Shown piece by piece: positions 1-64,000 of a stretch of DNA of 64,000 bases; the first letter of the stretch is position 1, and each line of letters opens with the position of its first letter. A model generated the notes under the pieces. That model saw nothing but the letters and a program-made list of their open reading frames with translations. It did no database searches and had not been told where the DNA came from. This DNA is from Eledone cirrhosa (Eukaryota), in contig OZ024755.1 in the NCBI GenBank assembly GCA_964016885.1, positions 8,370,001 through 8,434,000 on the forward strand, given 5' to 3'. A program made the position numbers and the translations under genes.

Positions 1-456
1 GGTGTGTTCATAGTGAGAATTTGCTGCTAATTCTGTTACACATAATGGAAGCGCAGAATCCTCATCTTGTCACTTAGTCAGAAGGATATCGCTGTTTAAT
101 TCATATATAGTTTAAGGAAATATAACCATGACTAGAGATAACAGAGTTAGTGCAATTATTGTAGAGCAGAAATAACAAATATTACCATATATAGAATCTG
201 TATAGTTTACGTAGAAGTTTTCCTACTAGAGACCTTGCGGTGAATCTCTACATCGTAGGCGTGTTGCATTAAATACAGTTTTATATTAGCAATATTGCTG
301 ATTAAATTAAATAGAATGCTGCCCTGCTTAGTGTTGCACGATGCATACTTCAGTGATATTTTACTAATGTATTCTTAGCATTATGTCCGTCATTTTAGGC
401 AATTTAATTCATTAGTTGGTGAATAAAAATACTTACACACACATACACATGTAGGA

Positions 457-653
457 GGCACGTTAAAAAGGCTCCCAGTCCACACTGTCAATGTAGTTGT
501 TGTTAGGAAGGGCAACCAGCCGTAGAAAACCTGCCAGAAACAGTCAGTTTTGTACGAGCGAGACATGGTCTCCCGACCAATCTCGCCTCAGGTTGGACAA
601 AACCGTCCAACCCATGCTAGCGTGGAAGATGGATGTTAAACGATGATGATGAT
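457..653 (+). mobile_element. 3' tail of an RTE-type LINE or RTE-tailed SINE, ending in (GAT)n
   Basis: ggcacgttaaaaag...gttaggaagggcaaccagccgtagaaaac...aaccgtccaacccatgctagcgtggaagatggatgttaaacgatgatgatgat matches my recollection of a common octopus RTE 3' UTR. The short tandem-repeat tail is typical of RTE. Confidence 0.6.
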
Positions 654-891
654 TATACAGAAAACCACACACATACACACACATATATATATAGTTTATT
701 GTTACTATTGACTCACCAGTTTGAGCACTCAATGTCAATACGTGTCCGCTCGACAATGTGGTATACTACATTTGGTATGACACCGTAGTTGGTATCTTTA
801 CAAAAGAACCAGAGAGATAATAATATTAATAATTAGCACGAATGAAGTATCAATAAAGCATTATTATGTATAAAATAAAGGATTATTATGT

Positions 892-960
892 ATAAAATAA
901 AGTACCAGTAATGTACTATGTAATTGCTGGCCTTGTGCCAAAAGTAGAAACAATTATTAT
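892..960 (+). mobile_element. S1 SINE 3' fragment
   Basis: ataaaataaagtaccagtaatgtact..taattgctggccttgtgccaaaagtagaaacaattat closely matches the 3' end of the full copies at 46134 and 28403. Confidence 0.75.
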
Positions 961-1164
961 GTATATTCACATCTAATGAACTAATTTAAACAGTGCACTA
1001 GATGCATATTATCGTGCACCAACTTTCGAAATATGTTAAGTCCTTAAAAGGACCAAAGAATGTAATCTCTATTCTAGGATGCCTCGGACTGTTCACCCAT
1101 CAAATTACAAATTGTACTGAACGCGTTCCATTCAGGCCCTTTCCACTTTATGCAGTCTCCAATC

Positions 1165-1320
1165 TCTCCCCATAAACACATATATTTCCACATTGTTAGT
1201 ACTCGATCCTGTATCATCTCTTTCTTGAGGTCATTCTTCACGACATATTCCATAATCTTTCTTGATCTCCATCTTACATATGTTCCGTGTAATCCAAGCA
1301 CTAGCTATTTTTTTAATACA
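1165..1320 (-). pseudogene. Decayed RTE LINE ORF C-terminus
   Basis: Minus-strand translation KK*LVLGLHGTYVRWRSRKIMEYVVKNDLKKEMIQDRV..WKY resembles the RTE C-terminal pattern G.(R/C).RGRPRKTW..VV..DL...M..DR..W. Confidence 0.5.
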
Positions 1321-1769
1321 GTTTTTAAACATATGAATGAAAGTCACAGAATCTTCTTTCCAGTAAGTTTATATTCAAATATTGTAGCTCTGAAGGTGAT
1401 CGATATTTATTGTATTTGTCGTCCTAGACAAATTTGATCAAAGCATTGTCTCCATTCACTTCAATATTCTCCAACACTGTCGTAAGCTGAACACATTTCT
1501 AGTTGATTATTCTAGGTTTAATGAAATAGATTACCTGGTGACTCTAACCCTTTCCCTCTAATATCTTCTCTCTCTCTCTTTACCCCTGAATAGGATTTAG
1601 CAATAATTGAATTATTGGAAAAGTTCTGTGAATATTGTTCATATAATTGGGATATTGTGTATAATTCGAAGTTCAAATATTCATTGAGGTGAAGTGTTAG
1701 GTTTTTACATTGATTTTTATTCGCGACTAAAAGCAAAATGTTTTACACAAGTAAACGCATCTCAAAATT

Positions 1770-1820
1770 ATTTATATATATATATATACATTTATATATA
1801 TACATATATATATATACATT

Positions 1821-1911
<91 letters not shown>

Positions 1912-2013
1912 TTATATATATATATATATATATACATTTATATATATATATATATATATATACATTTATATATATATATATATATATACATTTATATATA
2001 TATATATATATAC

Positions 2014-2055
<42 letters not shown>

Positions 2056-2108
2056 ATATATATATATATATGTGTATATATATATATATGTGTGTGTATA
2101 TATATATA

Positions 2109-2139
<31 letters not shown>

Positions 2140-2190
2140 GTGTGTGTATATATATATATATATATGTGTGTGTATATATATATATATATA

Positions 2191-2281
<91 letters not shown>

Positions 2282-2286
2282 GTATA

Positions 2287-2333
<47 letters not shown>

Positions 2334-2496
2334 ATATATATATATATATGTGTGTGTATATATATATATATATATGTGTGTGTATATATATATATATATG
2401 TGTGTGTATATATATATATATGTGTGTGTGTATATATATATATATATATGTGTGTATATATATATTTATATATATGTGTGTATATATATACATATA

Positions 2497-2540
<44 letters not shown>

Positions 2541-2654
2541 TGTGTATATATATATATAGGTGTGTATATATATATATATATATATATGCGTGTGTATATA
2601 TATATATAGGTGTGTATATATATATATATATATATGTGTGTATATATATATATA

Positions 2655-2737
<83 letters not shown>

Positions 2738-2780
2738 GTATATAGATATATATATATATTTGTGAAGACGGCGTATATAT
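1770..2780. repeat. Compound (TA)n microsatellite with TACATTTA then TGTG interruptions
   Basis: Direct reading; explains the YI-repeat ORFs. Confidence 0.95.
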
Positions 2781-2958
2781 GAGTTAGGTATGTATATTTA
2801 ATCTTGATAATTTGTATAATTTTGTATAATTTTGTACATAGATCTGTTAAATATGCATACCAATTATAGCACATATATGCCCTAGAAACGATCGTTAAAT
2901 AGTGAACTTTTTTTGTTTAATATAAGGAATTGTTTGTTCATTATTTATTTAATATTTT

Positions 2959-3832
<874 letters not shown>

Positions 3833-3996
3833 AATCGGGAGTGTATGTACATAATGTATTGGTACTTGTTTATTTCATTGAATTCTGTACATTATTGACT
3901 CACCTATTCTACTTCATTCATCCATCCTATTTTCCCCCGTCGTGTTCAGTATATAGGTTTATTAAGTAAATCAAACAGTGACTTGTATTTCAATGA

Positions 3997-4048
3997 CCAC
4001 ATACCACTATACCACTATACCACTATACCACTATACCACTATACACCA
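3997..4048. repeat. Octamer tandem repeat (CCACTATA)n, about 5-6 units
   Basis: ccacataccactataccactataccactataccactataccactatacacca. Confidence 0.9.
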
Positions 4049-4682
4049 TTCATTGCTCCTCTGATTGGCGTCATAAGACTGAATATTGGCAACTTGCTAA
4101 GCCAGTAATTCATACGATGAGTCATGTGAATATATCTGCAAATATTCTGAGCAGTGAATAATGTCAAATTTACGATTTCTTTTCTATTTTAGTAAATACG
4201 TTTAGCTTCCATACTGGTAAGAAGAGCTATGACAAAAATTCGACAGAATAGCGTTTTAATGTTTTCTATTTTCAAATAAGCATGGAAAGAAATCAGAATA
4301 GTAATTCAACGTCCAGGCTGATCGATAATATGTAAAATCGGAGCCCAAAAAATAACCAAACAAAATAACGACATAGAACTAAAAAAAAAAAAACCGTTGT
4401 CACAGCATGTTTTTTTTCTCTGATATTGTTGATTCCAGCTTCGAAACAATCTTTTGTCATAGGCTCTCAGAAGACAACCCTTCAAAATAAGTAATAATGA
4501 AATGAATTAATGAGGATCTATGTGAGATCGTATTGCATTCTATGACGTTGCATTATTGTTGTAGGTATATACGTATACACGCACACACACACATATATAT
4601 ATACATACATACAATGAAGGCGCATATAAACATATATACGCACACGCATCTATACAAACGCACGCACACACATGAATATATA

Positions 4683-4732
<50 letters not shown>

Positions 4733-4977
4733 TATTAGTGTTCGTATTATTGAACCTCTTCGGTGAGGTACATGTAAAGGTTCATACATATATGTATATC
4801 TTTATAATAAAATGCAATTGTCATGTAAAAGCCATTGTGTGCTAATATTGACAGGGATATAGTAATTTGATATGTTCGTCCCTACTTCTCTTCCATACAC
4901 AATAAAGAGAATACAATCAATGTGCAAGCAGCTGATATCTATACTACTGACATTGGTATCTTTTTGACTGTCAATCT

Positions 4978-5123
4978 AGGATGCGTTATTTTCTTGGGCA
5001 ACACATTTTATTTCACATTGCTCACTCTACCTGTAGTTGCGACCGAAAGAAAGACATTTTCAGTTGGAAATAACAATGGAAACATTGTTTCCTCGGTTTG
5101 ATTTGACAAAGGTCGGTCAACTG

Positions 5124-5127
<4 letters not shown>
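4978..5127 (+). mobile_element. 5'-truncated S2b SINE (partial CORE-like region plus tail b)
   Basis: Aligns with 43349-43518 and with the reverse complement of 35454-35649 (gttgcgacc...ttggaaa...gaaacattgtt..tcggt..gatttgac). Confidence 0.65.
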
Positions 5128-5165
<38 letters not shown>

Positions 5166-5233
5166 TCAACATTTGACCGACTTTTGTCAAATCGGACAGA
5201 GAAAAAAATGTTTCCGTTGGTCTTTCCAATTGC

Positions 5234-5236
<3 letters not shown>
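5166..5236 (-). mobile_element. S2b tail fragment, inverted relative to 4978-5127
   Basis: Reverse complement matches tagcaattggaaagaccaacggaaaca...ccgatttgac of the 43349 copy. Confidence 0.65.
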
Positions 5237-5303
<67 letters not shown>

Positions 5304-5675
5304 TATATAATTCACAGGAATCAAAGCTATGTTCAAGGCATTTATTAGCTTACAATTCTTTCATCCAAACCGAGGCTTGGAGTCTTCGGAGCATTTTTCA
5401 ATGTTTGTATACATACATGACCTCCTTTCCAACGCAAGAGACATACAGATACATATGTATATATTGATGTACAGTGGGGTGACATATATTATATTATTTC
5501 TGAATGGTAATTTAAATTCAAAAATTAAAATCATATTAAAACAGAATCAAAGCAAAATTAAAATTAAAAATACAACATCAATGCAAATTTACAATACAAT
5601 CGGCAGTTAACGTAGATAATGCAAGAGGATAGTTGGTTAGTCAGTTGTAGTAGTTATTGTATGCATACAATAACT

Positions 5676-5982
5676 TACTTTGGTTCGTGGAAACGTTCCC
5701 TGTCATAGAAAGGGAACGCTTCCACGAACCAAAGTATCGTCTTCCTGTCTTCCTCCGGTTGCAACGTTTTTTGAAATATTCACTTCTGCGTTTACAGATT
5801 GACTATAAGAACCATAGAGAAAGTTTCAGAAGATCCCGTTAAGGGTGAAAGCAGCGATTCTTTGCTTAAACTTTAATCTGTTATTTTAATAAATATTTGC
5901 TCTACGGTTCTTATATATTTGATATATATTTATCCTTATCGAGCCCTCTTTAGATTTTAGTCTTCAAATTTATTATTATTAC
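5676..5982 (+). mobile_element. Family A microsatellite-associated mini-element, longest copy (hairpin, hammerhead-like fold, AATAAA, tail)
   Basis: Shares two segments with copies at 11034, 13681 and 62742. Starts with a 26-bp hairpin (5676-5701/5711-5736) and ends next to (TA)n. Confidence 0.7.
5794..5881 (+). ncRNA. Candidate type I hammerhead ribozyme with variant core (CAGAAGA...GAAA...CUU)
   Basis: Stem I AAAGTTT 5820-26/AAACTTT 5868-74 plus distal ACAGATT 5794-5800/AATCTGT 5875-81. Core CAGAAGA 5827-33. Stem II CCC-gttaa-GGG flanked by T/T. GAAA 5847-50. Stem III AGCAG/TTGCT. Putative cleavage after T5867. Confidence 0.45.
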
Positions 5983-6432
5983 CATATGTGTATATATATA
6001 TATATAGATATATATATATACATATATATATACACACATATATATATATATATATATATGTATATTTATATACATATATATATATCTGTATGTATATACG
6101 TATATAAATATATATATTGGAGATAGATAGACAAAATCTTGTTTCTTTTTTTTCATTTCTTTCAACATATTTCTTATGATTCGAATAAATTCCTGAAAAC
6201 CAATTTTAATATCTATAGTTGTTGTTATGGAAACGAGTCTGTATCTACGTTTCAGTTACTCTAACTTGAATTGAAGTAAAGAATGAGAGAATATAAACAA
6301 ATGGAGAGATAATATGGAATCAATTCATTTAACAAGGCAAATATAGAGTAGCATGGAATATAATGAGCTCCAAGACAAATATATTCAAATACTTATAAAT
6401 ACATTATCAAATAAATAAATAATTATGAATTT

Positions 6433-6989
<557 letters not shown>

Positions 6990-8516
6990 TCTTTCCTTCT
7001 ACTCAGTTTCACTGATAAGGCATGGGTTATTCTGAGGTTATAGTAATTGACAAACTTCCATGATAACATGTTGTGGGATCAAATCAGATTAATTTATGTA
7101 ACTAATGGTTTCTAAGCAAACTTCTTAATTATTCGTTCATGCTGCGCTAACAATATAAATACATAAACCTCAAGAGTGGTACTAAATATCGAAACATGTG
7201 ATATTTTTACATACAACATAGCTTCAAACTCGCCTTTATGTATTTGTTAACAAGCTGTCAGTTTCTAATAGTATCTTGTGAAAAGTATACACCAACTTTA
7301 TTCGCTGCGAGACTCTTTAAACCCGTAATAAGAATCAATGACGTAGAAGAAGACAAATTCTTCTAATTATGGCGTTGGCAAACATGGCATTTCAACAAAA
7401 TGAAACTGATTTCGGTATTTTCAATGATTGGTATTTGTAAGGAAATCAAATATAACAGAGAACAAGCGAGAAAAAGCAGTAAATTAGCATTAATGGAGTA
7501 GAAAAATAGATGTGTGAAGCTAAGTAAAAGTTGGTGATGAAATCTGTATGTAAAGATGTCCATTTACTGATAGGAAGAAGCAACGGCGTGAATAAGAAAT
7601 GAAGAATTACGTTGGGAAATGACGGGGAAGAAACCTAGTAACGATTATCTGTACTGAGAATAACCATCTAATTAGCGTAGTACAATTTAGATGTTGGAAT
7701 CAGTCCTCACGAGGCACCGAATCAGATTAATTATTGATGTTCAATGGCCAATACCAAATTACACAAATAACAAGACCGATAATAAAAACAACACTGATAA
7801 TGTAAGAAATGTAACAAGAGTGGTAAAAATAAAAACAATCATAACATTAATTCGATTAGATTGTTTTGTGAGAATAGAGAAATTCAGTTGTATTGCGGTA
7901 ACAACTAATTACGTTTAGGTGTAAAAGCGGTTAATAGTATTCGGTAGAGTAAGAAATGTACTTCACTTCACGTTGGACTATAAAAAATACAGAGGAAATT
8001 GACAAATATTTACTAAAATCGAAGATATAAGCCGATACTTCTGATATAATATTTAGGCAGGTATCTCTTTTGTTGCACTGAGACTTGTTCGATCATCGAT
8101 TACTGTAGATTACGTTCACTTCAGCTGTTGTAAATACTGATAAAGCTCATTAATATTATTATCTGGTGTTTACGTTTTCCCTCCTCGATCAACAAGAAAA
8201 CATCATAGCAAATAGTCAAACTCTGATCACGTCTACAGATAAAACAAGCCTGGGTTATCCTATGTACTTTTAAAACATTTATTTCTTTGTAACGATATAT
8301 TTATTATATATTTTCATTACTTGTATTATTTCTAATATATAATAGACATCGTATTCAATGTGTTGTAGGAAATGGTAAATGTCCAATGGACACTGGATCA
8401 TAGGTTCACTCGTAATATCATTCGTGATCAAAATAAGTGTTACATCAACATCAACAACGGAAACGAGTATGTTTTTATACGGAAATTGGCAGCTCACCAA
8501 TTTGTTGCAGGGTTTC

Positions 8517-8552
<36 letters not shown>

Positions 8553-8624
8553 ATATGCTCCCCAAGAGTATTGAGTGCTCATTCGGCATACCGTCTATGG
8601 ACGCAATTAATTTACACATTAATA

Positions 8625-8666
<42 letters not shown>

Positions 8667-8714
8667 GTGTGTATATGGTATACCAATGTGTAATAGTAGT
8701 TTGGATGTAATAAT

Positions 8715-8901
8715 TGTTTCTATTTTTGGAACAAGGCCAGCGATTACCCAGTACATTACTGGTACTTTATTTTATCGACCCCGTAAGGATGAAAGGCAAA
8801 GTTAACCTCGGCGTGATTTGAACTCAGATCATAAAGGGACGTATCTCTATGCTTCAAAGTATGGTGTCTGACTTTCTACCGATACTGCCAATCCACCGCC
8901 C
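8715..8901 (-). mobile_element. Full-length S1 tRNA-derived SINE with 19-bp TSD
   Basis: Minus strand has A-box-like TGGCAGTATCGG, B-box-like GAGTTCAAATC and a conserved central domain GCCTTTCATCCTTACGGGGTCGATAAAATAAAGTACCAG (resembles the Meta/MESC SINE domain as I recall it). Flanked by gtagtttggatgtaataat at 8696-8714 and 8902-8920. Confidence 0.9.
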
Positions 8902-9390
8902 GTAGTTTGGATGTAATAATAAAGGATCTACATTATCTGATCAAATAGTTTAACTTACTTGGTTGACTATCAGTTATTGACATGACATCATCGAATTATC
9001 AATATCTCCTTATTAAAACCAATAGGGACGAGGCTAAAATATTCTTTAAACAACTAACCATATATGTATCATCATTAATATCTACTTTCTATATAATATA
9101 TACTCCACTTTATATATTCATTAACTCTATTCTATTGGAAATATTATTTAGTGGCTTATGGCTCCTGGATTTAATCAATAATATCGGTTAACACTTGAAA
9201 AAAATTAAATTCAGGATATTTCATGTTGAAGATAAAGGCAACATCACCAATCAATAAATATTATGCAAGTGAAGGGCTAACATGTTTTGCGTGTTTAAAA
9301 TGTGTACACATACACCCACATACCAAACACCACACACCACACAAGTATATGTATGTATAAATGTATCTGAAAATCAACGAGGAGAACGAT

Positions 9391-9425
<35 letters not shown>

Positions 9426-9435
9426 AAGACTGCTC

Positions 9436-9512
<77 letters not shown>

Positions 9513-9514
9513 TG

Positions 9515-9768
9515 TATGTATAGTATATTTGGCAAAATAGCGTATGTTTAATTAAAAACATTTAGAAGACTATACGCTATCAGTTTTAAAGTAGCCACTT
9601 ACTTCTTTTCGGCGAAAGAAGGGAGAGAAGCTGACTATACAGAGCGATTGCTGGTCCAACAAAAATTAGGTATTAGGATTGGTGCTCTGAAATAGCGATG
9701 TATACATGGATATATGTATAGTATATTTGGCAATATACCGTATGTTTAATTAAGAACATTTAGAATAC
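9515..9768. repeat. About 254-bp unit with 56-bp direct terminal repeats, between TA tracts
   Basis: 9515-9570 vs 9713-9768 differ at 4 of 56 positions. Confidence 0.75.
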
Positions 9769-9786
9769 CATATATATATATATATC

Positions 9787-9894
9787 GGAAAAGAGTCAGG
9801 ACCCCTACGGCTGAGCTCCGGCCGTTTCAATAGCTAGATACAGAGCTCAGCCGTCGGGGTCCTGACTCTTTTCCTATTACCCACTCTACTACCC
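9787..9894 (+). mobile_element. Family B palindromic mini-element, internally deleted copy
   Basis: ggaaaagagtcaggacccctacggctgagctc ... gagctcagccgtcggggtcctgactcttttcc followed by tattacccactctactaccc; homologous to 35675-35870 and 36828-37020. Confidence 0.75.
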
Positions 9895-10258
9895 ATTTTA
9901 TCGAGTCGTTGTTATACATGTAGTAATATTATACTAATTGTAGTAACGGTCAGTTGAAAGCTGATTATATTGCCACCAGTATTTAACTAGTATTTAATTT
10001 ATCAATCCTGGCATGCTGATATGCAAATTCTACCATGGCGAATTTGAACACACACACGAAAAAGACAGAACAAATTCTGCAAAGCGTTTGTCTGACGCAG
10101 CAGAGAGATGAATGAAGAAATTTACTAGAGGTATTTTAAACAAGACTCATAAGCCTTTACACATGCGCAGAGAAGAAGACAAAAATAAATAAATAAATAA
10201 ATGAATAAAGAGATATAATAAAAATGGCGTAGACATACAATACAACAGGAGGAACATA

Positions 10259-10312
10259 ATAGTACCACTGATGATGTTGCAGATGTGCAACGAAAGAACT
10301 TTGTTAGACTAT
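10259..10312 (+). ncRNA. Candidate minimal Penelope-type hammerhead ribozyme
   Basis: CTGATGA 10268-74, one extra T, perfect 6-bp stem II GTTGCA-gatg-TGCAAC, GAAA 10292-95, minimal stem III AG-aa-CT, imperfect stem I ATAGTACCA/TGTTAGACTAT; followed by TA repeats. Confidence 0.45.
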
Positions 10313-10962
10313 ATATATGTGTTTATACCTATATTATATCTGTATTTTTGACCGTTGGTCAGTCAATGATACACATTGAGGACCAAATGAATTAACTGTG
10401 GAGATATAAAAGATACAGAAGCAAAAACCAACCAAAGAGTGAGTGTGTTCTGTTATTATTTCTGCCAATATTATTACAACAATATGACCCTCCCCAAGTA
10501 TAACAATAATTTTAATAAAATAACGTTTAAAGAATTTTCTGATTAACTCGGATTATTCTGAAGTCGTAATTCACTATTCACGTCATGATGACGTCAAGAA
10601 GTTATATATTTCTCATGAAAGGCGGTAAACAGATGCATTCGAAGTTTACTCAATGGGATTAAAATACAGATTCCTGTTATAAACTTAGAGAAATTCTCCG
10701 AAGGATTATACTTTTATTATTTTTATTTGTTTTTCAATGATTAGATCGTTGCTGTGCCAGGGCACTGAGTTAAATATATATTTAGTTGATCCTAATGACC
10801 TTAGTACATACGGTTTTAAAATTTGTTAGGAATTGTGTCAAAAACGTTTTGTCAAACCGCTAGACTAAGAAACGTAAACCAATGAATGCACACACACACG
10901 TGCACACACATGAATTCATAGTACATAAATTCATACATACATATATATACACACACATACAT

Positions 10963-11003
<41 letters not shown>

Positions 11004-11033
11004 GTTGTATATCATTTGCGGGTTATATATATA

Positions 11034-11141
11034 TATTAAGATAACAGATTAAAGTTTAAGCAAAGAATCGCTGCTTTCACCCTTATATATTTTATCCTTA
11101 TCGAGCCCTCTTCGGATTTTAGTCTTCACATTTATTATTAT

Positions 11142-11144
<3 letters not shown>
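11034..11144. mobile_element. Family A mini-element, internally deleted copy
   Basis: ataacagattaaagtttaagcaaagaatcgctgctttcacccttat joined to ttatccttatcgagccctc...tttattattattac; TA repeats on both sides. Confidence 0.75.
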
Positions 11145-11191
<47 letters not shown>

Positions 11192-11733
11192 TATATAATA
11201 CACAAATTAGAGGTTAAATTTATATTATATAAGTCGTGCTGAAATCAAACACAAATCGGGGTAATTATAGCATGAACCCATTCAACACGTAGCTATGACT
11301 GTGCATAAGAAATCCCATAACTAAATATCATAAATCATTCTATGTATCCATAGTATCTGGCTATGAACGTTTTCGTTTTAATGGTTAGATCAAACAATAG
11401 TAAGTCTTAACTTACACAGGCTGATACATTGATATATCTATACCATGACAAAATAAGATTGAGATGTTTTTAATGCTTAGTAAAAAAAATCCGATAAAAA
11501 ATATATATATATTCTTATCAATTGATCACCCAATCAATTTATCTATCTTGCTTGACTGCCTAAAGATAAGTCTGTTTGTCCATATTAGCTTCTGGCCGTC
11601 TATTGTTCTATCAAAACCTCTTTCTTTAATTCTCCCCCTATCGCCCTCGCTCTCTATCACTATCATTACATGATATATATATATTTTCATACATACTAGC
11701 ATAATACCCATCAAAAGTGAACGATTAGAATTA

Positions 11734-11849
<116 letters not shown>

Positions 11850-12122
11850 TGCTTTGCCAAAGAAAGATCTGACAGCAAGTCAAAGAACTTACATAGATGG
11901 TAAAATTACGATTATTTCCAAATCAGAAAGCAAGTAAAAAATCTTACTTACATATGGTAAAGTGCCGAAATTTCAATGATTCTATACAGATGTCTCATGA
12001 CTACAAGAAAAACGGAAGGAACCATAAGATAAAACACTCAATCATCAATAGGATTCCATCTTACTAAACGCATTATAGCTAACCAGTCAACATGGATTCA
12101 AAGGAGGATCTGAACGCACTAA

Positions 12123-12260
12123 CAATTGTTTCTACTTTTGGCACAAGTCCAGCAATTATCCAGTACATTACTGGTACTTTATTTTATAGACCCCGTAATG
12201 GGACGTAACTATGCTAGAAAGCATGGCGTCGAACCCTCTACCGATACTGCCAATTCACCG
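12123..12260 (-). mobile_element. S1 SINE with internal deletion covering the B-box region
   Basis: Matches 8715-8901 but jumps from gaccccgtaa to gggacgtaact. Confidence 0.8.
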
Positions 12261-12799
12261 TGAAGGACGTACTAATAATATTCAAATCTAGTGTTTCGTT
12301 TGTATGTGGGAATTTAAAAACTCCTTTTAAATAGGGATATAACCACTGATATCTTATGTTTCTATATACATTCACTCACTATGTCGTTTTGGTGTAAATC
12401 AAAGATACTTGTAGTTCGTGGTAGATCATTCTGTATTCTCAAACGGCGGCTTAATGAAGATCCCTGAGTTAGTCATAAAATTAATTACTTTTTTATAAAT
12501 ATGTGGGTTATGTCTACTTCTAATTATATTAATGTCTCTACTATCATAATTATTATCACGTTATAACAATATATAAGGTAGTGGGGAGGAGGGGAGTATA
12601 GCAACGGCTTTGGAGGAATTTTAGATCAAAGTAATAGAAAAATGAGGCAAACATTTACCTTACCAAATCACACATCCATACATACATACATATATACATT
12701 CATACATATAAACATGTGACAAAGAGTGAACTATGTAAACATATGTGTATATGTATAATGTAATATATTGATAAATATATATAAAATGTGAACGCGTAT

Positions 12800-12838
<39 letters not shown>

Positions 12839-12879
12839 TTATATGTATATATATATGTATATATATATAAGGGTGTATG

Positions 12880-12910
<31 letters not shown>

Positions 12911-13680
12911 ATCGTGTGTGTGCATATATGTAATATACAAGTATACATATTTGATATATATTTATCTATTTACATAGTTACACTCTTTGCCACATGTTCT
13001 TATAAGCAGTTTGTCGTTCTGCTATCCTCCCGTGATGTATTAATCTATTTATGTAATGTTTCCTATGCAAAACTTGATGCAAAATTATACTTATTCATGT
13101 CCTTCCATCATCGCAGAAAATAACCGCCTAAAGGAATGCTTATTAACGTTTCCTGCTGATCAAAACTACACATCACTACCCTTATGAAATATATAATATT
13201 TAATAAAGAAAATCTTCTGATTTAATTATACCTCAGTTGCAATAAAAATGGCGTTCTCTGTATTATACAAACTGCAATGTTAGCCGAGAGGCATTAAAAG
13301 CGTTTAATAGAATTTGTGGAAGAAATGCATAGTACAATGAGATGAATACCTATGGAGCTAGAGTGGAGGTTGAATATGACGTTTAAAGCGTTCAATTGCG
13401 AAGTTGATTACGGCGGGGAGTTTCATCTACTTGAAAATATTTAAGTTCTGCTAATACCCGGAGCATAAATGTCGTAAAATGTTCAAGCAGAGTGCATGGT
13501 CGACGAAGCGAACTGTTGCTTTATTAATATGGTCCGACTGCGCATACGAACGACAAAACTTTAACGATCGATGTTGATGTTACTTGATGTGTAGCAGTAG
13601 CGTGCTTGAAACGCATATGCATGTATATATATAGATCGATAGATATATGTATATGTGTGTGTGTGTTTGCATATATATAT

Positions 13681-13835
13681 ATTTATTAAAATAACAGATT
13701 AAAGTTTAAGCAAAGAATCGCTGCTTTCACCCTTAACGGGATCTTCTGAAACTTGCTCTACGGTTCTTATATATTTGATATATATTTATCCTTATCGAGC
13801 ACTCTTTGGATTTTAGTCTTCAAATTTATTATTAT

Positions 13836-13838
<3 letters not shown>
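13681..13838 (-). mobile_element. Family A mini-element, hammerhead-like segment on the minus strand
   Basis: Reverse complement contains aagtttcagaagatcccgttaagggtgaaagcagcgattctttgcttaaactttaatctgttattttaataaat; flanked by (TA)n. Confidence 0.8.
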
Positions 13839-13877
<39 letters not shown>

Positions 13878-14804
13878 GTGTGTGTGTGTATGTGTGTGTG
13901 TGTTTAAGACCAGAATCTCGAATTTTAACGACCCAGAAAAAATGAAAGCAAAGTTTCTGTGGGATTCGAACCCAGAACAAGAAAAAAAGATATAAGTTCT
14001 GTTAGAAGCTGTCAGTTATAGAAAGGTCTTCAACGATCTGGACGAGGAGTTTGAAGTTTTACCGTACTAAATATTTATTTGGGAAATTACGTGAATGCAT
14101 CTACTAATTTCATGAAATCCGGTAACCATGACACAATTCGCAGGTGGAATCAGTGTGACACAAATTGACAATGCTGGACCGCAGAAATTCTGATAAATGC
14201 AGAAGGAATGAGGGATGACTAAAGAGAGAAAGTGAGAGAATTATCTACCCAGTAGTGAATTGATACGATACATATATCATTGTTTATTATCAATTATTCA
14301 ACAATATGACACCACAAGAAGGAACAACCACCGTTCTTGGAAATTTATGCTTGCACTGACTAGTGAGTGGGATGCAACTGAAGGTTTACTTCATACAGTG
14401 AATATGGATAATAATAATTTTTAATTTAGACACAAAACCAACGATTTTAAACGAGGAGAGAAAAACTGTTAGAGCGACGTTGATATCTGCGTAGAGCTTC
14501 ATTTTCTCCAATAACAATGATGACTTGCGAGGGATAGACATGCCCAGCATATTTTGTCCAACTCTCTAATGATTCTACCAATCCACTTCATAATTACGGT
14601 AAAGAAAACAGAATATCTGCAATCGGAAATATTGAAAGCTCTTAATTCTTAAACTGCTCTAAACTATACATGTAACAACAACAACAACACAAAACTTCCT
14701 CCGGACGAACAAATTGTAAATTCTCATAAGAAATCTTCCGGAATAATCTATCGGCATGAACATAACCTGAAAGATTCATAGGTATTGAAACGATATTGAT
14801 AGAT

Positions 14805-14870
14805 TCTTATTCGGACGAACGATTATGAAACGTCTCAAATCGTCTACATTAGAAAGAAGACGCAAGATCG
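14805..14870 (+). pseudogene. Possible decayed CR1/L2-type LINE ORF2 fragment
   Basis: SYSDERL..(frameshift)RLKSSTLERRRK resembles the SY.ERL..L.L.TLE.RR motif; short and degenerate. Confidence 0.3.
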
Positions 14871-14906
14871 CAAATGTGTTTACAGGTTCCGTATAGGATT
14901 ATTTAA

Positions 14907-15057
14907 GGCGACGAGTTGGTAGAGTCGTTAGAAAGTTGGATAAAATACTTTCCGGTATTAGTTTTGATCCTCTGCCTTGAGTTCAAATCCCACCGAGGTC
15001 AACTTTGCCTTTCAACATTTCGCGATCTATAAAAAAAGTACCAGTATAGTACTGGGA
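14907..15057 (+). mobile_element. Older S1-related SINE
   Basis: ggcgacgagttggtagagtcgttag...tgagttcaaatcccaccgaggtcaactttgcctttca...aagtaccagtatagtactggg. Confidence 0.7.
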
Positions 15058-15616
15058 TTCATCCTTCCTCTATATCTGTTCCTCACTTTTTCTCTCTCCC
15101 TTCCTCTATCCCCGTCTGGAAGAAATTTACTATGTTGCTGTATTAAGACCTGGAGAGGGATGGGATCCGTTATGTTTTAAAATGCCCTAGAAACGCCATA
15201 TTCATTACGGTACCCCTACAACTCGATCAGTAGTTATAGAATCCTAAAATACCACAAGGTTTATATCCGAAAGAATTGTTTCGGCAACAATCAGAAAATC
15301 TTCTGAGAAATGGATAGTAGATCTTCGGAGAGATATCTTCCCTAAAATATTTTGGCCCGGAACTTCTTAGACTCTAAGGGAACCGGGCTGCATCCACGTA
15401 TATGGGTGTATCCTAATGATATATTTCCTCCGGAAGGATCTCGAAAAATCACCCTCCTCAACAAGCAATCTTGGTAGGGGTTGTCAGTTTAGTCGCAGAC
15501 GAATCGACGATACAGCAGGATGTACTGGGTTACAAGCTACCAATATATTTATATATATGTTTGTGTCAGTATGTATGTATATACACACATACTTACGCAC
15601 GCAAGCGGATACAAAT

Positions 15617-15698
<82 letters not shown>

Positions 15699-17567
15699 AC
15701 ACACACATGCATGTGAGTGTGTCTGTATGTATTTATGTCTGTATGTGTTTATAATTGTATATACATATGCACGTATTTTTCTGAGTTGTATATGTGTTCC
15801 AGTGAGTAGAACGCGGTAGTATGTGATTATGTATGCAAGCTACTGGAACGTCGAGAGAATCGTAGCAAGGAATCGATAAATGCCACCATTCTTCAGAGTC
15901 CACCAGTTGCTTCTCTCAAGCTATCTATTTCTATCATGAACTTAACAAGTGATAACACTGAAGAGGTTTTATTTCCTTTATTTATAAACACACTCATCCA
16001 TATGTATATCTAGGAGAGGAAGAGAAAGTGCTTGTTTTGTATTGTGCCTTGAACGGATCATTACTTCCGTATGACAATAACTATAACTATATATATATAT
16101 ATATATATATATGAATATTCATGCATATTCAATACTTTTACAGATACAGATGCATGTATGCATATATATATACACACACTATGGATGAAGATAGTCTGTG
16201 ACATGTGTGGGAGTCCGACGATTTGTCCAACTCCCCTTCACTATTAATCTAAGTCAAGCGTAAGTCATAACTTCGTAATTTGATGTTGTGACCATCGTCT
16301 CAGGAGGACAAACATCAACATATTATTTCCGTTTACCGATTTAATTCATAAATCTTGGTTCAAGTTCTATGTTAAAAGAGACTTACACTCAATGAGGAAT
16401 TTTTCTTTCGTCAATCCCTGGTATTTCACAATTTCTAAACAAAAGTTATCACGACGTTGCCATAGTTATAAATGTGTCCCTTCACCAGTAATTTATTTAT
16501 CGCCCTCAAAAGCATGAGAAGCAAAGCTGACTACAGTGGGATTTGAACACAGTGTGCTGTTACTCACAACAGATAACGAAACATTTCGTTCAACACCCAC
16601 ATGTCAACTCTATCAAACCTAAGCCTTAGTACATACTAAGTCTTTTAAATGAAAAGTCGTAGCAAACTGTGTTTTCAGTTATGAACGGAGTATAGTTGTT
16701 ATAATATATTGGAGAAGTTAACTGAAAGAGAAATTCACTCAGAAAAATATGTCTTTGTATGGTATTGCTCTAACAATACTCATTAACATCCTTGATATAC
16801 GAGGAATTCCTAAGATTGCTCCTATCCTGAAATAGATTCGGAATATTTAGCATGGCAGTTTATATATAGACGATGTTTGTGATCATAACCGAAGTCTATC
16901 GGAGACGTTATTGCTCTCACCCTAGTTCCTTCAAGAGGAGGACATAATGGCCTCTTAGATAGAAATATTCGAAGCCAAGTAGAAAAACACATCCCTTGAA
17001 CCATATAGCTGAGCAGTCAGTTTCTGAATGGTAAAGCAACGCTTGTACTAATTTCTTAACCGCCCAGCTTCTGTTGGCATGATGAAGAATGTAACAGTAA
17101 TAAAGAGGTAGTGTTATATTTTTTTCAATACCAGAGTATAGCGAAATATAAAAGTATTGAATTTAACTATATCTAATCTTTTCTTCTGCCAAATAAACTT
17201 AAGGGATATCACTTCAGATGTTACGTTATTCAGCTCCAAGCTATTTAGTTACAGATTGCGCCAATATATACTCAGACATTGTGATATTTAGTGTTTGGGG
17301 ATTTGGCTTAGATATATTGATAAAGCCTAAAGTTTGATAGTCATATCCTGAAGCATAGAAATGCAAGTATTTTGTTTAATTATAAGAGAATACTTTAAGG
17401 TTATGGTAGTACTGAATAGTTATTACAGTGTCTATCGGATATCATTGATTGTATTTTCAAAATCTCGTAATGCTATTCCAATTAAGAAATGTTGCTATTG
17501 TTCACGAAAGAATTCAAGAAAACACCGTAAGTATATATGATATCAAAAGCTACACAGCCAGTATATA

Positions 17568-17864
17568 GTGAAGGCTCAGCGGTTAGAGAATTGGGTTTAC
17601 AATCGTGTGGTTATGAGTTCGAATCTCGGATCGGGTGGTGTTGTGTTCTTGTGCAAGGCACTTTATATTACGCTGCTCCATTTCACTCAGCTGTATAAAT
17701 GAGTCGCAACCTCACTAGTCCCAGTTTATACCACCCTTTTCCTTTCCCTTGGACTACTGGTAAGAATGGGTGACTGTTGGTCATACACATAAACTTCTTG
17801 CCCTTGCTTTTGCCTCGGAGAGGAAACTTTGGAGGTGCAAATTCCATAGTCATTCCTGACCGAA

Positions 17865-17866
<2 letters not shown>
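17568..17866 (+). mobile_element. S2a SINE: tRNA-like head, CORE-like domain, tail a, then (TG)n
   Basis: Head gtgaaggctcagcggttagag...gagttcgaatctc. CORE-like gtgttcttgtgcaaggcacttta...ctcagctgtataaatgag. Head homologous to the reverse complement of 35454-35649. Confidence 0.7.
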
Positions 17867-17940
<74 letters not shown>

Positions 17941-20734
17941 ATGCCTATATGTGTGTAGGTTTAGATTCTATGCTGTATATTAAGTGATCAGAACATACAT
18001 AAGCCTGTTATTTATCGTTGATGTTAGTAATAAAAAAGATTGTTGTATTAGTCTTCTTTTAAGGTCAAGATTCTTGGTAATATTTAATTTTTTCAAAATT
18101 CTTTGAATACTTCGGGTGTTTTGATTTCGTAGGCTCAGCAACTAGTTATTATAGATTTCTTATCACATTTAATATCTATACTTCTCTATATTTCTATGGT
18201 CTTGTGTTTAATTAAAAAACGGTAACGTTGCTGTCAATGTGGAATGTAAATGCATTCTTGCATTTTCTGCTCAAATCAACAGTTGATACATCTTCAATCT
18301 TCAAGCCAAGAAAATTGGATTAGTAACCAGGAAGTAGAAGTGTGATGAAATTTAAATTTAATAATAACCCTTACAATTAATAAATAGACGAAAGGTAAAC
18401 GTTAACAGTTTGTGTACGTTCTTAAATATCTAAAATAAAGTATATTTAGTGTAATTGATGCTGCAGAATATCGATTGTCCTCATGAAAGTCAATTGAACT
18501 AAACTAGAAATAAATGTTGTACTGAGTTTGGACGGATATAATATTTCTTGTCACCTGCAATTAATCTTTAGTTTATCAATTTTTCAGTTCTATTGTACGT
18601 TGGCTCATTATTTTGATCTCAAGTTATTAAGTGCTGTCTTTCTTCAGTCCATTAGTTTGGGGGCAATATAATTATTTTAAATATACTTAATCGCCTCCAT
18701 CAACTTGTTTAGTGTCTCTACTATTATTTTCTGTTTTCTTTCGTTTTCATTTTTTCATTATCGCTTTGAAGTTAGTGTGGAAATTTCTTTGCATAGTTTT
18801 AGATTTTAAATTCATGTTTCTCGTGTGATCTTAAATAGTTCGTTTATATTCTTATTTTATTTGTAAACACAATTCATTGTGTATATATTGAATAGTTGTT
18901 TAACAAGCAAATAGAAATTTACTTAAAGAAGTGCTACAGATTCATTTCCTTTTCTTGTAGAATAATTTCAACGAAGAATTGATTAAAAGTCTACGTGGTT
19001 CTATAAACAGACAAGGCTATTTCTATTTTGTGAAGTGAAAACAAATAAAATTTAAATTTGTTATGCTCGATCACTCCCTCTCTCCCCATCTCTGATTGTC
19101 CCTCTCTCTCTCTCCCCCTCTCTCTCTCTGTCTCTTTCTCATATATATATATAGTTTCTCTCTCCTGTTTGTTTTTCTTTCAATGGGTATATTTTCTCTG
19201 TTTAGATATCTCGCGCTCATTTCTTCCTTTTTGAAAAACATTTTTTTATCTTTTTCAATTATAACTGCATCTTCTATCGAAATGAACTCGGTTAAGTACA
19301 CCATCAAGTTATTTTCTGCACTCTTATCGAAACTCAGATCCTCTATTAAAAACCTTAATTTCTATTTATCTAACAATCTCACATCCATATATTACGCAAC
19401 GTCACCATCTCTCGTACTGTGGCATTTCACGTCAGCTTTTGTCTGGGGGTACTTTAATGCTAAGTATCGTGGAGAGCACATTTATTTTAGCCCTCGTTAC
19501 AAACTTGGCCAACCTTCCGTATCACCACAATGTTTGTAGGACCATCATCTAAACAAACTTCGATCCTTCCATTTATGCCACAGCTTGCTAGCACTTATAC
19601 GTCTCATATTGTAGCGGCCCAAATTATCTCTAACAAATATTATCAATTTTTATCTCAACTATTGTTAACTGAGAAATATAAAACCCTCTGTTATTTGTTT
19701 TCTTAACTCTTCATATACAGGACACACTTTCTACTAAACCAACCAGTTGTGTTGCAAAGAGAAAAAGTATTACTGATACGTGTTCCCGAGACTTGCGTCA
19801 CGCGATCTTAAATATATTGTGGCTTATGTATTTATTATCATGTATTGCATCAGAAATAGGATTTATATTTGAGAATCAATTTTCTGATAATGTTAAGGTT
19901 AAACATTGCATTATTGCGCAACGCAAATTATTGATTTGTTTCCCATAGGCAGAGGTTTAAACAAATTTAATGTATAGACCCACATATATGTATGTTAAGT
20001 ATTCAAAGATCAACCACACATGAGAAACAAGTATAAATCTCCGACAGATTATGAACTCGAACCGTACATGAACATATCTAAATACTGGAATGTAGTCAAT
20101 TGCTTCGACATTCCTGTCACGTGACAGCCCTAGGAAAGCCATTATTCACTCATTATGAACAATAGCACGTTCCTCACTTATATCCTGACCGGACACAAAT
20201 CTCATATATTGTGTTATCAGATTGGAATATCAACTAATAGTTAAGTGCACTTAATAATATGATCTATATCTTAAAGCATTCAGTTATACAATCAAATGAG
20301 ATATATAGTTTAGGAAGCCAGTTTTATTCTCAAACCTTGTTTCTATAATAGTTATATAAATGAACTGTATTTATTCTAATATCCCTCTAGATATAAATTA
20401 TCATTTAAGTAGGTATGAAATAGGAGTGAAGGAGCTAAAAATTTGCTCTGGCACACATATTGATGAGTATGAGAAATAAACCTTTGAGATAGCATGATAT
20501 ATCTAGTAAATAGAACTTCTAAAAGTACGAGTTGTGTAACATAAATGTTATGATTACAATGTTGTGCGATTTCAAATTTCACCTGTTAGATTTCGAATAT
20601 GTTGTTAATTTCTTTGTAGAATATTAATAGTTTTGCCTAACGGTCTTTGAATTCGCCGCCACCGAAACTATTCGCAGATTGCTTTTCAGTATGGCATGAT
20701 GCATACGAATGACATTAAAGATATTATAAACATA

Positions 20735-20951
20735 GGGCAGTGAAATGGCAGAATCGGTACAGCGTATGACACCATGCTTCATGGCCTAGAGGTAGGGTCC
20801 TTTACGTTCTGAGTTCAAATACCTCCGAGGTTAGTTATGCGTTTTATCCTTACGGGGTCGACTAAATATAATATCAGTCATGCACTGGGTCGATTTAATC
20901 GGCTTTCACTCTCCCCCAAAATTGCTGGCCTTGTGCCTCTATAAAAACCAT
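20735..20951 (+). mobile_element. Long-variant S1 SINE with 13-bp TSD
   Basis: A/B boxes, central domain, extra gggtcgatttaatcg..ctccccc segment; tattataaacata at 20722-34 and 20952-64. Confidence 0.85.
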
Positions 20952-21323
20952 TATTATAAACATATTGTAATATTGATGGTGACAAAGATATATAGAAAAG
21001 TCCAATGTTGTAATACTATTGGATTTGGTGTGTCACATTTAAAAACGTTTATCCAATTTTACGAACCATATATATCAATTATTGTCTCCATATATTAATG
21101 GAAATTAATATAAACAGTAATATCCCCCTGATCGACTTAATCTACATTACCACATATTCCTCTGTACTTAACAAATTGATTATATATAAATATAATTTGT
21201 CATGTCGATTACTAAGAATTACTTTGGTTATCATGTACTACTGCGATGTGAATATCTGAGTGGAAGTATATAAAATGGAAATTTACATAGTCATATTTTA
21301 TAATTAATATATACATACATACA

Positions 21324-21371
<48 letters not shown>

Positions 21372-22679
21372 TATATATATTATATATGTTTATATGTATG
21401 TATTTGGTGGGTGGAGGTGGCCAGGAATTGATTCTTTTCTATCGAAAGAAAGTATAGAATGCTGGAGCCAAATGTGCTGCGCTTCAACATAACTTCATTT
21501 CGATATAATGCTGACAGCGGTATATCACTTCCGAAATTTGCAAAAAGCCATTAACTTTTTTATGCTTGAGAAAGAACATGACTATTGAGCGTCGGCTATA
21601 TGTAATATACTAATATTTCTCTTTTTACTGTATATAATGTAATCAATTCAAGTAACGAAATAGCCATCACTATGTGACTGTGCATCAGAGCAGAGTAGAT
21701 AAAAAGAAACAAAAAGCCGATTACGAACACATGTTGGAAGAAGCAAAGAAACATATTTATAGAATCTCCGATTGAAAGTGATAAATCCGTTTTGTATATG
21801 TATTAGCGCAGCTAAAAAGCAAAAAACGGCTTTGTATAATATACAACCACCTCTCCGTCAATATTTATAGTATGGATGACGTTTTGATTGTAAAAGAATA
21901 TTTTATTAAGCGCTTAGAATAAAAGCAACAGGGAAACAAAAAATCAGCAATAACATCGAAAAACAACAATAACATCGAAAAACAAAAACAGACATATTTG
22001 CATCAGTTTCGTTTCGTTGTTTTGCTGTTAATCTTGTAAGATATATTTGTTCTGCTGGAAAAATGTAATAATTATACACGTGTACAAGCAATCACATTAA
22101 CATCTGTTGTCATTTTGATCGACACAGAATAAATAAATACATATATAAATACATAAATAAGAACTGGATAAAGAAAATGAAAACTTTCCCTCGATTTACC
22201 AATTAATAAAGTATAACAGCGTGCTTAGCGATGTGTAGAAAATTTGTTTTATATTCAGGAATATAGAAAATTGTTGAATATTTCGTTCTCGGTACAATAG
22301 CTATGTTATTTCTGTGTTACATCATAACGTAGTAACATTGAACAGGCCATCGGTTTATTATGCAAATATTGCATAAAGTAATGAAACACAATCAGTAAAA
22401 ACTGTATTCTGAAGAAAACAGCATTGTAATTTGTTAGTATGTTCCAGGCCATTATCCACTGTTCAATAGACCTCTTTTCTCTTTTAGACCCATAATTCGT
22501 GATGGAGTCGTAGGGGCGCCATATTGTCCTTTGTTTTGATATTTTAAAACCTGACAGAGCCTATATATGCTCAATAAACATATAGTGTCTTATATATCAA
22601 TTCAATACAAAAAGCTTGTGCTTTATTTACGTTACTCATTTTACTGAGATAAATCAACAATTCTATTGCATAATTGACT

Positions 22680-22860
22680 CTACTTCCGGCACAAGGACAG
22701 CAATTTGAAGGCAAGAAGAAAATCCTTTAGTCGTACTTTTTTTATCGACTCAGCAAGTATGAAAGGCAAAGCTAAGCTCGGCAACATTTGAATGCAACTA
22801 TATACCACAAAGCATGTGACAGACGCTCTACCGATATTTCTAATCCTCTGCTCTACATTT
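22680..22860 (-). mobile_element. Degenerate S1 SINE
   Basis: ggcacaaggacagcaattt...tttatcgactcagcaagtatgaaaggcaaagctaagctcggcaacatttgaa...ctctaccgata. Confidence 0.6.
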
Positions 22861-22895
22861 CTATTACATAATAATAGGTTTACTCTTGTAGTGTA

Positions 22896-23130
22896 GTGTA
22901 CGGACATTTCCTTCACCACGACATCCTGCTCAAAAGAATTCTCCAGAACTCTTGTAGGAGGGCGAAGAAGAGAAAGACAAAATCTTCCTGGTCGGAAAGC
23001 ATCATGAACTGGACCAATCTCAACATTGTGACCCTTCAGTGTATGAAGGAGTACAGAGAGCAGTTGCGATTTCTGACGACCAGAAAATCTAAATTATCAT
23101 CACAAAGATTGGCTGCACCAATTAGGAAAA
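22896..23130 (+). pseudogene. Decayed RTE-clade LINE ORF C-terminus
   Basis: YGHFLHHDILLKRILQNSCRRAKKRKTKSSWSESIMNWTNL...YREQLR resembles the RTE pattern (W/Y)GH..RHD.L.K.ILQG....RRRGR..W...I..WT.L...DR..WR. Confidence 0.65.
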
Positions 23131-26100
23131 TATGGTGTTAAAAGATGTTGGAGGAGTATTTCCTATTGGGAATTTCTATTATTTCATTTGTCGTGAAGAA
23201 TCAGATGTTTCTGAAAATAGACCATCTAAGTGAGAGGATAAAAATAAAGTGGTATTATCGCTTTGGCCTTATATTTCATGTATCCACCTCTGAACTACTA
23301 GCAAATTTATGTTCACTAGTTCCCTCATAATCTAGGTGTTATATTAATTGTTAAGTTTATTTAACATCTAATCTGTTGATTGTTTCTGTTAAGATATTAT
23401 ATATCTGCCGCATGTAACTCTATAGATAACCAGATTATTTTACTCTTGATTATATTCTGCGCGATCTATTGTTCTTCCATTCTTTTAAGGCTATATGATG
23501 CGATCTGAGGTATACCTGTCTTCTATTTCTAGCTGATTGACCAACTGCACAGAAGTAATCTCGTTGCACAATGTTTCAATTTTTATCTTAATAGGAAAGC
23601 AGATTTAAATTTTGATTAATCTATATAGCGGTTTATAACTTCAAAAGAATTGAACTACTTTAAAGTCAGACAAATTAATATAGGAAAACTTTAAAATATA
23701 ATTGAATATATTTCGATGAGAACAATATACTTGTTTACATTTACCTCAGATTAAGTTTTAAACCATTGAAACTCAAGTAGTTTTTATATTTGTGTACAAA
23801 ACAGAATGATGGACTGCCTGAATCGGTAGATACACATATGCATGGAAGTATTTAGTTGTAAATGTTTACGTTCTACAACCATCTCTTGAGGCATATTTAT
23901 ATAAACATGTAAAAAAATATATGTTTCATCGTACTGGTGAACGGATGTGATATCTGACCAGGCTCATTTTAAACATTGTGACTGTCTTGTGTGTACTGGT
24001 AAAAAGATTGAAAATTGTATCTTATCAGCCCTGCAATTCCAATATTACCAGCATATACTAGACAGAAAAATGACCTAATACGTAGATGTTGATTAAATAT
24101 CCAATCCATTCGTAGTATATATTATCTGATACTTACCATGTTTTAAAAATTAGAAAGCAGAAAAGTTGTAAGGAAGGTAAAGTTTTTATGACCATTACTT
24201 GTATAACTATGTTGCTTTCAAACGTGTATTCAGTCCTTTAAAACACGGTCTTTTGTTTATGTTCTGAGCCGGGCTGGACTTCACGGAATACATTTATATT
24301 AATGTTTATATTTTTCAAAAGGCAGTCTTGCAATTACAGGAATCAAATAGTTTCGATAATGGTTTAGAGCCGAACGATTAATAGGTTTACTTCGCAACCA
24401 ATAGGCCCTAGGTTCGATCATACTGCGTGGCAACATCGTGGGTATTTTATACTTGCCAAGACCACACTTGATCCATGCCTAGTCGGTGAAATTGAGTAAA
24501 CAGTACGACTGTACTTATAACTCAAAAGGCCAAACTCTTCACATTATGCTCGGTTAATAATTTAAGAGTATACATACCTATAGAATGCTCAGCCACCTAC
24601 AAGTTAATTTCTTGAGTGATCTAAGAACCAGAAAATGTAACGTCAAAAACAACAGAGGTCCATTTAATGGTGTCTATGCTTATATGTATTAAGAATATAT
24701 ATGAAGAATGATGTTTAAACCTCATCTGACATATCACTCTACCTGGTATTATTTTTACTATAAGGTACTATACAGGTATAGTGGTATACATGCTTCTGAA
24801 GTAAAATAGTCAAATGTTTCTTTTGTAATAAATCTTCTCTGCATTAAGTCGGAACATTTCTTATGATTTCCTTGTGGAGCAGAATAGAAAATATATGAAA
24901 GTTACTGTTGCACAGGGAAACATGCATATATATTATAATATATAAATGTGTGTGTCTATGTGTGTGTGGGTGTGTGTGTGGGTGTGTGTGTGTGTGTGTG
25001 TGAAATATCTTCCATATTTTAGTTTGAAATCAGTTTCTTCACTATTACCAGTAGTAAATATGTTTGTCCGGTGTACATCTATTTTTTGCTACACTAAGTA
25101 ATTTGTGATATCAAGTAAAAAATATAAAATTTGAACTTTATCAAAATATGAATATTTTGTACTAAATCATGAATTTCTTTTTTTCAGAAATAAATCTTGC
25201 TAAACACACACATATATATGTCTAAAATAAATGTCAATTATTCAAACTTTTTAGAGACCTTTTACTATTTCATATATATATTGTAATAAACTTTTGATGA
25301 ACCGTTCGAATTTCGGAAGCAATGCTTCACAGCTTACGTTCCAGATCTTTCCACTCTGACTTGAAATTATACAGAAGCCACTATTCCTTTTCATCGGCTG
25401 TGTTCAGTCCTGGCTTATTATTTTCTCATGCAGATCAAAAATGGACAAGATATGGCGTATATCAGCGTGATACAATGCGACACCAACCTAAGTTATAGGT
25501 TCGAAGAACGACGATATACTGTTACACAATATTTGGTTCAAACCTTCTAGTTCGTCCAATTACAAATGACATTATGAATGTGTTCCTTGATCGTCATGAG
25601 GTTTTTGATTAAATTCTTTAGTTTATCAGCTCCTTTTGGCCAATTGGCGTAAATATATCAACTGAAAACATGCTGGTGTCACGTTTATCATAGAATGATG
25701 AAATGTTTTACGGATTACTTGGTGGTAATAGTTTCGTCTATGTTACAGTTTCTCTTCATTGTGTTTGCCATGAAACTTCTAGACCAATTCTCTGTTTAGA
25801 ATCTTGATTTCACAATTTCGTTTATTGCTTCTTCTTCCTTCTTATATTTGTTTCTCATTTCAGTTTCTCTTTTATATTCGTTTGTCTCTTTGAAGATCAA
25901 AAATATATTTTCTTTCATTTTCGAGTTTTGTAGCTAATTGTATGATATTTCCATAATTATTCACTACATATTTTGTAGTCATTCTATAGATATTTTATAA
26001 TAGGGTTCTAGATGCAGCAGAAACGTCCATACCTTCTCGTCGTTATTATAACGTTATTATAACCATTTAATACTAGATCTGGATGGTGTATTCAAAATGC

Positions 26101-26402
26101 AGTCGATATATTTTGTCATCTCCAGGCTTATTCGTTTAATGTCTAATTGAGAATATTGTATATAATATATTATAAAGACGTCTAAATCATTGATGTCTAT
26201 TAATACCTCTATTTTATTGCTCTTAGTTTTGTTTTACCTATTAATCTATAACTTCAGTACTATTAGTTCCCAAACCCTTGGTCAATTTAAATAGTTTGTA
26301 AGCTGTTTAATTCATCACCCCATTAATATTTATAAATATACTTTATCTGGCATGATGTCAGTGTCAACGTTGTCAAGGTGTACAATTCGCTTCACATGTA
26401 GA

Positions 26403-26540
26403 GGCACAGGCATGACACTATGTTTACGAAGTTCGTTTCTCAACGACGTGGATCATTCACATTTCGTTAATGTATTGCTATAAGGTGTTGACCTATGCAA
26501 TTTCAGTAAAATTCGAAACCATTTAGAAAACCGATGTATA
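26403..26540 (+). mobile_element. Old SINE relic (family S4; related relics near 24375-24500 and 53875-54010)
   Basis: Head ggcacaggcatgac...gaagttcgtttctcaac, shared loosely with gggagaggcatgactgtgtagttaagg at 53875; assignment relies on a recalled octopus SINE consensus. Confidence 0.35.
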
Positions 26541-26994
26541 TATATACACACACACACACCACACAACACACATCTGTGTGTTTCTTTAGTGGTGTTTCCA
26601 GTGATCTGAGAACAAATAGAGAACAATAAAACAAGTAGCATGTGGGATATGTCGACTACATCCCTTCATCGTTTTGCTCCACCAAAGCCACAGTCTTTTG
26701 ACTTATACCAATGAAAGAATTTATATAAACGAGTTTAGTCTCTGTAGCAATGCTTTTATGTATTTTTCGTCTGCAGCTTAGAAATTAAAGTTGACCACAT
26801 ACAAGCATTATATTAAAATGCCATCATCGTAATGTGTTGTTTTCTGGAACTGTCGTTTTCCATATTTATGATTTATCACGCAAAAGATAGCTGGTTGTCC
26901 TATCATAGCATGTGTATCAGACGTCATCTTGTTTATCACGTTCGATAAATATGTTAGTACCAGGTAGTAAAAGAAATAAAATGACGGGGTAAGA

Positions 26995-27265
26995 GAACAA
27001 GATAGAGAGAGAAATAGAGAGATAGACAGAGAGAGAAAGAGAGAAAGAGAGAAATAGAGAGAGAGATAAAGAGAGAGAAAGAGGGAGAGAGAGAGAGATA
27101 GAGAGAGAAAGATAAAGAGAGACAGAGAGAGAGAAAGGTAAAGAGAGAGAGAGAGAGAGAAAGATAGAGAGAGAAAGAGATAGAAAGAAAGATAGAGAGA
27201 GGAAGAGATAGAGATAGAGAGAGAGGAAGAGATAGAGATAGAGTGAGAGATAAAGAGAGCAAAAG
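26995..27265. repeat. Degenerate (GA)n purine tract
   Basis: Direct reading. Confidence 0.9.
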
Positions 27266-27592
27266 AGAGTGAAAAATGGAGAAATATATGTATATAAAGA
27301 GAGAGTTAGAGAAATTGTCTGTATATGTGTATATATGTTTGTGAATGAGCGAAACTTTGATAGAGCTACCTTAGAAAATTCGTCTTTTATTCATCTAAAT
27401 TCTTCAGTTATGTCTTTATTGATCAGCAATTGATCTTTTCAGCTAGATAGATGAACCTTTGTAACACGGCTTCTGCTCTTCTTGAAAGATGTTTTTCAAG
27501 TTCATTATTTATTCTGTGAGTATGTCGTAGAAAGGTAACGTATATGAGTCTGTAGTTCTTAATGTTTGTTGTTTCGCTTGTGCGCCGATTAG

Positions 27593-27596
<4 letters not shown>

Positions 27597-27632
<36 letters not shown>

Positions 27633-27645
27633 TATACATATATAT

Positions 27646-27676
<31 letters not shown>

Positions 27677-27726
27677 CACATACACACATATATATATATA
27701 TACATGTATATGTATACACACATATA

Positions 27727-27758
<32 letters not shown>

Positions 27759-28061
27759 CATACATATATATATATACATACATACATATATATATACATA
27801 CATACATACATATATATACACAGATACATATATATACATATATATATATACATACATACATATATACATACATATATATACACAGATACATATATATACA
27901 TATATATATATATACATACATATATACATACATATATATACACAGATACATATATATACATATATATATATATATACATACATATATATACATATATATA
28001 TATACATATATATATACATACATATATATATATATACGCACACACACACACGCGCACACAC

Positions 28062-28115
<54 letters not shown>
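27597..28115. repeat. Compound (TA)/(CA)/(TACA) microsatellite
   Basis: Direct reading. Confidence 0.95.
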
Positions 28116-28120
<5 letters not shown>

Positions 28121-28317
28121 CCTTATCTTCTACAATAGTTTTACGTCAACTACAAGAACGAAGTTATTTCTTTGATTTCTAACACTCTTTTGCACAATAT
28201 TATCGTCTTTAAATATTGAAATGTTGATAACTAATACGATACACTGTCATATTCGTCACTAAGAATAATGTTAAGCTTCTTACGTTATATATTTTGGTCT
28301 GAATCTGTTAAATTTCC

Positions 28318-28318
28318 A

Positions 28319-28373
<55 letters not shown>

Positions 28374-28392
28374 GTTGTGCTGCTGCTACTAC
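28318..28392. repeat. (CTA)n trinucleotide repeat grading into CTG
   Basis: Direct reading. Confidence 0.9.
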
Positions 28393-28402
28393 AACATTAT
28401 TT

Positions 28403-28590
28403 GCGGTAGATTGGCAGTATAGGTAGAGATTCGGACGCCATGCTTTCCAGCATAGTTACGTCCCTTTACGATCAGAGTTCAAATCTTGCCGAGGTTAACT
28501 TTTGCTTTCATCCTTACGTTGTCGATAAAATAAAGTACCAGTAATGTACTGCGTAATTGCTGGCCTTGTGCCAAATGTAGAAACAATTAT
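28403..28590 (+). mobile_element. S1 SINE
   Basis: Full head-to-tail match to 46134-46327. Confidence 0.9.
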
Positions 28591-28961
28591 TTGTAGTACA
28601 CAGCTATGTCTATTAATACTCTGAATTCAAATCCCGCCGTAGTTAGCTCTGTATTTCATCACTAATACGAAATACCAGTAACTCCCTGGCGTTGATTTAA
28701 TCGAACTCCCCAAATTGTTATCTTTTTGCCTAAATCAGAAACTAATATTATTAACATTATTCCGAGTAAAAGATTGAGTTTGCAATATGGTTAGCGCGTC
28801 AAACAAATTATTTGAAGTATTTTGTTTGAACTTCTACGATCCTCTAGATTTCGACTTAATATCAGTTAAGTACTGATGTCAACATTATCGAATTTTCTCT
28901 TCTCCTAAATTGCTGGCCTTGTGTGAATATTAGAGTTAAAAACATTATTATGTAATCTATG

Positions 28962-29151
28962 TAATAATTGTTTCTACATTTTGGCACAAGGCCAGCAATT
29001 AGCCAGTATATTACTGATACTTTATTTTATCGATCCCATAAGGATGAAAGGCGCAGTTAACCTCGGCGGAATTTGAACTCAGATCATAAAGGGACGTAAC
29101 TCTATGCTTCAAAGCATTGTGCCCGACTCTCTACCGATACTGCCAATCCAC
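28962..29151 (-). mobile_element. S1 SINE
   Basis: Near-complete match to 8715-8901. Confidence 0.9.
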
Positions 29152-29681
29152 TATAATAATAATTAATGACTTTTCTTTCCATGAAGTCCTTTTACTTTTG
29201 AGATGTACTTCACCGATTCTAAAATTGCGTGCATCATAAAAGTAGCAGCTAAGCTAACCAACATCTGAAGAAGAGGTATTTTTACCAATTCATTTATCAT
29301 CAAGGGAAATGAAAAGATACTGTCTAAAGAAGGGGAAGAGGAGGGAATATGATGAAGAGGAAAGAAGAAGTATCGGTCTAACATACTAGCCAGAAGATAT
29401 GTGGACTTTTATCTGCATTTTCCCGTGAGTGAGACATCAAAGTGTGTGTTGCTGTGATAATGAGAGCTAACAAACTTACAACTCACAAGATATAACATAT
29501 ATGCTGTTGCCAGCAGTTAAAGAAACACACATGAAACATATATATAGAAAAATAGAATTTACTTTGAAATTCACAGCGAAATCGCCAAAAAGTGTATGAA
29601 GTAAACACTTTTTAAACCTGCTCGATAATTCTATACCTGTTTGGTTTTGGTTTTACATCTCAAACTGACATAAGAAAATGA

Positions 29682-29767
29682 ATATATATATACATATATA
29701 TATACATGTATATACATATATATATATATACATATATATACATATATATATATATACATATATATAC

Positions 29768-29839
<72 letters not shown>

Positions 29840-30055
29840 ACATATACATATATATATACATATATATACATATATATATACATATATATATACATATATA
29901 TATACATATATATATACATATATATACATATATATACATATATATACATATATATACATATATATATACATATATATACATATATATACATATATATATA
30001 CATATATATACATATATATATACATATATATATACATATATATACATATATATAC

Positions 30056-30088
<33 letters not shown>

Positions 30089-30170
30089 CATATATATACA
30101 TATATATACATATATATACATATATATACATATATATACATATATATATATACATACGCACACACACATA
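29682..30170. repeat. (TA)nCA higher-order microsatellite
   Basis: Direct reading. Confidence 0.95.
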
Positions 30171-31077
30171 TCACAATCTTTGTCATGTCAGTTCTTGAAC
30201 TATATATATATGTATGTATGTATATGTATATAGATATATGTGTGGGTGTGTAGTATAATTGGCAACGTATAAAATTGACGTACATAGATTCGACCCCTAC
30301 TGACGGGTCATCATCTTTTTTGGAGAGTACGCAATGACCATGAAATCGACATGGAAATTAAAAGCACTCATGAAAAATAAACAAATTAGATAGCCAAAGA
30401 ATACAAATGCTGGCACACGAAGAACTACAGCTGTTACACATACATCAATAAATACAAGAAATACTTTGTTTTAAATATTGATTATGAACGATATAAATTG
30501 TTTTCCGTCAATAATATTGAACATGCAAATATAAAGCACATACTACGGAAACTAGAGATTACCTGCCTCTGCAGTGAAATTCGTGAGAATAATTGGACAT
30601 ATAATGAGGAGAGGAGGAATCGTACGCCTTTTCCTTTCATCTGTGATGAGCAAAAGAAAGGAAGAATTTGGAAGTATTTGCAAAATGCTTTTTCTTCATT
30701 CGCACAGATGAACTGATAGTCCCGAAACGTTAGATCCCTCTCCTTCACGTCATAATTTCTTCAGATTCGTGAACTTCACAATAATCTCACATATTGATAT
30801 ACAACAATGGAGTTTATTACTTAAAATGAAGGACAAATAGTATTCAAATGAGGCAAGTATCTATTGTTAAGCATATCACAAATTTGGAAGGATAGGAAGT
30901 AAAACAAATAGAATACCAATATACGCTAACGAAATGTTTATTACTGTCCAATTTTAATTGATAAATGATGTGCATCAGTGAATGAAATTAGTTGTTGAAT
31001 GAACGAGAACAAAAAATAGTACATTCATATCAGACTTCATCAAATACATTTATTATATCAGCTGGACTACACAACCA

Positions 31078-31363
31078 CCAGTTTTAGTGCCTACGGATTT
31101 CCATCTGTTCTACAAGCTGAAACTTCAGTTCAATAGACGCCGCTTTCACACCGTTGCCGAGATCCTGAGCACATGGCAGACGGTTCTCGACTCGCTTATG
31201 GAAAACGTTTCCTAGGCTGGATTCCAAAAGTGGTAGGAACGCTGGGACTAGTGTATATCTGCACAAGATGACTATTTCGAAGGAGATGATATTAAAATGT
31301 AGGTAAATATATTAGATGTCTTAAAACATAACTAGTCCGGAAACTTTTTGATAACACCTCGTA
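31078..31363 (+). mobile_element. 3' end of a mariner transposon: transposase pseudogene C-terminus, 3' TIR and TA
   Basis: 31078-31302 translates PVLVPTDFHLFYKLKLQFNRRRFHTVAEI...GFQKW*ERWD*CISAQDDYFEGD, matching mariner YSPDLAPxDFHLF...RW..CI...GDYFE, with 3 in-frame stops. The TIR-like gtccggaaactttttgataacacctcg (31335-61) ends at TA. Confidence 0.85.
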
Positions 31364-33091
31364 ATTAGCAAGTGAATGAGTATTCCACAGGAATGTGCGC
31401 CAGTATCGTATTTCTATCGAAGAGCTAGTGTGGTACAGCGTTACACGGTTGGTCGTTTCAATACGAGATACAATCGAGCTGATATTTTCCATCTATCTAA
31501 TTTTATTTTCAACGCTTAGTGATACTCGATGTCGTGAGAAAAAATACAACACCAATATGTCGGACAGTAAGTTGAAACACAAAATCTCATAAATGAAAAA
31601 CGAACTTCTGAAGAACTCGGCCGTACATACATCCTTAACGGTTATACAATGCAACATCTACCCACAAAAGCAAGATGAATGTATACAATCTCAAAACAAT
31701 CTCCATTAATATCGGAAACTCTATTTCAGCACTACTTTTCTCTCGAACGTAACACCTCTGACGACTGCAATAAATCAACTGTTTAGCAGTAGTCGTAAAT
31801 CATATTTTATGTAAGAAGCTTTAAAAAAGATAACCAGTTGGACAAGTTATTATCAACAGCAAAAAATATCTATATAAAAATATGAATAGAAATAAAAGCT
31901 ACATTGAAGAGATGAATGAATGCAACATCATATACATAGTGTAGTTGCATCTAAAGATATTGAAATTAATAAATTGGGGCAACACTAGCATGAAGAATAG
32001 CTATGAATAAATCAACAAAACATGATTTCATTCATTCCAGATTGAATGGAGAAAGAGAATAGACAAAACGTTTGTTGACCGATGAAAGTGGTGCCCAGGC
32101 CAAAAATACGAATAAGTTAATAGATACTAAAACATTAGAAATACTCTAGATTTCTAATGTTATATGTTGGAACATAAATGAAAGTATGATAGCTTATGTA
32201 GATAAGGGTTTATGTTTAGGATATAAACTGACGAATAAGATCGAGGCATATTTTTAGGATAAAACTGCTAGAATCAACCTTTGATTGATTCTATTTGCCA
32301 ACAAAAGAGCGATCTAAAAATCATAGGAGAACCATCCCCTAAAGGATATGATATAATCATAAAAAAAAGATACGAAGAATTATAACTTTCCCCAAAGGCC
32401 AGCTGAACTAAACTCCCTTGTGATGTCAGTACAAAATCAGTATTTCATCCTCAAAATATATCCACAATATTGCAAACAACGAGATCATAGATTTATTCAA
32501 CTATTATCGCAGTCAAACACCGAGAATCGACCTAATTACGTCAGGATGGATGAGAATATTAAGTCCTATTTTTGTTACTTCGAGCACAGAAATAAACGAC
32601 TCTCAACCGCACGAAGCTGGTTAGAAATACACCATGCAGGCAATATTTAGGTTAACTTTTCTAGATTCTTACAAAATTCATTTCAGCACGGTCCTAATAT
32701 TACTAGGGCTGCTCAGACACCAGTTGAGGAACCGAGTGATACAATCAACTTTATATCTGCTAAAGGCCTTATGTATGGACAATAAATATGTACCACCAGC
32801 TTGTTAAACCTGTATGCCTCGCCATCGTCCCATCGAGTCGAGAATACATTCTCAGACTTAAACCCACTCCAGCAATGAAAAACATATGAATACAAATATA
32901 CATACATAGACACACACGAATGTGTTTGTATGTATATATATATATATATATATAACCTCATATATATTTAAAGTATAATAGGGTTGTATATAACACCATG
33001 TCTTTATATACTATAAAACTATTAGAGCCTCGCTATCAATGAACAATACTTTTTTTTATACCGAAGCTTTCATATACACTACTAATATATA

Positions 33092-33139
<48 letters not shown>

Positions 33140-35453
33140 GCATATCCAGTGAAAAGCACTTCATTATATATTCTAATCTGAGATACATTACAACAATCCA
33201 CTTCACATTAAACCCATCCAGTTGTTACTAGTCTTTCATATCTATCGTATCTCTATGTCTATAATGGCAACTGTCCACACATTTCCTATTACAGATGTCC
33301 TTACACACGCGTCCAACAAAAGTAATCAATTTTTCTTTCGCACTGCTGACTACATACTTTTCAGAATGCTTGTCTCCACTGAAAATGATATCACTTGTTC
33401 ACAGGGAATAAAGGAAAATTGCACAAGAGGAAAATTGAATACATTATCATATATCCTTATATTTCTATATTATCACATATCCTGATATCTTATATTTTCA
33501 CATATTATCATTATATTGCAGCATGTGGCATTACATGGTTTGACGGAACTTCAAATACCTAGTAATTATATCATCCTGTTAAAGATAGGCATAGCTGATT
33601 GGTTAAGGCTATCTCGTGTTTGAAATGCATTCGTTCAGATGAAAAGAGTTCAATTTGATTTGATGAACGAAACAGCATGCTCGGGAATCCATGGCGTAAA
33701 TGGCTGAAGAAGCCAGAGGCACATGTTACATACCATAACTGTAAATCAACTCATGCCTTCTGAATAATATTGGGAAGACTAAAACTATTCGTAAGCCCAT
33801 CAGATGGTCTGTAATTGTAATTTAAAAGGCCAGCCTTGTAACATATTTTGTCATGCTGATTATGCATGACAATTAATTTAAGGGCACACATGTGAATTGA
33901 ATACTCGGCCACTAGCATGTTAATTTGGCAGAATATCTCTGAAAACTAAGTAGTTTTCAGTGAAATTCAGCGTAGCATAATATGTGACAAAGCTGGTTCT
34001 TTGAGTTACGGATGCAACTCATTGTTACCTGCTCGGAGTACTGAAGGAATATGAAATATGTGTCTTCTTTAAGAATGCAATCGAGAATTGAACTCATATT
34101 TTTTCCATGTAAAACCAGGGTATACAGTGTGTCCGATTTTTTCATAAAACGGTAGGGTCTTATTTGATGGATATTTGGGTATTATTTCTCGTACGTCTAG
34201 TTAGCCCATCCAATTTAAGGTCGTTTCCTATCGATTAAGTTAATATAGGCGATCGAGCGGAATATCTAAATCGTGCCAAGTTTCATAATAGCTACATTGT
34301 TTACGTTATCACGCTAGAAAAGAAGATTTGTAAAGTCTAACAAAGACTTAGCTTCCTATTAATATCTATAGTTAATAGATAGACTAGCAGTTTGTCTAGA
34401 CTAAGCATTATATTAGTTTAATATCTCGGCAATCAAGGTTAACTATAATACATATTAATCGTTCAGTCTACCATTTTGAAAATATACATTTAATGTGGTC
34501 AGTGTAATCATGTAATTATATTAAGTTATTTAATTTTACAAATATTCACAATTCTATACCACACACATATATATGTCACAGACACATTTATGCCCCCTAC
34601 AAATATATTGTTCAATTATTGCAGAGGTTAGAACAGTTAGAGTAAAAAATAAGATGGCAGTGGAAGAGAAGGGGTGAAACGAAATAGTCACTCTAATTAT
34701 GAGAAATAGCAGTCAATTTCTCCTTAAACACTACCATATCTTCTTAACAAAGAAAGGTTGAACAAGATAGTCATACGTATACATAATTGGATGGTCATGG
34801 CTGGAACGTCTTTCAACATATCTCAATTCAATCAAGATTGACTAAACAATCATCTGGTTCCGTGTTTGCTTTCACAGAGTACCATCTTGCTCAAGTATCT
34901 TAACCCAAAAGTTGTGACTGAGATTTGGTTGACAGAATCTGTAGAAGAGAATCGTGTATATATATTTGTCCGTGTTTTACGTTTGGCTGTGCCTGACATC
35001 ATGACCAGAAATTTAATTGGTTGATAAAGAATATTTAATAGAATAAGTATCAGATTTCCAAAAGACAGTGCAGGGGTCAATATTATCTACTAAATTCTTT
35101 CAACGAATTGCCACAGTATAACTAAATTCTAGTGACTGACATTCAGTAAAGCAGTAAAAGAAAAAATATTTATATATTGTAAACATTGATTATGTTTTAG
35201 TCTTCTGAACTTACTAAAATCTGCAGGTTCAACGATTATATATAATTGCTTAGTAAACAGCGTTGGCGTATAATTTCCAGTTAAGTTTTGTTTAACCATG
35301 TTGGTTTCTAATATCCAGTTATGTAATCTGTAATAAACTCCATAGCAACAAGAATGGTAACTTTTCTCTCAACCACTCTCATATGTGTATAAATGTATAT
35401 AAATCATTTTAAGAAAATATAAGGATACAAAAAAATATTTTCATACATAAAAG

Positions 35454-35649
35454 GATCGATCGATCGTCAAATCGGACCGAGAAAACAATGTTTTCAACGG
35501 GCTTTCCAGTTGCTAGTACTATCTACCAGTCGCAACTCCAGTTAGAAGGAGCAGGTGAAGGATATAACGTATCGCCCGGTCCAGGAATCGATCTCACAAC
35601 CTCAAGATTGTGAATCCAATTCTCTAACCCCTTAGCTACACGCCTTCAC
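35454..35649 (-). mobile_element. S2b SINE (tRNA-like head plus tail b)
   Basis: Reverse complement: gtgaaggcgtgtagctaaggggttagag...gagatcgattcctggaccgggcg...ggagttgcgac...tcggtccgatttgacgatcgatc. Confidence 0.75.
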
Positions 35650-35674
35650 ACATACATATATAGACACATATATA

Positions 35675-35865
35675 TAACGGAGGAAATGTGGTAAGGAACC
35701 AGATGGACCATAACGCACCAAAGTACTCAATACTTTGGGTAGTAGAGTGGGTAATAGGAACGAGTAGGACACCAACGGCTGAGCTCAAGCCGTTTCGACG
35801 GCTAATTCTGGACCAGAATTAGCCGTCGAAACGGCTTGAGCTCAGCCGTCGGGGTCCTACTCGTT

Positions 35866-35870
<5 letters not shown>
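35675..35870 (-). mobile_element. Family B palindromic mini-element, most intact copy
   Basis: 58-bp arms 35754-35811/35813-35870 with 2 mismatches, plus an 80-bp unique tail; TA repeats on both sides. Strand given relative to the 9787 and 36828 copies. Confidence 0.85.
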
Positions 35871-35906
<36 letters not shown>

Positions 35907-35914
<8 letters not shown>

Positions 35915-36037
35915 ATACTTTGGGAGGGTCATGTTGCCAATAAGAAACACACGCACCATGACCCTCCCAAAGTATAACAATATCGGTTTCAACACACGAT
36001 TTCAGATAAAGAATCTTGCTAAACAAATTCAGAAACG

Positions 36038-36040
<3 letters not shown>
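35907..36040. mobile_element. Family D hairpin mini-element in (TA)n
   Basis: Perfect 27-bp inverted repeat 35907-33/35957-83 with a 23-nt loop and a short tail; related arm atgaccctccccaagtataacaata at 10484-10508. Confidence 0.6.
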
Positions 36041-36084
<44 letters not shown>

Positions 36085-36606
36085 TGAACTATTTCCGTCG
36101 GAGAGGTACAGGAAAAAAAGAGTGCTGTATGTAGGCTACAGAGCTTATTAGTTATGTAATAAACAACATAAGATAATTATTTCATTTACCAGTGGTTTCT
36201 TGAAGGCAGATGTTAAGTCTGTCTACAGTCGACAGAATGAATAAATAACGTGGTGTTTTTATTAAATATGGATTTGAAAACAAAATTTAGGAAATATGAA
36301 TGTGGGGCTGAAAAAACGGGCAGAAAGGAAATAGGGAAAACAAAATATAAATAAAAATAAATATCCAGAACATAACATACACACACTCAACCACGCGCTT
36401 GTAATAGTACGTAGACGTATACTTTCTCACATAAGCGTATTAGCGTCTACATAGAAATTCTCTCAAATATGTACACACAAATACACACACACATATATAA
36501 AAAGGGGGGTGTATACACACAAAGATACATACAAACACAAACACAAAAAGCTCTATAAATACGCGTACGTGTATATACACATGCACATACATATATATAT
36601 ATATAA

Positions 36607-36638
<32 letters not shown>

Positions 36639-36797
36639 GTACACATACATACCCATACACACATATATACATGCATACACAGACACACACACTCACACAC
36701 ATATCAATTTGATAACAGAGCGTACTTTTTCCTTCATACATTCAATGCAAATCTCTGACACTACAAATATATACGTCCAATATATATATATATATAT

Positions 36798-36827
<30 letters not shown>

Positions 36828-36831
<4 letters not shown>

Positions 36832-37018
36832 AGAAGTTTGACCCCGACGGCAGAGTTCAAGCAGTTTGGACGGCTATTTCTGGACTGAAATAGCTGTCGA
36901 AAGGGCTTGAGCTCTGCCGTCGAGGTCATACATTTTCCTATTATCCACTCTACTACCCTAAGTATTGAGTACTCGGGTGCATTATGGTCCATCTGGTTCC
37001 TTACCACAACTCCTTCGT

Positions 37019-37020
<2 letters not shown>
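36828..37020 (+). mobile_element. Family B palindromic mini-element, diverged, inverted relative to 35675-35870
   Basis: Same palindrome and tail ccactctactaccc.aagtattgagtact..ggtgc.ttatggtccatctggttccttaccaca. Confidence 0.85.
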
Positions 37021-37050
<30 letters not shown>

Positions 37051-37074
37051 TGTATGTATGTATGTATGTATGTA

Positions 37075-37137
<63 letters not shown>
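37021..37137. repeat. (TATG)n(TG)n microsatellite
   Basis: Direct reading. Confidence 0.95.
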
Positions 37138-37141
<4 letters not shown>

Positions 37142-37775
37142 ATGGACGAGAGGGGACAAACAGGCAGATATTACTAAGATGGTGATGGTTATGGGTCTGC
37201 AATTAATTTTGACAATGGTTATTCAGTTGTTAGACCAACTGAACGCCCATCTCATGAATTAGCGTGATGCAATATATACCTAGATTTGACATTTATATTA
37301 CATGTACAATCCTTACGACATATATATATGAGTGTATGTAGATGTACATGTCTGTGTATGTGTATGTGTGAGTGTGTATATGTGCGGGTGTATGTGTGCA
37401 TGCGTGGTTACGTATGTTTGTGTTGGTTTTAGATGAACTATTATCAAACATTTAAACGAACCGCCTACGTAAATATTGATCCATATATGTAAGGAAAGTT
37501 ATTTGTACGGTTTACTAAACTACCTACTATATGCAAAGGGCTTATGAGTAGCAAGATAATGAAGATATGGCCGGAACAATTAATTACAGTTTGTATGGTC
37601 TGATGTGATATGATCTTACAGTAGAACAGACTATACAATTGCCTGGTTACTCGCCAACACGTAAATTACTTCAGACCAATATTATGACTGAATATTGGAT
37701 TGATAATTTGGTGCGGCGTTAGTGTTTGCTGTAGAATGTTCCCTATAGAGATAACGTGGGGACCAACTAATTGCT

Positions 37776-38185
37776 ATATATATATATATATTATATATTA
37801 ATGTATATTATATATTTATGTATATTATATATATATATGATATATTTATGTATATTATATATATATGTATATTATATATATATATATTATTTATTTATGT
37901 ATATTATATATATATATTATATATTTATGTATATTATATATATATATATATTATTATTTATGTATATTATATATATATATATATATATATAATTATTTAT
38001 GTATATTATATATATATATATATATATTATTATTTATGTATATTATATATATATATATATTATTATTTATGTATATTATATATATATATATATATTATTA
38101 TTTATGTATATTATATATATATATATGTATATATATATTTTATTATATTATATATATATATATATATATTATTTATGTATATTAT
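37776..38185. repeat. Minisatellite built from atttatgtatatt(at)n units
   Basis: About 10 recurrences of tttatgtatattatata. Confidence 0.85.
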
Positions 38186-38583
38186 GGGCGGTGGATTGGC
38201 AGTATCGGTGGAGGGTCGGACGCCATGCTTTGACGCATAGAGTTACGGCCCTTGCTATTCTGAGTTCAAATCCCGCCGAGGCTAACTTTGCCTTTCATCC
38301 TTATGGGGTCGATAAAATAAAGTACCAGTAATACACTGGTAATATATATATATATATATATGTAAATACATATATATGTATATATATATATATATACCTA
38401 TATATGTATATATATATATATATATATACACATATATATGTATATATATATATACATATATGTATATATATATATATACATATATATGTATATATATATA
38501 TATACATATATATGTATATATATATATATATATTATTATTTATGTATGTACCAGTAATGCACTGGAATAATTGCTGGCCTTGA
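38186..38583 (+). mobile_element. S1 SINE interrupted by a TA microsatellite (about 38341-38547)
   Basis: Head and central domain 38186-38339; tail resumes at 38548 (gtaccagtaatgcactggaataattgctggccttg). Confidence 0.85.
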
Positions 38584-38666
38584 GGGATTTTATCAATCTC
38601 CATAGAATAATCGATAATATGTATCCCAGTTATATCATGTTTTGAATACAATTTATTCCTTCTAAG

Positions 38667-39129
38667 TTTATATTAGATAATATGTGTGTGATACGTGTGT
38701 ATATGTGCGGACATTTTTTTGCTCATTTCAATGAATTTTTATTGTATTTCGTGTTGTGCTTCCTTAATTTTTAGATATAAATTATATTTTAATATATTTA
38801 GAGTTTATGTATTAAAAGATAATTACCAAGTTTCTTGTTTCATGTTAGATAACAATTATGTATAGTTTAATCAATGAATGTAGGATTTTGTATGTTCTTT
38901 TCTCCTGCATATGAACATGCATGAATATATGTAAGTATCTCCGAACATGTATTTATGAATATTTGTGTGAAGCGGGAGTATGTGTGTGTATATATATCAT
39001 ATGTATACACGTAATCGTATGTGTGATTAGGAAGTTATATGTGTGTTATGAATATATTGGTTATCTGCAGTTTTTCTCGCAATATCACGTATAAGAAAAT
39101 ACACATGGGTATACATACACGCATACTTT

Positions 39130-39191
<62 letters not shown>

Positions 39192-39298
39192 AGAGAAGCA
39201 CATAGATAGAGAAGGAAATACAATAAAAATTCATTGAAATGAGCAAAAAAATGTCCACACATATACACACGTATCACACACATATTATCTAATATAAA
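38667..39298. mobile_element. Putative MITE or fold-back unit with 84-bp terminal inverted repeats
   Basis: 38667-38750 and 39215-39298 are reverse complements with 1 mismatch. Confidence 0.55.
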
Positions 39299-39659
39299 AT
39301 AATTACATCAACATTCCAGAAAGAAACTACAATCCATAACCCATCACAAACAATAGCAGAAGCGACGATATATATAAAATAACGCCATGAGTCATATAAA
39401 TGGAATAAAATCCAGATTACAAACTACATGCTAACAATTCATAGAAGAGCACAGATTTCTATTGTTAATTGTACAGCGGTCAACTGAAACCATTGATTTT
39501 GTATTACAAACTTGTTTATAGAGATACACACATACACACACATACACTTATATATATACACCCACCCACACCCACACATACATATATATATACACACTCA
39601 CACACACACATACACACACTCACTCACACACAAACATATATATATATATAATTAATTAA

Positions 39660-39799
39660 ATATATATGTGTATATATATATATAAGTATATATATCCATA
39701 TATATAAGTATATATATCCATATATATATGTATATATATCTATATATATAAGTAATATATATACATATATATATATATATATCTATATATATAAGTATA

Positions 39800-39894
<95 letters not shown>

Positions 39895-40286
39895 TATATA
39901 TATACTTATATATATATTTTAATATATATATATTATATTACTTATATATATATATATATACTTATATATATGATTTTTATGTTTGGGGTTTGAGTTTGCT
40001 ACTCACATATATGAATGTGCTCTGTAATATATATATATACATATATATACTTATATATATATTTTAATAAATATATACTAATATATGTATATATATATAC
40101 TTATATATATATATTTATATATATACATATATATGTATATATTTGTATATATAAGTATGTACATATATATATATAAGTATGTAAATATATATATATATAT
40201 AAGTATGTATATATATATATATATATATATAAATATGTATATATATATATATATAAATATGTATATATAATATATATATAAATATG

Positions 40287-40319
<33 letters not shown>

Positions 40320-40400
40320 TTATATATATTTATATATATATATATTTATATATATTTATATATATTTATATATATATATTTATATATATTTATATATATT

Positions 40401-40435
<35 letters not shown>

Positions 40436-40582
40436 TTATATATATTTATATATATTTATATATATTTATATATATTTATATATATATATATACAGATTTA
40501 TATATATGTACATATTTATATATATTTATATATATATATATACATATTTATATATATATATACATATTTATATATATATACA

Positions 40583-40620
<38 letters not shown>

Positions 40621-40669
40621 TGTATATATATATATATATAAATATGTATATATATATATAAATATGTAT

Positions 40670-40704
<35 letters not shown>

Positions 40705-40788
40705 AATATATATAAATATGTACATATATATAAATCTGTATATATATATAAATCTGTATATATATATAAATCTGTATATATATATAAA

Positions 40789-40864
<76 letters not shown>

Positions 40865-40880
40865 ATATATATATATAAAT
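39660..40880. repeat. Zoned compound TA microsatellite containing mirrored blocks
   Basis: Direct reading. Confidence 0.9.
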
Positions 40881-41061
40881 ACGTGAGCGTGTGTATGTGT
40901 GTACAAACAAATCATCCCTTGCTGGTTAGAATGTTATATTGTTATTAAATATAATGCAGAGAAATATTATTGCATTTCGATTATTTTTATGTTTGGGGTT
41001 TGAGTTGGCTACTCACATATATGAATGTGCTCTGTAATATATATATATACATATATATATA

Positions 41062-41144
<83 letters not shown>

Positions 41145-41254
41145 TAAATATACATACGTTGAGTTATTACTTATATATTTATATGTATTATTATTTCTGT
41201 ATTGTGTTAATGTATTGTATATGCTACATAATGTTTCCTCATAAAATTGATTTA

Positions 41255-41292
<38 letters not shown>

Positions 41293-41462
41293 TATATGTA
41301 TAAATACCATATGTATATATGTGTACGTATGTATGTATGCAGTTAGAAACGCATACCACTGGCAATAAACCACACATATGTTTATGTGATGCTATGTATA
41401 GATAAGCTGATACATAGATAATTAGATAGATAGATATGTATACATATATATATAAATTATAT

Positions 41463-41512
<50 letters not shown>

Positions 41513-41579
41513 CTATATCCAAGATTGTATACGTATTTATATATACGTATATGTGGGAGTTAATTGAACAAGTAATTTC

Positions 41580-43348
<1,769 letters not shown>

Positions 43349-43518
43349 AGGTTGTGAGTTCGATTCCTGGACCAGGTGATGCGTTATGTCCTTGAGCAAG
43401 ACACTTTATTTCACGTTGCTCCTTCTACCTGGAGTTGCGACCGATAGATAGTATTAGCAATTGGAAAGACCAACGGAAACATTGTTCCTTCGGTCCGATT
43501 TGACGAAAGTCGATCGTC
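43349..43518 (+). mobile_element. S2b SINE, 5'-truncated, between TA tracts
   Basis: B-box-like gagttcgattcc, CORE-like tgtccttgagcaagacactttatttcac, and tail b. Confidence 0.75.
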
Positions 43519-43519
43519 T

Positions 43520-43563
<44 letters not shown>

Positions 43564-43919
43564 CGCATATACAAATAGATGTGGTTTGTTATTTGTAGGA
43601 GAAAAATATAATTATTGGGTGCAGTGGGTTCATGAACCTCCTGCCTCCACCCCAGTTCCACCGCCCCTGGGGATTAAATCGACCATTCAATTCAGTCAAT
43701 TTGAACAAAGCGAGATTTCAACTCAGAAGATCAATTGCCGGAACAAAATCAACTCCAATAATTATACAAATCCGGCAATCTAACACCATGGTCTGGAAGT
43801 ATCTATTCTTAAATACAACAGGATGAAAGGCAATGTTTATTTATATAGGATTTGAAATCAAAACGCAGCCAGCTGGAATAAAGACAGTTAGGCATTATAT
43901 TATTGGCTGAAACACCTAA

Positions 43920-44060
43920 CCCGTTATATGATATGTGGATGACATTTTTCTTAAATCGGAAAGGAAATATCTAATCAATTTTGGAATGAAATTGAAAATT
44001 ATATCCCGAAAATAATTGAAATATTTCTGACTGTGTTTTTTCGGATTAATATGAAATCTA
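43920..44060 (+). pseudogene. Possible highly decayed Penelope-like reverse transcriptase fragment
   Basis: tga tat gtg gat gac att ttt = (R>*)YVDDIF, the PLE RYxDD motif with a CGA>TGA change. A shifted frame follows with NQFWNEIENYIPKI, resembling F...LN..HP.I. Short evidence. Confidence 0.3.
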
Positions 44061-44284
44061 CATTAATAATTATATATCGGAGCATTCTTCTATGAAATAC
44101 ACACGAGATAATATAACAAGACAAATGTTGTTTTAAAAGGAAAATAAATGCAAAGTAAATTATATATATCGTTATATATATTAAACATTTTTAGATCCTT
44201 TTTTGTAGTAGTATAGTAATTGAAAATACTAGTTCGATTACCAATTATTCACTTCTCATTCTTTCCTCCTATGAAGTTGTCAAT

Positions 44285-44534
44285 TTAACCCTTTTGATAT
44301 CGATCTATTTGAAACCGTTCACATTATTTATTAATGTCAGTGCGTCCTTTATGTTAAATCCTTCTATTATGATTTTATGTGTGGAATATTTGTTAGCTAT
44401 TACTCTGAACACTAGATGATTAATGAAAAACATATCTCTCGTACTAAATAACATAAATATTTTGATTATTTTCAAAATTATTTGAAACACAATGCAGTAT
44501 ATATGTCATTAAAATATGGTAAGGAAATGGCTAA
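44285..44534. mobile_element. Decayed piggyBac-like MITE
   Basis: Begins TTAA-CCCTTTTGATA and ends TAAGGAAATGG-CTAA (degenerate GGG-TTAA); resembles a common octopus TTAA element as I recall it. Confidence 0.4.
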
Positions 44535-46133
44535 AAGGAAGCAAAGCTAAATTATGATGACTGTATCATTGTGCAGAGCTTGTTTGCCTCTGAATTTAAA
44601 GTACGGAATAGTTAATATCATACTTATCCTTATTTTTACAAAACTAATCCTAAAACAGTAACCTCTTTGAAGTATACTGTTCTCATCAAAGACACTAATC
44701 TAGATATTTATGATCAAATAGGGAATAGTTAACATCAAACTTATTATTTTACCACAATTAGTCATTGAAGTAAACGGTGCTTATCAAAGGCCAACAACCT
44801 AGGATATCTTTATGATCAGCCACAATATTAATACTCTACCATAAAAGAGAATTAACTATTTTTAAATGGGTTACTTACGGTACGATGGGCAGAAATGCTG
44901 ATAATTTCTTAATAGCTTTGACTGGAAGGAAACAAAAAGCAAGCTATACTGATATAGTGTGAGCCCACCTAAAGATATCCAAGGAGCGGTGGTAGGTGTA
45001 TACCTGCTGAATAATTATCTTATTATCACTGGTCGTGCCAAGCATCTTTAACTTTTCAGAGACTCCTAGACTAGTGGAAAGAATGGTGTAGGTCTCTTCA
45101 AACCGGAAACCAAGGCTAAATAATTTTAATATAGTTAACACCAAGAACTAGGTGGATTGCGTTGAAACCGGTTCAATAATATTTCTAACACTTCGAACGC
45201 ATAAAGCTGAAGATCCAGAACAAATATCACTAAACCTTTCAATCCACAACCTAGAAATTCCATCGACGTAACACAATAACCAGATACTTGATATATTGAT
45301 CCCAAAATGAATTGGAGCCGCGTTACTTATTCTAGGTGCTTCGTGGTGAGACTGAACGTGAAAATGCCTGCACATATATCAACATGCTTGGAAATGAATG
45401 GAATATATAGCCACTATTAAACAGAAAATGGAGAGGATAAAATATTTTTTTGCAGATTTATTAGTTTGTTTAATATCCAACTGTGTACCCTGGGAAATCT
45501 TAGTCTAAGAGTGTAAATGCTAATAAAACAGAATAATCTTAAGTTCTCCATAGTGTGATATGTAAACGATTGATGTTCTTGTACTCTGAACAACCGAAAT
45601 ATGATTTGTAGTTTCAGAATAATGCAATCATAATCACATAAATATATGCAGCAATATTCTATAGTAATTTATATTATGACTTCTTTAGCTTCATTGCAGA
45701 TGTAATCATATATTGGGAGAACTTTCTAATTATGTTGTTGGCCAGATAATTTGTAGATAAGAAATAATAGAAAACATAGATAATATTGATAACAATAAAG
45801 ATAATTTTATAGCCACGTCAGAAAGTAAAATTTATGGTATTTGAGAATACTAACAATTCTAACACTAATAGAATGTGATACATATGTGTGTGTATGTGTG
45901 TGTGTGTGTTTATACAAAGATCCTCTTGGGTTACGAAGTTATGACTGGTACGTTTTTGTTGTTATACACTAATCTGTTAGAGATGTTTAAATATTAAACA
46001 GTAACAAGAAAAATTAAGAGAAAATAAGAATGGTAAGATTGTATTAATCAAACCACTTTCCAATACCAGACTACGATCTTTACAAATTTTGGTTTGATTT
46101 AAATATTATTGATACTCTATTATCATATTTCTA

Positions 46134-46327
46134 GGCGGTGGATTGGCAGTATCGGTAGAGGGTCGGACGCCATGCTGTGCAGCATAGAGTTACGGCCCTT
46201 TACCGTCTGAGTTTAAATCCTGCCTAGGGTAACTTTGCCTTTCATCCTTACGGGGTCGATAAAATAAAGTACTAGTATTGCACTAGGGTAATTGCTGACC
46301 TTTGTGTCAAAAGTAGAAACAATTATT
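46134..46327 (+). mobile_element. Full-length S1 SINE with TSD
   Basis: GGCGGTGGATTGGCAGTATCGG head, central domain and tail; atatttcta duplicated at 46125-33 and 46328-36. Confidence 0.9.
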
Positions 46328-48175
46328 ATATTTCTACGATATCGGACTAAAAGCGTGTCATATTGGCAGAGTGGTTAAAACGTCGGATAGTAGGATTTTC
46401 ATTATTAGTTCTGGATGTCAGCACATTTCTCGTTTTGAGATCGATAAATAAATACCAGTCTAGCACTGAAGTTAATTCTTCCACCTCCTCTCATTTCTTC
46501 TCTCTCAATATCTTTGTTTCTCTGGAAAACATCGCTTGTGTACAGGCATGGAGTTCTTGTGAGCATCATTTATTTGGTTATACATTCATAATCATTAATT
46601 AAAACCAACATATCATTAGTGTCTATCCATGCAGCCTCTGGTGAATATTTATATCACTACGTGGTTTCTGAGTAAAAATATTGATCTATTTTTCAAGGAA
46701 TTTTAATTTATCTGTTTTAAAAAGGATGCAGTTTATGGTTCTAAGTAAACAGTTTAAACAAGCATAACTATGTTGGTTGAGTTATGTAACATTGTCAAAT
46801 TTGAAATTTGATTTTGTATTCATGACAATACAGATGAGTCTAATAACATTTATTTGTATTGTGATAAATATATTTTCAAATTTCAAACATAAATATACTA
46901 AATCTAATTAAAACATAAAACAAATATATTAAATATACGTTATCTGCTCCTGTCTTTTAGTTATAACTCATTCCTGAGTAAGCAAACTTATGCTCAAGGA
47001 ATTGTCAACAATGTTCATTCCGTTATTTACATCTATGATGCATCTAAGTCTGTGTTTTGGAATATATATCTCAGCTTGAGAGACGTTAAGGTGTATTTTG
47101 GTGGAGATTTGATTAATATATCTAGTAGATCTAGATAATTCATAGAGACGTCCTCCTTATCTCCTTTAGTTATTAGTAAATAAAATTTGGCCTCGTATCA
47201 GAGATGGAATATCTAATTCTTCTAGACACGCTACAGCTTACTGTTAAGATCAGTGAGTTAATTTTTGGACACACACACACAAACACGCATACCACATATA
47301 TTTTGTTTTCTGTATATGTGTTTGTAACCCCTAAATAAAGAGGACTCAATATATAGTCATTTGCACAAGCTCACACATACACAGACATGTATATATCTTG
47401 TTCATTTGTGCAGGAGAGTTCAAATAACACGAAAATCCTTTTTATCTAGACTGTTTCCAAAAAGGTTAGGGTGGTTTCTCGGATATTGTCAGGAAAATTC
47501 GACCGTGATCGAAATGATGATATATATTGAACAGAAGGAACCAAGAATGCATAAATGTTTATATAAATTTGCACAGTGGTTATCTACACACATAAACATT
47601 GAATATTCACGTGCTTTCCTGTAAATTGAAAACAAATATTAGTGTCTTTAATAAACTTTCGAATCATTTGAGGTTTTTTAGAATATACGTATATCAACTA
47701 AACACTTGCAACGAAATACCCCACTGAAGCTTATATATTCTACCACGCAGTTAAGAATCGAACTCCTTAACCACCATACATTCCTGCTCACCATTCATTG
47801 CAGATCAATTGTTTTCTTTTTATATGTTTATCCAATCCTTCTTTCCTCACCAACTCATTAGCTATCAATTTCCCATTATTCGTTTCCATTTTACTCCATA
47901 GCAATTTCTTTCATTCTTCTCTCCTGGAGGTCTTTCATTAATACTATTACAGAACCCCATTTAAAGTTCATTTTTCCAAGTAGCATGAAGTTGTTTACTA
48001 CCAACTGATAGGGATATTTTTTACAGACAGCTGACAGCTGAAACGGTGTATCCCCATCAACATACAACAGCCATTTAAGTGTTAATTTAAATATATAACT
48101 GATGGAAAACTAGGTAGTAATTGTGGTATGGCTATTTAAAGGAAAAAAAAAGAGAAATGTCTGTGCGTGAACGTC

Positions 48176-48182
48176 TCTCTCT

Positions 48183-48238
<56 letters not shown>

Positions 48239-48272
48239 GTGCGTGTGTGCGTGCGTGCGTGTGTGTGTGCGT

Positions 48273-48316
<44 letters not shown>
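48176..48316. repeat. (CT)(TG)n/(TGCG) microsatellite
   Basis: Direct reading. Confidence 0.95.
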
Positions 48317-48319
<3 letters not shown>

Positions 48320-48459
48320 TAAAAATATAGCTTCATTTTCATGTTGTTAATAAATCTTCCATTATTGATGACTCCCTGAAGGGCAAAGTAATATACATAT
48401 ATACAGTATACATATATATATGTGTGTGTGTGCGTTTATATGCATATATAAGTAAATAT

Positions 48460-48463
48460 ACAG

Positions 48464-48524
<61 letters not shown>

Positions 48525-49001
48525 TATGTTTATATGTATATAAATGTAAATATTGTAAATATACAGGGATATATATATATGTATATATATATATATAAAC
48601 ATATATACATATACAGGGATATATATATATGTATATATATATATAAACATATATACATATACATATATAAAAACATTTATACATATATATATATAAAAAC
48701 ATATATATATATATATATAAACAAATATACATATATATATATACAAATATACATATATATATATACATATATATAAACACATATACAAATATACATATAT
48801 ATATATAAACATATATACATATACATATATATATATATAAACATATATAAATATATATACATATATATATATAAACATATATACATATATAAACATATAT
48901 ACATATATATATATAAACATACATACATATATATCTTTATATATAAACATATATATATATATATATAAACATATATACATATATATCTTTATATATAAAC
49001 A

Positions 49002-49051
<50 letters not shown>

Positions 49052-49120
49052 TATACACATATATATATATATACATATATATACACATATATATATATAT
49101 ACATATATACATATATATAC

Positions 49121-49165
<45 letters not shown>

Positions 49166-49362
49166 CATATATACACACATATACATATATATACATATAT
49201 ATACATATATATACATATATACACATATACATATATACACACATACACATATATATATATATATACACACATACATATACATATATACACACATACACAT
49301 ATATATATACACACATACACATATATATATATATATACACACATATATGTACATACACACAC

Positions 49363-49417
<55 letters not shown>

Positions 49418-49419
49418 AA

Positions 49420-49475
<56 letters not shown>

Positions 49476-49486
49476 AATACATATAT

Positions 49487-49523
<37 letters not shown>

Positions 49524-49525
49524 AA

Positions 49526-49577
<52 letters not shown>

Positions 49578-49588
49578 AATACATATAT

Positions 49589-49629
<41 letters not shown>

Positions 49630-49656
49630 AATACATATATACACACACACACACAC

Positions 49657-49742
<86 letters not shown>

Positions 49743-49745
49743 TAC
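48460..49745. repeat. Compound TA/CA array with higher-order units (taaatacatata(ta)(ca)n)
   Basis: Direct reading. Confidence 0.95.
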
Positions 49746-49924
49746 AGAGAAATAGAGAGAGAAAGAGATATCGGTGTGTGAAGGTTAAAAAAAGACAAAA
49801 CGCAACAGACCAAGAGGAGGAGGCGTCAAGAAATAATTTGTAAACTGTTTGAATTATTACAAACAAATTAATTGACGCTTATTCAACTGTTACCTTTGCG
49901 AAAGTAGACAACTAAACAAGTTAT

Positions 49925-50115
49925 AGAACGGGGTGGACCTCTGTCGGTTATGATAATGAGTGTTACAGTTTTTCGACCAACGGAACAGCCTGTACGTGAA
50001 ATTGATGTACAAGTGGCTGAGTTTCCACAGAAGCCTATAGCTGTATCGTGTCGGCGAGATTTCGCATTGTGTAGAGTGCGACGTGGTTCCTCCTTTGAGT
50101 TACAGATATAATTTA
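49925..50115 (-). mobile_element. Old SINE-tail relic (family S3; relatives near 24510-24620, 33820-33930, 37160-37270)
   Basis: caacggaacagcctgtacgtgaaattgatgtacaagtggctgag is complementary to ctcagccacctacaagttaatttc (near 24588) and ctcggccactagcatgttaattt (near 33905). Confidence 0.5.
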
Positions 50116-51764
50116 TTTTTCTGGCTTTTAAGCTGTTTTTGTCTCATCTTTTCCACTCACGGACCCTGGTACTGAGGCAACTGCGATCTAATGATTTCAA
50201 CGTTTATTCCTTCTATGCTGTGTCTCCTAAACTTGTATGAATGATATTATAGCGTAAGTGAAAGCGTTTCTTCCCAGTTCAATCAACGACATTGTAACCA
50301 AAGGTATCGTTGTACAGAGCACACAGTGATGAAAGTGTTAAAAGGAAAGTTCTACATTTTGAGTATTTAGTTATTACAAGTTGTCAAATCGTACAACATT
50401 TTCATTATATCTGAACAACTGCTGTAATATCATTGGAATATAACATCAAAATAGAAAGTGTATAAACTGCATAATAAAACTTGACAATTGTACATGCAAA
50501 TGCAGGCATATATAAAATTAGTTCTTATATATGCATCACAATGCCGATTACTGCTTGAGGTCTACGTCCCATTATACTGTCCGTGCGCAAGGACAGTCAC
50601 TAAATTCAATACACCAGTTAAGAAATCCTAGAAATATATTATGATTTTCCTAAAACTATTTTACACATGTCGATGTAATATCATCTGCAGTATTAAGATC
50701 GCCATTAATATCAAGTAAATCTCTTGACACTACACGCTATTGATTACATACATCTTGTTGTTGTCGCTGTGGCAGTAATACGCTTAACTTTCTAAATGTC
50801 CTCGGTGATTAAGTTAACTCAATAAATGACGTGTCTTTTATTGCGATATTTATATTCGAGATCGTTTTCAAGTATTATTCCACAGGGATGTGACAAGTGA
50901 TAAACATATTTTATATTTGCAAGATCATCGTAAGTTAATAAATTCAGTGCTCGGATAGAATTAACCTATCAGCATTGAATAACAGACTAAACTATCGCAC
51001 GGAAATATTGAAAGACGTTTGAAGAAACATGGTCGAAAGCCGTCTAAAATGCTATATCTCAACATAACATTAAACCATTATTTTACATGTGAATCCTACC
51101 ATATATTCTAACAATGGTGTATATTGTGAGGACATTCATACACATATACATTCTAATATATACACATACATAAACAGTAATTTATATTTCAGAAGTTGTA
51201 CGACTTGTGCATAAAATTACGTTTGGTGAAGAATTCTTTTATCTTCACTTTGTTCTCGCAGTAAAATCTAAGAAAAGATAAGCGATGCATAACAATGGCC
51301 TAAGTTTTATTTGTGTTTTGAAGTCATTTAATGAATTGTAATACTTTCTCCTTTGAAGTATTAGTTTACTTTTTAGTAAGGACACAGCTTTATATATTGA
51401 TTGATATTACGATAAGAAAATGTAATATACAGCATACTATCGATTAAATCTACCCGAATATGAAACTGGTATTACCATTAAAGTTCAATCTAAACTAGAT
51501 AACTGTCAAATATGTGGTACACCAGACGTATATGATTCAACACAAAGAGTTCTCTTTCATCACAAGTATGAATTATTGTTAATGTTAGTTTTTACTGGCA
51601 GACTTCGATGGCTTTTGTGAGATCAGAAAAACAATATACATCTTGTCATGCTCATGAACCTTTTTCCTGTACCTGCCGTAAATGGAGATCATCTCTACAG
51701 TCCCACGGCCAGACCTAAAGACACATTGACTTTCAGGATAAATGTTAGACACCAAGCTTTCATT

Positions 51765-51837
<73 letters not shown>

Positions 51838-52764
51838 GAAAGAGAGAGAGAAAGAGAGAGATAGAGAGAGATTTGTTTGTGTGTGTGTATCAGTGTGTGA
51901 GCGTGTGTGTGAAATATGTCTGTGTAAATATCTATGTGTACATATATATTTGAAAGGGGAATATAAATAAAATATGAGAACGAATGTATTTATATAATTG
52001 CTATATATTGGAAGAGCATGAAATACAACTTAAATGGCAGAGTGATTTGATATAAGCAATAATTTAAGCGAGATGTTGATAATTTTATAAAACAACAGGT
52101 ATAATATATAATGATTGAATGTAATAGCAAGTGATTTTCAAATACACAACAGGCAGTGAGAATTATTATTAATAACTGTTGGAAATATACGAAAATTGTC
52201 GCGAAATTTATTTGAAAAAATGAATGTTTTATAGACAGTTTGAAGAAATTAGAATTAATGTAAGGAACAAGTTGCTACAATTAATGTAAATCATTCTGAC
52301 AGAACTTCCCGCGTGAAAATAAAATATGTTGATAAAAAGAAAATATTAAAGTAAAATTTCGATAATAATTTTAGAAAATTCTGTCGAAACCAGAGATTAA
52401 AATGTTATAATATATACATATATAGAAAAACAAATGAAAAAAATTGTATGTTTAAAATAAAATGAAAATAAGAAACAGAAATAATTTGACCATAAGTACG
52501 AAGGTGAAAATAGACTGAAAAAGAAGGTATAAACTATAAGGTATATTTTTATGATATTGATTTCCTGCATCGACACAAGGTCTCCCTTTATTGGGAAAAG
52601 GAAAATGTTTTGTTGTTGATGTCCATATTTTTACTCTAAGTCATTAACACCGTCGCAATTAGAAGACGGCGTCGTCTATGAATGAATGAAATTTAAATGG
52701 TAAATGCTTTCATACAATATTTGATGGCATGAGTCAAAATGTTACTTTTGGCGCTATTCAATTC

Positions 52765-53200
52765 ATGTCTAGTGTGTTCTGTATCCATATTTCCTTCAAC
52801 TCTACTTCTGTCCATTCATGGTGTTAATTTCCAGCACAGTATTTCCACCATTCAAACTAGACTGGAAGATCTTCGAAAGTACCCTTTTCTAACAATTTCT
52901 TCTATTGTCTTGCTTTGTAGAAAACCTAGATATTTATGTTTCGTCTTTTTCGAGTAACTTGATTCTTTCATCGTTTGTAAGCTCGATTCCACCCCACATT
53001 GCCAGCTTTCCACGTTTCACCACTATCATTGCATACTTTGAAATGCCAAACTCCATCCCAATATCTTCGAAAATGACTATAACTGTTTACAATATGGTGT
53101 CTAGCTCATCATCATGACAACTCTATAGTTTTAAATCATTCATAAACAACAAATGATTGACGTGACTCCTATCTTAACCTAGGTTGTATCTGATTGGCAT
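52765..53200 (-). pseudogene. Decayed R4/Dong-clade non-LTR retrotransposon reverse transcriptase fragment
   Basis: Minus-strand translation VNHLLFMNDLKL*...FEDIGMEFGISKYA..KRGKL...GIEL...IKLL...(frameshift)KYLGFLQ...SSLNGGNTVLEINT...WTEVELKE matches R4/Dong NHLLFMDDLKL...DIGM.FG..KC...RGK...YKYLG...LNG.N...AIN; contains stops and deletions. Confidence 0.85.
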
Positions 53201-54129
53201 ATTATTATTATTATTTGTAACGTTCATTATATTTCTGTAAGGTTTTTCACGACACAAAACACAAAGTTAACATATCAAGCTGTGTTTGGCATGTCTATTA
53301 TAATTTCTATCAGTCACATCAGTTTTCTCTAAATAATCTTGTGAAAAGGTAAAAAACAAACAAACAACGGCCTTACAAATCACAAAATTAGTCTGAATAG
53401 AAGATCCTGAATAGAAAACATTGACTATTTACAATTATTACAATTAGTATTACTACTAAACTTTATTTTTACTAATATTATTACCATTACTATTTTGGAA
53501 ATGTTGTTTTTATTATTGTTGTTGTTATTATTATAAAAATTAGTTACAGTAACATTAGTTCTTTGTCATCGATGAATTAAATCTGAATGAATGTGCCTGG
53601 ATGGAACTAACTACAAATTGGAAATTTCTCTAAACTATTGACATTACTTGTTTTATTTCCCAGAGGAGGTTAATGGGACAAGAAATACACTTCATTACAT
53701 AAAATAGCTTCAGATGTGGGCAGAGAAACGACATCGAAATAACAGGCATTGATATGTCAATAGCCTCAAAGTAATATTTCCCTTCACTGGAAATGAAGAA
53801 GAGAATGAGAATCTTAGAATGAAAAGAAATACATTTATATGAAATAAACATTGATCTGGGTATTAAGATCTATAGGGAGAGGCATGACTGTGTAGTTAAG
53901 GAATATCTTTTGAAACTACATGATTTCGTGTTTATTCCCATAGCCTGGTCTCTTGATCAGGTATGTGCACTATAGTGTCCGCTTGTATGTGAAATTTCAT
54001 AGAAAGAGCCTGGAGAGTCACAAGAGACTTGAATCAGCGAAGGGTGTAGAAGCTATGGTTCATGCTAACTTAAGAGGAGTCCGGTTTTCATATTGCATTA
54101 TACTTTTCATTAATTACACTGTTATTACA

Positions 54130-54219
54130 CGCCGAGGTTAACTTTGCCTTTCATCCTTACGGGGTCGATAAAATAAAGTGCCAGGGATAATTGCTGGCCT
54201 TGTGCCAAAAGTAGAAAGA
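54130..54219 (+). mobile_element. 5'-truncated S1 SINE with 15-bp TSD
   Basis: attaattacactgtt at 54109-23 and 54220-34 flank the central domain and tail. Confidence 0.85.
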
Positions 54220-54274
54220 ATTAATTACACTGTTTTTCCCCTCTCGTCATATTCTGAAAGCATGACATTAATTA

Positions 54275-54486
54275 TTGGCAGAATCAGTAGATCGTCGGAC
54301 AACATGCTTAGCGGCATAGGGTTATGCCCCTTTATGTTCTGAGTTCAAATCCCGCCGAGGTTAGCCTAATCATTCATCCTTACGAGTTCGATAAAATAAA
54401 GTACCAATCATGCACTGGGGTCGAATTAATCGACTTCCCCTCCCCACGCAATTGTTGGCCTTGTGCCTAAAACAGAAACCATTATT
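54275..54486 (+). mobile_element. Long-variant S1 SINE
   Basis: Matches 20735-20951 including the ggggtcgaattaatcgac..ccctcccc insert. Confidence 0.85.
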
Positions 54487-54589
54487 TGTATCTATACACT
54501 TTAATATACACACAGTCCGTTTTCGGGCGTTTGGCCTTAATCTCCCTTTCTTTCTTTCTTTCTTTCTTTCTTGGCTAATGGTGATAATA

Positions 54590-55200
54590 TTTGTGAAGCT
54601 AATGATGGTGATGAAGCTAATGGTGCGAATGGTGATGATGGTGATGATGACGATGTTGGTGATGACGACTGTAAAAGACGGCAATGATTGCGTAGCTAAT
54701 GGAGAAAATGGTGCTGATGACGAGAATTACCATGAAGACGGCGATGATGTAGATGCTAATGGCGTGAATGATTGTGATGATGATGATGATTGTGATGATG
54801 GTGACCATAATAACAGTGATAATGGTGATGCTGATGCTGATGGCAATCTCATCTATAATGAGGCTAACGATAGTGACGATGATGGGATTGATGATGATTA
54901 AGAAAACAATGATGATGATGATGATGTGATGATGACGATGAGGATGGTGATGATGAGGTGCAGACAGAAAAAAGAGAATAATAATAATAATGACGATGAT
55001 GATGAAGATGATGATGATGGAGATGATGATAATAATGCTAACGATAGTGACGATGATTGACATTGATGATGATTAAGAAAACAATGACGATGATGATGAT
55101 GACGATGATGACGATGATGTGCAGACAGAAGAAGTGAATAACAATAATGAAGATAATGATGGTGATGATGATGATAATTATGCCAGCGATAATGCTAATG
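54590..55200. repeat. Degenerate (GAT)n region with an internal duplication (period about 175 bp)
   Basis: gctaacgatagtgacgatgat...gatgattaagaaaacaatg...gtgcagacagaa occurs near 54862-54970 and 55037-55130. Confidence 0.85.
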
Positions 55201-55720
55201 GTGTTCGCTTTCGATTAATCTTTTTTCACGCAGCAAACCTTGCATTAATTTGTACAAAATTATTATGACTGATAAAAACGTTCTCTCGTTTTCTCTATTG
55301 AAGCCTTGCTACAGATACAGACACCTGTTCTGTTGTCTTTTTTATTAGCATATTTCATTTATTTTTCTCTTTAAAGACCCTGTAGCCTGGAAGGTTAGAA
55401 TGAAATATATTTATTTCCCGTTTGTTTTCCGTTTTCACACTTCTGTATATTTTTATATTTATATTTTTTATTTTCAAATATTTTTTATTTATTTTTGCAT
55501 TTATATTTATGATTTTTTTTATTATGATTTTATTTTGTTTTTATTTTGTTTTATTCACCTTGGTTTGTTTTGTTTTGTTTTGTATGTGTTTTTATGTTGT
55601 TGGTTTTTCACTAGTTATTTTCTCGAAATTTTCGCTTTTCTTTTGTCTTCACATTTCCTGAGTTCGTACCTTCTGTTTATCTCTCTCTACTAAATATATA
55701 TTTCTCATGTTCACACTCCT

Positions 55721-55852
<132 letters not shown>

Positions 55853-56781
55853 TCCCTGCCTCAATCATCTCGTTTTATTTATCGCTTTCTCTGAGATATT
55901 CTATATCACTCTGTCACTCACTATCTATCAGTATATATATATATATATATATATACAGACAGACACACAAATATATATATATATATATGTTATTGCTTCG
56001 TGTTTCCCTCTCACCGTGTTAGTTATCCTATATATATATATCAATCAACCAATCTCTCTCTCTATATATCTACATATCTACACCCCTCTCTCTCTCTCTC
56101 TCTATATATATATATCTACATATCTGCACCCCCTATCTCTCTCTCTCTCTCTCTCTCTATTATATATATATATATATATATATCTTTCTTCACTCCACTA
56201 TCACACTGCACCTGCTTCATCCGACAGCAGGTTTATTTTGATGTTTTCCTCCTATGCCCTTATATTCTCTGTTTTGTTTTGAGTATTTTTTTTTCACACC
56301 ACAGATGACTGGTTGTTATATATTATTTTCTATTTAAGTTGCTCACTGGAATATTTTTTCTTCTTTTCTCTCCTTCACTTTTATATGAAAACTTATTTTT
56401 CCAAGCTATAAATAATTCGAAGACGTTTACTCAACTCGTTTCTTTAAACATCGCTAGTATAAACACATACGTGCAGATTTTGCTAAGATTGTTTATAATA
56501 AGCATTTCGCAACTCTAACTTAGACTCGGAATAACGGTTCCTATTTTAGAACTGATTTTTCAAGTACATTATAAAACTAGCAATTTACATCATTATTATC
56601 TAAAGGAAATCTTGGTAAATGGCTTTCATAACGTATTCATTAGTCTGAGAGGTTACTCAAAAAAAGTACTTTGAAAATATAATAAACGACAGAACAGCAG
56701 TAGCAGCCTTATCTCTAGCTCACATACACACACATACATACACACGCACACACACACACACTCTCTCCCTCTCTCTCTTTC

Positions 56782-56822
<41 letters not shown>

Positions 56823-57700
56823 AGCATTTGTATATTTTGAATGGGTAGACTTAATCTGTCACCCAGTTCACGACCACCGTTTTTTCCTTCGCTATCAACA
56901 TTGGGGTCCACTCTTTTGCAAGTATTCGTACCAGGTCTCCAATTTGAGAATATTTTCTATGTGGCACTCGCTTCAGCCTTGCAAATATTATTGATAAGCT
57001 CCTATCATACCAACGTCATGTTTTTATATGCATCATCATTTGTTGCTTCGATACATGTTTGTGGAATGCTCAGACAGGTACTTGTTGATATGATTTAGAG
57101 ATCCATCCGTTGATGGATACAAATATACAAGATGGATACAAGAATCCAAATCATCGAACTCGAAAGATGTCCAAAGCGGGAAGATTCTCGTCAAATTACC
57201 CTATAATGTTACAACAATGTATAATTTAATCCATAGTTATATGTATGTGATCGGAAGTGTAAAAGAAGAAACAAAATATTTGGATTGATAGTTAAATGTA
57301 GCAATCATTTCGTCAGAAATCCCCACACTTTTATATCTAGCCTATAGATAAATATCTGAACCAAAATATAATGTTTCCTGTTGCAGGCTAAATAATACAC
57401 CCACCTTACATTGAATGTAGCGACAAAAAATTCTGATGTTTACACATGGTTGCCATATTGGACCCAGCTTTATAATAGTTTTCTGATGAAGGGATTTTAG
57501 TACCGAAATATTATGACTGGTAAATAAAATAACAGTTAACTCACCAACATCTTTGTTACCTGTAATTTATTCAGAAATCTACCGTCCAATTTGCATTATC
57601 GAAGTCTTTAGATAACATACTACTTTATAAACTAACACAATACATCCAGCATGTTACAACAGCGTATTTTTGCATCCCCCTTTTTTTTACGTTGTCATTT

Positions 57701-57741
<41 letters not shown>

Positions 57742-58284
57742 TTATTATTTAGTATATATTTCTTTATTCACCTTATTTACAAACACCTATAAACAAAACA
57801 ATTTTAGCGTAAATTCTACATATTCTTTTCCCATTCTTACACTTTCTATCTGAAAATAAATTTATGATCAAATTTATGGATGTGTATCGATTCTGCCATT
57901 AATTTTTATATACATTTTTGTAAGCAATTTATATAAAAACATTTTCTATAGAAATATTTTTATAGAATTTTCCATAATTTATCACACATTCATATATGCA
58001 CGATTGAGGAACCTGCACATTTTTACTATATTGTATTCCTTTTCAACTGGAGCTGATCAACCTCCAACTGTTTCACATAAATATGTCTCAAATATCATTT
58101 AATCAGTCGTCTGAAGAAGGGTACTGATAAACATTCACGAGCTACAACACAAAACATACACATACACACACGCTCTCACAAACAGACACACGCCCCCCAC
58201 CACATATATATGGTGGAGTGTATGATATATCAATATCTAATAATTTGTTTCTGTTTTAATCACTATTATCATACTAATAATAAT

Positions 58285-58845
58285 AATAATTGTTTCTACT
58301 TTTGGCACAAGGCCAGCAATTATCCCAGTGTATTACTGGTACTTTATTTTATCGACCCCGTAAGGATGAAAGGCAACCTCGGCGGGATTTGAACTCAGAT
58401 CATAAAGGACCGTAACTCTATGCTGCAAAGCATGACGTCCGACCCTCTACCGATACTGCCAACGTAAGAATGAAAGGCAAAGTTAATCTCGCCGGAATTT
58501 GAACTGAGGACGTAAAGGGCCAGCATAGAGTTACGGCCCTTTACATTCTCACTTGTGCCTAAATCAGAAACCATTATTTTTATCACCATAGTAGTATCGG
58601 CAGAGCGTTGGACAACTTGCTTCGCAGAACAGAGTTATGGCCCTTTACTTTTACGGTGGATTGGCAGTATCGGTAGAGGGTCGGACGCCATGCTTTGCAG
58701 CAAAGAGTTACGGCCCTTTATGGTCTGAGTCCAAATCCCGCCGAGGTTAACTTTGCCTTTCATCCTTACGGGGTCGATAAAATAAAGTACCAGTAATACA
58801 CTCGGGGATTTGCTGGCCTTGTGCCAGAAGTAAAAACAATTATTA
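58285..58845. mobile_element. S1 SINE cluster: minus copy 58285-58462, rearranged fragments 58463-58650, plus copy 58654-58845
   Basis: Direct similarity to 8715-8901 and 46134-46327. Confidence 0.85.
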
Positions 58846-59316
58846 GTTTTATTCTGTTCATTATTGTTATTACTATCTGTTTTCTTCCTTTCACCTCATT
58901 ATATATAACTTCTTTACCCTTTTCTCATTCTGTTGTACTTCAACATACGCTGAGACGCTTGATGACTCATTTGGCTTATTCCTCTCTCTTACTATATCCG
59001 GGTCTCACTTTCCGCCTCTCTCTCCCCTCTATCACGCTCTTTCTTCCACTCTCTTTTCCCCCTCACTCTTCGACTCTCTCTCACACACACGCACTCTTTA
59101 TTTTCCCTCTTCTTTCTTGTTACGTCTATTTGTATATTGTATATTGTCCTACATGATGCATGCTTGTGTGTCTCTGTGTATTTAATTGTACGTGTGTGCA
59201 GTTATCTAATGATATATACTCGGTAAAAAAGCCCACAATCTATATTCGTAGATATTACATTAAATATCTACCAATATAGATTTTTTTTCGGGGCATATTT
59301 TATTGGATATTACCTC

Positions 59317-59317
<1 letters not shown>

Positions 59318-59367
<50 letters not shown>

Positions 59368-59412
59368 TATACATTTATACATATACATATATATATATAC
59401 ACACACACAATG

Positions 59413-59446
<34 letters not shown>

Positions 59447-59497
59447 ATGTATATATATATATATATATATATACACAATATTTATACACACATAAAC

Positions 59498-59535
<38 letters not shown>

Positions 59536-59550
59536 GCATATATATATATA
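59318..59550. repeat. Compound TA/CA microsatellite
   Basis: Direct reading. Confidence 0.9.
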
Positions 59551-60904
59551 ATTTATGTATGTAGATATTTACATACATATATAATGTGATATAAATGTAG
59601 TGAAAGACACTGACAGAGAGGGTGAAAGAAATGAGGACAAAGAGAGATAGAAAAGGAGGGATACAAGCTACCTGAGTAAATAAAAATGCAACCAGTACTT
59701 CTCCAAGTTCAGTGTAGCGTGAATCTCACAGCGGACGAGAAAATATCTAAGAACCCACGTCATCTCTATTATTTTTCGCTCATCCGCAATCTCGTTTCTT
59801 CAAATTCACGCTACCTTTAACTTCTCTCAATGCATCTAACGTGCTTATAAATTCTTTCTCCATTGAAGATCATGCCAAACACATGAAATTTTATGTGCAA
59901 AATTTGGAGAAATTCTAATAAATATTTAATATCACATCAACAATTATGTATTGTTGTATATTATACTTCAGCATGTAACTGCAGGCATATATACATAGCT
60001 CTTTTACACTATAGAGAAGACTTGGGAAATTTCATTCGTGTATATATCGTATATATATACATGTGTGTTTGAACAATAAAAATAGAAGTCAGGTGTAGGT
60101 AGAGAGTTAGTTCTATGTTTTACGATCGTTTCAGAGGGTCGATCGATCGGTGAAGATCGATGTGTCGACTACCATATTAATGGTTAAGTTATTATCTATT
60201 ACTAGTCTCGAAGACCCTGTTCAATCGGCTATCCTCCTCAGAAACAGTCTAGAAATATATGCATCTGTACACATAGAAGTCAAATACTACAGATAACCAC
60301 GTGTAATAACAGTCATAACTCCGAACACATACACAGACTCACTGACACAGCAACATATACAAATATACATAAGTATTTACCAAGTTGATGTTTAAATTCC
60401 AATGAATCTTGTTTCTATGCTAGAGACCTGCTCTCTCTCTCTCTCCCTCTCTCTCTTGGAGAAAATCTATAAAATAATAAAATCAGGAAAAGTTTACATA
60501 CATACATGCATACACAACATACATATATATACATACATACATATATATGATAACGATGGCTGCCGCATAGTTATCGTGTATGGCCATTGCACAATATACC
60601 ATTATTAATAATTATTAATTCATTGTGCAATGCCTGTGTGTGAACACTGTGCACTGAGCCAATCCCAGTCTCTGAGTGACAGTAGCTATAACCCGAAAAG
60701 AAGAAAAGATCAACATCATTGGTAACTACTGAGCCGCAGCTCTTATGTCGGAGTTATCCCAGTTTAAAATGCCCTGACAAAGGCTAGATTTCCTTCACTC
60801 CCAGTGGTTTAATCGCGCGAACGGGTATCCAGCGCGACTATTGCTATGTCCCCGCGCCGCATATACATACACATGTACATGTGTATATACATATTTACAC
60901 ATTT

Positions 60905-61095
60905 TTGGATGGCCATTGACTCTTATGAGTTCTTCCGCCCTTTGTCAAATTTTGTTTTTTGTCCTGCAGGGTGTCCAAAATCACCCACCTCACCAAGTAA
61001 ACTTGGTGGGGTTGCCAGTTTAGTCACCGACGACCCGATCATCCAACAGATTGTACTGGGTTTTATGTTACCAGTAGCACTCAAGAGTGACCCGA
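60905..61095 (-). mobile_element. Probable LINE (RTE-like) 5' UTR relic
   Basis: GC-richer island with hairpin caccaagtaaacttggtg; resembles an octopus interspersed repeat as I recall it; no second copy in this window. Confidence 0.35.
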
Positions 61096-62059
61096 TATAA
61101 CATACATACATGCATACATATATATACATACATCAAACATACATGCATCATACATACATGAAACATTACGTTATAGTTAACAAACCAAACGACCAACCAG
61201 GCAGCCAACGATGTCAATAACAAATATATAATGTGACAGGAACAAAAGCAATAGCAACAAAAGCAAGAATTTCAACCAACATTTAAATCATTCCATGAAA
61301 AAGCAATTAGAACTATTCAGTAAGTAATGGCAGTATATCTAATTTTTCTCGTAATAACGTTCTGGATTTTGTTTTAAGGAAATCATTGTATCTAATTTAT
61401 GTTGCTGGGTTTAACCAATCTTTCGTCTTAGATATAATATTTATGCAAGAAATATTACAACTAATTACATAGCCACGTCATAGGAACCGAATGAATGTGG
61501 TGCCTTGATTCTCCTATGCAAAAATAAATATTTCAGAATATATATTTATTCATAAGAACTCGATAATATCAACTCTCTTCTGTCATAACAAATCATACAC
61601 AGATATATAATAAATGTATTTACTTATTGTTGCTTTTGGAGTTGTTTTCATTGTTATTTTTGTTGTGATCTTAAGTTGATGTTGTTTTTTAATATTTCAA
61701 TTTTACAACTTTCTACGTTTTGTTCGGGTTTCTCTATACTTTATGTCAAAAGCAAATATTTATTGTGAATTGTGGAGAAATTCATGCAAGGAGCAAACAT
61801 GTTACGAACAGAACAATCGCTTCTTCGATAGTTTATTGCTTCGTTATTCTTGTGGGAAGTAATAGCGTTATGGAGATAAAAGTGTGGAGTGTCATATCTT
61901 AATGCACACTCTCTCCCGCTCTCTCAATTTCTCTTAATTAGATACATTGAGAGAAGCGGGAGAGAGGGAGTTAGATATATTAAAATTTCTTTTAAAGATT
62001 GTAGCCCCCTCCCCAAATTATAAATAAATCTTGTTCATGAGATATTAACGAGGAGAAAG

Positions 62060-62091
<32 letters not shown>

Positions 62092-62117
62092 ATACATTAA
62101 TATATATAAATATATAT

Positions 62118-62177
<60 letters not shown>

Positions 62178-62741
62178 GTGTGTGTGTGTGTATGTATTTA
62201 TATGTACACAATCACACATATATACATAGACACACATATCTATAAACGTCTTGACAAATAAAGATCGATAAGATAAACACATAAGTCAGCCATATATTTG
62301 AGATTGGTGTCGACATAATCATCTAATCCCTCGGAGGCGCTACACTCATGACGGAAACCAGTTCAAATGACACAAATCAGGAAAAGATACAAAAAAAAAT
62401 CCTAGAACTTAAGCTTAAATGAAAATATATTTCTTTTGAGATGCCGCCATCATTTTATTCCGGATCAGATTAGTCTTCTGATATAAATTACTAGTCTCTT
62501 TGCTTTTGTATACTTTAATTAATCCCACTCACGCGATTCTAATATTCCCAACTCTTTGATATGTTGATCGTAAGATAAGATATTGTCCTACAAAACATCG
62601 TCTTTTAAACAGAGAGAAAAAAGGATACCTCACTCTAAATCCTTAACTGTACGATCATTACAGTTAAGATTGATATATTATGATTGACTGCCTTGTCATT
62701 TTATCAGTCAGATGTTCTAATGATTCTATATATATATATAT

Positions 62742-62975
62742 ATTTATTAAAATAACAGATTAAAGTTTAAGCAAAGAATCGCTGCTTTCACCCTTAACGG
62801 GATCTTCTAAAACTAACAAAGTCAATCTGTGAACGCAAAAGTGAATATTTCAAAAAACGTTGCAACCGGAAGAAAACAGGATGACGATACTTTGGCTCTA
62901 CGGTTCTTATATATTTGAAATATATTTATCCTTATCGAGCCCTCTTTGGATTTTAGTCTTCAAATTTATTATTAT

Positions 62976-62978
<3 letters not shown>
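62742..62978 (-). mobile_element. Family A mini-element, hammerhead-like segment on the minus strand with core C3>U
   Basis: Reverse complement of 5732-5895 (with indels) joined to the same-strand copy of 5899-5982; TA tracts on both sides. Confidence 0.85.
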
Positions 62979-63032
<54 letters not shown>

Positions 63033-64000
63033 AGCACCAATTATATTTATTGTGACGCTAATGGGATTCCACAATACAGTTTTAATCTACCAAACTACAC
63101 TCTCAAATCGTTGATATATTAATTGTTGTACTGTAACGCTGTTACGAAGATATATTCGACAAACTGGGAAAGTTGATAGAGCATCGAATTAAATGATTAG
63201 ATCTATATCTGGGTCCCCCCTCCCCTATTTTAAATAACACCGAGCCCAGCTTTTCCTTTCAATTATTTTAGAATCAATAAATATTAAAATTCCCTGAGGA
63301 TTGGCGCAATTGTTAAAGAATCAGATGGGCTGCATTGTGGTATTTGTTCTGGCTCTGTATGTTCCGATATCAAATCCTGCCTTCTTAGAAATGGTTTGTG
63401 GCTTGTTGATATGTTTTTGTGCCTGTTGTTTGGACTGCCACTATCATCTGGAAAATTGAGAGGGATGCATCTTGCCCGAGGAAGGTACCCTGTTAGTTGT
63501 ATTGACTGATGCTACAGGTGGCGCTAGCTATTTCCCCCCGGTTATGCCTTCGGTTTCCCAATGTCTGCAGAGCGTAGTCGAGATGAACCCTGAAGCTAAA
63601 GATGTAGAATTTGCAGCTTCTCTTCCTTCTTCCCATTGTTCCTTATATTAGTTATCCACCCCCTGCTTTTATTTTATTTTCTCTTTTTATGTTTATTTAA
63701 AAATTTTAAAAAAATTGGAATATTTTCATCATCGTGTTCAACATTAAACTTTATGGTTTCGCCACCGAAACATAAAACAACATCAATATATATCAGCAAA
63801 GACGAAACAAAACAGTTTCCATGGCTCAATATGACGATTAGCTTCGTTTGATTCTCGTACAGACCAGAAACGAGAATGACACTTAAAACACAAATAAAAT
63901 ATGAAATAAACCGTAAATTGGAAAAAGTTTAATTGGATGCGATCTTAATAGTTACATTCAAAGCTAAATTTAACATGCAATTAAAGAAAGCAAATGCGTT

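What the first reader, a model, noticed from the sequence alone, without database searches (positions are those of the whole stretch)
35675..35870. Family B: 117-bp palindrome whose arms co-vary within each copy and contain half a hammerhead (GAAAC-stem III-GUC)
Seen: three copies (9787, 35675, 36828) next to TA tracts. Differences between copies are mirrored in both arms (ggcTgag/ctcAgcc vs ggcAgag/ctcTgcc; ctaAttc/gaaTtag vs ctaTttc/gaaAtag; gagtcagg/cctgactc vs gagtagg/cctactc), so each palindrome was made or homogenised per copy. The right arm reads GAAA(35828-31)-CGGCU-ugagcuc-AGCCG-UC: a 6-bp stem III with a canonical GUC site and a self-complementary GAGCUC loop, preceded by a stem II-like hairpin, but no CUGANGA box. 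Inference: fold-back copying primed at stem II of a hammerhead-bearing pLTR replaced the 5' half of the ribozyme with a mirror image. The product could also yield hairpin RNA/siRNA or extrude a cruciform.
Basis: partly seen in the sequence, partly recalled or inferred. Interest (0 to 1): 0.72.

Follow-up and report, generated by a model that had tools for sequence, protein, structure and literature searches.

The report
Head-to-head Penelope stubs, halved ribozyme
This palindrome is one of tens of thousands of short back-to-back stubs of a Penelope-like jumping gene sitting in TA repeats, and it holds only half a hammerhead ribozyme motif, likely because two separate copying reactions both run off an RNA end predicted to lie in the middle of that motif.

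Summary
The palindrome, its co-varying arms and the half hammerhead are real. It is a short, inverted insertion of a Hydra-clade Penelope-like retroelement (RT plus C-terminal GIY-YIG) in (TA)n; at least 51,768 arms exist genome-wide. Longer copies run on into a complete type I hammerhead motif (mostly a U3-A8 core, UUGANAA; rarely CUGANGA), the 3' UTR and the ORF. Nearly every insertion is one tailed plus one tailless arm, head to head, with its own junction (45 distinct of 46). Arms match by subfamily, but private mutations are not mirrored (0 of 31): palindromes are made per insertion, not homogenised. Either arm can be the longer, and some pairs share no sequence, which argues against fold-back at stem II and for two separately primed cDNAs. 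Arms stop at a conserved TYAGT word in loop II (108 of 151 within -7..+6, none at +7..+100), often with A-runs: likely the RNA's 5' end. The layout is published for PLEs; the run-off explanation was not found in my searches. This scan's earlier notes report the same reading for other PLE families (unchecked, not independent).

The parts
35675..35869 (-). Whole insertion (copy B2): tailless arm + tailed arm + tail of a Hydra-clade PLE, in (TA)n; element sense is the minus strand
35675..35756 (-). 82-bp tail: the part of the element's 5' leader between the two 3' end sites, both at TAT; in pLTR-bearing copies it continues into the ORF
35757..35812 (-). Tailed arm (56 bp): starts 2 nt inside the A of the TYAGT word; 3' half of the hammerhead motif with two private substitutions (GUC reads GUU here)
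35813..35867 (+). Tailless arm (55 bp), inverted; ends at TTCC followed by (TA)n
35828..35850 (+). GAAAC - stem III (GAGCUC loop) - GUC: 3' half of the parent's type I hammerhead motif; followed by the 3' strand of stem I (GGGGU)
35868..35910 (.). (TA)n target tract
36828..37020 (+). Copy B3: tailless arm (minus, about 36830-36886), tailed arm (about 36887-36938), tail 36939-37020; other subfamily, more diverged
9787..9906 (+). Copy B1: older subfamily; tailless arm (minus, about 9787-9838) longer than the tailed arm (about 9843-9874, lacks GAAAC); tail remnant 9875-9906

Best explanation
The palindrome is a 5'-truncated, head-to-head insertion of a Penelope-like retroelement with Hydra-clade protein motifs in a (TA)n tract, likely made when the two cut ends of the target each prime a cDNA at a different TAT site in the element's RNA leader and both cDNAs likely run off an RNA 5' end predicted to lie in loop II of the hammerhead. 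SHOWN: parent with RT, CxCX5C linker and GIY-YIG; (TA)n targets; two fixed 3' ends 82 nt apart (+58 and +140 from the A of TYAGT; ORF start near +232); one tailed plus one tailless arm per insertion; junctions differ copy to copy; a sharp upstream edge at TYAGT; full hammerhead motif only in the roughly 10% of arms that pass the edge. INFERRED: the element's endonuclease cuts both strands; two RTs prime; the edge is the transcript's capped start at an Initiator-like word; host end-joining seals the two cDNA ends (microhomology or short insertions). The arms co-vary because both come from the same source lineage. Long copies likely use a second template class (read-through, circular, or the 3' pLTR copy). 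The stub lacks the UGA box, so it is predicted not to self-cleave, and it lacks the sequence beyond the tail, so it is likely dead on arrival. My odds by step: PLE insertion 0.97; two primers rather than fold-back 0.8; edge = physical RNA 5' end 0.7; = capped start 0.55.
For: Parent: arms run into a 3' UTR and an ORF; a 710-aa frame in L147 carries RWR, DKT, YRDD, CxCX5C, VIY..YIG without CCHH, CxxC-E and N-CxH, the Hydra marks of PMC8557442 section 11; 402 homologues at E<=1e-30. Tail continues into the ORF in 76 exact places. Targets: 30 of 30 best copies lie in TA tracts. Geometry: of 46 short pairs in a position-ordered C1 sample, 44 are tailed+tailless, 2 tailed+unclassified; 45 distinct centres; 17 of 20 fetched long pairs are tailed+tailless with the core in both arms. 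Arms differ by 1.09 per 30 nt within a locus and 4.39 between, 0 of 10,000 permutations; subfamily concordance 38 of 41 against 0.22 by chance. Either arm may be longer (11 vs 8 of 61 by 10 nt or more); 7 tailless arms abut only an inverted piece of tail. Edge: 108 of 151 arms end at -7..+6, 0 at +7..+100, 8 beyond 100; A-runs of 6 or more at the edge in 6 of 90; 25 of 27 arms ending at +3 have a further T where the parent has A; 14 of 19 leader-containing copies that end inside the arm end in the same window (read by eye); TYAGT is 89-99% conserved in 111 copies while the 13 loop positions upstream (offsets 27-39) are 28-78%; 4,751 core matches against 51,768 arm matches, 9%. Published: a PLE protein cuts and extends both strands, starts RT at two internal sites that bound the tail, is predicted to be a dimer and does not need HHR cleavage (PMC11167929).
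Against: No RNA, CAGE or biochemical data. The cap-G signature is confounded: 20 G vs 6 A next to the A of TYAGT against 4 vs 12 at +1/+2 (Fisher p=0.0013), but G also exceeds A at -3 and -5 (14 vs 5), where the partner arm abuts, and about half of the 20 G can be read as partner sequence. TYAGT can also pair in a distal helix of loop II, so its conservation need not be promoter-related; no conserved TATA or DPE was seen by eye. Some arms do end at +7..+30 (L062, L080, L090, L094, L098, L107, L114; mostly picked by a length-biased query). 35 of 151 arms stop well short of the edge. Deletion after insertion could also make asymmetric or non-overlapping arms. The tailless partner was not scored for 29 of 90 tailed arms. 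Pfam gave no hit for the protein; clade placement rests on motifs and a by-eye comparison with the paper's alignment, not on a tree. PAc starts at a site not homologous to the target, whereas here both sites share TAT with it.
Confidence: 0.75

Rival explanations
1. Fold-back (self-priming): one cDNA folds back near stem II and copies itself as far as the second TAT site, giving the mirror arm.
For: Arms of one insertion are near-identical and of one subfamily; 23 of 61 pairs end within 2 nt of each other; PMC3846280 reads palindromes at inverted junctions as self-priming.
Against: The tailless arm is 10 nt or more longer than the tailed arm in 11 of 61 pairs and in window copy 9787; 7 insertions have arms with no shared sequence; 32 of 61 junctions carry inserted bases and several carry A-runs; one pair has arms of two different subfamily haplotypes, 3 differences; centres range from 25 bp to over 5 kb.
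Confidence: 0.1
2. Two-primer insertion as above, but the edge is an RT block or an RNA cut in loop II (bound protein, distal hairpin, nuclease), not the transcription start.
For: A distal helix in loop II ends at the same bases; the cap-G signal is confounded; stops spread over -7..+6.
Against: Stops lie inside or past the helix's 3' strand, after RT has passed stems I, III and II; the block is all-or-none and shared by both arms of an insertion (17 of 20 long pairs; 25 inverted pairs among the first 100 core matches, by eye); A-tailing fits a template end.
Confidence: 0.2
3. The short palindromes are deletion products of long inverted insertions (hairpin or cruciform instability), or a MITE-like unit that moves as a fixed palindrome.
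For: Long inverted repeats are unstable (general knowledge); at least 40 copies share the B2 centre; TA flanks both ends of the palindrome.
Against: The ends of the whole unit are not inverted repeats (tail on one side only); centres differ copy to copy and the B2 centre occurs in 0 of 46 sampled pairs; a one-sided hard edge with untemplated A-runs is not expected from deletion; the top copies are only 1.1% diverged.
Confidence: 0.07
4. The stubs are a trans-mobilised, SINE-like lineage: short copies are transcribed from the retained TYAGT and are re-inserted with a newly made palindrome each time.
For: About 90% of arms are short; many keep TYAGT.
Against: The common subfamilies checked also occur as long copies; stubs lack the sequence 3' of the tail, which PAc needs for protein binding (PMC11167929). 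Not tested directly.
Confidence: 0.1

Closest known systems
Hydra clade of C-terminal EN+ Penelope-like elements (Craig et al. 2021, PMC8557442; passages, section 11 and supplement searches seen)
   Same: RWK-type motif (RWR), DKT, CxCX5C linker, no CCHH, CxxC and CxH around E and N, single ORF, about 3 kb, (TA)n target.
   Different: Not their Hydra-1_Obim: different protein sequence, and that family has a CUGAAGA core; three of four short probes from this family had no hit in the supplement and one had an unrelated hit. Here the core is U3-A8 or C3-A8, stem III is 5-6 bp and loop II about 33 nt; tens of thousands of copies.
Inverted-pLTR-plus-tail insertion structure of EN+ PLEs (PMC8557442 Fig. 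2 legend; PMC3846280 passages; PMC2377424 passages)
   Same: Inverted 5'-truncated copy next to the direct copy, head to head; tail at one end only; partial tandems forming pLTRs.
   Different: Tail is 82 bp, not 30-40; the commonest product is a stub of about 113 bp with a sharp edge; the published reading is self-priming, which these data disfavour.
PAc Poseidon in vitro mechanism (Frangieh et al. 2024, PMC11167929; parts 1-2 of 4 read)
   Same: Two internal RT start sites bounding the tail; both target strands used; HHR cleavage site is read through.
   Different: Starts lie in the 5' leader upstream of the ATG (PAc: 111-118 nt into the ORF) and share TAT with the target; that paper does not explain inverted stubs.
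PLE hammerheads (Cervera and de la Pena 2014, PMC4209133; parts 1-2 of 4 read)
   Same: Type I fold in the pLTR, long helix II, G10.1-C11.1, palindromic loop 3, U3-A8 core variant (about 1,300 in Schistosoma), opposite-strand pairs 100-700 bp apart.
   Different: Long helix III like the fungal and protist variants, not the metazoan minimal form; a young subfamily with an unpaired C3-A8.
L1 twin priming and LTR-element strong-stop DNA (recalled; no paper on either was read here)
   Same: Both target ends prime; cDNA from an internal primer runs off the RNA 5' end.
   Different: L1 twin-primed segments do not overlap, these usually do; no tRNA primer or integrase here.

Membership tests
EN+ Penelope-like element | Single ORF with RT and C-terminal GIY-YIG endonuclease | tested here: met
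   L147 frame of 710 aa with YRDD and VIY..YIG; 40% identity over 700 aa to P0002; Pfam itself gave no hit
EN+ Penelope-like element | pLTR from partial tandems; inverted truncated copy; one-sided tail | tested here: met
Hydra clade | RWK-type motif, DKT, CxCX5C linker, no CCHH, CxxC/CxH around E and N | tested here: met
   against the text (RWR in place of RWK)
Hydra clade | Insertion into (TA)n | tested here: met
   30 of 30; ends
Hydra clade | RT phylogeny groups with Hydra families | not tested
   No tree was built; only a by-eye comparison with the supplement alignment shown
Hydra clade | Canonical hammerhead core (CUGANGA) in the pLTR | tested here: not met
   Core mostly UUGANAA: 80 U3-A8, 15 C3-A8, 8 C3-G8, 5 U3-G8, 3 A3 of 111 held copies, a query-biased set; reported as common in Hydra, not as a defining mark
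Type I hammerhead ribozyme (parent pLTR) | Three stems around UGA-A, GAAA and NUH, with free position 7 | tested here: met
   89.8% of cells pair, 3 compensatory pairs in stem II, none in stems I or III; position 7 takes all four bases; 3 of 5 MFE folds give the junction
Type I hammerhead ribozyme (parent pLTR) | Watson-Crick pair between positions 3 and 8 | tested here: inconclusive
   Met by U3-A8 in most copies; not met in the C3-A8 subfamily that includes several long relatives of copy 35675
Type I hammerhead ribozyme (parent pLTR) | Match to an Rfam hammerhead model | tested here: not met
   None listed for L163/L164 at E<=10, nor among the 150 of 268 window matches listed
Type I hammerhead ribozyme (parent pLTR) | Self-cleavage after GUC | not testable with these tools
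   needs an in vitro assay
Hammerhead ribozyme (the palindromic stub itself) | Both catalytic boxes present | tested here: not met
   5' box absent; folds as one long hairpin, -125.6 kcal/mol
MITE / TIR DNA transposon | Terminal inverted repeats at both ends of a fixed unit | tested here: not met
   one-sided tail, variable centres, arms continue into an RT element
Non-LTR retrozyme | Non-coding tandem units each with a complete type I hammerhead | tested here: not met
   no short tandem units seen in the loci examined; the parent is coding

The most novel reading that the evidence does not exclude
This PLE starts its transcript inside loop II of its own hammerhead, so the RNA has only half a ribozyme at its 5' end and a whole one at its 3' end; cleavage there would leave a 41-nt terminal repeat equivalent to the R region of LTR elements. 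The abundant palindromes would then be pairs of 'strong-stop' cDNAs from a dimeric RT that did not transfer to the 3' end, and pLTRs would be built by a retrovirus-like strand transfer defined by a ribozyme. The genome would hold a base-resolution record of this step in tens of thousands of copies.
Probability: 0.25. Interest if true: 0.72.

Novelty: new member of a known kind. Interest (0 to 1): 0.42.

Why it matters
The object is ordinary retroelement debris, and the inverted-copy-plus-tail layout is published. Its value is as a natural experiment on an open question, how PLEs make inverted ends and pLTRs: the copies favour two separately primed cDNAs over the published self-priming idea, and point to one base where the template ends, which CAGE or an in vitro assay can test. 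It also shows a very successful PLE lineage with a non-canonical, partly mismatched hammerhead core, in line with cleavage being dispensable for insertion, and warns that such stubs can pass for MITEs or miRNA hairpins in annotation (the best Rfam match over the copy was a miRNA model below its threshold).

Tried and rejected
The repeat finder on the window was swamped by microsatellites. Search for CUGANGA 8-36 nt upstream of the arm: 48 hits, of which the 30 examined were chance junctions, flanks or captured pieces of other repeats, not parents. A first reading as a fixed palindrome or MITE came from the 30 best hits sharing one centre; it was a selection effect. A first guess of Neptune clade was dropped for Hydra on motifs. 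Pfam found nothing useful. Rfam found no hammerhead. A splice-acceptor reading of TTTAG was rejected because many arms include the AG and no common upstream exon appears. The cap-G test is kept as suggestive only. Script faults: one search stopped before its summary (rows used); one search cut one haplotype short and scored the centre base as mirrored (redone); one search's haplotype scoring was off by one base for 46 rows, which I read by eye; L328 was mis-scored as +6 though it is long (9 of 90 tailed arms carry the core). Literature searches for a PLE strong-stop, twin-priming or run-off model and for these palindromes in octopus found none; subscription papers, Repbase and Dfam were not searchable. 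The host was not identified by any search.

Full report
OBSERVATION. Copy 35675 is a 115-bp palindrome from TA to TA (35755-35869; 117 bp with the next pair) plus an 82-bp one-sided tail, in a TA tract. GAAAC, a 6-bp stem with a GAGCUC loop, and GUC are at 35828-35850. The quoted mirrored differences are real.

ABUNDANCE. The window is G000:C15:8370001-8434000 in a 3.0-Gb assembly. A 25-mer of the arm has 51,768 exact matches and its reversed control 0, so there are at least about 26,000 insertions. The tail junction of this copy's own subfamily has 9,534 exact matches. The 30 best matches are 1.1% from their majority and all lie in (TA)n.

PARENT. Longer copies extend the arm upstream through a 3' UTR of roughly 600-700 bp into an ORF. 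L147 holds a 710-aa frame with RWR, DKT, YRDD, CxCX5C, a GIY-YIG without CCHH, CxxC-E and N-CxH. These are the marks that Craig et al. give for the Hydra clade of Penelope-like elements, almost all of which insert into (TA)n (PMC8557442 section 11). Their octopus family Hydra-1_Obim has a different protein and a canonical core, so this family appears not to be in that paper. No tree was built and Pfam gave no hit. In 76 exact places the tail continues into the leader and ORF instead of into (TA)n. In L341 the predicted cleavage site is +41 from the A of TTAGTCC, the tailless end +58, the tail end +140 and the ATG about +232. Both end sites read TAT, which matches the target.

RIBOZYME. The parent has a whole type I motif: stem I ACCCC/GGGGU, core UUGANAA, G10.1-C11.1, a 9-bp stem II with a loop of about 33 nt, GAAA, stem III, GUC. 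On 24 copies chosen across subfamilies, 89.8% of cells pair and stem II has three compensatory pairs; stems I and III have none, and relatedness inflates the shuffle control. Position 7 takes all four bases. In the first 100 of 4,751 core matches position 8 is always A, with U3 in 69 and C3 in 31 (counted by eye). U3-A8 is a known PLE variant (PMC4209133). Canonical CUGANGA was found in 10 places for the pattern tried, nine of them CUGAGGA, spread over subfamilies. Rfam does not detect the motif and activity is untested. The stub lacks the 5' box and folds as one hairpin.

HOW THE PALINDROME IS BUILT. I took the first 100 arm matches along C1 and found 126 arms: 49 head-to-head pairs and 28 unpaired. 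Of the 46 pairs within 500 bp (3 longer pairs set aside), 44 are tailed plus tailless and 45 have distinct centres. Arms are closer within a locus than between loci (1.09 vs 4.39 differences per 30 nt, 0 of 10,000 permutations), and agree in subfamily in 38 of 41 assignable pairs against 0.22 expected. In a second sample, 90 of the first 100 tailed arms of this copy's subfamily, all 61 scored partners are within two substitutions of the same haplotype (read by eye). Private differences are not mirrored (0 against 31). So co-variation reflects a shared source at insertion, not later homogenisation. Long insertions follow the same plan up to over 5 kb (17 of 20 fetched).

FOLD-BACK OR TWO PRIMERS. 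If the tailed cDNA folded back and copied itself, the tailless arm could hold nothing that the tailed arm lacks. It is longer by 10 nt or more in 11 of 61 pairs (the tailed arm in 8), it is longer in window copy 9787, and in 7 of the 28 unpaired arms a tailless arm meets only an inverted piece of the tail. Junctions show 1-6 nt overlap in 26, blunt ends in 2, inserted bases in 32 and a longer overlap in 1 of 61. One pair joins two subfamily haplotypes. This fits two cDNAs primed from the two target strands at the two TAT sites and joined end to end (inference). It agrees with the PAc protein, which cuts and extends both strands, starts at two internal sites bounding the tail, is predicted to be a dimer and inserts without ribozyme cleavage (PMC11167929). 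The published reading of such junctions is self-priming (PMC3846280). Later deletion cannot be excluded case by case.

WHY HALF A HAMMERHEAD. Of 151 arms scored, 108 end between -7 and +6 of the A in TTAGTCC, 35 end earlier, none between +7 and +100, and 8 beyond (one long arm was mis-scored as +6; 29 partners were not scored). The genome-wide core-to-arm ratio, 9%, agrees. At the edge, 6 of 90 insertions carry A-runs of 6 or more, and 25 of 27 arms ending at +3 have a further T where the parent has A. Among 72 of the 76 leader-containing places examined (73 rows), 23 have the whole core upstream, 31 show no arm, and 19 end inside the arm, 14 of these in the same window (by eye). TYAGT is 89-99% conserved in an otherwise variable loop and fits the Initiator consensus (recalled); pLTR promoters with Inr-like words are reported for other PLEs. 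An untemplated G next to the A is enriched (20 G, 6 A; 4 G, 12 A at +1/+2; p=0.0013) but confounded by the partner arm. I infer a physical RNA 5' end there, most likely the capped start. Passing the edge is shared by both arms of an insertion (25 inverted pairs among the first 100 core matches, by eye), which suggests a second template class and counts against independent strand transfers. A few arms end at +7..+30 in length-biased sets.

PRIOR NOTES AND PRINT. I recorded the run-off idea. Earlier notes of this scan, seen afterwards, give the same reading for other PLE families in this and other genomes; a search by this sequence found none. They are unchecked AI notes and are not counted as support. 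Searches of the paper library for a PLE strong-stop, twin-priming or run-off model found none; Repbase, Dfam and subscription journals were not searched. Papers seen: PMC8557442 (passages, section 11, supplement searches); PMC11167929 and PMC4209133 (parts 1-2 of 4 each); PMC3846280 and PMC2377424 (passages); PMC13282606 (part 1 of 3) and bioRxiv 10.64898/2026.07.22.740005 (part 1 of 5; supplements not seen), neither bearing directly.

VERDICT. Real feature; a new family of a known class; known layout. Interest 0.42: ordinary object, but a sharp and testable handle on PLE mechanism.

Noticed in passing
window 35909-36042: An unrelated repeat with the same plan (73-bp palindrome ending at TA plus a 56-bp one-sided tail, in (TA)n); tailed and tailless ends recur in many loci.
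   Followed up: partly
window 10230-10508: Longer relative of that repeat with a canonical minimal hammerhead motif (CUGAUGA at 10268) about 230 nt upstream of its end; likely another PLE pLTR.
   Followed up: partly
window 57483-57520: Second minimal hammerhead-like motif, CUGAUGA..GAAA.
   Followed up: no
L335, L341, L347, L353, L357, L363, L369-L371, L377, L390, L398, L402: Thirteen near-identical pLTR-bearing copies of one young lineage (U3-A8 core); L353 and L357 show an open frame to the end of the fetched stretch.
   Followed up: no
L149, L155, L156, L131: Long relatives of copy 35675 carry CUGAGAA (unpaired C3-A8), predicted to impair cleavage, yet the subfamily has over 9,500 copies.
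   Followed up: partly
L205-L213: Nine of ten canonical-core copies read CUGAGGA, one A-to-G step from CUGAGAA, across several subfamilies; mutation or RNA editing not distinguished.
   Followed up: no
L201 (G000:C1:13301052): The two arms of one short palindrome match two different subfamily haplotypes (3 differences), suggesting two template RNAs or gene conversion.
   Followed up: partly
L031, L040, L051, L059, L034, L044: Family arms joined directly to pieces of other hammerhead-bearing repeats (CUGAAGA..GAAA), several times to the same one; possible template switching between PLE RNAs.
   Followed up: no
L091:2627-4221: A LINE fragment with RT end and RNase H-like frame lies inside a long copy.
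   Followed up: no
L094:1823-3200: ORF of a second, diverged Hydra-like PLE next to two family copies.
   Followed up: no
window 5059-5235: Imperfect inverted repeat around a TA tract; a related sequence occurs near 35465-35530.
   Followed up: no
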